Shown: one piece after another, positions 1 to 64,000 of the stretch | Layout: every line of letters starts with the position of its first letter | Position numbering within the stretch: the stretch's first letter is position 1 | Assembly: GCA_964582525.1 (NCBI GenBank) | Contig: CAZOSP010000004.1 | Span: 670 to 64,669 of the forward strand | DNA: 64,000 nt | Reading direction: 5' to 3' | Source of the DNA: an uncultured Thiomargarita sp. | Lineage (GTDB): Bacteria > Pseudomonadota > Gammaproteobacteria > Beggiatoales > Beggiatoaceae | Position numbers and translations under genes: made by a program | Notes under the pieces: model-generated | Databases searched by the model: none | Seen by the model: only the letters and a program-made list of their open reading frames with translations | What the model was told of the DNA's origin: nothing

Positions 1-689
1 GACCTACCGGCTGCGGCAAGACGCGCTTTGTTGAATACATGGCAGCGAAGTTGGGCAGAACGCTACACACGGTGGCGTGTCACGACGATTTGAGCGCGGC
101 GGATTTGGTCGGGCGGCATTTAATCGGCGATGGCGAGACCGTATGGAACGACGGACCCTTGACCCGTGCAGTACGTGAGGGTGCCATTTGTTATCTGGAC
201 GAGGTGGTGGAAGCGCGTAAGGATACGACGGTGGTGCTACATCCTTTGTCGGATAATCGGCGTATTTTGCCGATTGAGCGCACTGGTGAAATCCTCCACG
301 CAGCACCGCAGTTCATGCTGGTGGTATCCTATAATCCGGGTTATCAAAATTTGCTCAAGGGCATGAAGCCTTCCACTCGCCAACGCTTTGTTGCCTTGCG
401 TTTTGCTTATCCGTCAGCGGAATTAGAAAGCCGCATTGTGCAGCAAGAAACCGAGATTGAGCCGCAACTGGCAACGACTTTGGTGAAACTGGCAAATGCC
501 TTGCGGGTGTTAAAAGAGCATGATTTGGAAGAATCGGCTTCAACGCGCTTGTTGGTTTATACCGCGACCTTGATACAAGGCGGTTTCGCCCCGCAGGAGG
601 CTTGCCGCGCCGCGCTGATTGAGCCATTGACCGATGATGTGGAGACGGTGGAGGCATTAATGGAAGTGGTAAGGAGCTTTTTTGCTTAG
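1..689 (+). CDS. MoxR-type AAA+ ATPase, CbbQ/NorQ family (5' end outside window)
   Basis: The frame of ORF 39..689 stays open back to base 3. The first codons read PTGCGKT (Walker A), so the gene starts upstream of the window. The rest resembles CbbQ/NorQ (VVSYNPGYQ..., C-terminal helical region). The partner vWA gene lies at 1425. Confidence 0.85.
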   Translation, partial: PTGCGKTRFVEYMAAKLGRTLHTVACHDDLSAADLVGRHLIGDGETVWNDGPLTRAVREGAICYLDEVVEARKDTTVVLHPLSDNRRILPIERTGEILHAAPQFMLVVSYNPGYQNLLKGMKPSTRQRFVALRFAYPSAELESRIVQQETEIEPQLATTLVKLANALRVLKEHDLEESASTRLLVYTATLIQGGFAPQEACRAALIEPLTDDVETVEALMEVVRSFFA

Positions 690-739
690 ACAAACCTGTC
701 ATCGGGCGCAATGAAAAAGTCAGGCTCTTCGCCGCTCAT

Positions 740-1426
740 CTAAAGTTCAATATTGACCAGTTCTTCTAAAGCGTCAATATCTAGCAATTCAATGGAATTA
801 TCTGTGACTTTCAATAAGCCTTGCTGATTGAGGCGTTTGAGGATCCGCGAAAAAGTTTCGGGTTTAATCGATAGGCGCGATGCCAGCACATATTTGGGGA
901 CATCCAACACCACGTAACGCTGCTCCGCTTCGCGCACTTCCAGTAGCCAACTGACAAGGCGAAAAGTCGCGTTATGCAGCGTGAGGCGATCCACTTCGTT
1001 GAGCAACCAGTGCATTCGGCGGCTCATTAAGCCCATCATATTAAAGCATAAATCCACTGAAGAGCGCAGTTGCTGCTCATATTGCGCGGCATTAATCCCC
1101 ACCACCACCACAGGTTTAAGGGCGACGGCATGCACCGGATATTGTCGTCCGCCCATAAACAGCACGGCTTCGGCAAAGCTGTTGCCGGGGCTGATAATAT
1201 CCACGACTTTTTCATCGCCATTAGGGGTTAAGCGAAACAGTTTCAAATAGCCGCGCACGTTGACAAAGACTTCTTTCAGTGGCTCGTCTTGTTGAAACAA
1301 AAATTCGCCTTCGACCAGTTGATAAAGTTTGGCAGTGTCGATCAGTGTGTTAAATTGCACCGCATTCAAAGCGCAAAATAAAGGCGAGCGGCGCACTAGA
1401 GTTAAGGCGTAGTTATCTAGTTTCAT
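740..1426 (-). CDS. Crp/Fnr-family transcriptional regulator (cNMP-binding-like domain plus C-terminal HTH)
   Basis: 228-aa ORF with an N-terminal beta-roll region (FLFQQDEP...VFVNVRGYLKLFRL...GNSFAEAV). The C-terminal part has the typical Crp HTH (VPKYVLASRLSIKPETFSRILKRL). Confidence 0.85.
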   Translation of the reverse strand: MKLDNYALTLVRRSPLFCALNAVQFNTLIDTAKLYQLVEGEFLFQQDEPLKEVFVNVRGYLKLFRLTPNGDEKVVDIISPGNSFAEAVLFMGGRQYPVHAVALKPVVVVGINAAQYEQQLRSSVDLCFNMMGLMSRRMHWLLNEVDRLTLHNATFRLVSWLLEVREAEQRYVVLDVPKYVLASRLSIKPETFSRILKRLNQQGLLKVTDNSIELLDIDALEELVNIEL

Positions 1427-3257
1427 GGCATTTGATAGGACTATTAATATGGAAGAATGGGTAGGTAAACAATGGCATCATCTGATCACCCGTAGTGCCA
1501 GCCGTGAATATGCGCAGGCGCGGGTGGAATTAAGCACGCAGCGCAAAAGCTTAAATGTACTGTTGCGCAGTCTGAGCGGTGACGCGGGTTTAGAAGTCCG
1601 TCCTAGCTACGCACTGAAGTTTCAAGGGCGGCGTAATTGGTTGCAAAAAATCGCTGACAGCGGACGCAAAATTTATCCGGCTTGGCGCGATGCCGATAGC
1701 CTAAATTTACCGCCCACTTTAGCTGTGTTGCCTAGTACAGCACTAAACCAAGAGCTGTATGTGTGGCTCACCTTGCTCGGCAGCAAAATACAAACAGCCC
1801 CGCTGCACAGAGTGCGGCAGGTGCTGCAAGAATATCCCGTGTGGCAAGCGCGTTATCAGCGTTTACTGCAAGCCTATTTGCCGCTGCGCCCGCGTCCCGA
1901 ACAACTGCCTTCAACACTAGCCGCGCATGAACGACAGCTACAAGCCTGTTTGCAAAACCCGCACTGTAACGTAAATTTAAACAGTTTGCAGCTTACTCAA
2001 CTCAGCCCCGTGCCTTTGTGGCTTATCGATCCGCCCATCAGCACCCCCAGTCCTAGCGCGGCGCAACCGCCCGCCGCTGAACCTGAAGCCGCGCCCGCGC
2101 AACAATCCAGCCAAGAGACCCAGCAACGCCATCAAGCCGAGCGTACCGAGATGCCGGACGGCAAAAGCGGTTTGTTATCGTTTCGCCTCGAAAGCCTATT
2201 TTCTTGGACTGAATATTTGCCCGTGGATCGCACTGCTGATGACAATCCCGACCCCGATGCAGCACGAGCGGCGGAAGATATGGATGTCATTACGGTGGCG
2301 CGTGACAACCGCCACAGCCCGCACAAAATTCGTCTTGACCTAGACCTACCCAGTGCCGAATACGACGATATTCCAGTCTGCGACGGCATTCCGCTACCAG
2401 AATGGGATTATCGTCAGCAACAGCTCAAAGCCGACGTGTGCCGCCTGCAAATTTTACTGCCGCGTGACGCACATCCCCAAGCCCTGCCGCCGCGCCTACA
2501 ACAAAACGCCCGCCAACTGCGGCGACGTTTCGAGTCGCTACTGCCGCAACGAGAATGGCGCAACGCGCAAACTGACGGCAGCGAGCTAGACCTTGATAGC
2601 TATATTCAACATCTAGTCGATCGCCGTTTAGGGCAGACCGACATTCCTGCGGTATATCGTGATCCATCGCAAAAAACGCGGGATTTATCCAGCCTGCTGC
2701 TGGCGGATTTTTCCATGTCCACCGATACTTGGGTCAATCAACACGGGCGCGTGGTGGATATTATCCAAGACGCGCTGCTACTCTTTGCGGAAAGTTTAAG
2801 TGTCAGCCGCGACCGCTTCGCACTCTATGGTTTTTCTTCGCTAAACCGCCAAAAAGTGCGCCTCTACCGCCTCAAACAATTTACCGAAAGCTACAATGAC
2901 AGCACTCGCGGGCGCATCCTCGCCATGCAGCCGAGCTATTACACCCGCATGGGCGCAGCCATTCGCTACAGCACGCAATTATTAGAACGCCAAATCACGC
3001 AGCAAAAACTGCTGCTACTGCTGACCGATGGCAAACCAAACGATTTGGACATTTATGAAGGGCGTTATGGACTAGAAGACACGCGCATGGCATTACATGA
3101 AGCGCGCAAAAAAGGCATTAAAGCCTTTTGCGTGACCATTGATGACAAAGCCGAAAGCTATTTGCCGCGCTTGTTTGGGCAGAATAATTGGGTGCTGGTA
3201 CGCAACGCCACCGAACTGCCGCGTAAATTGCCATTGTTATATAGCCAGTTGACTTGA
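1425..3257 (+). CDS. CbbO/NorD-family protein with C-terminal von Willebrand factor A domain
   Basis: 610-aa ORF. The C-terminal vWA/MIDAS-like region reads LLLADFSMSTD...LLLLTDGKPND...KAFCVTID. The N-terminus (EEWVGKQWHHLITR) is typical of CbbO/NorD. The start could instead be the in-frame ATG at 1449. Confidence 0.85.
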   Translation: MAFDRTINMEEWVGKQWHHLITRSASREYAQARVELSTQRKSLNVLLRSLSGDAGLEVRPSYALKFQGRRNWLQKIADSGRKIYPAWRDADSLNLPPTLAVLPSTALNQELYVWLTLLGSKIQTAPLHRVRQVLQEYPVWQARYQRLLQAYLPLRPRPEQLPSTLAAHERQLQACLQNPHCNVNLNSLQLTQLSPVPLWLIDPPISTPSPSAAQPPAAEPEAAPAQQSSQETQQRHQAERTEMPDGKSGLLSFRLESLFSWTEYLPVDRTADDNPDPDAARAAEDMDVITVARDNRHSPHKIRLDLDLPSAEYDDIPVCDGIPLPEWDYRQQQLKADVCRLQILLPRDAHPQALPPRLQQNARQLRRRFESLLPQREWRNAQTDGSELDLDSYIQHLVDRRLGQTDIPAVYRDPSQKTRDLSSLLLADFSMSTDTWVNQHGRVVDIIQDALLLFAESLSVSRDRFALYGFSSLNRQKVRLYRLKQFTESYNDSTRGRILAMQPSYYTRMGAAIRYSTQLLERQITQQKLLLLLTDGKPNDLDIYEGRYGLEDTRMALHEARKKGIKAFCVTIDDKAESYLPRLFGQNNWVLVRNATELPRKLPLLYSQLT

Positions 3258-3398
3258 GAAGACGACAATGCTGAGACCGATTTTTTGCAAAAAATTTTAT
3301 GCAAAACCGATATACTCCTAGTCAGTTTTTATGCTCATATCTGCCAGAAACTGCACTTTATTTCTTTATCAAGTTTCAATGCTTGGATTTTAACGGAT

Positions 3399-3496
3399 GG
3401 GCATTCCATAATAGCCGAAACGTAAATCCTCTAGGCTTTGAAAGCCTAGAGGATTTACGCCCGCGTATTTTCGCGCATTATTTTGTGGTCATTCCC
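3399..3496. repeat. About 98-bp imperfect palindromic intergenic element (CTAGG-hairpin family, full-length copy)
   Basis: The core perfect palindrome CGTAAATCCTCTAGGCTTTGAAAGCCTAGAGGATTTACG spans 3421..3459. Its outer arms are GGGCATTCC... and ...GGTCATTCCC. Related copies lie at 5760, 8035, 38003, 38885 and 48167. Confidence 0.8.
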
Positions 3497-3589
3497 AAGC
3501 ACTTAAAAGTATCCCTGCAAGCAGTTTCAGGCAGGGCGCAGTATCATACCGTTTTTTATCAAGATTTTCTGCTTAAGGAGATAAGCTCA

Positions 3590-5680
3590 GTGATACAGGA
3601 CAATGTTATTCGGCTCATCGTCATTGAAGAATCTGCCAATGATGCTGAAGTGATCCTGAATAGTTTGCGCAAAGCACGTTATCCCATTCGTCCCAAACAC
3701 GTTGAAGACGAAGAAGATTTGCAGGAAGCGCTCAGCGGACAAGAATGGGACTTAGTGATAGCTGTCCCGGCTGTTGGCGAACTTACCGCAACGACTGTGT
3801 GCGAAATGGTGAAAGCCTCCAACCAAGATATTCCTATCATCATTTTGTGCCAAAAGTTTACCGCCGAGAGCGTCGGCGAACTGATGGAAGCGGGCGTGCG
3901 CCATGTCATCCCCAATGGCAGCGACATCGCTTTGCAGCACGCAGTGAAAAAAGAACTCAGCGATCTCGCTACGCGGCAAAATCTTCGTCACATCGAACAA
4001 ATGTATCGGCAAAGCCAGCAGCATAACAAAATGTTGCTTTCAACTTCCCGTGATGCCATCAGCTATGTGCATGATGGTATGCACATTCACGCCAATCCCG
4101 CCTACATGGACATGTTTGGCTATGAAACGATGGAAGAATTAGAAGGAATGCCGGTGATGGATTTAGTCGCGCCCGAAGATCATGTTAAATTCAAAGATTT
4201 TATGCGTGAATACATGACCGATGACAACGAAGAAGATCGAGATATGGAATTAATAGGCTTGCGTTTACAAAAAAACAAACGGCATAAATTCCGCTTAAAA
4301 ATGGAAGTCAGTCAAGCGATTTACGAAAATGAAAAATGTATTCAAATCGTTATTCGAGATCAAACAGACTCCAAAGAACTAGAAAAAAAACTCAAAGAAA
4401 AATATGCCAAACTCGATCAGCTAACAGAGCTATACAATCGCCCGCATTTTATTCAATTAGTCGAAAAAGCCATTGCCAAAACAATGGAAACCCATATCCG
4501 CAGCGTCGTGTTGTACGTCACCTTAGATAATTTCTCCGCCATTCGTGATCGAGTCGGTGTCGGCAATAGTGATCCAGTGATTAAACAAACCGCCAAAGTG
4601 CTTAAACAATATGCAGATGAGGTAACGCTGGCACGCTTTGCAGAATATACCTTTACATTTCTACTGCATGACACAGATGTAGCTAAAGCACAAACTTTTG
4701 CTGAAAAAATCCGTAAAGTCGTAGAAACTTGTGTCACAGAATTAGAAGAGCAATCGGTTGTCACAACATGCAGCATTGGTATTGCTCAAGTGCTGGCTTC
4801 GGCAGGTACGCCGCAAAGCGTCTTAAATGACGCGCACACCGCTTGCAAAGCTGCCATGAAAGAAGGCGGTAACCACATTGAAGTCTATAAAGCCACGGTG
4901 AGAAGTGGCAGCACCGGCGACGCAGCCTTGCAAGATGTGGCAAAAATGATTGAAACGGCGATTGAAGAAAACCGCTTTCATCTGGTTTATCAACCCATTG
5001 TCAGTTTGCGTGGTGAAGAAGAAGAAATTTATGAAGTCTTTTTGCGCATGGTGGATGCCGAAGCGAAACCTGTACCGCCGGGGACTTTATTTGCAGCGGC
5101 AGAAAAAGCCAATCTAAGTATTCATTTAGATCAATGGGTATTAAAAGAATCATCTCGTATTCTCAAAGAGCGAGAAAAATCTAAATTTAATACGCACTTT
5201 TTCATTAAATTGTCAGATCAGGCGGTAAAAGATGAAAGTCTGTTGTTATACATCAATAAGCTATTAAAAACAGCGCAGCTTTCAGGCGATCATTTAACCA
5301 TTGAAATTAGTGAAGCAACCGCTATTAGTCAAATTAAACATGCTAAAGTTTTTGCCACCCAGTTAAAACGCATGGGCTGTCGCTCCGCGATTGAGCATTT
5401 TGGCACCGGTCTGAACTCGGAAACCTTATTGAAACACCTGCCGGTTGATTATGTCAAAATTGATTCTTCTTATGCCAAAGGCTTATCAAGTAGCACTGAA
5501 CATCAAAACGCGGTTAATCACATCGTAGAACTCGCGCATCGCTATGAAAAAATGACCATTGCTGAAGCGGTAGAAGATGCGAACAGTCTGGCTGTGTTAT
5601 TTCAATGCGAAGTAGATTTTGCGCAAGGACATTACATTCAAGAACCCATTGATAGCATGGATTATGATTTTTCTGAGTAA
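3590..5680 (+). CDS. Response-regulator receiver - PAS - GGDEF - EAL signalling protein (c-di-GMP turnover)
   Basis: The long ORF is 3299..5680. Its first ~97 codons run through the palindromic repeat. An in-frame GTG at 3590 follows AAGGAG at 3575. Recognisable regions are a REC-like domain (IRLIVIEESANDAEV), a PAS, a GGDEF-like domain (LTELYNRPHF...) and an EAL domain (FHLVYQPIV...EIYEVFLR...). Confidence 0.85.
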   Translation: MIQDNVIRLIVIEESANDAEVILNSLRKARYPIRPKHVEDEEDLQEALSGQEWDLVIAVPAVGELTATTVCEMVKASNQDIPIIILCQKFTAESVGELMEAGVRHVIPNGSDIALQHAVKKELSDLATRQNLRHIEQMYRQSQQHNKMLLSTSRDAISYVHDGMHIHANPAYMDMFGYETMEELEGMPVMDLVAPEDHVKFKDFMREYMTDDNEEDRDMELIGLRLQKNKRHKFRLKMEVSQAIYENEKCIQIVIRDQTDSKELEKKLKEKYAKLDQLTELYNRPHFIQLVEKAIAKTMETHIRSVVLYVTLDNFSAIRDRVGVGNSDPVIKQTAKVLKQYADEVTLARFAEYTFTFLLHDTDVAKAQTFAEKIRKVVETCVTELEEQSVVTTCSIGIAQVLASAGTPQSVLNDAHTACKAAMKEGGNHIEVYKATVRSGSTGDAALQDVAKMIETAIEENRFHLVYQPIVSLRGEEEEIYEVFLRMVDAEAKPVPPGTLFAAAEKANLSIHLDQWVLKESSRILKEREKSKFNTHFFIKLSDQAVKDESLLLYINKLLKTAQLSGDHLTIEISEATAISQIKHAKVFATQLKRMGCRSAIEHFGTGLNSETLLKHLPVDYVKIDSSYAKGLSSSTEHQNAVNHIVELAHRYEKMTIAEAVEDANSLAVLFQCEVDFAQGHYIQEPIDSMDYDFSE

Positions 5681-5759
5681 CATTAATGGCGGTTTTTTCG
5701 CCCGAGAATCTGTTTCGGCGGGCGAAAAAGCCTTCGTAACACAAATGAGTAATCCCTTA

Positions 5760-5807
5760 AGGAATGACCACAAAACAATGCCAGAAAGGACACGTAAACC
5801 TTCTAGG
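5760..5807. repeat. Truncated half copy of the CTAGG-hairpin palindromic element
   Basis: AGGAATGACCACAAAACAATGCCAGAAAGGACACGTAAACCTTCTAGG matches the arm seen at 48167..48215 and the reverse complement of 3460..3496. The second hairpin arm is missing. Confidence 0.7.
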
Positions 5808-5927
5808 AGCCTGTCCGAAAACTTATCAATCACCGTACCGACTCCATAGATTCAGTTTCTTTAAAAAAACAGAATCACATTTTTAGCCCTAGAAAAATAT
5901 ATTTTTCATTCAAAAACACATTTTCTT

Positions 5928-6467
5928 GTGTTTTTTATGCAATACTGTGCTTTATTTCCTTGTTCTAACCGTTCAGCCTCCCACAGCCTCCAACAACTTG
6001 ACGAAAACTACATCTTCTCTCTGGATGAAGAGAACGTTAGGCGGCTGTGCGTCACCATACTCAGCGACCTCAAAGAAGCGCAGGAGCGGCTCAATCAGAA
6101 TTCCACCAACAGCTCCGTACCGTCTGGTACTCAACCGCCGTGGTTTCATCCTGCGGAAAATACAAAGGATGAAGAAGAGGACGGCGATACGTCAATTCCG
6201 CCGCCTCCCGATGATAAGGATGACAGCGACGAGTCAAGTACCCAAAAAACGGCTACCGAGTCTGACAAAGCCGCCAGGTCCAGGTCCCCAAAAAAACCGC
6301 GTAACCCGGGTAAACAAACGGGTGACCAAGGTTTTGGACATCCCTATTCATTGTTATCCAAATATGACACAAATTCCACCGCTATTATTCACGCACATTC
6401 ATCCATTGGTCATTTTTTATCATCTTTCACCAACACATCCCCAAACGGCGTGCGCACGCGGCGGTGA
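5928..6467 (+). pseudogene. Possible N-terminal remnant of an IS66/ISKra4-like transposase
   Basis: The 179-aa ORF has a leucine-zipper-like start (ENVRRLCVTILSDLKEAQERLNQNSTNSS). A low-complexity acidic/basic stretch follows, ending in ...PGKQTGDQGFGHP. This resembles the NS.NSS.PPS...GGQ.GH N-terminal signature of those transposases. No catalytic domain follows, and the 3' end overlaps the convergent gene 6410..6904. Confidence 0.35.
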
Positions 6468-6904
6468 CCGGGGGGAATATCCTCATCATTAATCACCCGC
6501 GGCTTAAAGGCGGGTTGCGGTTTAGCGGCGACCGGTGGCGGTGGGGTATGTTGATTGGTAGGCATTGCCTGCGATGGATGCGGCGGAGTTTTCGAGCTAT
6601 CAGGCGATGGCGGCGCAGTACCCATGCTGTCCATGTTGATTTCAATCAGCTTATTTTCCTGGTTTTCCTGTCCTTCTACTTTTTTCAGGCTACGCACAAA
6701 AATTTTGCGCGGCTCAATTCTTTCAATCAACCAATCATCCACCGTCGCTTGCGGTGCAACTCTAATAGGCTGATTTTTATAATTAATAAACGCATAACGC
6801 TGGTCGCCGATAATACCCACACCTTCCAATATCAAGCCTTGTTCAAGCGCGCCCAGCGAGCCGCCAAAGCCTAAAAAAACAACGATCAAAATGGTATTTT
6901 TCAT
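6410..6904 (-). CDS. Secreted/periplasmic hypothetical protein with a Pro-rich C-terminal half
   Basis: The start is taken at MKNTILIVVFLGFGGSLGA (signal-peptide-like). A small beta-rich domain follows (GVGIIGDQRYAFINYKNQPIRVAPQATVDDWLIERIEPRKIFV), reminiscent of GspC/PilP-type HR domains, then a proline-rich tail. Confidence 0.55.
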   Translation of the reverse strand: MKNTILIVVFLGFGGSLGALEQGLILEGVGIIGDQRYAFINYKNQPIRVAPQATVDDWLIERIEPRKIFVRSLKKVEGQENQENKLIEINMDSMGTAPPSPDSSKTPPHPSQAMPTNQHTPPPPVAAKPQPAFKPRVINDEDIPPGHRRVRTPFGDVLVKDDKK

Positions 6905-7002
6905 CCGAAAATCCTCATAAATACATAGGTTGCTATTGGTTTTGCTGCACTTTACCATAGCTCATAGACATTCGATAAACAAAATTTGACAAGGACAAGG
7001 CA

Positions 7003-8001
7003 ATGAGTCTCAACACTGTTAAAGACTGGCTAAAACGCCAGCAAAACACTGTAGCGGAAAGCATTACGCGCTTCAAAAACAAAGACTTTATGGAAGCAGT
7101 GGTAGCCGGTTGCGCCTTAGTTGCGGCGGCGGATGGCGACATCAGCGCGGAAGAAAAGCAAAAAATGGCGGGCTTTATTAGCCGCAACGACGCGCTAAAG
7201 GTGTTTGACATGTCGCAAGTGATTGAACGCTTCAATGCGCAAGTTGAAAGTTTTGCATTTGACCACAGCATCGGCAAAGCGCAAGCCCTAAGAGTGATAG
7301 GGCGGCTTAAAAACAATCCCGAAGCAGGGCGTTTACTGGTGCGCGTCTGTTGCGCTATCGGCTTGGCAGATGGCGATTTTGATGCGGATGAACAGGCAGT
7401 GGTGCGAGACATTTGCGCCGAACTCGGGCTGCCCGCAGAAGACTTTGGTCTGACTGAAACGCCCGCCACCAACTCTTCCGCAGACATGCCTAAACCCGCC
7501 GCGCCCCCAGTTGCACCCAGCCCAGTTGCACCCAGCCCAGCAGAGCCAGAGCCAAAAACAGAGCCACTGGTCAAACCGCCGCTTGAAACGCCCATGCCGC
7601 CAACCGCGTCTTATGTAACAGCCGCAGACAATAAAGCCTTTATGGAAGCCAGCACCGCCACCGCAGCCTTGTTGCTCACAGCCGATAATGATCATTCTGC
7701 GGCTAAACAACAGCAGGTACGAGAGGCTTTGACCCAACATCCGGCATTACAAAATTTTCCTGCTGAAATGCTCAATAAGCAATTTAAACGCGCCCTAGAC
7801 AATCTGAGTTTTAATCGCACGATAGGCAAAGCGGATATTCAACAGCGTCTAAGCTGGTTGAAAAACCAGCCAGAAGCCGCGCAAGCGCTAGTACAAGTGT
7901 GTTTAGCCGTGAGTCGTAGCGATGGGCATTTCAGTCCGGCAGAACAACAGGAAATGCGCGAATTGTGTCAGTTGTTGGCGGTGGAGGCAAAAATCGCTTA
8001 A
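7003..8001 (+). CDS. Tandem TerB-like (tellurite-resistance TerB family) two-domain protein
   Basis: There are two copies of a TerB-type module (AAADGDISAEEKQKMAGFI... and SRSDGHFSPAEQQEMRELC...). A Pro/Ala-rich linker joins them. Confidence 0.75.
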   Translation: MSLNTVKDWLKRQQNTVAESITRFKNKDFMEAVVAGCALVAAADGDISAEEKQKMAGFISRNDALKVFDMSQVIERFNAQVESFAFDHSIGKAQALRVIGRLKNNPEAGRLLVRVCCAIGLADGDFDADEQAVVRDICAELGLPAEDFGLTETPATNSSADMPKPAAPPVAPSPVAPSPAEPEPKTEPLVKPPLETPMPPTASYVTAADNKAFMEASTATAALLLTADNDHSAAKQQQVREALTQHPALQNFPAEMLNKQFKRALDNLSFNRTIGKADIQQRLSWLKNQPEAAQALVQVCLAVSRSDGHFSPAEQQEMRELCQLLAVEAKIA

Positions 8002-8034
8002 ATGTCAGCCGATGTAAAAGTTAATGTGGGCTAT

Positions 8035-8065
8035 GACCTTCTAGGTTTTGAAAACCTAGAAGGTC
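8035..8065. repeat. CTAGG-hairpin palindrome (short copy)
   Basis: The perfect palindrome GACCTTCTAGGTTTTGAAAACCTAGAAGGTC lies between convergent genes. It may act as a bidirectional terminator. Confidence 0.8.
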
Positions 8066-8096
8066 TGAATCCTACAACTGATGCACTTTAGCTATA

Positions 8097-10793
8097 TTAA
8101 GCAGCGGAGGCTGCAAAATTTTTTAATTTGATGGTGTCAGCCTGCGCTTCATCGAGTAACACTGATAATCGTTCTTGTAAATGATCAAACTGATCCGGCA
8201 AATGCAGCGGACGATTATGTTTGTCGGTAATGTGAAAAACGTCTTCAACGCGAGTGCCAAAGGTAGCAATTTTAGCGTTCTTGACACGCACTTCGCATTG
8301 CATCATCGCTTGTGCAATACGCGATAAAACACCCGGACGGTCAGTCGTGACAATTTCCATCACCGTATGATTATTAACAAAATCAACCTTAAAAACCACC
8401 CGCGTCGGCACGGTAAAATGTTTCACCTGTGGCGGTTGGCGGCGGTTAATCGTCGCAAAACTGGTTTCTGATAGCAGTGCTTGCATCAGCCCGCAACGCA
8501 CTATTTCCGCCCGCGCCGGGCTTTCTATCGGCTTACCGCCTTCTTCTAATACCGTGTAATTAATTAAAGTGCAATGCCCCCCCGCCGCGCCAACAATATA
8601 GGCATCAACAATGTTCAAATTTTGTTGCTCCAGATACAGGGTGGTATCGACAAACAAAGAATCCTTGTGTTCGGTGTAAATCATAAATTCCGTACAACCA
8701 AGCATTCCTTCACGAATTAAAACCAACGGTTGATTGGGGGGTTTATTTAACATGGCGCGGGTTTCGCGGGCAATATTAACCGCCGTAGAACGCAAAAAAT
8801 AATTGCGATTAATCGCCTGCCACAAATTTTCTACTGTTTCTTGCGCATAATCCTGTAGCAGATGCCAAGCTTCTGATTTAATGTCACGCACCCGCACATT
8901 TTTATCAATAGGATTTTGCAAGCCTTTGGCTAAAGCTTGCTTAGTTTTATGATACAAATTAGCTAACAAAGAAGACTTCCAGCTATTCCATAAAGTCGGA
9001 TTGGTAGCACGAATATCCGCTACTGTAAGCAAATACAAATAATTCAAATGAGATTGATCAGTGACACGCTGCGCAAAAGCATTCACTACATCGGGATCAG
9101 AAATATCTTGTCGCTGCGCCGTGGTTGACATAATTAAATGATTTTTCACCAACCACGCCACCAAGCGACTGTCGTAATCGCTCAAACCATGTGCTTGACA
9201 AAATTCTAAAGCATCATGCTGCCCTAACGCGGAATGATCACCGCCACGTCCTTTAGCAATATCGTGAAACAAACCCGCTAAATATAACAACTCCTGTTTA
9301 GGCAATTGCTGCATGATTTCTGAACATAAAGGAAATTCATCATAATATCTTTTAATGGTAAAACGACGCAGATTGCGAATAACAAATAAAGTATGTTGAT
9401 CAACGGTATAAACATGAAATAAATCATACTGCATTTGTCCGGTAACCTGTCCAAAGCTTGGCAAATACGCAGACAATACGCCATAGCGACTCATCATACG
9501 GAAAGCACGGGTAATGCCCACAGGTTGACGAATAATTTCATAAAATACACTGCGGGCGCGCAAATCATTATGAAAAGCGGGATCAATCAAATAAGTATAA
9601 TAACGCAATAAACGCGCAGTGCTGGCACGAATACCCTTAATTTCTGAATGATGCTGCATCATTAAAAATATTTCTAATAAAGCAAAGGGATAATCTAAAA
9701 ATACTTTGTCATGCGTAATTTCAATAAATCCGTTGCGAATTTGAAAGCGTTTGCTTAAAGGTTTTACTTGCGTTGGACCCGAATACAAAATTGCCTCTTC
9801 AAACAACTGTAAAAGAATTTCATTTAAGCTACTAATCTCCCAAGCGGTACGATAATACTGCCGCATAAAATGCTCTACGCCCAAGCGTTTAGCATCATCT
9901 TCATAGCCAAATTTCTTTGCCAGCGTGCGTTGATAATCAAAGCCTAAACGATCTTCGTGGCGACCGGTTAATTGATGCAACATATAGCGAATACACCAAA
10001 GAAATGCTTGCGCCTTGACTAACGCATTATATTCTTCTTCTGTCAGAAAGCCATGACGAATTAAATCATGCAAAGTATTTGAATTAAAATGACGTTTCGC
10101 CACCCAGGCCAGGGTTTGAATATCGCGTAAACCACCCGGTCCATCTTTAATGTTAGGTTCGAGATTATAAGCCGTATCATTAAACTTACGATGGCGCGTA
10201 CATTGTTCTTCTTTTTTAGCCGCAAAAAAATCACGATCCGACCAGATTTGTTCGGGACGGCTTAAACACTGCATGGCTTCAAATAAATACTCTGCACCAA
10301 CCAATAAACGCGATTCAATTAAATTAGTAATCACGCTAATATCTTCTTCTGCCATCTGTTGACAAGCTTCTAAAGTTCTGACGCTATGTCCAACTTCTAA
10401 GCCAATATCCCACAGAAACATCAAAAATTGCTCTAAGCTGGTTTGCGTTTCTTTATCTAAATCATCTTCTATCAAGATTAATAAATCAATATCTGAAGCG
10501 GGATGTAATTCCTTGCGCCCATAACCGCCAACAGCAATCAATGCAAGTTTTTCAGGATAAGCGCGAATATGTAAATGCCAGGCTTGACGGAGAATTTGAT
10601 CCATGAACCAAGCGCGTTGTGGCACCACCTCTTGAGCAGATAAATGCACGGCAAAGCGTTCATTAAGCACCGAATCGCCTTGTTTTAAGGTTTGGCGAAA
10701 GAGTGCAATCGGTGAAGCAGATATTTGTAATTGAACATTAAAGCTTTGTTCATCAAAAAGCTGAGGATCAGTATAGGTTTCGTCGTAATACAT
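8097..10793 (-). CDS. glnD: Bifunctional [protein-PII] uridylyltransferase/uridylyl-removing enzyme
   Basis: 898 aa. It has a nucleotidyltransferase motif (GGYGRKELHPASDIDLLIL), an HD domain (LFHDIAKGRGGDHS) and two C-terminal ACT domains. Confidence 0.95.
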   Translation of the reverse strand: MYYDETYTDPQLFDEQSFNVQLQISASPIALFRQTLKQGDSVLNERFAVHLSAQEVVPQRAWFMDQILRQAWHLHIRAYPEKLALIAVGGYGRKELHPASDIDLLILIEDDLDKETQTSLEQFLMFLWDIGLEVGHSVRTLEACQQMAEEDISVITNLIESRLLVGAEYLFEAMQCLSRPEQIWSDRDFFAAKKEEQCTRHRKFNDTAYNLEPNIKDGPGGLRDIQTLAWVAKRHFNSNTLHDLIRHGFLTEEEYNALVKAQAFLWCIRYMLHQLTGRHEDRLGFDYQRTLAKKFGYEDDAKRLGVEHFMRQYYRTAWEISSLNEILLQLFEEAILYSGPTQVKPLSKRFQIRNGFIEITHDKVFLDYPFALLEIFLMMQHHSEIKGIRASTARLLRYYTYLIDPAFHNDLRARSVFYEIIRQPVGITRAFRMMSRYGVLSAYLPSFGQVTGQMQYDLFHVYTVDQHTLFVIRNLRRFTIKRYYDEFPLCSEIMQQLPKQELLYLAGLFHDIAKGRGGDHSALGQHDALEFCQAHGLSDYDSRLVAWLVKNHLIMSTTAQRQDISDPDVVNAFAQRVTDQSHLNYLYLLTVADIRATNPTLWNSWKSSLLANLYHKTKQALAKGLQNPIDKNVRVRDIKSEAWHLLQDYAQETVENLWQAINRNYFLRSTAVNIARETRAMLNKPPNQPLVLIREGMLGCTEFMIYTEHKDSLFVDTTLYLEQQNLNIVDAYIVGAAGGHCTLINYTVLEEGGKPIESPARAEIVRCGLMQALLSETSFATINRRQPPQVKHFTVPTRVVFKVDFVNNHTVMEIVTTDRPGVLSRIAQAMMQCEVRVKNAKIATFGTRVEDVFHITDKHNRPLHLPDQFDHLQERLSVLLDEAQADTIKLKNFAASAA

Positions 10794-10858
10794 GAGAGAT
10801 ATACAATTAGAGAGTTAAATGTGAATTAGGAATGTTCACAAAAGCCAACAGGTTTTGG

Positions 10859-11662
10859 TTAATCTGAATTTTTTATTTCTAACGAGTCAGTTTCTTCTTC
10901 ACTAGAAATAGCAACATTGGCAGTCACCACTGCTTCAGCTTCACTACTTTCCTGTGCCGCTTGCTGCTGTGCCATTTTTTCAGCCGCTTCAACAGCCAAA
11001 CGCCGCAGCTCTTGTTCTGCTTGTTGATGTTCCTCATCAGCTTGTTTTAAGCGTTCCTGCATAGAATGCTCTGCCTCTTCATTTAAACGCTGATTTTCTT
11101 CTAAAGCCGTATCTTTTAATGCCTCTAAGGTAGGCAAATCGTTCAGTTCTTTTAAGCTAAACTGATCTAAAAAAGCCGTTGTTGTACCATATAAACGCGG
11201 ATGTCCCACGGTGTTTTTTTGCCCCACCACACGAATCCAACCATAGTCCAACAATTTTTTCATAATCTCAGAACTCACGCTAACACCACGAATTTTCTCA
11301 ATGTCACTGCGTGTAATCGGTTGTCGATAAGCAATCAATGCCAAAGTTTCTAGCAGCGCACGCGAATAACGCGACGCTTTTGCAGTCCATAAATTCGCAA
11401 TATGTGGCGCAATCTCTTGTTTAACCTGATAACGCCAACCGCTGGCAACTTCAATGAGTTCAACACAGCGAGATTCAGACTCTCTTTGTAATTGCTGTAA
11501 GACTGGAGGAATACGTTTTTTAGCCACTTTACGCTCTTCATTGGCAAGTTCTTCATTATCATTAGCCGTTACAAATAATTCACTCAATTGTTCTAATGTT
11601 AAAGGGCGACCGGCAGCCAGTAATGCAGCCTCAATAATATGTTGTAATTGATGATCAGACAT
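10859..11662 (-). CDS. scpB: Segregation and condensation protein B with an extended acidic/coiled C-terminus
   Basis: The N-terminal ScpB winged-helix repeats read IIEAALLAAGRPLTLEQL..., ALLETLALIAYRQPITRSDIEKIRGV and GHPRLYGTT..FL. About 90 extra C-terminal residues are rich in E/Q/A. Confidence 0.85.
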   Translation of the reverse strand: MSDHQLQHIIEAALLAAGRPLTLEQLSELFVTANDNEELANEERKVAKKRIPPVLQQLQRESESRCVELIEVASGWRYQVKQEIAPHIANLWTAKASRYSRALLETLALIAYRQPITRSDIEKIRGVSVSSEIMKKLLDYGWIRVVGQKNTVGHPRLYGTTTAFLDQFSLKELNDLPTLEALKDTALEENQRLNEEAEHSMQERLKQADEEHQQAEQELRRLAVEAAEKMAQQQAAQESSEAEAVVTANVAISSEEETDSLEIKNSD

Positions 11663-14075
11663 GCTTTTTGCTTTGTAAAAAATCTCTAAGTTCTTTAATT
11701 AAAAAATTATCTGCAAAATCGATAATTTTAGTATAAAAACTGGACAATGTAGGTTGTTTTTTTAATTCCTCTTGAGCCAGCTCCATAACCCCTTGGATAT
11801 GCCCTAAACGCGCCAGTTCTATTAACTGCGTAACAATCGCCGCTTCAGGGAAAACAAGCTGTTGAGATTCTTCATGGTGAGATGCTTCTGTGCTTTCATC
11901 GCTGTCGGCATATTCCCATTCTATCCCCGCTAAAGTTTTTAAGGTATCTAAAAAAGTTTGATGCTTAAAAGGTTTCTCTATAAAACCATTAGCCCCAACT
12001 GCCAATGCGTGGGCTTTTTGTTCTTCTGTCACTGTCGCCGAAATTGCAATAATACAGCAAGTATGACCATCCGGCAGTTGGCGTAATTGTGTTATACCCA
12101 TAAAACCATCGATTTTTGGCATGACTAAATCAATCAGCACAATATCAGGTTTATGCTGCGCAGCATGACTTAAAGCAGTATTGACATCCTTAAAAGTATG
12201 CACTAAAAATCCCAGTTGTTTTAACCAATCCGCCAATACCGTGCGATTATTAACCACATCATCAACAATCATCATTCGGCGTTGTTTACCATGATAGTGA
12301 ATGGCAATGCGTTTTTTTTGTGTTTCCTGTATTTCCTGTCCAGCCAGTTTCCACTTTTGCAGAGGTGCTTGAATAAAGAATTTGAAAATACTGCCATTAC
12401 CAATATGACTTTCAACATCTAAATGTCCTCCCATCATATCTACCAAGCGGCGACTAATGGGCAAACCCAATCCTGAGCCTTCAATATATTTTTGCGTGCC
12501 AACCTGTTGAAAAGGCTCAAAAATAGCTGTTAAATCTTCAGTATTAATACCACAGCCGGTATCATGAATTTCAAAAAATAGCAATCCTTCATGCCAAGCA
12601 ATGCCGAGGCTAATTTCTCCATATTCAGTAAACTTAAACGCATTATTCAATAAATTTAGCAATACTTGACGTAAGCGTTTTTCATCTGTACTAACGATCA
12701 CCGGAATCTTGTTCTTTTGAAAGTTTTCTTGAAAAGGTAACGGATTAATTTTAAAGGCTATTTGTTTTTGCTCAGCGCGTAATTGAAACAATTGTGCTAT
12801 ATCCTGCATCAGTCCCGGCAAATAGACATCTGTATTCACGACTTCTAAACGCTCTGCTTCAATTTTAGATAAATCTAAAATATCATTAATTAACTGCAAT
12901 AAATGTTCACCACTGCGTTCAATAATTTTAATTTGCTGACGTACATCCGTATCAACGTGTAAATTACGATCTAATAACTGGGTGTAGCCTAAAATAGCAT
13001 TTAATGGAGTACGCAATTCATGACTCATATTGGCTAGAAAGGCACTTTTAGCACGATTAGCCGTTTCTGCATCATCTTTTGCTTGCCGTAGTTGTATTTC
13101 TGTATTTTTTAGCTGATTAATGTCTACCATAAAGCCCGACAAATACAGCACAGAACTTTGACTAATTTTGGTTGTGACAATATTTTTTAACCAAATATAG
13201 GTGTCTTTAGTAGTGCGCATACGGTATTCAAAGGCTTGTTGTTGGTTATTATTGATAGCGGTTTGCAACAGCTCTTGCAAAATGAGTTTATCATCGGGAT
13301 GTACGGTTTGGCGAAAAAAATCTAAATCTTGCCACTTGCCTAAAGGGTATCCTAATAAATTCTCGGCATGAGGCGATACATAAGTAAAACGCTTGTCAGC
13401 AATATTATAAGACCAGGCAATGGCATTAATATTTTCTACTAATGAACGAAAGCGTAATTCACTTTCTCGTAAAGCCATTTCTGCACGTTTTTGCGCACTA
13501 ATATCACTTACAGAAATAAAGCACAGTGAATGCTCTTCTTTTTTGTTAGAGGTAAATAAGCGCGCATGGATACTGACAAAAACTGCATGGTTATTGATTT
13601 CATGCAATAAATGTAATTCAATGCTATCTTGTATGCTCTCGTTATTAAAAACATGTCGCAAAAAATGCTTAAACTGCACTTGATCTTGTTTGCTTAAGTA
13701 TTTATAGATAGACTGCTTACAAAGGTTTCGAGTTTGCGTTTGGAATAAATGACCGGCAGCGAAATTAGCCGCTTCAATAATCCCTTTTTCATTAATACTT
13801 AAATACGCTATCGGCGCAAAATCAAATAATTGTTGATAACTATTACGCGACAACTGCAAATCAGACTGTATTGCTTTTAATGTATCATTTTGTGAACGCA
13901 ATTCTTCTTGATGTTCATGCAGAGATTCAAGTGCATGATGCAAACGATGATTGGGTTCTTGCAACGCGGTGTTTTCACTCTGTAATTTTTGATTTTCTGC
14001 TAGTAAAGCTTGATATTGCTCCAGCAGACCTTGATAATCCAAAACTTGTTCAGCAGTATTTGACATTTTATGCAA
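11655..14075 (-). CDS. Hybrid sensor histidine kinase (coiled coil, 2x PAS, HisKA, HATPase_c, REC, C-terminal helical domain)
   Basis: 806 aa. It has an H-box (FLANMSHELRTPLNAILGY), a G-box (GSGLGLPISRRL) and a receiver (MMIVDDVVNNR...DIVLIDLVMPKIDG). Confidence 0.9.
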   Translation of the reverse strand: MHKMSNTAEQVLDYQGLLEQYQALLAENQKLQSENTALQEPNHRLHHALESLHEHQEELRSQNDTLKAIQSDLQLSRNSYQQLFDFAPIAYLSINEKGIIEAANFAAGHLFQTQTRNLCKQSIYKYLSKQDQVQFKHFLRHVFNNESIQDSIELHLLHEINNHAVFVSIHARLFTSNKKEEHSLCFISVSDISAQKRAEMALRESELRFRSLVENINAIAWSYNIADKRFTYVSPHAENLLGYPLGKWQDLDFFRQTVHPDDKLILQELLQTAINNNQQQAFEYRMRTTKDTYIWLKNIVTTKISQSSVLYLSGFMVDINQLKNTEIQLRQAKDDAETANRAKSAFLANMSHELRTPLNAILGYTQLLDRNLHVDTDVRQQIKIIERSGEHLLQLINDILDLSKIEAERLEVVNTDVYLPGLMQDIAQLFQLRAEQKQIAFKINPLPFQENFQKNKIPVIVSTDEKRLRQVLLNLLNNAFKFTEYGEISLGIAWHEGLLFFEIHDTGCGINTEDLTAIFEPFQQVGTQKYIEGSGLGLPISRRLVDMMGGHLDVESHIGNGSIFKFFIQAPLQKWKLAGQEIQETQKKRIAIHYHGKQRRMMIVDDVVNNRTVLADWLKQLGFLVHTFKDVNTALSHAAQHKPDIVLIDLVMPKIDGFMGITQLRQLPDGHTCCIIAISATVTEEQKAHALAVGANGFIEKPFKHQTFLDTLKTLAGIEWEYADSDESTEASHHEESQQLVFPEAAIVTQLIELARLGHIQGVMELAQEELKKQPTLSSFYTKIIDFADNFLIKELRDFLQSKKHV

Positions 14076-14143
14076 TCCCTTGTATGCAGTTTTAATTAAG
14101 TTTTACTGTGTCACACAATTTTCTCTACAAAGCAGGTCATACT

Positions 14144-17100
14144 ATGGCAGATAACACAATGCTACAAGCACCCACCCATTATGTAGGCGTTGGGGCATCC
14201 GCAGGCGGCTTAGAAGCCATTGAGAGCTTTTTCAAAAATATGCCAGCAGATAGCGGATTAGCTTTCGTGGTAGTGCAGCACCTATCGCCCGACTACAAAA
14301 GTCTGATGGTGGAACTCTTGTCTAAGCATACAGAAATGCCGGTGCATCGTATTACCGAAGGTATCACCATTGAGGCTAACAGCATATACCTAATTCCGCC
14401 CAAGAAAAACCTCACTATTTTTCATGGTAAGTTATTGTTGTTAGAGCAAGATTATTCTCGCGGTATCAATTTACCCATTGATGTTTTTTTGCGCTCACTG
14501 GCAGAAGATCAAGCCGAAAAATCCGTTGCTATTATTTTGTCTGGCACGGGTAGCGATGGCGTGCGCGGCATTCGCGCCATCAAAGAGTTAGGCGGTATGG
14601 TGATGGTGCAAGACGAAGAATCTGCCAAATTTGATGGAATGCCGCGCAGCGCGATTGCCACAGGGTTACCGGATTTTATTTTACCGCCGAATGAAATGCC
14701 ACAACAATTATTATCTTTTGTCAACCACCCTTATGCCTCAAAAACCCATGTTGAACCCAAATTATTGACCAATGAAGATGGTTTAACTCGCATTTTCGCG
14801 CTGTTGCGTGAGCGCACTAAAGTTGATTTCACCTATTACAAACCCAGTACCGTGGTGCGGCGGATTGAACGCCGCATGAGTGTTAATCAAATTCATGAAT
14901 TGCGTGATTATGTGCATTTCATGGAAGGTTATCCCAAAGAAATCAATACCCTATACCGAGAATTATTAATTGGTGTCACCAATTTCTTTCGGGATGCCGA
15001 AGCGTTCAAGGATTTAGAAGAGCGCTGGCTGCCTCAATTACTTGAAAAAAACGACAACCCTGAAATTCGTTTCTGGGTAGCGGCTTGCTCTACTGGCGAA
15101 GAAGCTTATTCATTAGCTATTTTAGCGCAAGAATGTATGGAACGCTTAAATCGTTCTTTTAATATTAAAATTTTTGCCACAGATGTTGATCGGGATGCCA
15201 TTATGCAGGCGGGCAATGGAGTCTATCCGGAAAGCATTGCGGCTGATGTTTCCGCTCATTTATTAAGCAAATACTTTCATCGACGCGAAGATAGTTTTCA
15301 AATCACGCGCCGTATTCGGGAAATGGTGGTATTTGCGCAACATAATTTAATTAAAGACCCGCCTTTTACCAATATCGATCTGATTTCTTGTCGCAATGTG
15401 CTGATTTACTTGCAACCGGTGTTGCAGAAAAAAGTGTTGGAACAATTTAATTTCTCCTTAAATCATTCTGGTTTATTATTTCTCGGCAGTAGTGAAAGTG
15501 TCGGCGATATGAGTAAGCATTTTGAATTGGTGAATAATAAATGGCGTATTCATCAATTAAAAGAGAAACGTCGCTCAAACAAATTTACCCGTGAATTTAG
15601 TGAGCAAATTTCAGTCAATTACGGGGTTTCTAGCATGTCTTTACATCAGTCAGGTAGTCGTGTCAACTGGCGACAAAATACTGAAGAAAGAATGCTTAAT
15701 CGCCTGTTACAAGACGTGGTTGAAGAATACATGCCTTTAACCGTTATTGTGAATGAAGAATTTGAACCTTTACACGTTTTGGGCGATGCTGCTGGATTTT
15801 TCACCCTGCCCAGAGGTAAAGCCGTGCATGACATTACTAAAATGGCAGCACGAGAACTCAGTATTCCTTTAGCCACTTCTTTGCAAAAAGTCTTCAAAAG
15901 CCGTGAAGAAATAAGCTACAATAATATCCGCATCAAGGATAAACATGATGCCGAGCGGTTGATTAAAATTCGTATTCGTTTATTGCCCGAACGCAAAGGA
16001 CAAGAACCTTTAGCAGTGATTTTATTAGAAGAAGTTGTCACGGCACAAACGGATGCCAATATCAATGTTATCAGCTATGATTTAGGGCATGAAGCAGAGC
16101 AGCGGATTAATGATTTAGAATTAGAATTGCAATTTACCCGTGAAAATCTACAAGCGACTATAGAAGAGCTAGAAACTTCCAATGAAGAATTACAAGCCAC
16201 CAATGAAGAGTTGCTGGCGAGTAACGAAGAGCTGCAAAGCACTAACGAAGAGTTGCAATCTGTCAATGAAGAACTGCACACAGTCAATGCCGAGCATCAA
16301 AGCAAAATTTTAGAATTGACCGAGTTGACTAATGACTTAGATAATTTATTAAGCAGCTCACAGGTTGGCACAGTGTTTTTGGATGAAGAATTAATTATTC
16401 GTCGTTTTACCCCAGCCGTCACGCGACTATTTAATTTTCTTGAAAATGACATAGGTCGTCCACTCTCACATATTTCACACCGTTTTCATTTTGAATTAAT
16501 GTCAGTATTGAAAGAAGTACAAATCAATAATACGGCTATTCAAAAAGAAGTATGTGCTGAAGATGGCAGTTTTTATTTGATGAATGTACAGCCCTATCAA
16601 ATAGGACCTGAAATCTATGCCGGCATTGTCTTAAACTTTGTAGATATTACCAATCTGAAGACCGTGGAAGCCGAGCTTAAACTCAGCGAAGAACGCTATG
16701 TACTGGCACAGAAAGCAGCTAAAATTGGCAGTTGGGATTGGGATATTGCCAGTAATCAATTAGTCTGGTCAGATATGGTTGAACCCATGTTTGGTTTCAA
16801 GGCAGGAGAATTTCCGGGAACTTACGAATCTTTTATAAAATTAGTCCATCCTGAAGATCGTCCTTTATTACAACAGCGCGTAGAAATCTGTCTGAATGAA
16901 GACAAACCCTACAATGTTGAACATCGCATTGTATGGCGTGATGGGTCTGTGCATTGGGTGAATGAAACCGGACATGTGTATCGAGATGAAAACGGCAAAC
17001 CTTTGCGCATGATGGGCGTGGTGCGCGACATTACCGAACAAAAATATATGGAAAAAGACTTAAATAAAAGCAAAGCAAAATTAAGTCGTTATTTTCAGCA

Positions 17101-17809
17101 ACCTTTTGTTGGTATGGCAATTTCTACACCTAACCAAGATATTGTTGAAGTTAATGATAAATTCTGTGATCTGCTTGGCTATTCGCCCGATGAGCTTTTG
17201 GAGATGAAATGGACGGATTTTACCCATCCTAATGATGTGGAAGAAAGTGAAATTATGTATGCGCGTTTATTTAATGAAAATGTGGATTCTTATTCTCTAC
17301 AGAAGCGTTATTTGTGTCGTGATGGTTCAACCTTATTTGTTAATTTAGCAGCACTCTGTGTACGCGATGAATACAATCAACCTGAATATATTTATAGTTT
17401 TGTGCAAGATGTGACAGAATTACGCCATTATCACGCTAAACTAGAGCAGCAGGCGCAGCAATTACAAGAAAAAAATGCCACGTTAGACAGTATTTTACGT
17501 GCGACACCGGTGGGTGTCGGGGTCGTCAAAGATCGCGTATTTCAATGGGTCAGTCCTTGTCTGTGTAAATTATTAGGCTATGCTGAAGAAGAGCTTATTG
17601 GGCAAAGTTCACGCATGATTTATCCCAGTGATGAAGAATATGAACGAGTGGGTAAAGAAAAGTATGAACAATTAGAACAACAAACTGTCGGTAGAGTAGA
17701 GGCACAATGGCAACGTAAAAATGGCAGTTTAGTGAATGTCTTATTGAGTTCATCGAGAATGACGGACAATTCCAATGGTGTTACTTTTACTGCAATGGTT
17801 TTGGACTGA
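14144..17809 (+). CDS. CheB-methylesterase / CheR-methyltransferase fusion protein with coiled coil and multiple PAS domains
   Basis: A CheB-like domain ([17 protein letters not shown]...) is followed by CheR-like SAM-MTase motifs ([29 protein letters not shown]). A heptad coil with (NEELQxT)n and at least 3 PAS/PAC modules follow. The start is taken at the ATG at 14144; the ORF track begins at the GTG at 14108. Confidence 0.9.
16160..16285 (+). repeat. Six tandem 21-bp (heptad) coding repeats
   Basis: The peptides [42 protein letters not shown] are each encoded by a 21-nt unit with a conserved AAYGAAGAR core. This forms the coiled-coil linker of the CheB/CheR-PAS protein. Confidence 0.85.
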
Positions 17810-19095
17810 TGTTTATTGGTATTGATTTAGGGACTTCTGGCTGTCGCGCCATTGCCATTGATGAGCAAGCGCGGATTCAGGGCGAAGCACGGGTCGCGCT
17901 TGCCGCGCCTATTTCACAAGGCAATGCGAATCGGCAAGCTCCAGCATTATGGTGGGAGGCGGTGTGCGAGGTTTTAAGCCAACTGAGTGAACAAATCCCC
18001 GCCCAGCAAGTACAAGCGATTGCCGTTGATGGGACTTCCGCGACTGTGCTGGTGACAGACGCGCAAGGCGCGCCTCTCGGTCAGGCTTTGATGTATAACG
18101 ATGCCAGTTGTCAAGCGCAAGCCGAGCAGATTCAAACAGTGGCACCGCCATCCAGCGCGGCGCGTAGCGTGACCGCAAGTCTTGCCAAATTATTGTATTT
18201 ATATCAACAATATCCGCAAGCGCGTCACGCCTTGCATCAAGCCGATTGGATTAGCAATCGTCTGAGCGGCAAGTATGGGGTGAGCGATGCCAATAATTGT
18301 TTGAAGTTGGGCTACGATGGATTCTTGGGCGATTGGGAAGAATGGCTACAACAACTTGATTTTCCACAGTATTTGTTGCCAAAAGTGTTGCCGGCTGGGA
18401 CTCTTTACGCAGTTTTGCGTAGCGATTTAGCGCGGCGTTGGGGGTTTTCTGCAAATACCCACATAGTCACTGGCACAACTGACAGCACGGCGGCTTTTTT
18501 AGCCACTGGTGCGCAACAGATCGGCGATGCGGTGACGGTGTTGGGTTCAACTTTGGTGCTAAAAATTCTCAGCGAGAAGCCTATCAACGCGCCCGAATAT
18601 GGTGTTTATAGCCAGCGTTTAGGTCATCGGTGGTTGATCGGTGGGGCTTCTAATAGCGGTGCTGCGGTGTTGTTACAATATTTTACTGATCAGCAGCTTG
18701 CTCAAATGACTCCGAACTTAAAGGCAGAGCAGCCTAGCGGTTTGGATTATTATCCGCTGCCTGCTGTGGGGGAGCGTTTTCCTATCGCAGACGCGCAGCT
18801 TGCGCCGCGTTTAAGTCCGCGTCCGCCCGATGATGTGTTGTTTTTTCAGGGTATATTAGAGGGCTTAAGCCAAATTGAAGCACAGGCTTATGCGCGTTTG
18901 CACGCATTGGGTGCGCCTGCCTTGAACTCGGTGCGCACGGTTGGCGGCGGGGCAAAGAATGCTGCTTGGCAGCAGATGCGCCAAGCGGTATTGGATGTGC
19001 CAATCATCCGTGCGCAACATAGCGAAGCGGCTTATGGCGCGGCGTTGTTGGCAAAATCAGCACATTTAACAGGCTCCTGCTGGATGAGATGCTGA
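17809..19095 (+). CDS. FGGY-family carbohydrate kinase
   Basis: The N-terminal motif is [18 protein letters not shown]. Later motifs are GTTDSTAAFLATG and a C-terminal GGGAKNAAWQQM. The ATG shares one base with the upstream TGA (TGATG). Confidence 0.8.
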   Translation: MFIGIDLGTSGCRAIAIDEQARIQGEARVALAAPISQGNANRQAPALWWEAVCEVLSQLSEQIPAQQVQAIAVDGTSATVLVTDAQGAPLGQALMYNDASCQAQAEQIQTVAPPSSAARSVTASLAKLLYLYQQYPQARHALHQADWISNRLSGKYGVSDANNCLKLGYDGFLGDWEEWLQQLDFPQYLLPKVLPAGTLYAVLRSDLARRWGFSANTHIVTGTTDSTAAFLATGAQQIGDAVTVLGSTLVLKILSEKPINAPEYGVYSQRLGHRWLIGGASNSGAAVLLQYFTDQQLAQMTPNLKAEQPSGLDYYPLPAVGERFPIADAQLAPRLSPRPPDDVLFFQGILEGLSQIEAQAYARLHALGAPALNSVRTVGGGAKNAAWQQMRQAVLDVPIIRAQHSEAAYGAALLAKSAHLTGSCWMRC

Positions 19096-19551
19096 GCAGA
19101 GTCGGTGGTACTGCGATTCGGTTTACCGACAATTTTTGCGCGATGTGGGTGAGTTGTAGCGGTTTTCAACCGTTTGAACTCGCGCCGCGCAGAGCTTAAG
19201 ACCGAACGTCCAAAACCTCGCGTCTGGTGCATGACGCGGGCGTTGTTTACTACCAGAAATACTCTGTCTGTAGCAGAATTTTAATCACGTCAGGGTCTGC
19301 AAGCCCTTAAGTTTTTTAGCAGGTAGCATTATGCGCATTGCACTTAATCTTGAGCAATTACAAGCGGTTATTTCACAAAGGTCGCAAGACTGGCAGTCCT
19401 CTCAACCCTAAGCGTAACCCATGAAAAACCTATTTTCCGCAGTCTGGGGGGGGGAACGGTGGACTGCGGCGCGCTATGATTAGCCTATTATTTTGAGTTT
19501 CCAAACCGAGTCTGGAGAAATACTATGTAAAATCAATATATTAGGCAATTT

Positions 19552-19684
19552 ATGCCATTACTGACCGACCTGCTCAAGTTGCCTCATGCTGAAAAATTGC
19601 GCATGGTGAATCTCTTATTGCGGGAAAATCGCGGCGGAAGAGGGTGTGCGTTTAGCACTTCCTGAGTATATTCCCGATTCTTAA
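19552..19684 (+). pseudogene. Frameshifted fragment of a small addiction-module antitoxin-like gene
   Basis: MPLLTDLLKLPHAEKLRMVNLLL... resembles the LP..ER..L..LW N-terminus of short antitoxin components. The expected continuation (IAAEEGVRLALPEYIPDS*) is in another frame. Confidence 0.3.
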
Positions 19685-19836
19685 GAAAACTATTTAGATA
19701 CCTTGCTGGAAAATCCATTACACGTTAAGCAGTTTAAGCGTTATAGCCGGGAAATCTATACTATCATCAAAGATTAGATTTAGGACTTTAACTTTATTAT
19801 TGTATGATAGCATCACTACAAAATAGGGGTTTTCTT

Positions 19837-22521
19837 ATGGCACTTTCAAAACATTGGCACAGTGTTTCTACTCAATCGATTATTGATGGGTTTGAAACCG
19901 ATGAGACAAAAGGGTTGCAATCCAATCAAGTGGAGCAATCACGCCAAAAATATGGTCAAAATATACTTTCTCAAAAAAAGGGTGAAAGTAAGCTCATCTT
20001 ATTTTTGCAGCAATTCAACCAGCCTTTGGTCTATATCTTGTTGGTTGCGACGATTGTTACGGCACTTTTGGGGGAGTGGGTCGATTCGTCGGTGATATTT
20101 GGGGTCATTCTTGTCAATTCAATCATTGGCTATATCCAAGAGGTCAAAGCAAAAGCGGCTATTGAAGCGTTGGCAAAGATGGGCAAAGTGATGGCAACTG
20201 TTTTTCGAGATGGTCAAAAAACATCCATTGATGCTAAAGAGTTGGTGGTGGGGGATATTGTCGTTTTGTATTCGGGGGATAAAGTGCCTGCTGATATACG
20301 ATTGTTGCGTTCAAAAGAGCTTAAGTGCGATGAATCCTCTTTGACGGGCGAGTCTGTAAGCGTGGAAAAACAAATGGAAGTTTTAGAAGAGTCCACCGCT
20401 TTGGCAGAGAGAAAAAATATGCTCTACTCATCAAGTTTGGTCACCACGGGAAGTGCCGTAGGGGTTGTGGTCGCCGTCGGACACGATACGCAAATAGGCA
20501 AAATCAATACAATGATCTCCCAAGCCGATATTCTCCAAACGCCTTTGACGATAAAAATAGGAAAATTTAGCGAGATACTTTTGTATGTCATATTGGTGAT
20601 GGCTACCTTTACCTTTGCCGCGGGGATGCTACAAGGGGGGGAAACCGTTGAGATGTTTATGGCAGCGGTTGCTTTGTCGGTTGCAGCTATTCCAGAGGGA
20701 CTTCCTGCTGCGATGACGATTATATTGGCGATTGGTGTCTCCAAGATGGCAAAACAAAACGCCATTATACGCAAACTCCCTGCGGTGGAGACGCTAGGTT
20801 CTACTACGGTAATTTGTTCAGACAAGACAGGCACACTCACTCAAAATGAGATGACCGTAAAAGAGATCTACGCAGGAGGCAAATCTATCGGGGTAGAGGG
20901 AATTGGATACGAACCCAATGGCAAAATTGAGTATGAAAAAAATGTTGCACTCTATGAAACTCTAAAAGCGGGTATTTTATGCAACAACTCTAACATTATA
21001 TATGAAGAGGGAAAATACAAAATCATCGGAGACCCTACCGAAGCAGCCTTGATAGTCTCTGGCAAAAAAGCAAACTTGCAAAAAGATGTCATAGAAGAGG
21101 ACCTTGTCCATATCGATACCTTAGATTTTGAATCCCAAAACCAATACATGGCGACCTATTACGGCTCAAAAGATAAATCTGCCTCTCACATATACATCAA
21201 AGGCTCGCTCGAAAAGATTTTGGAGCGGTGCGAAAGGATGCTTGATAGTGTGGGAGAGAGTATACCAATCGACAAGGAGCTTATTGCCCAACAATCAGAA
21301 GAGCTTGCATCAAAAGGAATGAGGGTTTTGGCGTTTGCTTATTTGAGTATGGAGAGTTGGGCCCAGTCTTTGGAGCATCATCATGTATCCGATGGACTTG
21401 TATTTTTGGGAGTGCAGGGGATGATTGACCCTCCTAGAGAGGGCGTGAAAAGCTCTATCGCAGCTTGTCACAAGGCCGGGATAAAAGTCAAAATGATTAC
21501 AGGTGATCATAAGATTACCGCTTTGGCAATCGCCCAAGATATAGGGATCAAAACCGATGGCAACATAGCCTCACTAGCAGGAGAGGAGCTTACGCAAATG
21601 AGCGATGAAGCACTCCTTGAAGTGGTAGAAGATGTCAATGTCTTTGCACGAGTAACACCCGAACAAAAACTAAGATTGGTCAAACTACTCCAACAAAAAA
21701 ACAATGTCGTAGCCATGACGGGAGATGGAGTCAACGATGCCCCCGCTCTAAAACAAGCCAATATCGGCACGGCTATGGGGATTACAGGCACGGAGGTTTC
21801 TAAGGAGTCAGCGGATATGATATTGACCGATGATAACTTTACTACTATCAAAAATGCAGTTGATGAGGGTAGGGGGGTTTATGCAAATATTATCAAGTTT
21901 ATCACATGGATACTCCCTACCAATGTAGGGGAGGGGTTGATTATCGTTTTTGCCGTGGTGTTTGGATTTGCTCTGCCTTTGTCGCCTGTTCAAATTTTGT
22001 GGGTCAATATGATGACGGCTATCCTTTTGGGATTGGCATTGGCTTTTGAACCAAAAGAGAACAATCTCATGGATTTTCCACCAAGAGACCCCAACGCCCC
22101 AATCTTGTCAAAGATACTCTTGATTAGAATTTTGTATGTGGGTGGATTGTTGATGGTGTTTTCATTTGCTATTTTTTGGTACACAAAAGATATTATGGGA
22201 CACTCATTAGAACAAGCAAGAACCGCTGCTGTAAATCTCCTCGTCTTTGGAGAGTTGTTTTATCTTCTCAACTGTCGATCACTGAGATTTTCGATGTTTA
22301 AAATAGGTGTTTTTAGCAACGGCTGGCTGCTTATCGGTGTGGCGTTGATGATACTTTCTCAGCTACTATTTACCTACGCGCCATTCATGAACCTACTATT
22401 TTCCACTCAACCCCTCGGACTTACAGAGTGGGCGATAGTGATTGTTGCTGGATTGATGATCTATATCGTGGTAGAGATTGAGAAGAGCATTACAAACAAA
22501 AAAGAGGCTAGATTACACTAA
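19837..22521 (+). CDS. Cation-transporting P-type ATPase (P2-type, PacL/SERCA-like)
   Basis: It carries the phosphorylation motif CSDKTGTLTQNEM, TGES in the actuator domain, MITGDH, MTGDGVNDAPALKQANIG and about 10 TM segments. It is visibly AT-richer than its neighbours, with AGA/AGG/GGG codon use. The start is taken at the ATG at 19837 (MALSKHWHSV). Confidence 0.9.
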   Translation: MALSKHWHSVSTQSIIDGFETDETKGLQSNQVEQSRQKYGQNILSQKKGESKLILFLQQFNQPLVYILLVATIVTALLGEWVDSSVIFGVILVNSIIGYIQEVKAKAAIEALAKMGKVMATVFRDGQKTSIDAKELVVGDIVVLYSGDKVPADIRLLRSKELKCDESSLTGESVSVEKQMEVLEESTALAERKNMLYSSSLVTTGSAVGVVVAVGHDTQIGKINTMISQADILQTPLTIKIGKFSEILLYVILVMATFTFAAGMLQGGETVEMFMAAVALSVAAIPEGLPAAMTIILAIGVSKMAKQNAIIRKLPAVETLGSTTVICSDKTGTLTQNEMTVKEIYAGGKSIGVEGIGYEPNGKIEYEKNVALYETLKAGILCNNSNIIYEEGKYKIIGDPTEAALIVSGKKANLQKDVIEEDLVHIDTLDFESQNQYMATYYGSKDKSASHIYIKGSLEKILERCERMLDSVGESIPIDKELIAQQSEELASKGMRVLAFAYLSMESWAQSLEHHHVSDGLVFLGVQGMIDPPREGVKSSIAACHKAGIKVKMITGDHKITALAIAQDIGIKTDGNIASLAGEELTQMSDEALLEVVEDVNVFARVTPEQKLRLVKLLQQKNNVVAMTGDGVNDAPALKQANIGTAMGITGTEVSKESADMILTDDNFTTIKNAVDEGRGVYANIIKFITWILPTNVGEGLIIVFAVVFGFALPLSPVQILWVNMMTAILLGLALAFEPKENNLMDFPPRDPNAPILSKILLIRILYVGGLLMVFSFAIFWYTKDIMGHSLEQARTAAVNLLVFGELFYLLNCRSLRFSMFKIGVFSNGWLLIGVALMILSQLLFTYAPFMNLLFSTQPLGLTEWAIVIVAGLMIYIVVEIEKSITNKKEARLH

Positions 22522-22728
22522 CAGAAAGTGAGGCTTTAACCTCAATCCTTTTCATAGACATCTTACGCTTTTTGGGTGTAATTTGTCTATTTTCGTATTA
22601 TACAAGGTAAAAATATGAAAAAACAAAACTATATTACAAATATAGAAAAACTAAACAACCACCCGCTTGAAGCGGGTAGGTTAGAGCTTGGTGGCTGAAA
22701 GCCGGGATACAGGGCGGATGGCCCCCTG

Positions 22729-22881
22729 TTAATTTGGTGGTTCCCCACCTTCTGTTCTAAAATTATCACTGGGGTTTGCTTCAAAATGATGTTCCAAATA
22801 ATTTTTAATCCTATCTTCTGTCATTTGTCCTACAGAAACACAGAAATAGCCCCTTGCCCAAAAGTGCTTAGGCAACTCGCA
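22729..22881 (-). mobile_element. C-terminal remnant of an IS200/IS605-family (Y1) transposase TnpA
   Basis: The minus strand reads ...PKHFWARGYFCVSVGQMTEDRIKNYLEHHFEANPSDNFRTEGGEPPN*. HFWARGYF..SVG is the conserved C-terminal block of IS200-type TnpA. An in-frame stop sits immediately upstream, so only about 50 codons survive. GC-rich hairpins at 22650..22725 could be the element end. Confidence 0.6.
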
Positions 22882-23156
22882 CTAAATAAATCTGTTCGCC
22901 TGAAAGGCGAAGGTTTTAACCTTGTGCATGGAAAACAAGTTTAATGGCGCGTTTCACTAATGTGATAGATATGCTAATCCCTGCAAACTGGACAACTTCT
23001 ACGCTAACTCCTGCTAGTTGCTCTCCACCGCCACCACCTATTTCCGTCTCAATTGATTTGAACCCTAAAAAATCTGCTATCACTTTCGGCAAAGAAATTA
23101 AAGAATAATTTCTTATCTCTATAAAAATAAGAAAATTTTAAATCTGATTGTTCTAT

Positions 23157-23282
23157 CCGACATTCCGCATACCCCTTTCAACTATTTGATTTTTAAGTTT
23201 AAAGTTTAACTTATTTAGTTATAAGCTAAATGAATATAATAATTAAATCAAATGGTTATCTGTAGCATGTGCGGAATGTCGG
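23157..23282. repeat. 126-bp AT-rich segment bounded by a perfect 13-bp inverted repeat (MITE-like)
   Basis: CCGACATTCCGCA at 23157..23169 pairs with TGCGGAATGTCGG at 23270..23282. The interior is very AT-rich and contains AAGTTTA repeats. Confidence 0.45.
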
Positions 23283-23370
23283 CTATTTGAATGGTCAGAT
23301 TTTTTTTGCGCGAAAAATAGATTGCGTCGGCTATAATGACAAAAAACTATTTTGCTCAGGATAAAAAACG

Positions 23371-23848
23371 ATGAAATTTCCTGATGGATTGGCGGATTTT
23401 GCAGCGGTCATCAGCGAAGGTTATTACTACGCCGACCGCACCCAATACTTGACACAGTTGGAAGAAGCCGCCAAGCATCTACTGTTTTTGCGTCCGCGCC
23501 GATTTGGTAAAAGTTTGTTATTAGGCATGTTAGAAAATCATTACGATTTGCGTAAAAAAGACCAATTCGAGACCTTATTCGGACACCTTAACATCGGCAA
23601 AAATCCCACGCCCAGTCACAATCAATATTTCGTCATGCGCTGGGATTTTTCGATGGTGGACGGGCAGGACTATTGCAGAGATTAAAAAAGCTTTGCATGA
23701 CCATATTAATAGCTCGATTAAGGAAATGCAGCGGCGTTATCCCGACATCTTTACTGACCTAGCGTTTAATGAACACAATTCGCTGGTTGCGCTACATGGA
23801 TTAGCCAGTATTGCCAACATCCGCCGTCAGGGTTGCCTAAAATTCTAA
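23371..23848 (+). pseudogene. Truncated, frameshifted AAA-ATPase-like (PF09820-type) gene
   Basis: The N-terminus FADFAAVISEGYYYADRTQYL...FLRPRRFGKSLLL is typical of the predicted AAA-ATPase family, which is usually over 500 aa. The frame breaks near 23660 and continues in another frame (IAEIKKALHDHINSSIKEMQRRYPDIF...) to a stop at 23848. Confidence 0.6.
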
Positions 23849-23872
23849 CATTAAAAGCACAAAGGACAGATT

Positions 23873-24352
23873 ATGAAGCAATTAATCTTAATTCGTCACG
23901 CCAAATCCACTCACAACAATACTGGCTTAAGCGACTTCGACCGCCCGCTGCACCAACAGGGCGAGCGCGAAGCAGCGGACATGGGCAAGCGTCTCTATCA
24001 ACGCGCCATGCCCATTGATGGCATCATCTCCAGCCCGGCTAAACGCGCCCTCAGCACTGCGCATATTATTGCCGAAGAAACCCATTTTAATACCGCCCAC
24101 ATCATTGAAGAAGCGCGTATTTATGAAGCAACATTCAGCACCTTGTTCGCCATTGCGCAGGACTTTGACGAGCGTTTTGCGCACCTGCTGATGTTTGGAC
24201 ATAACCCCGGCATGAGCCTATTCGCCTATTATCTCAGTGGATATACGACAGAAATGCCGACTTGCGCTATGCTTGCTATGCAGTTTGAAATAGAATGCTG
24301 GGCGGATATACAGCCAAGCAGTGGCACGGTTTTGTTTTTTGATGCCCCCTGA
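23873..24352 (+). CDS. Histidine phosphatase family protein (SixA-like phosphohistidine phosphatase)
   Basis: 159 aa. It starts MKQLILIRHAKS (RHG-type catalytic motif) and has a later GHNP motif. Confidence 0.75.
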   Translation: MKQLILIRHAKSTHNNTGLSDFDRPLHQQGEREAADMGKRLYQRAMPIDGIISSPAKRALSTAHIIAEETHFNTAHIIEEARIYEATFSTLFAIAQDFDERFAHLLMFGHNPGMSLFAYYLSGYTTEMPTCAMLAMQFEIECWADIQPSSGTVLFFDAP

Positions 24353-24443
24353 AAACAGCGCGTGATGTTTTATTTGTTAAATCATCATAGCTATTAAATT
24401 AACCCTAGAGATTCAACTCAACCGCTTTTTACTAGGAAAACTG

Positions 24444-24803
24444 ATGCAAGTTGCCATACCCGACATTCACAATCACGAGCAATTATTACAACTCGCCAAT
24501 AGTTACACGGTTTCTCAATGTTTATTTGCTACCGCACAACTAGGGCTTGCCGATTATCTCTTCCACGCACCCAAAACCTGCGTTGAACTAGCTGACTTGA
24601 CCTGCACCCATGCCCATTCATTACAACGTCTATTAAAGGTTCTTGTTGGGTTAAAGTTGCTTAAAGAAGAACAAGAAGAAAATCAACAGCCTTGCTTTAT
24701 TTTTGCCTGCCGGAAAAAGTTTAGCAAGTCAAGCAACGCATTCTATTCGTTATTCACTTATCATGCAGGTATGAGTATGCAATTTTCCGCAGAGGATGCT
24801 TAA
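24444..24803 (+). pseudogene. Remnant of an O-methyltransferase gene (dimerisation domain only)
   Basis: The winged-helix dimerisation region reads SQCLFATAQLGLADYLFHAPKTCVELADLTCTHAHSLQRLLKVLVGLKLL. The expected continuation (LPAGKSLASQATHSIRYSLIMQ) is in another frame and stops. No SAM-binding domain lies before the next gene. Confidence 0.55.
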
Positions 24804-26160
24804 CGTGACTCAACAAAAAAATTCGCGGGTATTTTATGCGCAAGGCTGGAATGCAGACTATCAGCTTGCAGAGCATGGCGAAGGTATTTTTGTCTTTGAT
24901 GGCCAGGGTAAACGCTATTTAGATGCAATTGGCGGTACGCATTGCATCACACTCGGTTATGGTGTAGAAGAAATTGCGCAAGCCATGGCGGCGCAAGCCA
25001 TGAAAGTACCTTTCACCCACAAAGTACAATTTACCAATACGCCACAAGAAGAACTGGCAACTGCGGTCGTTGAAATAGCACCCGCAGGAATGAACCATGT
25101 GTTATTTGTGACTGGTGGTTCAACGGCAAATGAAATGGCAATGCAAATTGCTCGTTATTATCATTTAGTACGCAGCAATGAAAATAAATATCGCGTGATT
25201 GGACGCTGGCACAGTTATCACGGGCGCACCACTTCAACCTTATCAATGTCGGGCAGCTTGTTTGTCAAGCGCGAGGACATGCAGCCGTATCAATATGATT
25301 TTCCTCATATTCACGCGCCGCATTGCTATCAATGTCCGTTTTCGCGTAGCTATCCTGAGTGTCAACTGGCGTGTGCAACGGCATTGGCTGACACCATTGA
25401 GCGCGAAGGCGCGCAGACGATTGCCGCTTTCATTGCCGAGCCGATCATCGGTGGTGCCGGTAGCGCGATCGTGCCGCCGCCCGGTTATTACGAAAAAATC
25501 CGAGAAATTTGTGATGCTTACGACGTGTTGTTCATTGCTGAGGAAGTGGTCACCGGATTTGGACGCACGGGTAAAAATTTTGGCATTCAACACTGGGATG
25601 TGGTGCCAGATTTCCTCACTTCTGCCAAAGGTTTAAGCAGCGGCTACGCGCCTATGGGCTGTGTGATTTTGCACGAAAAAATCACTGAAACCTTTTTCCA
25701 TAGTCAACGTCAAGCCGTGCCAACCTTTGTCACTTATTCGGGGCATCCGATTAGTTGTGCGGCTGCGCTGGCTGTGCAAAAATATGTTAAAAAACATGAT
25801 CTTGTGCAGCAGTGCGCAGCACGCGGCGAGTATTTGAAAAAGGCATTGCAACAACTGGCAGAAGGGGAAACTTTGATAGGCGATGTGCGCGGCAAGGGCT
25901 TGTTGCTGGGTGTTGAATTTGTGCAGGATCGCGCTACACATGAACCCATGCCACGTCATCTGCATTTTACCGAGACCTTAATTAAAAACGCTTTTGCCAA
26001 TGGCTTAATGACACGCGGGCGTTTTGGCACGGGTACGCAAATCAACGGCGATCACATTTTACTGTCGCCGCCCTTCATTATTTCTGAGGCGGAATGTGAT
26101 GAGCTGGTGGGATTATTGGCGCAGAGTATCATACAAGCCCGCGCTCAATGTGGCGTGTAG
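24796..26160 (+). CDS. Class-III (omega-type) pyridoxal-phosphate aminotransferase
   Basis: 454 aa. Supporting motifs are GGSTANEMAMQIAR, AEEVVTGFGRTGKNFG and LTSAKGLSSGYAPMG (the Schiff-base Lys region). Confidence 0.85.
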   Translation: MLNVTQQKNSRVFYAQGWNADYQLAEHGEGIFVFDGQGKRYLDAIGGTHCITLGYGVEEIAQAMAAQAMKVPFTHKVQFTNTPQEELATAVVEIAPAGMNHVLFVTGGSTANEMAMQIARYYHLVRSNENKYRVIGRWHSYHGRTTSTLSMSGSLFVKREDMQPYQYDFPHIHAPHCYQCPFSRSYPECQLACATALADTIEREGAQTIAAFIAEPIIGGAGSAIVPPPGYYEKIREICDAYDVLFIAEEVVTGFGRTGKNFGIQHWDVVPDFLTSAKGLSSGYAPMGCVILHEKITETFFHSQRQAVPTFVTYSGHPISCAAALAVQKYVKKHDLVQQCAARGEYLKKALQQLAEGETLIGDVRGKGLLLGVEFVQDRATHEPMPRHLHFTETLIKNAFANGLMTRGRFGTGTQINGDHILLSPPFIISEAECDELVGLLAQSIIQARAQCGV

Positions 26161-26198
26161 AAAAATATACTTCAGACATTCATCACCCAGAGAAGACT

Positions 26199-26942
26199 AT
26201 GACTCCGCAGCAACAACAACGCTATGCCCGTCATATCGCGCTGCCGCATATCGGCATAGCGGGGCAAGAAAAACTGCTTAATGCGCGTGTCCTGATTATC
26301 GGCATGGGCGGTCTTGGCGCGCCAGCTTCGATATATCTTGCCAGTGCCGGTATCGGACATTTAGTTCTCAGCGATTATGACCGCGTGGAATTGTCTAATT
26401 TGCAGCGGCAGATTGTGCATCAGCAAGATTCCATCGGCGAGCCTAAAGTCGCTTCAGCCAAGCAGCATTTGCTCAAGCTTAATCCGGATATTCATATCAC
26501 CGGCTTGGATTATCAACTGGAAGAAGATGCGCTGTTGCAACAGGTGCAACTGGCAGATGTGGTGCTGGATTGTAGTGATAATTTTGCTACCCGCTTTGCC
26601 ATTAATCGCGCTTGCGTTGAGGCGCGAACGCCGCTGGTATCGGGAGCGGCGATTCGCTATGAGGGGCAAATTAGCGTCTTTAAACCCGCGCAAGCGGACA
26701 GTCCTTGTTATCAATGCCTGTATCAAGATAGCGGCGTGGACGGCGATAGTTGCTCGCAAATCGGTATTCTCGCGCCCTTAGTCGGTGTCATTGGTAGCTT
26801 GCAGGCAATTGAGGCAATGAAAGTATTACTGAATGCGGGAGAGGATTTATGTGGACGTTTGCTGTTGGTGGATGGGCTGACACAAGAATGGCGCAGCTTA
26901 AAAATTCGCAAGGACCCGGACTGCGCTGTTTGTTCGCAGTGA
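26199..26942 (+). CDS. moeB: Molybdopterin-synthase adenylyltransferase (ThiF/MoeB family)
   Basis: It starts RYARHIALPHIGIAGQEKLLNARVLIIGMGGLGAPASIYLASAGIG. It has two CxxC pairs (CYQC...CAVC). The start is taken at the ATG at 26199. Confidence 0.8.
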   Translation: MTPQQQQRYARHIALPHIGIAGQEKLLNARVLIIGMGGLGAPASIYLASAGIGHLVLSDYDRVELSNLQRQIVHQQDSIGEPKVASAKQHLLKLNPDIHITGLDYQLEEDALLQQVQLADVVLDCSDNFATRFAINRACVEARTPLVSGAAIRYEGQISVFKPAQADSPCYQCLYQDSGVDGDSCSQIGILAPLVGVIGSLQAIEAMKVLLNAGEDLCGRLLLVDGLTQEWRSLKIRKDPDCAVCSQ

Positions 26943-27112
26943 GGGCTTGCAAGGTAACCTGAAATAATACTTTTCTTTTTGCTTATCAATCATTATTCTT
27001 TGTAATATATTGTCACGCATTGTTCACAGTATGCTCCATGCGCTGACTAATGTGCTGATACTTAATAAAAAAAATGCTGTCGCTTTACTCACCACCGCAG
27101 GAGATAACTATT

Positions 27113-27987
27113 ATGCAAGGCTTCGATTTTTCCCGCTTACTTGTAAAAACGCGCTTACACTTATTCATCGGCAGCCTAATGTTGGTGAGCAGCTTGACCC
27201 TACAGGCGCGAGAAAGTCTAGTGCTGGGTGTGCATCCTTACATTACGGCACAGCAAATCGTTGATAAATTCACGCCGTTAGCCACTTATTTGGCGCAGGC
27301 ATTAGGTCAACCCGTCGAAATTCGCGTTGCTAAAGATTATGTGGCGCATATTGAAGCGGTTGGTAATGATGCGGTGGATATTGCCTATATGGGACCTTCT
27401 TCTTATGTGGAATTGTCTAAAAAACATGCCAATCCACCATTGGCACGTTTACAGATCAACGCTAAACCGACTTTTCGCGGTGCTTTGATCATCAATGCAA
27501 ACAGTCCTTTCAAAACATTAAGCGAGCTTAAAGGTAAGCGTTTTGCCTTCGGTGCTACACATTCCACCATGAGTCATCTTGTGCCACGTTATATGCTGCA
27601 TGAAGCGGGTTTGGCTGACGATGTGCAACAACGACATGAGTTTCTCGGTAATCATGACAGCGTGGCTTTGGCGGTTTTGATGGGTGAATTTGACGTAGGT
27701 GCGGTAAAAGAAGCGGTGTACTACAAATACCAAAAGCAAGGCTTAAAATTATTACAATGGACACCGGATATTTCTGAGCATTTGTTTGTTGCCAGTCAAC
27801 ACTTATCCGCAGACGAGGTGAAGCTATTCGCCAAGCCATGTTTAAGCTCAGTGAGCTGCCGCAGGGAGAGATGATTTTGCATTCCATTAAAACAACCATC
27901 ACCACATTAGTCCCGGTGCAAACCGAAGACTATGACAATTTGCGCGAAATTTTGGCTACACTAAAAGCCGCAGGTATTCCCGAATAA
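27113..27987 (+). pseudogene. PhnD-like periplasmic solute-binding protein, apparent 1-nt frameshift near 27820
   Basis: It has a signal peptide and a PhnD-type fold signature (LVLGVHPY...YMGPSSYV...FAFGATHSTMSHL). After ...SQHLSADEV the expected C-terminus (EAIRQAMFKLSELPQGEMILHSIKTT...DYDNLREILATLKAAGIPE*) continues in the -1 frame to the TAA at 27985..27987. Confidence 0.65.
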
Positions 27988-29402
27988 TGCAATATAGACG
28001 AATCCTTTGGAGGCTTTTAATGCCCGACTCTTTTTTGGCGCGTCAACGTCGTTTATTGATGTTGTTTATGATTATTTTGCTCTCTTTCATGGTGCTTGCC
28101 GGCACCCTGATTACTGCTCATCAGCGTGATTTATTGCTTAAGGATGAACATCAACGCGCACAATTAGAACTCGATTTAATTTCGCAATTTATTTCAGAAG
28201 CTTTTTTGCGCCGCGATTATGCCGCGGTCAACCAATTTTTACGCAACTGGAGCGAGCAGCGCGTGCATATCGTGAATTTAAGCGCGACCCTGAAAAATGG
28301 TTTTGAATTAATTAATTATCAACGCAAAACCCCCGCGCCGCACACCTTTCCGCTGCACACAACGCTGACTTTTTCTAGCGGCAACAGCATTACTTTATCT
28401 ATCAACAACGACATGCAGGCTATTGAAATCATTATCCGCGACTTAAATCGACAGCTTGTGCTGATGTTCACCGCTGTCGTTGTGGTTTTAGGGGCGGTTC
28501 TGTGGTGGGTATTAACCTACATCGCCTTAAATCCCATGAGCGCCGAAATCCGCCAGCGCACCGGCGAACTCACTGAAGCCATAGAAGAAAACCTGCGCAT
28601 GGGTGCGGAACTGCAAGTCAGCCGTCGATTGCAAAGAATGGTTTTGCCCACCGAAGAAGAACTTATTAAAATCAAAGATTTAGATATTTCCTGCTTCATG
28701 GAGCCGGCAGAAGAAGTGGGCGGTGATTATTATGATGTGCTGGAGTGTGACGGGCATGTCAAAATTGGCATTGGCGACGTGACTGGACACGGTTTAGAAA
28801 GCGGTGTGCTGATGCTCATGGTGCAAATGGCGGTGCGTACCCTGTTAGCCAACAAGGTCAGAGACCCAAAAACTTTCATGCAGGTACTCAATGACGTGGT
28901 TTTTGACAATGTTCAGCGCATGAAAAGCGACAAAAATCTCACCCTTTCTTTGCTCGACTATTATGCCGGGCGCGTGGCTTTTACCGGGCAGCACGAAGAA
29001 ATTCTTGTGGTACGCGCCGATGGCACAACCGAGCGCATTGACACCATAGATTTAGGGTTCATGGTCGGTTTAGAAAAAGACATTAGCCAATTTGTCGCGC
29101 AAGCAGAATTGGTACTGGAAGCAGGAGACGGCATCGTGCTGTACACCGATGGCTTAACCGAAGCACGCAATACAAAAAAACAGGGCTACAGCGTAGAACG
29201 CCTATGTGAAATCGTCAGCAGCCATTGGCACTTATCAGCAAAATCTATACAGCAAGCTGTTATCAGCGATTTACATCAATTTATCGGTGCGCAAAAACTG
29301 CTTGATGATGTCACTCTGCTCATATTAAAACAAAAAGAATCACCCGCAGCCTCAGTTTTTTTCACTAAAAATCAAGTCAACCCATCGGTTGTGCTGCATT
29401 AA
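27987..29402 (+). CDS. Membrane-anchored PP2C-family (SpoIIE/RsbU-like) serine phosphatase
   Basis: It has two TM segments flanking a periplasmic region. The PP2C motifs are GGDYYDV, IGDVTGHGLESGVLM and VLYTDGLTEA. The ATG overlaps the upstream TAA (TAATG). Confidence 0.85.
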   Translation: MQYRRILWRLLMPDSFLARQRRLLMLFMIILLSFMVLAGTLITAHQRDLLLKDEHQRAQLELDLISQFISEAFLRRDYAAVNQFLRNWSEQRVHIVNLSATLKNGFELINYQRKTPAPHTFPLHTTLTFSSGNSITLSINNDMQAIEIIIRDLNRQLVLMFTAVVVVLGAVLWWVLTYIALNPMSAEIRQRTGELTEAIEENLRMGAELQVSRRLQRMVLPTEEELIKIKDLDISCFMEPAEEVGGDYYDVLECDGHVKIGIGDVTGHGLESGVLMLMVQMAVRTLLANKVRDPKTFMQVLNDVVFDNVQRMKSDKNLTLSLLDYYAGRVAFTGQHEEILVVRADGTTERIDTIDLGFMVGLEKDISQFVAQAELVLEAGDGIVLYTDGLTEARNTKKQGYSVERLCEIVSSHWHLSAKSIQQAVISDLHQFIGAQKLLDDVTLLILKQKESPAASVFFTKNQVNPSVVLH

Positions 29403-29444
29403 ATCCGGATGTTACGCAAAAGCTTCTTTTGCATGGGGTTTTGA

Positions 29445-29596
29445 AGCATTCGCGTTTGCGCCGCAAAAAGATGTGGCGCGAACCCTACAAGTCTGCCTGA
29501 AACCTGCACTCAGGGACATTTTTAAGTACTTAAAATACAAGCAGTTAGATGAAAATTGATAAAGCAAAAAATGCAGTTTCTGGCAGCTATGAATAT
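29445..29596. repeat. Composite dispersed repeat: REP-like B half-element plus about 105-bp module
   Basis: AGCATTCGCGTTTGCGCCGCAAAAAGATGTGGCGCGAACCCTAC spans 29445..29487. It is followed by CTGCCTGAAACCTGCACTCAGGGACATTTTTAAGTACTTAAAATAC...TTTCTGGCAGCTATGAATAT. Related copies lie at 35934.. and 49246..49497. Confidence 0.8.
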
Positions 29597-29611
29597 CAAT
29601 CTATAGCATTT

Positions 29612-30130
29612 ATGAATGATCAATCCCATTGCTGGCAGCACTATCAAATAGGCTTGCTGGGCATATTCTGCCTATTCATCGCCGCCTGTGCGCAACTCCC
29701 CGCGTCTCCCGAAACAGCAACAGCGCAAAATGTCCCCGGACTACAAACCGAGCGCGGCTTAATTATTACCATGGAGGCGATTTTTTTCGATTTCGACAGT
29801 GCCGAACTGAACGCCGCGGCACGCAAAAAAATCGCCAGCCTCGCCCAGCTTCTTAAGCAAGAAAATAACAATTACATTATCGGCATTGATGGCTACACCG
29901 ACATCATCGGGCAGGAAGATTACAACTTGAACCTGTCTAAACTACGCGCCGACAGCGTTAAAGCCGCATTTATCGCTGCCGGAATCACGCCCGAACGATT
30001 AGACAGCAAAGGCTTTGGGCAATCCGATCCGATTGCCGACAACAGCACCCTAAGCGGACGACAACAAAATCGGCGGGTAGAAATCCTCATATTGCAACCC
30101 TCAGAAATTCAACGCAAGGACGATTTTTGA
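29612..30130 (+). CDS. OmpA-family (Pal-like) lipoprotein
   Basis: It has a lipobox (LFIAAC) and a C-terminal OmpA_C domain (FFDFDSAELNAAARKKI...GYTDIIGQEDYNLNLSKLRADSV...NRRVEI). The start is moved to the ATG at 29612 because the upstream ORF part lies in the dispersed repeat. Confidence 0.85.
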   Translation: MNDQSHCWQHYQIGLLGIFCLFIAACAQLPASPETATAQNVPGLQTERGLIITMEAIFFDFDSAELNAAARKKIASLAQLLKQENNNYIIGIDGYTDIIGQEDYNLNLSKLRADSVKAAFIAAGITPERLDSKGFGQSDPIADNSTLSGRQQNRRVEILILQPSEIQRKDDF

Positions 30131-30921
30131 CGCGCAGCCACTTATGCGTGTGCGCAGCGCGAGCCACTGATGCCGAACACGCACAACACCTCAGCCAGCA
30201 ATTAAAATATCCCTATTGTGACAATTGCGCTGCCGCCGCACAACAGAGCGACTGGTTACTGCATTTTTCCGCGCAAGGCTTAAGTTTGCAAGAAAATCAC
30301 AGCAACACTCAGCTTCGCGTCGATTTTATCAGCGGCAAATCAGCCCATCGGCGGCGTTACGGCGGCGGACGCGGACAACCCCTAGCCCGCGCCGTAGGCT
30401 TAAAAGCCGCACACACGCCGAGCCTGATTGATGCCACCGCCGGCTTAGGGCGCGATGCCTTTGTGCTTGCCAGTCTCGGCTGTACGGTGCAACTTATTGA
30501 ACGCTCACCGATTATCGCCGCTCTACTGGCTGACGGCTTGCGGCGTGCGCAAGCCGACCCTGAGATCGGCGATTGGGTTGCGCAGCGTTTAGCCTTACAT
30601 CAGGGCGACGCATTCGCCTATTTGCAACAACGCACACTTGCCCAATTTCCCGAAGTGATTTACCTTGATCCCATGTACCCGGCACGCAAAAAAACCGCGC
30701 TGGTAAAAAAAGACATGCGCTTGCTTCAGCAGCTTCTCGGACAAGATGAAGACAGCCCAGATGAAGACAGCCCAGCCCTGTTGGAGATGGCTTTACAGCG
30801 AGCGCGGCGGCGGGTAGTGGTGAAACGTCCCAAAGCTGCGCCGCCACTGAGTACGCACCCCCCGGATGTGAGTATTTCCAGCAAAAACACCCGTTTTGAT
30901 ATTTATTTGATGCACTTGTAG
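30127..30921 (+). CDS. rsmJ: 16S rRNA (guanine1516-N2)-methyltransferase
   Basis: DATAGLGRDAFVLASLGCTVQLIERSPIIAALLADGLRRA, VIYLDPMYP and RVVVKRP match the RsmJ (DUF548) family closely. The start is uncertain (TTG 30127 or GTG 30148). Confidence 0.85.
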   Translation: MTRSHLCVCAARATDAEHAQHLSQQLKYPYCDNCAAAAQQSDWLLHFSAQGLSLQENHSNTQLRVDFISGKSAHRRRYGGGRGQPLARAVGLKAAHTPSLIDATAGLGRDAFVLASLGCTVQLIERSPIIAALLADGLRRAQADPEIGDWVAQRLALHQGDAFAYLQQRTLAQFPEVIYLDPMYPARKKTALVKKDMRLLQQLLGQDEDSPDEDSPALLEMALQRARRRVVVKRPKAAPPLSTHPPDVSISSKNTRFDIYLMHL

Positions 30922-31167
30922 CAGCTATTGCGTATTTAGGTGAGAGGGATAGGTGATAGTCTCTGTGGTTTAAACGGCTCTCTAGGAATTTGTGTTGCAA
31001 TCTTGGGTGCAAAGCGAGTGCTAAAGCGGATAAATTTTTGGCAGCACTCCGGACGGAAGTGCTGTCTCATTGATTAAACTCTATTCACTCCAACACAGCT
31101 CTTCCTGAAGAGTCTTATTTTTGCGAGCTGCCTTGCCACAGGTGCGTAAAACCTGTCTGCTTTTCAT

Positions 31168-32106
31168 TCAATCCATGAATAAAGAACTGACAGATTCTTC
31201 TTCACTGATGCGTCGTATGGTTTCTGCTAACATTTCTGCAATACTGAGTTGACGTATTTTAGGGCAGCTTTGCGCTGCTGGACTTAATGGAATGGTGTCT
31301 GTGACAACCAGCTCATCAAGCTGTGAATTGTTAATATTATCAATAGCTTTGCCGGATAACACCGGGTGCGTACAATAAGCCATCACTTGTGCTGCGCCAT
31401 GTTCTTTTAAGGCTTGCGCGGCGTGGCATAGAGTGCCAGCGGTATCCACAAGATCGTCAATCAGCACGCAGGTTCTATCGCGCACGTCACCAATAATGTG
31501 CATCACTCTCGCTTCGTTAGGGCGCGGACGGCGTTTGTCAATAATTGCCAAGTCTGCGTCATCAAGCTGTTTTGCTAAAGCGCGGGCGCGCACTACACCG
31601 CCGACATCGGGCGACACGACCATCAAATTAGGGTGTTTTTTCTTCCAAACATCGCCCAGCAATACCGGGGATGCGTAGATATTATCGACCGGCAAATCAA
31701 AAAAACCTTGAATTTGATCAGCATGTAAATCCATCGTCAAGACGCGATCAGTGCCAACACTGGTAATCATATTGGCGACCACTTTGGCGGTAATCGGGAC
31801 ACGCGCAGAACGCGGGCGGCGATCTTGGCGCGAATAACCAAAATAAGGAATCACGGTGGTGACACGCGCAGCCGAAGCGCGGCGCACTGCGTCAACCAAA
31901 ACCAAGATTTCCATCAGGTGATCATTGGCGGGGGAACAGGTGGGTTGGATGATGAAAACGTCTTTACCACGCACGTTTTCCATGATTTCCACAAAAATTT
32001 CGCCGTCGCTAAAGCGACCTACAGTGGCACGTCCTAGCGGCATGTTCAAATGCGTCGCTACTGACTGGGCAAGCATTGGATTGGCACTACCTGTAAAAAC
32101 AATCAT
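31168..32106 (-). CDS. prs: Ribose-phosphate pyrophosphokinase
   Basis: It starts [20 protein letters not shown]. Other motifs are ...[10 protein letters not shown]..., [11 protein letters not shown] and DDLVDTAGT. The start is taken at the second in-frame ATG. Confidence 0.95.
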
Positions 32107-32226
32107 TCTGTGGTTGATGTGTTTGCCGGAATTCCGGTGTACGCTAATTGGTTTGAGCAAGGTCGTCTCTACTTAATCGTTAAGGCTTCGGTTAGTAGTC
32201 GTTTATGCAGATGTGACTGGAAGAAA

Positions 32227-32301
32227 TGGCTGGGGTGGTAGGATTTGAACCTACGGTACACGGGATCAAAACCCGCTGCCTTACCGCTTGGCTACACCCC
32301 A
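32227..32301 (-). tRNA. tRNA-Gln (anticodon UUG)
   Basis: The reverse complement TGGGGTGTAGCCAAGCGGTAAGGCAGCGGGTTTTGATCCCGTGTACCGTAGGTTCAAATCCTACCACCCCAGCCA folds as a cloverleaf. It has a 7-bp acceptor stem, a GCC/GGC D stem, the anticodon loop UUUUGAU, a GTAGG/CCTAC T stem and an encoded CCA. It is very similar to E. coli tRNA-Gln. Confidence 0.92.
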
Positions 32302-32338
32302 AGGTGTCCTCTGTTTACGAGCGTAAGTGAGGGAGAGA

Positions 32339-33190
32339 TTATAACAGCTTTTGTAAAACAGGTGAAATATTTAAGCCTTGAACCAAGTAACTTTGCCATT
32401 TTTTAGGCATCTGTTGCAAGGCGGCTTGAGCTGCTGCTGCTTGTTGAAAAACGCCAAACACGCAAGCTCCAGTACCCGTTAGACGCGCTCTACTAAACTT
32501 TTTTAGGTTGACTAGTGCGTCTTTAACTTCTTGATAAGCTTGACAAACAACGGCTTCGCAATCATTTTGCGTGGTCTCTAACAAGCTATCCAGTTCAACA
32601 AAGCGCGGCATTATTATAGCTTTTGTATCTCTTGTCAAGTCTTGATGTTGAAAAATAATGCGGGTAGAAATTTCGCAGTTGGGACGCAGGATTAAGTAGT
32701 AAGGTGTTGCTAATTGTTCTATGGGGAAAAATTGCTCGCCGACACCGGTTGCCCAAGTCGCTTTGCCATGCAGAAATACAGGGACATCGGCGCCCAGTTG
32801 TAAACCTAATTGGGCTAATTGCGCGGGCGAGTAATGCAATTGCCACATCTGATTGAGTGCCAGCAGCGTTGTCGCCGCATCAGAGCTGCCGCCACCCAAA
32901 CCGCCGCCGCTCGGAATACGTTTTTCTAGCCAAATATCAACACCTTGCTGACAGGCGGCGGCGTTTTGCAGTAATTTCGCCGCTCGCACGATTAAATTAT
33001 CCGAGGCTGCTACGCCCGGTAATGCGGTGTGCAGCACAATGTCTTTATCGGGGCGCGTTTCAAAGATTAAATCATCTTGTAAATCAATAAATTGAAACAA
33101 GGTTTGCAGGTCATGATAGCCATCTGCACGACGACCGGTAATGTGTAAAAACAAATTGAGTTTAGCGGGTGCAGACCAGATTTCACACAT
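32339..33190 (-). CDS. ispE: 4-diphosphocytidyl-2-C-methyl-D-erythritol kinase
   Basis: It has PAKLNLFLHITGRRADGYH and the GHMP kinase motif PSGGGLGGGSSDAA. The conserved prs-tRNA-Gln-ispE neighbourhood supports the call. Confidence 0.92.
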   Translation of the reverse strand: MCEIWSAPAKLNLFLHITGRRADGYHDLQTLFQFIDLQDDLIFETRPDKDIVLHTALPGVAASDNLIVRAAKLLQNAAACQQGVDIWLEKRIPSGGGLGGGSSDAATTLLALNQMWQLHYSPAQLAQLGLQLGADVPVFLHGKATWATGVGEQFFPIEQLATPYYLILRPNCEISTRIIFQHQDLTRDTKAIIMPRFVELDSLLETTQNDCEAVVCQAYQEVKDALVNLKKFSRARLTGTGACVFGVFQQAAAAQAALQQMPKKWQSYLVQGLNISPVLQKLL

Positions 33191-33448
33191 GTCAAAATTC
33201 CTTTTTTAACACAGATAGTTAGATTCCCTTTATAGCCCACCAGACAATCTTAACAAAAAATCCCCTTGTGGCAGATCGGAAAAGCTCATGGCTAACAGCA
33301 TATCAGCAGTTGAAGTTACCTTTTTCAAAGTTTTCAGAATAATAGGCATTTCATAAACCTTTCATATTCTTTTTATATCCTTGTCCGTTGCTTGCGTGTG
33401 CAAGCAACCCCGCATACCGCCAATGTCGGCTTAACTCTGGATAAGAAT

Positions 33449-34762
33449 ATGCTTGATACAATCGCCTCTTTAACGCTCAAAATTCCTGCCATTACGCCCC
33501 AGACTACGGTCAACGATGTGGCGCAACTGTTTTTAAGTGAGGAAACGAAGCATCTGCTGTCGCTGCCCATTATAGATGATGGCAAACCGATTGGACTCAT
33601 CAGCCGTTATGATTTGAATAAGGTGTATCTGAAAATGTACGGGCGTGAATTGTATGGCAGGCAGTCAATTACCAAGCTTATGACTAAGGCGGTTGTGGTG
33701 GAGAAACAACAACCGATTGAAGCCGCCAGCCAATACATTACGCGCCATATCCGTTTTCCGATTATGGAAGATTTTGTGGTCACGGAAAATGAACAGTATA
33801 TCGGCGTAGGCATTGTGCTGGACTTATTGAAGGCGATGGAAAAGCGCGTTTTGCAGCGTACTAAAGAGTTATCAAGAGCCTATCAAAGCCTGAAAGAATC
33901 TCAAGCACAGCTGGTACAGTCAGAAAAAATGGCATCACTAGGACAGATGGTGGCAGGTGTGGCGCACGAAATTAATACGCCGCTGGGCTATGTGCGCAAC
34001 AATATAGAAGTCACTCACGGTTTGTTTGATCAAACAAAGGCGTTGATTGAAAACTATGACAAGTTGGTTGAGTTGCTTACCGCCGAAGACATGGACGAGG
34101 AAACGCTCGGTGAGCAGTTAGAATTAGTCAGCGAAATGAGCGAGCCATTTCGTGAGGACGATTTGCTGGAATCTATGCAGGAACTTTTTAATGATTCCTT
34201 ATATGGCGTTGATCAAATCGCAGAATTGGTGCTGAACTTAAAAGATTTTAGTCGTCTAGATCAAGCCTTAACTGACAATGTAAACTTAAATCAATGTGTT
34301 GATAGTGCTTTGAATATTGGTAAAAATATTCTTAAGTATAAGGTTACTGTTAAAAAGCAGTATAGCGAATTGCCGCCCTTAAAATGCGCCCCGTCGCAAC
34401 TCAATCAGGTGTTTTTGAATTTATTGACTAATGCGGCGCAGGCGATCAAAGACAAGGGTTTTATTTGGATCAAAACTTGGACAGAAAATAACTGGGCGCA
34501 TGTGTCTATCCAAGATAACGGTAAGGGCATTCCGCCCGATGTATTGAAAAAAGTCTTTGATCCTTTTTTTACCACCAAGCCGGTGGGTGAAGGCACGGGG
34601 CTGGGTTTGTCAATAAGCTATAAAATTATTGAGCAGCATCACGGGCAAATTAAAGTCGCTTCGGAAGTGGGTAAAGGCACAAAATTCTTAATCAGCCTGC
34701 CCTTAAACCCTGACAGCGCACTACCCAATACAGCCGATGTGCAACAACAGGTTGACGAGTAA
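33449..34762 (+). CDS. CBS-pair sensor histidine kinase
   Basis: An N-terminal CBS pair is followed by an H-box (MASLGQMVAGVAHEINTPLGYV), an N-box (QVFLNLLTNAAQA) and G-boxes (DNGKGIP, GTGLGLSISY). The start is taken at the ATG at 33449. Confidence 0.85.
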   Translation: MLDTIASLTLKIPAITPQTTVNDVAQLFLSEETKHLLSLPIIDDGKPIGLISRYDLNKVYLKMYGRELYGRQSITKLMTKAVVVEKQQPIEAASQYITRHIRFPIMEDFVVTENEQYIGVGIVLDLLKAMEKRVLQRTKELSRAYQSLKESQAQLVQSEKMASLGQMVAGVAHEINTPLGYVRNNIEVTHGLFDQTKALIENYDKLVELLTAEDMDEETLGEQLELVSEMSEPFREDDLLESMQELFNDSLYGVDQIAELVLNLKDFSRLDQALTDNVNLNQCVDSALNIGKNILKYKVTVKKQYSELPPLKCAPSQLNQVFLNLLTNAAQAIKDKGFIWIKTWTENNWAHVSIQDNGKGIPPDVLKKVFDPFFTTKPVGEGTGLGLSISYKIIEQHHGQIKVASEVGKGTKFLISLPLNPDSALPNTADVQQQVDE

Positions 34763-34782
34763 CCGTTCAGCTACACCCGCTC

Positions 34783-34816
34783 AACCTTGCAGGTTCTGAA
34801 AACCTGTAAAGTTTTT
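34783..34816 (+). terminator. Hairpin plus T-run (variant of the palindromic element family), likely intrinsic terminator
   Basis: AACCTTGCAGGTTCTGAAAACCTGTAAAGTTTTT lies 20 nt after the kinase stop codon. Confidence 0.5.
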
Positions 34817-34927
34817 AATGGGGGAACGCTTGCGACCGCGAAGCTGTGACTGCATCGCTGGCTTAATCAGTTTATTTCTAATAAAATAATGGCTTAATGG
34901 ATGCGCAATAAAACCAGTGGAGTATTT

Positions 34928-35935
34928 ATGAGTGATAAACCGACGATTTTGTTTGTCGATGACGAAGAACGCATTTTACGTTCGTTGAAAATGCTGTTCA
35001 TGGGCAAATTTAAGGTCAAAACGACCACCGATGGGCATGAGGCAATCGACATCTTAAAAAACGAAACTGTCCATGTACTGGTCAGCGATCAACGTATGCC
35101 CAACATGACCGGCGTTGAGGTGTTGCGCGAAGCGCGCAATACCTCGCCCAACACCATGCGTTTATTATTAACCGGCTATTCAGATTTAGCCGCGATTGTC
35201 GGCTCAGTGAATGATGGCGAGATTTTTCGTTACGTCAATAAGCCTTGGAAAAGCGAAGAAATCAAAAGCATTATTGAGCAAGCGGCGCAAATTGCCATAC
35301 AACTTGACAGCAACGCCCAGCAAGAAAAAGCCAAAGCACTGGCTCAAGCCGCTACAGCCGCCACCGCTAAAATCAGCAGCGCGGAAAGCAGCGAAAATAC
35401 AAGCGAAAATACAGATGCGCTGAGAATTTTGGTATTAGATGACGAGCCTACTACTTACGAAATTATTTTAGAGCTGATCAAAGACCCTAAACGCCTGCAT
35501 TGGAGCAAAGATACCGAAGATGCTTTTGCGCATTTAAGTCAAGAAAACGTCTCTATTGTGGTCTCTGAGGTGCGCATCAAAGATGAAGATATTAGCGCGC
35601 CTTTGAAGAGTCTCAAGCGTTACAACCCCAACATATTGACCCTAGTGCTAACCTCTTTTCAAGACACCAAGTCTTTGATTGAACTCATTAACTATGGTCA
35701 AGTCTATCGTTTTTTACCAAAACCCATCCACAAAGGTTTGCTGGAAAAAAGCCTGCGTGCGGCGATGCAGCATTACCGTGCTATGGAAGCCCGCCCAGAA
35801 TTGCTCATGCGCCATGCGGTTGAAAAACCGAAAGAAGAAGAGGAAATGGCAAGTAGCAGCATCTCTAATAAGGTGATGGGATACCTGAAAAAAATCCGCG
35901 CCCGTCGGCAGACGCAAGCGGGTGCATTGCATTAG
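34928..35935 (+). CDS. Two-receiver-domain response regulator (second REC apparently degenerate)
   Basis: REC1 reads ILFVDDEERIL...VLVSDQRMPNMTG...LLLTGY. After an Ala/Ser-rich linker, REC2 reads ILVLDDEPT...IVVSEVRI...LVLTSF, with Glu at the phospho-acceptor position. Confidence 0.8.
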   Translation: MSDKPTILFVDDEERILRSLKMLFMGKFKVKTTTDGHEAIDILKNETVHVLVSDQRMPNMTGVEVLREARNTSPNTMRLLLTGYSDLAAIVGSVNDGEIFRYVNKPWKSEEIKSIIEQAAQIAIQLDSNAQQEKAKALAQAATAATAKISSAESSENTSENTDALRILVLDDEPTTYEIILELIKDPKRLHWSKDTEDAFAHLSQENVSIVVSEVRIKDEDISAPLKSLKRYNPNILTLVLTSFQDTKSLIELINYGQVYRFLPKPIHKGLLEKSLRAAMQHYRAMEARPELLMRHAVEKPKEEEEMASSSISNKVMGYLKKIRARRQTQAGALH

Positions 35936-36016
35936 CATTCGCGTTCGCGCCGCAAAAAGACGTGGCGCAAACCCTACTGGACTGCCTGAAACCTGAAGCT
36001 CGGGATATTTTTAAGT
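35934..36016. repeat. REP-like B half-element plus the start of the 105-bp module
   Basis: AGCATTCGCGTTCGCGCCGCAAAAAGACGTGGCGCAAACCCTAC is followed by CTGCCTGAAACCTGAAGCTCGGGATATTTTTAAGT. It begins directly at the stop codon of the regulator gene. The module tail TTTCTGGCAGCTATGGGGG reappears at about 36097. Confidence 0.75.
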
Positions 36017-36036
36017 CACCGTTTAGTCCCCCGCAC

Positions 36037-36072
36037 AAAACCTGACAGGTCTTTGAGACCTGTCAGGTTTTT
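36037..36072 (+). terminator. Perfect 14-bp-stem hairpin plus T-run
   Basis: The sequence is AAAACCTGACAGGTCTTTGAGACCTGTCAGGTTTTT. Confidence 0.55.
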
Positions 36073-36205
36073 ACTGAGAGGGGTGTGAATGCTGACTTTC
36101 TGGCAGCTATGGGGGTAAACTGTCCACTGCTTTTGGACGAATATGGAGAAAGTCATTTCGATGAGTTATTTTTTCAAACTCGATAGTTTGCTATAAAATC
36201 TCTGC

Positions 36206-37984
36206 ATGACTTCTCTAAATCGCTCCACCTCTCTGTATTTACGCCTGCTCACCTATGTTAAACCTTACTGGCGCGTGTTCGCGCTGGTGATTTTTGCAAT
36301 GGTCATCACTGCCATTACTGAGCCGCTCATTCCCGCCTTGCTTAAACCCTTATTAGACGGCGGCTTTGTCGAAAAAGACCCAGCGGTGATTAAAACCATC
36401 CCGCTGTTGTTAATCATCATCGCCCTGCTGCGCGGCGTGGCAACTTATGTGAGCCAAGTAGGACTGGCTTGGGTTGCCAGCAAAGTGGTCAAAGACCTGC
36501 GCCGCGACTTGTTTGAACGTCTCCTCAGCTTGCCCACTACTACTTTTGACAATACGTCATCAGGCGCGCTACTGTCGAAAGTCACCTACGATGTGAACCG
36601 CGTGATGCTCGCTACTACTGACGCGCTGCTGGTGTTGGTGCGCGACAGCCTCGCGGTGCTGGGACTGCTGGCGTGGATGTTTTACTTAAACTGGCAGCTT
36701 TCGCTGCTGGTGTTTACTATCCTGCCGCTGATTATTGTGATTGTGAAAATCGCCAGCAAGCATCTGCGCCGCGATAATCTTTCCATGCAAACGGCGATGG
36801 GCGATATGACGCGGATTCTCGAAGAGGCTATCAGCGGACATAAGCTGGTCAAGGTGTTTCGTGGACAGGTTTATGAAGCCCAGCGTTTTGAAGATGCCAA
36901 CGGGCGTGTGCAGAAATTTGAAGTGCGCACCAAAGCTGTTTCACATTTGAGCATTTTTCTGGTGCAAATGCTCACCGCCGCCGCGCTAGCAGTGATTATT
37001 TATATCGCCGCACTATTGTCTGAACAGGATCAGCTATCAGTCGGCAGCTTTATTTCTTTGTTCACCGCAATGGGCATGTTATTCGCGCCGATTAAACGTC
37101 TCACCAAAGTCAACGAGCAAATACAGCAAGGCTTAGCAGCCGCGCAGAGCGTCTTTGAACTGATGGATAAAGCCATTGAAACAGACTCAGAGGTCACGCT
37201 TGTTGAAGCCGTAAACACGCGCAGCGCGGTTGTGTTGAGCGGTTCGGTCAGCTTCCAACAGGTGGATTTTTGCTATGCTGGCACAGCGCAAACAGTACTG
37301 CACGACATTAATTTGCACGTGAGCGCGGGGGAGAGCATCGCGCTAGTGGGCACCTCAGGCAGCGGCAAAACGACGCTGGCAAATTTGCTGGCGCGGTTTT
37401 ACGACATTCCACGCGGACACCTATCGTTTGATGGTATTGATATTAATGATTTACCACTGCGCGATTTACGCGATAACCTCGCACTGGTCAGCCAAGATGT
37501 GGTTTTGTTCAACGACACAGTGGCGGCTAATATTGCTTACGGCGGCATGGCGCACAGCTCCCGCGCCGCTATTGAGCAAGCCGCGCAAGCGGCTTATGCA
37601 ATGGATTTTATTCAGGCTATGCCGCAGGGTTTGGATACCATGATTGGCGAGCGCGGCGTGAAGTTGTCGGGCGGACAACGCCAACGCCTGGCTATCGCCC
37701 GTGCTTTGCTCAAGGACGCGCCTATTTTGATTTTTGATGAAGCGACTTCAGCACTGGATACACAAGCCGAACAACAGGTGCAAGCCTCTCTCGAAAAACT
37801 GCAAAAAAATCGCACCACCTTTATCATTGCGCATCGCCTTTCGACGATTGAAAAAGCGGATCGCATTGTGGTGATGGAAAACGGGCGCATTGTTGAAATG
37901 GGCAAGCATCAAGACTTGCTGCAAGCGGGGGGCGCGTATGCCAAGCTATATCAGGCACAACACGCGCTGCAAGATTTTTGTTAA
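36206..37984 (+). CDS. msbA: Lipid A export ATP-binding/permease protein
   Basis: 592 aa. It has a six-TM ABC exporter domain followed by an NBD with Walker A (GTSGSGKTT), the signature LSGGQRQRLAIARA and Walker B (ILIFDEATSALD). The msbA assignment rests on typical length and layout only. Confidence 0.8.
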   Translation: MTSLNRSTSLYLRLLTYVKPYWRVFALVIFAMVITAITEPLIPALLKPLLDGGFVEKDPAVIKTIPLLLIIIALLRGVATYVSQVGLAWVASKVVKDLRRDLFERLLSLPTTTFDNTSSGALLSKVTYDVNRVMLATTDALLVLVRDSLAVLGLLAWMFYLNWQLSLLVFTILPLIIVIVKIASKHLRRDNLSMQTAMGDMTRILEEAISGHKLVKVFRGQVYEAQRFEDANGRVQKFEVRTKAVSHLSIFLVQMLTAAALAVIIYIAALLSEQDQLSVGSFISLFTAMGMLFAPIKRLTKVNEQIQQGLAAAQSVFELMDKAIETDSEVTLVEAVNTRSAVVLSGSVSFQQVDFCYAGTAQTVLHDINLHVSAGESIALVGTSGSGKTTLANLLARFYDIPRGHLSFDGIDINDLPLRDLRDNLALVSQDVVLFNDTVAANIAYGGMAHSSRAAIEQAAQAAYAMDFIQAMPQGLDTMIGERGVKLSGGQRQRLAIARALLKDAPILIFDEATSALDTQAEQQVQASLEKLQKNRTTFIIAHRLSTIEKADRIVVMENGRIVEMGKHQDLLQAGGAYAKLYQAQHALQDFC

Positions 37985-38002
37985 ACGACGCGCATTTCGT
38001 AA

Positions 38003-38065
38003 AGCTGCTAGGTTTTCAAAACCTAGAAGCTTTCTGGCATTATTACGAGTATATTGTGGTTATTC
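38003..38065. repeat. CTAGG-hairpin palindromic element with one extended arm
   Basis: The hairpin is AGCTGCTAGGTTTTCAAAACCTAGAAGCT. The arm TTTCTGGCATTATT...TTGTGGTTATTC follows and is related to the reverse complement of 48167..48197. The element fills the gap between convergent msbA and rnfA. Confidence 0.75.
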
Positions 38066-38638
38066 TTAAGCTAATCCTGCAAAGCCCATAAACGCCAGCG
38101 ATAACAGTCCTGCAACGATGTAGGCAATCGGTGCGCCTTTGAAGGCATCTGGCACTGCTGCCAATGCCAGCCGCTCGCGTAAACCGGCAAACATCAGCAG
38201 CACCAGCGTGAAACCCAGCGCGGAACCAAACCCGTATAGTAGGCTTTCGATAAAACTGTTTTCCTGTTGCACATTCAGCAAAGCCACCCCCAGCACTGCG
38301 CAGTTGGTGGTAATTAGGGGTAAGAAAATACCCAAGACTTGATACAGGGCGGGTGAAGTTTTGCGCACCACCATTTCGGTAAACTGCACGACGACGGCAA
38401 TCACTAAAATAAAGGTCAAAATTCTTAAAAATCCTAGATTTAGCGGTGCTAAAACAAAGTGTTCTAGAATCCAACCGGCAAACGCCGCCAAGGTCAACAC
38501 AAAGGTCGTTGCCAAGCCCATGCCCAGTGCTGAATCGAGTTTGTTGGATACGCCCATCAAGGGGCAAAGTCCTAAAAATTTGACCAGCACGACGTTGTTG
38601 ACCAGCGCGGTGGAAAGGATGATAAGGAAATATTCCAT
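38066..38638 (-). CDS. rnfA: Electron transport complex (Rnf/Rsx) subunit A
   Basis: [31 protein letters not shown]...[16 protein letters not shown] is a near-canonical RnfA/RsxA sequence with 6 TM segments. The start is at the ATG at 38638, preceded by AGGAA. Confidence 0.92.
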
Positions 38639-38682
38639 GTTGAATGTTCCTGCTTGAAGGGCTGAAAATGCTAAAGGTAGCC

Positions 38683-38698
38683 ACAATATCTATGCCAG
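38683..38698 (-). promoter_or_regulatory. Weak candidate sigma-54 (-24/-12) promoter for rnfA
   Basis: The minus strand reads CTGGCATAGATATTGTGG, i.e. TGGCAT-N5-TTGT. The GG is present but the -12 element is GT rather than the consensus GC. It lies about 45 nt upstream of the rnfA ATG. Confidence 0.3.
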
Positions 38699-38813
38699 TG
38701 CTTTATGCCTTCAAACAAAGCTTTGCTATTGTTTGATTTATAAGATTTTTATGGAGACTCTTAAGTCATATTGCCCATCGTTACAAGTAAACGGGATGAA
38801 AAATAGCGCGGAT

Positions 38814-38862
38814 TGTATTTATCTTGACAATTCCTTCTTTGCTATTTGTAGATTTTCTTACA
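38814..38862. promoter_or_regulatory. Two TGT-N10-ACA motifs (NifA upstream-activator-sequence consensus)
   Basis: TGTATTTATCTTGACA lies at 38814..38829 and TGTAGATTTTCTTACA at 38847..38862. They are 33 bp apart, in the rnfA-nifL divergent intergenic region. Confidence 0.45.
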
Positions 38863-38884
38863 AAAAACCGATAAACACCCTCTC

Positions 38885-38917
38885 AAACCTTCTAAGTTTT
38901 TGAAACCTAGAAGGTTT
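38885..38917. repeat. CTAGG-hairpin palindrome (short copy)
   Basis: The sequence is AAACCTTCTAAGTTTTTGAAACCTAGAAGGTTT. Confidence 0.75.
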
Positions 38918-38923
38918 AGCGCA

Positions 38924-38940
38924 TGGTATAAATCTCGCTT
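38924..38940 (+). promoter_or_regulatory. Candidate promoter for nifLA: GG-N10-GC (-24/-12-like), alternatively an extended -10 sigma-70 element
   Basis: ATGGTATAAATCTCGCTT has GG at 38925-26 and GC at 38937-38, the correct sigma-54 spacing, and TGGTAT as in some nif promoters. The same bases read TGgTATAAA (extended -10). It lies about 40 nt upstream of the nifL ATG. Confidence 0.35.
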
Positions 38941-38979
38941 GAAGCGCAAGCCTGTGTAAAAAACAATGGGGTATTCCAC

Positions 38980-48238: not shown

Positions 48239-48676
48239 GAGTTTCGGGTATTATTGAATACTCACAATCAGGCTTACAGTATAGATCACTGAGAAGTCTA
48301 AGCAACAGAGAACTGCATTTCTGCTTTGCTAGAGCTAAAAATGCGATACGCTATAGACGCACGTCAAAGCAGAAAACTAAAATCAAGCAAGTATTTTGCC
48401 AAGAAGCCTATGCCCATGACCGTGACAAGCCGTATTATTCTGTAACTTCTCAATACCTCATAGCAAGCAACCGCTCCCGGACGAGTCTGGCTAAGGGCGG
48501 AATCTCTCCGCCGCCCTTGATGCGATCACCCGGATAATCACGGAACAACACGCGGTTTTTTCGGCAGTCTTTTGCAAACGGCTAAAAGCGTCACGACATT
48601 ATTGTTGTTTTGTTTGACGTTAAACTGTCCACTACTTTTGGGCGGATATGAAGGGTGTCAAAATACACAGTTCTGT

Positions 48677-49171
48677 TCACGCCTTATCCCGTGTGCGTTG
48701 CTTAAACTGAATAGGGGAAGTTTCTAGCTCAACATGCCGCCAATCCGCGGGATAGCTATATACAGTGCATTGCGGCGGCTGCGAGGTGTATTTTGACATC
48801 ATATCCCAGACATCGTTGGCAAAACGCCAAGCCCCTTCTTTCAGGGGCGTTCCGTATAAAAGGACACCGATGTAACGCTTGCCAAACCAACCGGCTTCAT
48901 CCGTTAAACGCAAGCGTTTTTCTAATATTTCTATCAGTTGTTGGGCTATTTCGCTGTGCTCGCCTACGTCGCCAATATCAAAAATGATTAAGGAAAAACC
49001 GTGACCATTGCGGTCGGCTCTTGCGCATTCTCGCTGAATCGCTAAATGAAATTTTTTTTCTGCCATCATCATAATTGGGTCTTGTGGGGAAGAGGGGTAG
49101 TTTGGACAAAGTTTCTGCCTTATCCATGAAAAAGGAACACGTAAGGTGTTAGCGGAAAATACGCTTGTCAT
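48677..49171 (-). CDS. Stand-alone degenerate GGDEF-like domain protein
   Basis: FHLAIQRECARADRNGHGFSLIIFDIGDVGEHSEIAQQLIEILEKRLRLTDEAGWFGKRYIGVLLYGTPLKEGAWRFANDV follows the GGDEF-domain layout. The GG(D/E)EF site is replaced by WFGKRY. The ORF part upstream of 49171 is a translated repeat element. Confidence 0.5.
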   Translation of the reverse strand: MTSVFSANTLRVPFSWIRQKLCPNYPSSPQDPIMMMAEKKFHLAIQRECARADRNGHGFSLIIFDIGDVGEHSEIAQQLIEILEKRLRLTDEAGWFGKRYIGVLLYGTPLKEGAWRFANDVWDMMSKYTSQPPQCTVYSYPADWRHVELETSPIQFKQRTRDKA

Positions 49172-49245
49172 GAACAACTCCTGAGCTTGTGTAAATAGGC
49201 TGAAGCCCCTGCTTGAAACTGTTTTGTGGTTTATATGCAGCCCCG

Positions 49246-49342
49246 GTAGGTGCGCGACATCTTTTCGTCGAAGCACACGGGATGATGGCACGCTGCCGAG
49301 TATTCGCGTTCGCGCCACACAAAGACCTGGCGCAAACCCTAC
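49246..49342. repeat. 97-bp REP-doublet / MITE-like element (A+B halves, GTAGG...CCCTAC termini)
   Basis: The sequence is GTAGGTGCGCGACATCTTTTCGTCGAAGCACACGGGATGATGGCACGCTGCCGAGTATTCGCGTTCGCGCCACACAAAGACCTGGCGCAAACCCTAC. Each half contains a GC-rich hairpin with a TCTTTT-type loop. Other copies lie at 55460 and 55657, with half copies at 29445, 35934, 56891 and 56992. Confidence 0.85.
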
Positions 49343-49395
49343 TGGGCTATTGTTCAGCGACTCTCAAGTTAAAACCACATATTTTATATTGCGCC

Positions 49396-49497
49396 CTGCC
49401 TGAAACTGCTCTCAGAGATATTTTTAAGTACTTAAAATACAGGTAGTTACATCAAATTTGATAAGGCAAAATACACAGTATCTGGCGGCTATGATTA
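49396..49497. repeat. About 105-bp dispersed module (second copy of 29493..29596)
   Basis: CTGCCTGAAACTGCTCTCAGAGATATTTTTAAGTACTTAAAATACAGGTAGTTACATCAAATTTGATAAGGCAAAATACACAGTATCTGGCGGCTATGATTAT is about 80% identical by eye to the copy at 29493. Confidence 0.75.
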
Positions 49498-49589
49498 TAA
49501 ACCCAGCGTGGGGCAATGGCGATTTTTTCGTCCCCGCTTGTCCGGCAAGCGGGTGTCGGACTATTTTAACAGACGAAAAAGATGTCCTT

Positions 49590-49689
49590 TGCGTAACATC
49601 AGTTATGAAAAACGAACAGTGAAACTTGAGTTGTCATATAATCAGCTCGCGTTACGCGGTTAGTGCTTTTGACTGCGTAACGTCAGTAA
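49590..49689 (+). promoter_or_regulatory. Repeated 16-nt motif TGCGTAAC(A/G)TCAGT(T/A)A (x2) plus an inverted GCGTTAC palindrome; candidate operator sites
   Basis: TGCGTAACATCAGTTA lies at 49590..49605 and TGCGTAACGTCAGTAA at 49674..49689. CGCGTTACGCG lies at about 49648..49658, between them. All sit just upstream of the ParA-like gene. Confidence 0.4.
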
Positions 49690-49716
49690 TCAGGTTTTAT
49701 CAATTTCATAGATCAA

Positions 49717-50427
49717 ATGGCGAGGTTAGCAATGAGTATGATTCATTTTGTCGGCGGAGAAAAGGGCGGCGTGGGGAAATCTGTGCTATCGCGCTTGCTG
49801 TCACAGTATTTTTTGGATAATTCTTTGCACTATGCGGGACTGGATGCGGATCAATCACACCCCACTTTGACCCGTTATTATGAGGATTTCACCCGCCCAC
49901 TCAATTTGGACATGTTTGCCAGCATTGATGAGATTATGGAATTAGCATTGGCGGGCGAGCATCATGTGTTAATTGATTTACCCGCGCAAAGTCAGCGTTT
50001 TTTAGATCATTGGATCGAAGCCAATGACGTGTTAGACCTATGCAGAGAAATGGACATTACGCTGGTATATTGGTATGTGGTTGATGATGGACAGGATTCG
50101 GTGCAGTTATTGGATAATTTTTTGGCAAAATACAACACACTTTTACATTGTGTTGTGGTAAAAAACCAAGGGCGCGGCAGCGATTTTTACGCGCTTGAAA
50201 GCCTTGCTGTGTTGCAAAATGAAAAGCCCCATTTGCAACAGGTGTGTCTCCCCGCATTACATGCAGATACCATGCACAAAATTGATAAACTGAGTGTTAA
50301 TTTCTGGGCGGCGATGAATGTCAAGGACAATCCGTTGGGGCATTTGAGTTTAATGGAACGACAAAGAACCAAAGTCTGGATAAAGCGAATATATGAAACC
50401 TTTAATACTGTTTTTAAGCAACTATAA
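49717..50427 (+). CDS. ParA/MinD-superfamily P-loop ATPase, TraL/MobD-like
   Basis: It has a deviant Walker A (HFVGGEKGGVGKS) and LDADQSH. The overall layout and the C-terminal LMERQRTKVW resemble IncP TraL-type proteins. The start may be the ATG at 49732 or 49738. Confidence 0.7.
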   Translation: MARLAMSMIHFVGGEKGGVGKSVLSRLLSQYFLDNSLHYAGLDADQSHPTLTRYYEDFTRPLNLDMFASIDEIMELALAGEHHVLIDLPAQSQRFLDHWIEANDVLDLCREMDITLVYWYVVDDGQDSVQLLDNFLAKYNTLLHCVVVKNQGRGSDFYALESLAVLQNEKPHLQQVCLPALHADTMHKIDKLSVNFWAAMNVKDNPLGHLSLMERQRTKVWIKRIYETFNTVFKQL

Positions 50428-52456
50428 ATGTCTTGTGCTGCTGCTGTGCATGAGTAACAGCAGTGCCAATGAGATGATTAATTACGCGGGCGCACGCGAT
50501 GAAATCTCCTTGCTACGCGCTTTGGATTTGACTGAATTGATGGAGACCCGCGTTTATTCGGGCGAACGTCAGTTAAAAAAACTCAGCGAATCCGCCGCAA
50601 ATATGTTGGTGATCACTGACGAAGACATTGCGCGCACGGGGGCGAAAATGCTCAGTGATCTGCTGTGGATGACTGCCGGCGTTCAGGTGCAGGTGAAAAA
50701 CAATAATCGCCACACGGCTTGGTTCCGTGGCGTACAAACTGAATTTAATAACAAGGTCGCGCTGCTGATTGACGGCGTACCGATGCGCGATCTGTTCGGT
50801 GGCTTTAAGCTGGACGAGGAAATTCCCTTAGACAGCATTAAGCGCATAGAGATTATTCGCGGACCCGGCTCAACACTGTATGGCGCAAATGCTTTTTCAG
50901 GGGTTATCAGCATATTTACCTACTCGCCCGGCGAGCGTAAACCTGCCAATCAAGTGACCCTAATGGCAGGTAATGCGGCAACGTTCAGCACCTATGTGCG
51001 CGGCGAAACGGAACTTGAGCAAGCCTATTTGCAGCTACAAGCCAAATATTTCGATACCAATGGACAGGCACCGATACATGATCGCCACGGACGCATCAAT
51101 AACACCGACAATCCGCAACAATCCTTAGATTATTTGCAATTCAAAGCCAGCTCTAAAGATCAGAATTTACATTTCAGTGCGCTCTACAGTAACTTTGAAA
51201 ATCTCAATGTCAACAAGGGCTTAGAAAATCCTTCTCAGCGCGATTTTAGCCGCTACAGCTTTAATCTGAATTATACGCAAAAACTTCAGGAAGCTTTGAG
51301 TGCGCAATGGCATCTGTACTACACACGCAATGACCGTCTTGAGCGCGACATCCAATATGACATCCACAAGGGTGCGGTATTAGAAGATTTTTCTTTTAAT
51401 GACGACGTGTCCTTGCTGGGCTTGCAATCGATTTGGAACTATAACGGGCATCCGCAGCACGCACTGGTGACGGGCGTGGATGTGCAGCATGAAAGCTTGC
51501 TGGAAAGCACTTTTACCAATGCAGACACTGGCTTTGTCGATTCTTTTGTACTCAATCCCGCCTACCATGATTTAAGCCAAACCAATGTCGCACTGTTTGC
51601 GCAATATTCCTACACCCTGACATCGCAAAAAACCATGCTGACAGGCGGTTTACGCTATGACCACTTAGACATGTTTTCTAATCAACTCAACTATCGCCTA
51701 GGGCTGACTCATCGTTTCAATCAACGCCTGTCGGCTAAATTATTATATGGCACTGCCTTTCGCTCGCCGAATTTCCTAGAATTTAGCCGCGCAGACATCA
51801 ACAGCAGATTACCCGATGTAGAAACTCTCAACACCCTAGAGGCGCAATTCAATTACAGCAGCCCTAACTATAGTGTCAGTTTTTCCCTTTTTCATAACCG
51901 TTATTCTGATGTCATTCAACGCCTTGAGGGTGAAATTTTTGGCAATATTGGCACTCAGACTATGTATGGCTCTGAACTCGAATCGCGTTTCAATTTATCG
52001 CCGCATTGGTCTGGTTTCTTCAATCTCAGCTACTTAGACACTCAACAAAAAGACACAGGTGAAGCCCTGCCGCTATTTGCCGACTGGCACAGCAGCTTGG
52101 GTTTAGACGGGCAATTTCAACAAGCCGCGCACCGCTGGACGGTGCATAATCACCTTATCATTTACGGCGACCGCCGCGACTGGTCAAGCAACGCTTGGGA
52201 CATCGGGCAACAAGGGCGTTACGACAATCGCCCCAACAGCTTAAGCGACGGCTTTGCCATCTGGTATGCCAGCATTCGCTACCAAACGCTCAGCGGCACT
52301 TATAAAGGCTTAGAACTCGCCTTAAGTATTCACAATGTACTCAATGAGACTTACTATACACAAAGTAGCTCCCCGCCCGGAGCCCATCGTATTGCGTACT
52401 TTGATAATCAATATGAAGCACGCCAATATTACCTATCGCTCACCTATCATTGGTAA
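50393..52456 (+). CDS. TonB-dependent outer-membrane receptor
   Basis: It has a signal peptide and a plug domain (ITDEDIARTGAKMLSDLL..., IEIIRGPGSTLYGANAFSGVISIFT). A long beta-barrel follows, ending in the aromatic terminus ...YYLSLTYHW. It overlaps the upstream gene by 35 nt. Confidence 0.9.
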   Translation: MKPLILFLSNYKCLVLLLCMSNSSANEMINYAGARDEISLLRALDLTELMETRVYSGERQLKKLSESAANMLVITDEDIARTGAKMLSDLLWMTAGVQVQVKNNNRHTAWFRGVQTEFNNKVALLIDGVPMRDLFGGFKLDEEIPLDSIKRIEIIRGPGSTLYGANAFSGVISIFTYSPGERKPANQVTLMAGNAATFSTYVRGETELEQAYLQLQAKYFDTNGQAPIHDRHGRINNTDNPQQSLDYLQFKASSKDQNLHFSALYSNFENLNVNKGLENPSQRDFSRYSFNLNYTQKLQEALSAQWHLYYTRNDRLERDIQYDIHKGAVLEDFSFNDDVSLLGLQSIWNYNGHPQHALVTGVDVQHESLLESTFTNADTGFVDSFVLNPAYHDLSQTNVALFAQYSYTLTSQKTMLTGGLRYDHLDMFSNQLNYRLGLTHRFNQRLSAKLLYGTAFRSPNFLEFSRADINSRLPDVETLNTLEAQFNYSSPNYSVSFSLFHNRYSDVIQRLEGEIFGNIGTQTMYGSELESRFNLSPHWSGFFNLSYLDTQQKDTGEALPLFADWHSSLGLDGQFQQAAHRWTVHNHLIIYGDRRDWSSNAWDIGQQGRYDNRPNSLSDGFAIWYASIRYQTLSGTYKGLELALSIHNVLNETYYTQSSSPPGAHRIAYFDNQYEARQYYLSLTYHW

Positions 52457-52473
52457 ACTAAACAGGCGCAGAC

Positions 52474-53517
52474 ATGAAAATAACCGCTATCGGTGTAAAT
52501 GCCGCCTTTTCAACAGGCACTTATGAACCGGCTATTTCTCTCGAAAAAGCTTCGCAGGCAGTGACGCAATTATTACAAGAACACAATGGACAGATCACCG
52601 CTGAGCAAGTTGCCAGCAGGCTTCAAGCGATGAGCGACGGGTATTATCTGCCCAAATGGCAATCCAATTTTTTAATTGAATTTGACATGCTCAACAAGCG
52701 CGGAGAACGTCCCTATCGCTTGCTGGTGGATGTGGGTGGCGATGCGCGACATGCGCTCAAAGCACTGCACTTGGGTTCGGCGAAAATCGACGGCATCTAC
52801 ATCTCCCATCCGCACAACGACCACATCGGCGGCATGGAATACATGGCACTCACCACGCTGTTCAACCCGTTTTACACGCCGGCAAAAAAACAATGGCTAG
52901 GCGACCAATTCATCGCCGACAAACTTTTTTTAGAACAAAATGTCTGGTCTGTGCCGCCGGGCAGTTGCAAACCCGACTTGTTCGTTCACAAAAAAGTTTT
53001 AGAACCCCTCAAACGCGCCGTAGGTCCCGGCATGGACACTGTGCAAGGCGTACCGGATGTCACCATCGAAACCTATTTTGATGTACACCTAGTCGGCAAA
53101 CAAGAAGACGGCACCACCAGCAGCCACATCTTTGAAGATGGCAATGCGACTTGGAAAATGACCCCTATTTTCGCCATGCACGTTATTTCCAGTTCGGAAG
53201 AAATGCCCAGCTACGGCATCAGCCTCGAACACTCCAGCGGCTACAACGTCCTCATGCCCACTGACACCCAGCACATGATCCCCAAACAACTGGAAGCCCA
53301 TTATCACCGAGCTAATCGTATCTACATGGACTGCGAAACGAGTCCCTTCCCCTCCGGCGTACATCCCCATATATCCAATTTAATCAACGATATGAACCCG
53401 GACATTCAGAAAAAATGCCTGCTTTATCATTACGACAGCTACCCAGAAATTCCCGACGGCATGTTTTACGGTATTTTGTGCGCCGGTGATGCGCATATTT
53501 ATCCTGATTTTTCCTAA
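52474..53517 (+). CDS. Metallo-beta-lactamase-fold hydrolase
   Basis: 347 aa. It has the HxHxDH motif (YISHPHNDHIGG) and later His/Asp ligand candidates (MPTDTQH, HYD). The substrate is unknown. Confidence 0.75.
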   Translation: MKITAIGVNAAFSTGTYEPAISLEKASQAVTQLLQEHNGQITAEQVASRLQAMSDGYYLPKWQSNFLIEFDMLNKRGERPYRLLVDVGGDARHALKALHLGSAKIDGIYISHPHNDHIGGMEYMALTTLFNPFYTPAKKQWLGDQFIADKLFLEQNVWSVPPGSCKPDLFVHKKVLEPLKRAVGPGMDTVQGVPDVTIETYFDVHLVGKQEDGTTSSHIFEDGNATWKMTPIFAMHVISSSEEMPSYGISLEHSSGYNVLMPTDTQHMIPKQLEAHYHRANRIYMDCETSPFPSGVHPHISNLINDMNPDIQKKCLLYHYDSYPEIPDGMFYGILCAGDAHIYPDFS

Positions 53518-53634
53518 GTGGGAGCGGCTAATCGTAAGACTTAGCCCCGCTGCCGCTGGCGGCGTTTTGGCTGAGCTTTACAGTCAGCCACTCCCAGCCC
53601 CGCCACTGGCGGCGTTTTGCTACATATCCATCCC

Positions 53635-55317
53635 TTATTCGTCGGTCACACAACCGTGCGAAGCATCTTTAACGCTTTTGATGAACTTGTACAAAGTCCC
53701 TTTGCTGGCTTTGTAAGGCGGCATCGTCCAAGCGACTTGGCGGTTTGCCATCTCGTCATCGCTAACATCCACCGATAACGTGTTTTTGTCCGCATCAATG
53801 CTGATAATATCGCCGTTTTCGATAAGCGCGATAGCCCCGCCCTCCTGTGCTTCAGGGACGATGTGACCAATGATAAAACCATGCGAGCCGCCGGAAAAAC
53901 GTCCATCGGTCAGCAGGGCGACATCCGCCCCCAAACCCGCGCCCATAATCGCAGAAGTCGGTGTCAGCATTTCCGGCATACCGGGTCCGCCTTTAGGTCC
54001 TTCGTAGCGAATCACAACCACATCACCTTTAACGATCTCATTGCGTTCCAATGCCGCGAGCATATCCTCTTCGCAATCATAGACTTTCGCAGGTCCAGAG
54101 AACTGCAAGCCTTCCTTGCCAGTGATTTTCGCCACCGCGCCGCCGGGCGCGAGGTTGCCTTTGAGAATACGGATATGTCCGTTGGCTTTGATGGGTTTTT
54201 CTAGCGGTTGGATAATCGGTTGATTTTCGTGTAAACCGCGCACCTCGGCGAGATTTTCGCCCAAAGTTTTACCGCTCACGGTCATGCAGCTACCATCCAG
54301 ATAACCCTTTTCAAGCAAATATTTCATCACCGCCGGAGTGCCGCCCACTTTGTGCAAATCTTCCATGACGTATTTGCCGCTCGGTTTGAGATCGGCAATA
54401 AAAGGCACGCGGTCGCTGACGGTTTGGAAGTCATCAATGCTCAATTCCACTCCCACCGCTCGCGCCATCGCCAGTAAATGCAGTACCGCATTCGTCGAGC
54501 CGCCGGTTGCCATGATCATCACCATGGCATTTTCAAAAGCAGCGCGAGTCATAATGTCGCTGGGTTTGAGATCGCGCTCTAAGAGAATTTTCACCGCCTC
54601 GCCAACCCGCAAGCATTCTTCGCGTTTGCCCGCATCTTCGGCGGGATAGGAAGAGCTAAAAGGCAGGCTCATGCCCATGGCTTCAATCGCTGTTGCCATC
54701 GTATTCGCGGTGTACATACCGCCGCACGCGCCAGCACCGGGACAGGCATGGCGCACAATGTCTTGGCGTTCTTCTTCGCTGATTTTGCCGCTGATAAAGG
54801 CACCGTAGGATTGAAACGCCGAGACAATATCCAGCGGCTCTTGCTTTTTGCTAAAGCCCGGCTTAATGGTACCGCCATAGACCATCAAGCCGGGGCGATT
54901 CAAACGCGCCATGCCGATGATGCAGCCCGGCATGTTTTTATCGCAACCGGGCAAAGTCACTGCCGCATCGTACCATTGTCCGCCCATCACGGTTTCAATC
55001 GAATCTGCAATTAAATCACGCGATTGCAGCGAATAACTCATACCGCGAGTTCCCATCGAAATGCCGTCGCTCACGCCGATGGTGTTGAAGCGATAACCCA
55101 TTAAGCCCGCAGCTTGCACGCCTTCTTTGACCGCTTGGGCTAAGTCGAGCAGGTGCATGTTGCACGGGTTGCCTTCGTACCACACGCTGGCAATACCGAC
55201 CTGCGGTTTCTGCATATCGGTTTCCGTTAAACCAGTAGCGTAGAGCATGGCTTGTGACGCGCCCTGCGATTTGGGCTGGGTAATGATAGAACTGTATTTG
55301 TTGAGTGTAGGCATCAA
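53635..55317 (-). CDS. ilvD: Dihydroxy-acid dehydratase
   Basis: 560 aa. Supporting motifs are [26 protein letters not shown] and [16 protein letters not shown]. Confidence 0.95.
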
Positions 55318-55346
55318 TGTCTCCTGTGTTTTTTGCTAACGATTAA

Positions 55347-55455
55347 CGATGTAGGGCGGATTAAGGCGCGTCTTTTTGCGTCGTATCCGCCAATTATATG
55401 AAAACGATGTAGGGCGGATTAAGGCGCGTTTTTTTTGCGCCGTATCCGCCAATTA
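55347..55455. repeat. Two tandem 58-bp units, each an E. coli-REP-like palindrome
   Basis: The unit CGATGTAGGGCGGATTAAGGCGCGTCTTTTTGCGTCGTATCCGCCAATTA... occurs twice. GTAGGGCGGAT...ATCCGCC resembles the classical enterobacterial REP (GTAGGCCGGATAAGGCG...CGCATCCGGC). Confidence 0.8.
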
Positions 55456-55849
55456 GTGCGTAGGGTGCGCGACATCTTTTCGTCGCGCACGCGGGATGAT
55501 GGCACGCTGCCAAGCATTCGCGTTCGCGCCACAAAAAGACGTGGCGCAAACCCTACTTTGCTATTAAATCAATCACTGCGAGAGCAGCGCGTTGATCGGA
55601 GTCTTGTTTTAAGACTTGATGAATACGCGCAAACTCTCCCTGCACTGCGGCAGTGCGTAGGGTGCGCGACATCTTTTCGTCGCGCACGCGGGATGATGGC
55701 ACGCTGCCAAGCATTCGCGTTCGCGCCACAAAAAGACGTGGCGCAAACCCTACTTTGCTATTAAATCAATCACTGCGAGAGCAGCGCGTTGATCGGAGTC
55801 TTGTTTTAAGACTTGATGAATACGCGCAAACTCTCCCTGCACTGCGGCA
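55456..55849. repeat. Two tandem 197-bp units (97-bp REP doublet plus about 96 bp of the lpxB 3' coding end)
   Basis: 55456..55652 and 55653..55849 are identical as far as can be read by eye. The ORF-track peptides VRRVRDIFSS...LPALRQ appear twice, in different frames, which fits a 197-nt period. Confidence 0.85.
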
Positions 55850-56970
55850 GTTTTGGCAGGGTTGTCGAGCCAATCCAGCACAGCTTGTCCGAGATTTTCC
55901 GCAGTAGCTTCAGACTGAATAAATTCAGGCACCAAAACCTTGCCAGATAGCAAATTGGGCAAAGAAACCTGTTCAATTTTAACCAAACGTTTCGCCAGCC
56001 AATAGGTCAGCGGCGCGAGTTTGTAGGCGACGACCATCGGACGTTTGAGTAGCGCGGCTTCCAGTGTCGCGGTGCCAGAGGCGAGGATGATGACTTCTGC
56101 GGCTGTCATAGCACTGTGACTGTGTCCGTCCAAGCAGTGCAGCGGTAGGTTTGCGTATTGGCTTGCTTGGGTGTGCTGCATAAAACAGTTTTTTAGTTTT
56201 TCATTGGCTAAAGGGACCAGAAATTCCAGTTCTGGGCTGCGTTGTTGTAGCCATAGCGCGGTGTCTAAAAAGACCCGGCTAAGGCGGCTGACTTCGCTGA
56301 GGCGGCTGCCGGGGAGCAGGGCGATGTAGCCTTTGTTGGCGGCTAAACCGAGTTCAGTACGCGCTGCTGTTGCGTCGCTGTGGGTGGGAATCTGTTGAGC
56401 CAGCGGATGCCCAACAAAGCGCACGGGATGTCCATGTTTTTGGTAAAAAGCAGCCTCAAAAGGAAAAAGAGTCAACATCAAATCACAAGATTGCCGGATA
56501 CCAGCCAAACGTGAAGCGCGCCACGCCCACACGGTGGGACTGACGTAATGAACAGTGGGGATGCCGGCTTGCTTGAGGCGGCGTTCCAGCGGCAAATTAA
56601 AATCAGGCGCATCAATGCCGATAAATACATCAGGGCGGTTATGTAGAAAATGGCGAATGAGGTGATTGTGGCAGCGTTTGAGCGACACGTAGCGTCCTAG
56701 CACTTCAACGATGCCCATGACGGAAAGTAGTTCCATTGGGTAGCGCGTGTTCATGCCGGCTGCCAGCATTTTTTCCCCGCCTATGCCGTCAAATTGTGCG
56801 TTAGGGAAGTGTTGACGTAAAGCGCGGATCAGTCCCGCGCCGAGCAGATCGCCGGACATTTCGCCAGTAACTATGCCGAACTGTAGTGGACTTTGCTGCC
56901 AAGCATTCGCGTTCGCGCCACAAAAAGACGTGGCGCAAACCCTACTCTGCTGTAGTGGAGGCTCAGGCAT
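55750..56970 (-). CDS. lpxB: Lipid-A-disaccharide synthase, with a 23-codon repeat-derived insertion after codon 7
   Basis: The N-terminal motif is [21 protein letters not shown] and the body is GT19. The only usable in-frame start is the ATG at 56970 (MPEPPLQ...). The TAG stop lies inside the CCCTAC terminus of the repeat element. Confidence 0.85.
   Translation of the reverse strand: [406 protein letters not shown]
56891..56949. mobile_element. REP-like B half-element inserted in the lpxB coding sequence, flanked by 10-bp direct repeats
   Basis: CTGTAGTGGA occurs at 56881..56890 and again at 56950..56959. Between them lies CTTTGCTGCCAAGCATTCGCGTTCGCGCCACAAAAAGACGTGGCGCAAACCCTACTCTG. Confidence 0.75.
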
Positions 56971-59900
56971 CGGGTGAAGTTTCCTGCTGGTGTAGGGTGC
57001 GCGACATCTTTTCGTCGCGCACGCGGGATGATGGTGCGCAACCAAGTAGCCGCGCAAAGTTGTGCAAATCATTCTGCATGGCAGCGAGATTGAATAATTG
57101 GGTATTTTGATAGAGTTCTTGCGCCCAATCTAGCACCTGTTGACATTGATACTCTTCTGCTAATGCTTTAATTTTTAAGGCAAAGTCCTCTATGTCATTG
57201 ATTGATGAATAGGCATTGAAAGCTTGTGCGGTGGGCAAGTGGGTGTTTTGCAAAATAGTCAACAGGTCTTCGGGAATCGGCGCGTTTTTGACTTCCGCAC
57301 CTACCTCCGCGGCTCCTGGTTGGGCTATGTCGCTTTGCTCGGTTGGCGCGGGTAAAAATTGTGCCAGCATTTCTAGTAGGGTTTGTTTGCTGACGGGTTT
57401 GCTGAGGTAGCCGTCACACAAGACGCGGATTTCTTCTTCGTCTTCTTTCATCGCCAGGGCGGTGAGGGCGATGACCGGAATGTGGCGCAGTTGTGGGTCA
57501 TTTTTTAATAAGCGGGTGGCAGCATCGCCGTCTAGTATGGGCATTTTCATGTCCATTAATATGAGGTCGGGATGGTGTTGCTTGGCTTGTGCGATGGCTT
57601 GTTCGCCATTTTCTGCTTCTAATAGGGTGAAGGGGTGGGCGGATAGGTAGAATTTTAACAGTTTGCGATTGAGCGGTACGTCGTCGGCTATCAATAGGCT
57701 GGCTGGGGCAAATTGCGTGTGGGCAGGGACGGGTGCGGTTTTATGCTTGTGTGTTTCGGAGGGTCCGTGAACTACTTGCACTTTGTGCAGCATGACGGTG
57801 AAGGTGCTGCCGTCTCCGGGGCGGCTTTGTAGGGCGAGAATGCCGCCCATCACTTCGACGAGACGTTTGCTGATCGCCAGCCCTAGCCCGGTGCCGCCGT
57901 ATTTGGCGTGGCTTTGGTTTTGTTGCTGTTCAAACGCGCCAAATATGCTGGTTTGTTGATCTTTGGGGATGCCGATGCCGGTGTCGGTGACCGAGAAGCT
58001 TAACTGGATATGGTTTTTTTCCGCAGCCAAATAGTCAAACCAGATTTTTAGGCTAATGCCGCCTTGTTCGGTGAATTTGATGGCGTTGCCGATCAAATTG
58101 AGCAGTATCTGACGTACACGGGTTTCGTCAATGAGCAGTTGTTGCGGTAGATCATCGGGAATCTCCAGACTAAAGCTGAGTTGTTTTTCTTGCAATTTGT
58201 GGGTAAAAATTTTGCGCATGTCCTCAAAGAGCGTGCGCAGCTCGGCGGGATAGTATTCGAGTTCGAGCTTGCCGGCTTCGACTTTGGATAGGTCGAGAAT
58301 GTCGTTAATCAGTTTGAGGAGTGATTTGCCGCTGGTTTCAATGGCATGAAGAAATTCTTTGTGGCGTGCTTCGAGTTGGGCATTGAGCAGGATGTCGGTA
58401 AAGCCCAAGATAGCGTTCATCGGTGTGCGGATTTCGTGGCTCATGTTGGCGAGAAATTCGCTTTTAGCGCGGTTGGCTTGTTCCGCTTGGTTTTTCGCTA
58501 GGCGTAATTCGTCTTCAATACGCTTAAGCTCGCTGACATCTTTAGCGATGCTGTTAAAAGCGATGACTTCGCCCTGCTCGTTGAGGGCGGGCTGGATAGT
58601 CCAAAGCATGTAACGGGTTTGATGGTCACGGCTAACTAGGCGGTTAGAAAAATTAATGTTGCCGGGCTTTTGTTGTATCCAGGCGTGCAATGCTTGAAGG
58701 CTTTTTTGCTGATCTTCGGCATGAATAAAGTCAAATAACGAAGTGCCGATCAACGCTTGTGGCGGCACTGCAAACAGAGCTTGGGCGGCGGGATTGACAT
58801 ATAAAAAATCGCCTTTGTTATCGATTTGTGCGACTAGGCTTTCAGTGCCTTCAACCAATATGCGGTATTGTTCTTCGCTTTTATGGAGGGCTGCTTCGGA
58901 TTGTTTGCGTTGTTCGATTTCCCTATTGAGACGCGCTTGCTGGCGGGCTTGCACGGCTTCACGGTAGCGTAAAAATAATTTCCAAACAACTGCGCAAAGG
59001 GCAAATAAATAAGCCATGTATGCCCACCAAGTGCACCAGAAGGGCGGAGCGATAATAATGCGTAAACGCGCATTGACCGGTCCCCAAACGCCTTCGTTAT
59101 TGCTCGCTTTGACTTGAAAAACATAATTGCCGGGCGGCACTTTGGTGAAAAATGCGCGTTGCCGATTTTTGATAGTTTGCCACTCGGAATCAAAACCGAG
59201 CAATCGATAGGCGTACTGATTTTTGTTCGGCTGAATGTAATTTAAGGCGACAAATTTCAAGTTAAAAGAGTTCTGCCAATGCGCCAGCGTGAGCGTGTCG
59301 GTTTCGGAAATGGGGTATTGCAAAGGCGAGTCAGGACTGTTGGGCGTGATGTTTTGCTGAGAAATTTCCAAGTGGGTTAAAATCACCGGCGGAGGGTAAC
59401 GGTTAGTTTTGAAAAAATCCGGAAAAAAGCTATTAAAACCGTTGATGCCGCCAAAAAACAGCTCACCGGTGTGGCTTTTGGCATACGCAGAATTGAAAAT
59501 ATTGCTTTGTAAGCCATCAGCAATATCGTAGTGCTTGAAGGCTTGCGTGGGTTCAGCGTCAGGCGCGAAACGGCTAATCCCTTGAAAGCTGCTCAACCAT
59601 AAATAGCCGTTATCATCTTCAAGCACACCCCGAATAAAATCACTGGCTAAACCTTGATTTTGCAATTCTTTAGGCTGCTCGCGGTAGTGCAGAAAGCGAC
59701 CGCTTGGATAGTCTGCTGAAGCAGTCTCCAACAATTTATTTAAGCCACTGTCGGCAGTGCTGATCCAAATTGTCCCGTCTTGATCTTGCAACACATTGGT
59801 CATGTCATTGCTGCTTAAACTGTCTTTTTGATGGGGACTATGTTGATAGTGTAATGGCGGTTGAGTGCGATCTTTGGCAAAACACAACACGCCGTCTTCC

Positions 59901-61537
59901 AAGGTGCTGACCCACAGACGTTGCTGGCGATCCTCATAAATATCGATAATCGACAGCAGTTGATCAGCCCTAGGCTTTGCAGCTGAGGATTGCTCAGAGG
60001 GGACCCGTTGGGTAAACCCCAGTTGGGTAAACCAAGGCAGAATTTCTTTTTTAATACCATCAAAGAAATACAGACCGTGACGGGTGCCCAGCCATAAAGT
60101 ACCCGCCCGATCTCGATAAATGCTGCGCACATTGGCGATTAAACTGCGCGTATCATCGGGTAGGCTGGAATAGGTGGTAAAGTCATCGCGTTCCGGGTCG
60201 AAGCGATTTAAGTAGCCGCCATCGGTGCCGACCCAAATAGAGCCATCCACATCTTGGTGTAATGCGCGAACCGTGGGGTTTGGCAAAGCCTCCACATAAT
60301 GCGTGACTTGCTCGCGGTTTTGCGTATAACGACTTAAACCCGCTTGCGTACCCACCCATAATTCGCCATCAAGGGAAGGCAGAATGGCTAACACATCGCT
60401 GTTGATGAGGCTGTTATCGTTATTCGGGTGATGCGTATAGTGGTGAAATTGGTTATAACCCGGATCAACGCGATCCAAGCCCTTCTCCGTGCCAACCCAA
60501 ATACTGCCCGCCCGATCCGCGTACAAAGCCAACACCCGATCATCAGCAAGGCTGTTAGGAAGACTGGCATCATGCCGATAATTTTCCCAAGAATTATCTA
60601 GCGGATTAAGACGGTATAAACCCTGCCCATCTGTGCCAATCCACAAACAGCCATCGGCATCGCTGGTCAACGCCCATACCTGAGACAAAGCGTTGAGTTT
60701 ATATTCAACAAACTGATGGTTAGCGACATCAAAATAATAGAGCGCGTGCATAGTCCCAACCCACAGCGTCTTGTTTTTATCTTCATGCAGACTGGTGACA
60801 TTCTGATCGCTTAAATAATGCTCAAAGCGGAAGCCGGTCTCAGTGTCGATTAAGCGATTTAAGCCATTGCCGTCAGTGCCAACCCACAAAAAACCGCGAC
60901 TGTCCCTATAAATGGGCCAAATCGATTCGCCGCTGATGCTGTTTTTGTGCGCATCGGGCAGAAATTGCTCAATGTGTCCGCTGTTGACATGCAGACGGAA
61001 CAAGCCGTCATTAAGGGTGCCGATCCACAACACATTGTCTGCTGCATCGCCGCTTAAAGACCACACAGAAGGATCGCTCAAGCGGCTCATGCCTTCGGAG
61101 AGCAACGGATACCGGATAAAACGATCCCGCTTGCGATCATAGCGATTTAAGCCGTTGCGCGTACCGACCCACAAATCGCCATTCAGCGCATACACGCTAT
61201 ACACCGTATTGTGACTTAAACTATAGGGATGATGAGATTGATGGCGAAATTGGCTAAATTTTTTACCAGGCGTAAAGCTGTCAAAGCGGTTTAAGCCGTC
61301 TTCCGTGCCAACCCAGATAAACCCCTGGCTGTCTTGGAAAATCGCGTATAGGGAGCTATGTGATAAACTGTCATTGCGAGGCGTGAAATGCTCAAACTTA
61401 AGCACAACTTCGGCATTCGCAAAACCCGCGCAGCACAGCAACAGCCACACAGCCGTCAAAGCAAAACGCAAACTCGCCCAGACGGTTTTAGGCAGCTTCA
61501 AGCCATCTGCAACCTGCCGGAACTGCGAGATTTTCAT
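56963..61537 (-). CDS. Giant hybrid sensor histidine kinase (periplasmic beta-propeller/Y_Y_Y sensor, TM, PAS, HisKA, HATPase_c, REC, HPt)
   Basis: The N-terminal part has many two-component-regulator-propeller repeats (LWVGT..GL.R). A TM segment and a PAS domain follow. It has an H-box (FLANMSHEIRTPMNAILGF), a G-box (GTGLGLAISKRL), a REC (LLIADDVPLNR...LILMDMKMPILDG) and a C-terminal HPt-like region. The start is the ATG at 61537 (MKISQF...) or at 61570. Confidence 0.9.
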   Translation of the reverse strand: MKISQFRQVADGLKLPKTVWASLRFALTAVWLLLCCAGFANAEVVLKFEHFTPRNDSLSHSSLYAIFQDSQGFIWVGTEDGLNRFDSFTPGKKFSQFRHQSHHPYSLSHNTVYSVYALNGDLWVGTRNGLNRYDRKRDRFIRYPLLSEGMSRLSDPSVWSLSGDAADNVLWIGTLNDGLFRLHVNSGHIEQFLPDAHKNSISGESIWPIYRDSRGFLWVGTDGNGLNRLIDTETGFRFEHYLSDQNVTSLHEDKNKTLWVGTMHALYYFDVANHQFVEYKLNALSQVWALTSDADGCLWIGTDGQGLYRLNPLDNSWENYRHDASLPNSLADDRVLALYADRAGSIWVGTEKGLDRVDPGYNQFHHYTHHPNNDNSLINSDVLAILPSLDGELWVGTQAGLSRYTQNREQVTHYVEALPNPTVRALHQDVDGSIWVGTDGGYLNRFDPERDDFTTYSSLPDDTRSLIANVRSIYRDRAGTLWLGTRHGLYFFDGIKKEILPWFTQLGFTQRVPSEQSSAAKPRADQLLSIIDIYEDRQQRLWVSTLEDGVLCFAKDRTQPPLHYQHSPHQKDSLSSNDMTNVLQDQDGTIWISTADSGLNKLLETASADYPSGRFLHYREQPKELQNQGLASDFIRGVLEDDNGYLWLSSFQGISRFAPDAEPTQAFKHYDIADGLQSNIFNSAYAKSHTGELFFGGINGFNSFFPDFFKTNRYPPPVILTHLEISQQNITPNSPDSPLQYPISETDTLTLAHWQNSFNLKFVALNYIQPNKNQYAYRLLGFDSEWQTIKNRQRAFFTKVPPGNYVFQVKASNNEGVWGPVNARLRIIIAPPFWCTWWAYMAYLFALCAVVWKLFLRYREAVQARQQARLNREIEQRKQSEAALHKSEEQYRILVEGTESLVAQIDNKGDFLYVNPAAQALFAVPPQALIGTSLFDFIHAEDQQKSLQALHAWIQQKPGNINFSNRLVSRDHQTRYMLWTIQPALNEQGEVIAFNSIAKDVSELKRIEDELRLAKNQAEQANRAKSEFLANMSHEIRTPMNAILGFTDILLNAQLEARHKEFLHAIETSGKSLLKLINDILDLSKVEAGKLELEYYPAELRTLFEDMRKIFTHKLQEKQLSFSLEIPDDLPQQLLIDETRVRQILLNLIGNAIKFTEQGGISLKIWFDYLAAEKNHIQLSFSVTDTGIGIPKDQQTSIFGAFEQQQNQSHAKYGGTGLGLAISKRLVEVMGGILALQSRPGDGSTFTVMLHKVQVVHGPSETHKHKTAPVPAHTQFAPASLLIADDVPLNRKLLKFYLSAHPFTLLEAENGEQAIAQAKQHHPDLILMDMKMPILDGDAATRLLKNDPQLRHIPVIALTALAMKEDEEEIRVLCDGYLSKPVSKQTLLEMLAQFLPAPTEQSDIAQPGAAEVGAEVKNAPIPEDLLTILQNTHLPTAQAFNAYSSINDIEDFALKIKALAEEYQCQQVLDWAQELYQNTQLFNLAAMQNDLHNFARLLGCAPSSRVRDEKMSRTLHQQETSPDA
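56992..57034. repeat. REP-like A half-element inside the 3' end of the sensor-kinase gene
   Basis: The sequence is GTAGGGTGCGCGACATCTTTTCGTCGCGCACGCGGGATGATGG. On the minus strand it encodes ...PSSRVRDEKMSRTL... of the kinase tail. Confidence 0.8.
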
Positions 61538-61568
61538 ACGCACATCATTACCCTTTAGGAACTGATTC

Positions 61569-64000
61569 ATGAATATAAAAAGTCCTTTGATAACTGCCTT
61601 TGTTTTTCTCAGCAGCATTTTATTATCCCCTACCAGTTTTGCCCATGACGCTGCACAGCACGCCTTTTGGCAGGGTGATTATGGGCAAGCCATCCAGCTT
61701 TGGCAAAAAGCCGTCGAAAATTCTACTAACCCGGTCGAACAACTTGACTATCATATTAAAGTTGCCCTCAGTCAGCGGCAATTGGGGGCTTATACTCGCG
61801 CTCAAGAAAGCTTGCAGCAAGCCCGTCAATTATTACAAACCGTCCCTGAAAGCACGCCTGCTTATCCCAGCTTGGCTGCGCAATTTTATAATGAATACAG
61901 CAAGTTAATGCTTTCAAAAGGCAGCCAACACGGGACTGCCGCGCAACAAGCGGTGGCGCAAGCCTTATCCCTTGCCGAAACCGCATCGCAAGCCGACTTA
62001 TACGCGCAGGTACTTAATCAACAAGGTAATTTACAAGGTTTGCTGCTCGACTACGAAGCCGCCCTCAACAGCTATAACGATGCCCTAGAGAGGCTTCCCG
62101 CAACACAACATGAGCTGCGCAGTAAAATTCAAATTAACCGAGCGCACAAAATCTACTTATTGGATGTGGATAATGCCTATCAGCATGACGATCTGCAACA
62201 AGCCTATCAAAATAGCCGCCGCGCAATATTGCAAACGCTGGCTGAGATGCAAGCTTGGCAAGACAGTTACGCACAAATTATGGGCTTGATTCGCCTCGCA
62301 CAATTAGCCGGAGACATTCAGCAACAACTGCCAACCGCCCAGACTGACTTATCGCAAGCCCGCCTGAAAGCCTTGCAAAAAGCCCTGCGTTTAGCCCAAA
62401 ACATCCAACAGCCGAGCGCGCTCACTCACGTCTATTTAGCCCTTGCCGACCTTTACCAACAACACGCGCACACCGCTCAAGCCTTGCGTCTTAACCGCCA
62501 AGCCGTATTTCATGCGCAACAAGCGCGAGACAATAAACTTTTTTATCTCGGATTGCACCAACAAGGACAACTTTTCCAACAACAAGGCGCGATTGACGAG
62601 GCGATCAAAGCCTACCAACAAGCCACTGAAAAACTCACCCCGATTCGCCTACGCGATGCACAAACCGGTTATTGCAATATCCAACAAAGCTTCCGTGAAC
62701 GCATCGCCCCGGTCTATTTTGAACTCGCTGATTTACTGTTACAACAAGCCGCACAAACCGCAGATGTGGCACAAAAACACGCCCTGTTGAAACGCGCCCG
62801 AGACAGTATTGAATCCTTCAAAGGCGCGGAATTACAGGCCTATTATCGAGACGACTGCATCACCCTTCATACCTCCACACCCGCCGACCAACAACTGGAT
62901 GCGCATTCCGTCGTGTTATATCCGATTTCCCTGCCCAATCGACTAGAATTGCTGCTCAGTTTTAATCAGCACATAGAACAAGTGACGGTGCCCGTCAGCC
63001 AACAACAACTCACGCAAACCGCCGCCTTATTTTTATCCCCTCTGCGCAGTCACCCCAACCCAGAATTACAGGAACGCAGCCGTGATTCGCGGGGTGTCAG
63101 TCGCGGCGTGAGTCGCGGCGACAGCGAATCTCTCTACCAAGACCTTTGCGTCCCCCAAGCACGCGGCAGTCTCTCACTGCCCCCCGCCGCCTTACGCTTC
63201 CAACAACCCGCCCAACAACTCTATGACTGGCTCATAGCCCCGTTGCAAAACAGCTTACAACAACACGCCATAGACACCCTCATCATCGCACCGGACGGCG
63301 CATTACGCACCATCCCCTTTGCCGCCCTACGCAATGGGGAACATTTTTTAATCGAAAAATACGCCCTCGCGGTGATTCCCAGCCTCTCCCTAAGCCGTCG
63401 TCAAACACACAGCAAACCAAACCCCTCAAGCATCCTCATAGCAGGTTTATCCGAAGCGCGACACGGCTTTGCCGAAATCCCTTGCGTAGAATACGAAATC
63501 AACAGCCTCCATGAATTACTCAAGCCGCAGCATCAACCCTTGCTCAACCAAAGCTTCCTGAAAGCCAATCTACAGCAGCAATTAACCGACAAGGATTATC
63601 GCTTCGTACACATCGCCACACATGGACAATTCAGTGCCAATCTGGCGCACACCTTCATTCTCACCTACGACCAGACCCTGCCCCTGAACGCCTTAGAAAA
63701 ACTCATGAAATCCTCCAAAGTACGCAAACACCCCATCGAACTGTTGACCTTAAGTGCCTGCGAAACCGCTGCTGGCGATGACAAAGCCGCGCTGGGTTTA
63801 GCCGGTGTCGCCCTAAAAGCGGGTGTTAATAGTGCGCTGGCAAGTCTCTGGCAAGTTGACGACGAAGCCACACCCACCCTTGTTTTAGAATTTTATAAAC
63901 AGCTCATGCAGCACCCAGAACGTGGCAAAGCACGCGCTTTACAACAAGCGCAAAGTAGGCTATTGCAACAACCAGCATTTGCCGCTTACCGGCATCCTTA
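61569..64000 (+). CDS. Secreted TPR-repeat / CHAT-domain (caspase-like) protein, 3' end outside window
   Basis: This ORF is absent from the ORF track because there is no stop before the window end. The frame starting at the ATG at 61569 (MNIKSPLITAFVFLSSILLSPTSFAHD, signal-peptide-like) is open for 810 codons. It has long Q/A-rich TPR-like repeats and then CHAT hallmarks (FVHIATHGQF ... LLTLSACETAAGD ... GLAGVALKAGVNSALASLWQVDD). Confidence 0.85.
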   Translation, partial: MNIKSPLITAFVFLSSILLSPTSFAHDAAQHAFWQGDYGQAIQLWQKAVENSTNPVEQLDYHIKVALSQRQLGAYTRAQESLQQARQLLQTVPESTPAYPSLAAQFYNEYSKLMLSKGSQHGTAAQQAVAQALSLAETASQADLYAQVLNQQGNLQGLLLDYEAALNSYNDALERLPATQHELRSKIQINRAHKIYLLDVDNAYQHDDLQQAYQNSRRAILQTLAEMQAWQDSYAQIMGLIRLAQLAGDIQQQLPTAQTDLSQARLKALQKALRLAQNIQQPSALTHVYLALADLYQQHAHTAQALRLNRQAVFHAQQARDNKLFYLGLHQQGQLFQQQGAIDEAIKAYQQATEKLTPIRLRDAQTGYCNIQQSFRERIAPVYFELADLLLQQAAQTADVAQKHALLKRARDSIESFKGAELQAYYRDDCITLHTSTPADQQLDAHSVVLYPISLPNRLELLLSFNQHIEQVTVPVSQQQLTQTAALFLSPLRSHPNPELQERSRDSRGVSRGVSRGDSESLYQDLCVPQARGSLSLPPAALRFQQPAQQLYDWLIAPLQNSLQQHAIDTLIIAPDGALRTIPFAALRNGEHFLIEKYALAVIPSLSLSRRQTHSKPNPSSILIAGLSEARHGFAEIPCVEYEINSLHELLKPQHQPLLNQSFLKANLQQQLTDKDYRFVHIATHGQFSANLAHTFILTYDQTLPLNALEKLMKSSKVRKHPIELLTLSACETAAGDDKAALGLAGVALKAGVNSALASLWQVDDEATPTLVLEFYKQLMQHPERGKARALQQAQSRLLQQPAFAAYRHP

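Follow-up and report, generated by a model that had tools for sequence, protein, structure and literature searches.

The window, that is, the whole 64-kb stretch of DNA analysed here, carries on its minus strand lpxB (55750..56970), the gene coding for lipid-A-disaccharide synthase, with its ATG at 56970 and its stop codon at 55750-55752. Upstream of it, and also on the minus strand, lies a gene for a hybrid sensor histidine kinase (56963..61618), in which Y_Y_Y/Reg_prop, PAS, HisKA, HATPase_c and Response_reg domains were recognized. The lpxB product of 406 aa, 23 of which are encoded by a REP or by duplicated sequence, is identical to the NCBI-deposited protein P0001, and an exact look-up of the 406-aa sequence returned no record. 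The homologues found belong to PF02684, the GT19 lipid-A-disaccharide synthase family. E. coli LpxB (5W8S) aligned with query residues 25-403 with an E value of 9e-109, residue 3 of 5W8S being aligned to query residue 25, and the assignment to LpxB is borne out by full-length homology and by conservation of the invariant residues.

Using blastn-short, seven loci of one repetitive element were detected in the window. Full copies of 97 nt are located at 55460-55556 (+), 55657-55753 (+) and 49246-49342, copies consisting of arm B only are located at 29444 and 35934, and two further single arms are intragenic, namely an arm B within lpxB (56895-56945) and an arm A within the kinase gene (56992-57034). 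The copy at 55657..55753, on the plus strand, consists of arm A, a linker and arm B in tail-to-tail arrangement, and it abuts the stop codon of lpxB in such a way that the TAG is provided by the CTAC end of the repeat. A second, identical doublet (55460..55556, +) forms part of a perfect tandem duplication of 2 x 197 bp (55455..55848), whose unit joins the REP doublet to the final ~99 nt of lpxB; REPIN clusters in tandem that take in part of the flank have been documented (PMC3116915). The remaining copies in the window are 91-98% identical to the element. Five of the seven loci are extragenic, and four of these five are found at, or no more than ~45 nt past, a stop codon, which is the position where REPs typically sit (PMC3733652); for the copy at 49246, the end of the neighbouring gene is not firmly placed.

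Each arm of the element is composed of the tetranucleotide GTAG followed by a hairpin with a stem of 8-9 bp, and the ends of the 97-nt sequence are inverted with respect to each other (GTAGGGT...ACCCTAC). In the predicted fold of the doublet (-31.3 kcal/mol, z -5.5) the heads pair while each arm retains its own hairpin. GTAG is thus found directly 5' of an imperfect palindrome, and two inverted REPs form a larger hairpin, as published definitions have it for GTAG REPs and for the doublets named REPIN or BIME (PMC3733652, PMC3116915, PMC3333891). Further likenesses to that system are the length of the doublet of ~100 nt, copies placed right after stop codons, the tandem cluster with its flank, partial and rearranged variants, and joins at C|T. 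MITEs such as Correia/NEMIS, ERIC and RUP share with the element that they are short non-coding inverted repeats which can enter ORFs, and the copy in lpxB is, like theirs, flanked by a duplication. These MITEs, however, have a short duplication of constant length (often TA) around virtually every copy and move as a whole, with both terminal repeats, whereas here only one of seven copies, the one in lpxB, shows a 10-bp repeat, and that copy is a half-element comprising element positions 47-97 and therefore a single end. These features indicate that the element is a GTAG-headed REP doublet, REPIN/BIME-like, and not a classical MITE. The only Rfam match was one to naRNA4 over the neighbouring REP type, and it was rejected as an assignment, since its 22 bits lie below the gathering score of 59.5.

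Outside the window the family is nearly absent from public collections. A 31-mer from arm B searched against 185,579 species genomes gave a single locus, in an uncultured Thiotrichaceae MAG (L005), and a 22-mer of the hairpin had a single match in the JGI metagenomes, a chance hairpin on a GC-rich contig that is unrelated (L006), both scans having been run on collections that do not include the source genome.

As had been predicted, the 10-mer CTGTAGTGGA occurs at 56881-56890 and again at 56950-56959, and at no other site in the window. Its expected number of matches in shuffled sequences is 0.04, and two or more matches were obtained in none of 100 shuffles. The left copy, which reads TCCACTACAG on the coding strand, covers codons 27(part)-30 of lpxB (SPLQ), and the right copy covers codons 4(part)-7 (PPLQ). 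Between them lie 59 bp (56891..56949, insert read on the minus strand) which, taken as a whole, occur only once in the window and consist of CTTT, REP arm B (56895-56945) and TCTG. The core, 51 nt long, matches the 97-nt element from position 47 to position 97 without a difference (100% identity), as present in the copies at 55460-55556 and 55657-55753 (blastn-short). On the plus strand the order is GCCGAA CTGTAGTGGA CTTT GCTGCC...CCCTAC TCTG CTGTAGTGGA GGCTCAGGCAT, with the junction sequences GTGGACTTTGCTGCC, CTCTGCTGTAGTGG and CTCTGCTGTAGTGGAGG; an empty allele would show the join CCGAACTGTAGTGGAGGCTC. Read on the minus strand, arm B has the sequence GTAG GGTTT GCGCCAC GTCTTTTT GTGGCGC, a GTAG head and a hairpin, whose fold gave a z of -3.7. 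To the net gain of 69 nt (23 codons) the REP arm contributes 51 nt, the two fillers 4 nt each and the duplicated target 10 nt.

In none of the closest orthologues are the 23 residues present. The closest LpxB proteins, 79, 75, 72 and 71% identical, all lack them, with N-termini such as MPERPLHIGIVAGEMSGD and VSKVPLHIGIV..., and the residues are missing from all 73 aligned homologues. The three closest orthologues were also examined as DNA (79, 75 and 72% identity; loci L001, L003 and L004) and do not contain the insert. The loci being too diverged for direct DNA alignment, the junction was compared codon by codon. After removal of the 69 nt the window reads ATG CCT GAG CCT CCA CTA CAG TTC GGC ATA GTT, and its counterpart in L001 reads ATG CCT GAA CGC CCT TTA CAC ATT GGC ATC GTC. 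The claim that this removal restores the LpxB N-terminus is confirmed by codon-for-codon matches with all three loci, and this match indicates that the 10-mer is native, single-copy in the relatives and duplicated here. Therefore, the prediction of a REP-like half-element inserted in frame into the 5' coding region of lpxB, with a genuine 10-bp duplication of native sequence, holds. A hybrid histidine kinase gene upstream of lpxB is common to the three loci, so that synteny is kept, and the overlap of kinase stop and lpxB start, ATGCCTGA, is also found in L001. No copy of the REP family was detected in ~33 kb of the relatives' loci. The single REP unit inserted at codon 7/8 of lpxB is real and lineage-specific, and the data establish its anatomy, its absence in orthologues and the preservation of the reading frame and, as predicted by AlphaFold2, of the fold. 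Since the nearest empty sites are only 79% identical at the protein level, the insertion can be dated only loosely, and gene conversion, not recency, could be the reason why it is 100% identical to the doublet nearby.

The histidine kinase gene contains the partner of this insert. Arm A (56992..57034, +), which reads GTAG GG TGCGCGAC ATCTTTTC GTCGCGCA ..., agrees with the full element at every one of positions 1-43 (100% identity) and has a fold z of -4.7. The peptide that it encodes falls within the last ~30 residues of the kinase, where it adds a net 42 nt, in frame, to the C-terminal tail, which ends in ...NFARLLGCAPSSRVRDEKMSRTLHQQETSPDA here versus ...EFIQMVQEESQDNA in L001. It is flanked by the 5-bp repeat TGGTG at 56988-92 and 57032-36. 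Both intragenic insertions, the 69 nt in lpxB and the 42 nt in the kinase tail, are missing from L001, L003, L004 and the 73 homologues. The two arms stand head-to-head, the opposite of their arrangement in the doublet, and are separated by a native segment of 46 nt (56946..56991, -) that holds the kinase stop/lpxB start overlap, an AGGAA ribosome-binding site and lpxB codons 1-7. We considered and rejected that both arms represent one doublet split by an insertion of DNA, the heads pointing inward and the 46 nt between them being native and conserved. The most likely source of both arms is the doublet at 55657-55753, 1.2 kb from the lpxB insert, or else an identical copy that was not seen.

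The fillers at the borders of the insert bear on how it arose. In the source doublet, CCCTA is followed by CTTTGCT ATT, and it is this flank that is matched by the left filler, CTTT(GCT), as well as by the right one, T(C)TG(CT). A model consisting of the target repeat, CTTTGC, a 54-nt unit (TGCC...CCCTACTTTGC) and the target reproduces positions 56876-56965 (90 nt) with one mismatch. Judged by the fillers and this model, the insert resembles arm B in a circular or tandem form that was followed for a little over one turn. The locus has three new joins, of which two fall at C|T (CTTTGC|TGCC and CT(C)TGC|TGTAG), and the third, GTGGA/CTTTGC, does not and is the site where the duplication arises. 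The circle reading rests on two 4-nt fillers with a rough chance of 1e-3 to 1e-4, and they could be accounted for just as well by an unseen copy in the genome that has this flank.

E. coli TnpA-REP has been shown to bind GTAG REPs, to cleave at C|T sites within the linker and to both sides of the inverted REP, and to carry out strand transfer (PMC3333891). On the plus strand of the window, arm A corresponds to the REP and arm B to the inverted REP, as the biochemistry of this enzyme requires. A REP-associated tyrosine (HUH) transposase would bind the GTAG REP (arm A, plus strand) and make its cuts at C|T, within the linker and immediately past arm B, the inverted REP, so that the 54-nt unit TGCC...CCCTACTTTGC would be freed and then circularised or multimerised. 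One end of the unit would be joined by strand transfer to the target at AAC|TGTAG, the target site being AAC|TGTAGTGGA, and the other would be sealed by repair synthesis that copies 9-10 nt of the target a second time and thereby gives the direct repeat. The third join, GTGGA/CTTTGC, would stem from this repair synthesis or from a template switch, and the partner arm in the kinase tail, arm A, at a distance of 46 bp, from a similar process on the other strand. Such a process would not be cut-and-paste with a fixed stagger. Since the two genes overlap and leave no intergenic space, only in-frame outcomes would have survived selection.

Taken as a whole, the insertion of a REP arm that forms an N-terminal tail, by a mechanism without a fixed stagger, is probably the best explanation of the locus. 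As to the route, a RAYT-type process is possible but somewhat doubtful, and a polymerase template switch leading to the same product can be put forward just as tentatively. A duplication of the target is not known to accompany Y1/HUH transposition. The most specific version, which takes the locus as a fresh product of natural REP spread and in which a single REP arm and not the doublet was copied through RAYT-type HUH cutting and a 54-nt circular or multimeric ssDNA form, appears unlikely. If it were true, it would provide sequence-level evidence on how REPs spread, and REP singlets, which are held to be immobile remnants (PMC3333891, PMC3116915, PMC8266576), would not always be dead ones.

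In a different, multi-step scenario, a full doublet, or a doublet repeated in tandem together with its flank as in the 197-bp duplication at the 3' end of lpxB, would first have formed at the kinase/lpxB junction, and the outer arms would have been deleted later; selection would have kept in-frame products only, and the 10-bp repeat would be what remains of the flank that was duplicated. Doublet and flank are indeed duplicated in tandem 1.2 kb away, the order arm B, 46 nt, arm A is that of the centre of such an array, and CTGTAGTGGA would start the duplicated unit. This scenario, however, requires four events, of which one is an insertion, one a duplication and two are precise deletions, leaves the CTTT filler at the left junction unexplained, and has to accommodate that both arms are still 100% identical to the source. 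In addition, the kinase tail shows only weak similarity past arm A: the 20 nt that follow position 43 are ~65% identical, the 63-nt copy at 56992-57054 reaching 89% overall. We therefore consider it improbable.

The original prediction had taken the locus as evidence that the family transposes with duplications of about 10 bp. This would fit a MITE mobilized by a DDE-type transposase through staggered cuts of ~10 bp, with a target-site duplication typical of the family, and such a reading, which we regard as quite improbable, can invoke the perfect 10-bp duplication of native sequence exactly at the borders of the insert and the inverted ends, GTAGGGT...ACCCTAC, of the 97-nt element. However, a flanking direct repeat of at least 5 bp attributable to insertion was found at none of the five other copies in the window, a 7-mer at one of them being accounted for by the 197-bp tandem duplication, and the sixth, arm A, shows only 5 bp, so that the claim regarding the family is not supported. 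Moreover, the insert is a half-element with one terminal repeat and is therefore no substrate for a cut-and-paste MITE transposase; this lack of one terminal repeat and the absence of flanking duplications at the five copies argue against a fixed-stagger transposon. The fillers, present in permuted order, match the flank of the source, which makes precise transposition unlikely, since this would not carry them along, and each arm, with its GTAG and hairpin, is an autonomous REP and more than a mere inverted terminal repeat. In a Pfam scan of 40 ORFs of the 64-kb window no transposase family was among the 25 families, of 73 found, that were matched by most ORFs, nor was a RAYT found in the window by tblastn and motif scan, a weak test with an approximate E. 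coli RayT sequence as query.

There is little chance that the insertion is an assembly artefact or a minority variant of a polyploid or heterogeneous population. The assembly that gave the contig is of metagenome type, and fully identical repeats could have been threaded wrongly in it. Within 1.6 kb there are three 100% identical repeat copies as well as the perfect tandem duplication of 197 bp, and short-read assemblers have difficulty in fixing the copy number of a duplication of this sort. In the Logan assembly of run SRR7048222, which is independent, the region is fragmented: genes identical to others of the window were seen only in short contigs, which break at repeats and give no confirmation of the junctions. 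The insert of 69 nt, on the other hand, is shorter than a read and its junctions create novel k-mers, so that these k-mers must exist in the reads. Furthermore, its borders are an exact duplication of native sequence, and the frame is kept in both intragenic insertions (69 and 42 nt), an outcome expected for ~1/9 of random mis-joins.

The idea that this lpxB is a decaying pseudogene with a second copy elsewhere can be set aside as extremely improbable, since nothing direct speaks for it beyond REP elements touching both ends of the gene, while the 406-codon ORF is intact with 67 of 67 invariant columns kept and a confident fold model, the start codon and the overlap with the kinase stop are conserved, and a search of 5.8 billion proteins revealed no close LpxB paralogue, the next match being 79% identical and from another sample.

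With regard to the protein, no canonical in-frame start is present between codon 1 and codon 38 of lpxB, and this is why the REP must be translated. A downstream start that would place it in the 5' UTR was rejected, since codon 38 is the sole alternative and its use would remove strand 1. MPEPPLQ had been described as the result of the only in-frame start; this start is indeed the conserved and annotated one, but the ORF stays open upstream to a further ATG at 57072, inside the kinase gene. In an alignment of 74 LpxB sequences 67 columns are invariant, and the protein keeps every one of them. In an AlphaFold2 model built on the 74-sequence alignment the mean pLDDT was 89.7, residues 4-18 scored below 50 and strand 1 was formed by residues 30-35. 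The number of residues before the first strand is 0-13 (mode 2) in the 73 homologues versus 30 here, and since 50 of the 73 begin just two residues ahead of this strand, the insert is structurally equivalent to an N-terminal tag. As judged from the model, LpxB has with this insert a disordered N-terminal tail of 30 residues ahead of an intact LpxB fold; the insert lengthens a variable end and would therefore not disrupt the fold. The insertion is probably tolerated because this end of LpxB naturally varies in length. The original prediction of a rare tolerated insertion in an essential enzyme is overstated in that the insert resembles a tag and has published precedents.

In-frame insertion of REP or RPE sequences into housekeeping genes is already known. 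Intragenic GTAG/CGTC REPs in frame, many of them N-terminal and encoding ~20-30 residues, were surveyed by Di Nocera et al. 2013 (PMC3733652), with DNA repair genes standing out as a category, and for Rickettsia palindromic elements (RPE) in-frame copies have also been documented (PMC3733652). The lpxB copy is of this kind: a palindromic repeat located in frame inside the conserved ORF of a housekeeping gene, missing in orthologues, adding ~20 N-terminal residues to a protein that, as far as can be judged from its sequence, appears functional. It differs from those cases in that the empty site, a 100% identical source 1.2 kb away, the 10-bp duplication and the partner arm are all visible, and in that the host is Thiotrichales/Beggiatoaceae-like and the gene is lpxB. 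With respect to GTAG REPs, REPINs and BIMEs, the differences are that a single REP arm was inserted here and not a doublet, and that the target was duplicated, which is not described for that system. Unusual at this locus are, then, the single arm that was inserted as such and not left by decay of its partner, the 10-bp target duplication, the permuted junction and the mirror-image partner in the overlapping upstream gene. A paper of 2021 (PMC8266576) still regarded the mechanism of REP dissemination as unresolved, which gives a natural case such as this one some value for tests. There are few natural insertions in which the empty site, the donor copy and both junctions can be read. All of these are readable here, and the locus is useful for testing RAYT and template-switch models as well as the view that single REPs are immobile.

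The consequence of the insertion for LpxB itself is probably small, that is, a disordered N-terminal tail, but the REP pair could still affect translational coupling or mRNA processing at the kinase/lpxB junction. The transcript of the head-to-head pair could pair over ~40 nt and hold the lpxB ribosome-binding site and AUG in its loop. In the predicted transcript fold the arms pair and the start region lies in the loop, with an energy of -76 kcal/mol versus -65 kcal/mol for shuffled sequences (z -2.5).

At the 3' end of lpxB, which lies on the minus strand, a 197-bp unit is tandemly duplicated with 100% identity (55455-55848). Each unit consists of the 97-nt REP doublet, an element with two hairpin arms (A and B) joined by a linker, and the final ~99 nt of lpxB, and the junction shows a 3-nt microhomology (AGT). 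As a result, the final stretch of lpxB is present a second time, as a pseudo-copy beyond the true stop, where a minus-strand ORF (55553-55729) repeats the C-terminal peptide of LpxB. REPIN clusters that take in flanking sequence have been described (PMC3116915), and the duplication of the doublet together with the end of lpxB fits this arrangement. The copy number of the unit could be affected by assembly uncertainty. The doublet ends in CTAC, which read on the opposite strand provides the TAG stop codon of lpxB (55750-55757). Since LpxB orthologues extend 0-13 residues beyond the C-terminal end of the protein encoded here, the insertion of the doublet appears to have shortened the gene and given it a new stop.

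Next to the 5' end of lpxB, a hybrid histidine kinase of 1551 aa carries an in-frame insertion of arm A in its C-terminal tail (56988-57054), which lengthens the protein by about 14-17 residues (SSRVRDEKMSRTLH). The exact border of the arm is blurred, because its perfect match of 43 nt is followed by ~20 nt with about 65% similarity to the element linker. In the structure predicted for the minus-strand transcript of 56860-57070, this arm and the arm B located in lpxB pair over about 40 nt, and the 46-nt loop holds the Shine-Dalgarno sequence and the AUG of lpxB. Such paired arms could be a target of double-stranded RNase or could have an effect on translational coupling.

A second GTAG REP type, GTAGGGCGGATTAAGGCGCG(T)nGCG(T/C)CGTATCCGCC, adjoins the doublets in two copies of the same orientation, spaced 58 bp apart (55351-55391 and 55409-55450). 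Its stem resembles the E. coli REP consensus (GCCGGATGCGGCG...), and against Rfam it gave a sub-threshold match of 22 bits to the family naRNA4. This type is also present, inverted, in contig L005 of an uncultured Thiotrichaceae MAG (5111-5141), where an arm-B singlet (4988-5072) was the sole other member of the doublet family found in public scans. In the tail/linker region of the singlet, 20 nt are duplicated in tandem (CAGAACGATGGCACGATGCC x2), and directly past its head there is a linker-like GGCAGCGTGCC in opposite orientation; it is another rearranged partial copy of the family.

Three REP copies are each followed by a copy of a ~100-nt dispersed repeat, CTGCCTGAAAC..CTCAGrGAyATTTTTAAGTACTTAAAATACA... 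(29489-29599, 35978-36016 and 49390-49501), whose two long copies share 83% identity. The genes downstream of the repeat are unrelated and code for an OmpA-family protein (29549), an ABC transporter (36206) and a ParA-like protein (49717); the repeat could carry a promoter or could be a further small mobile element.
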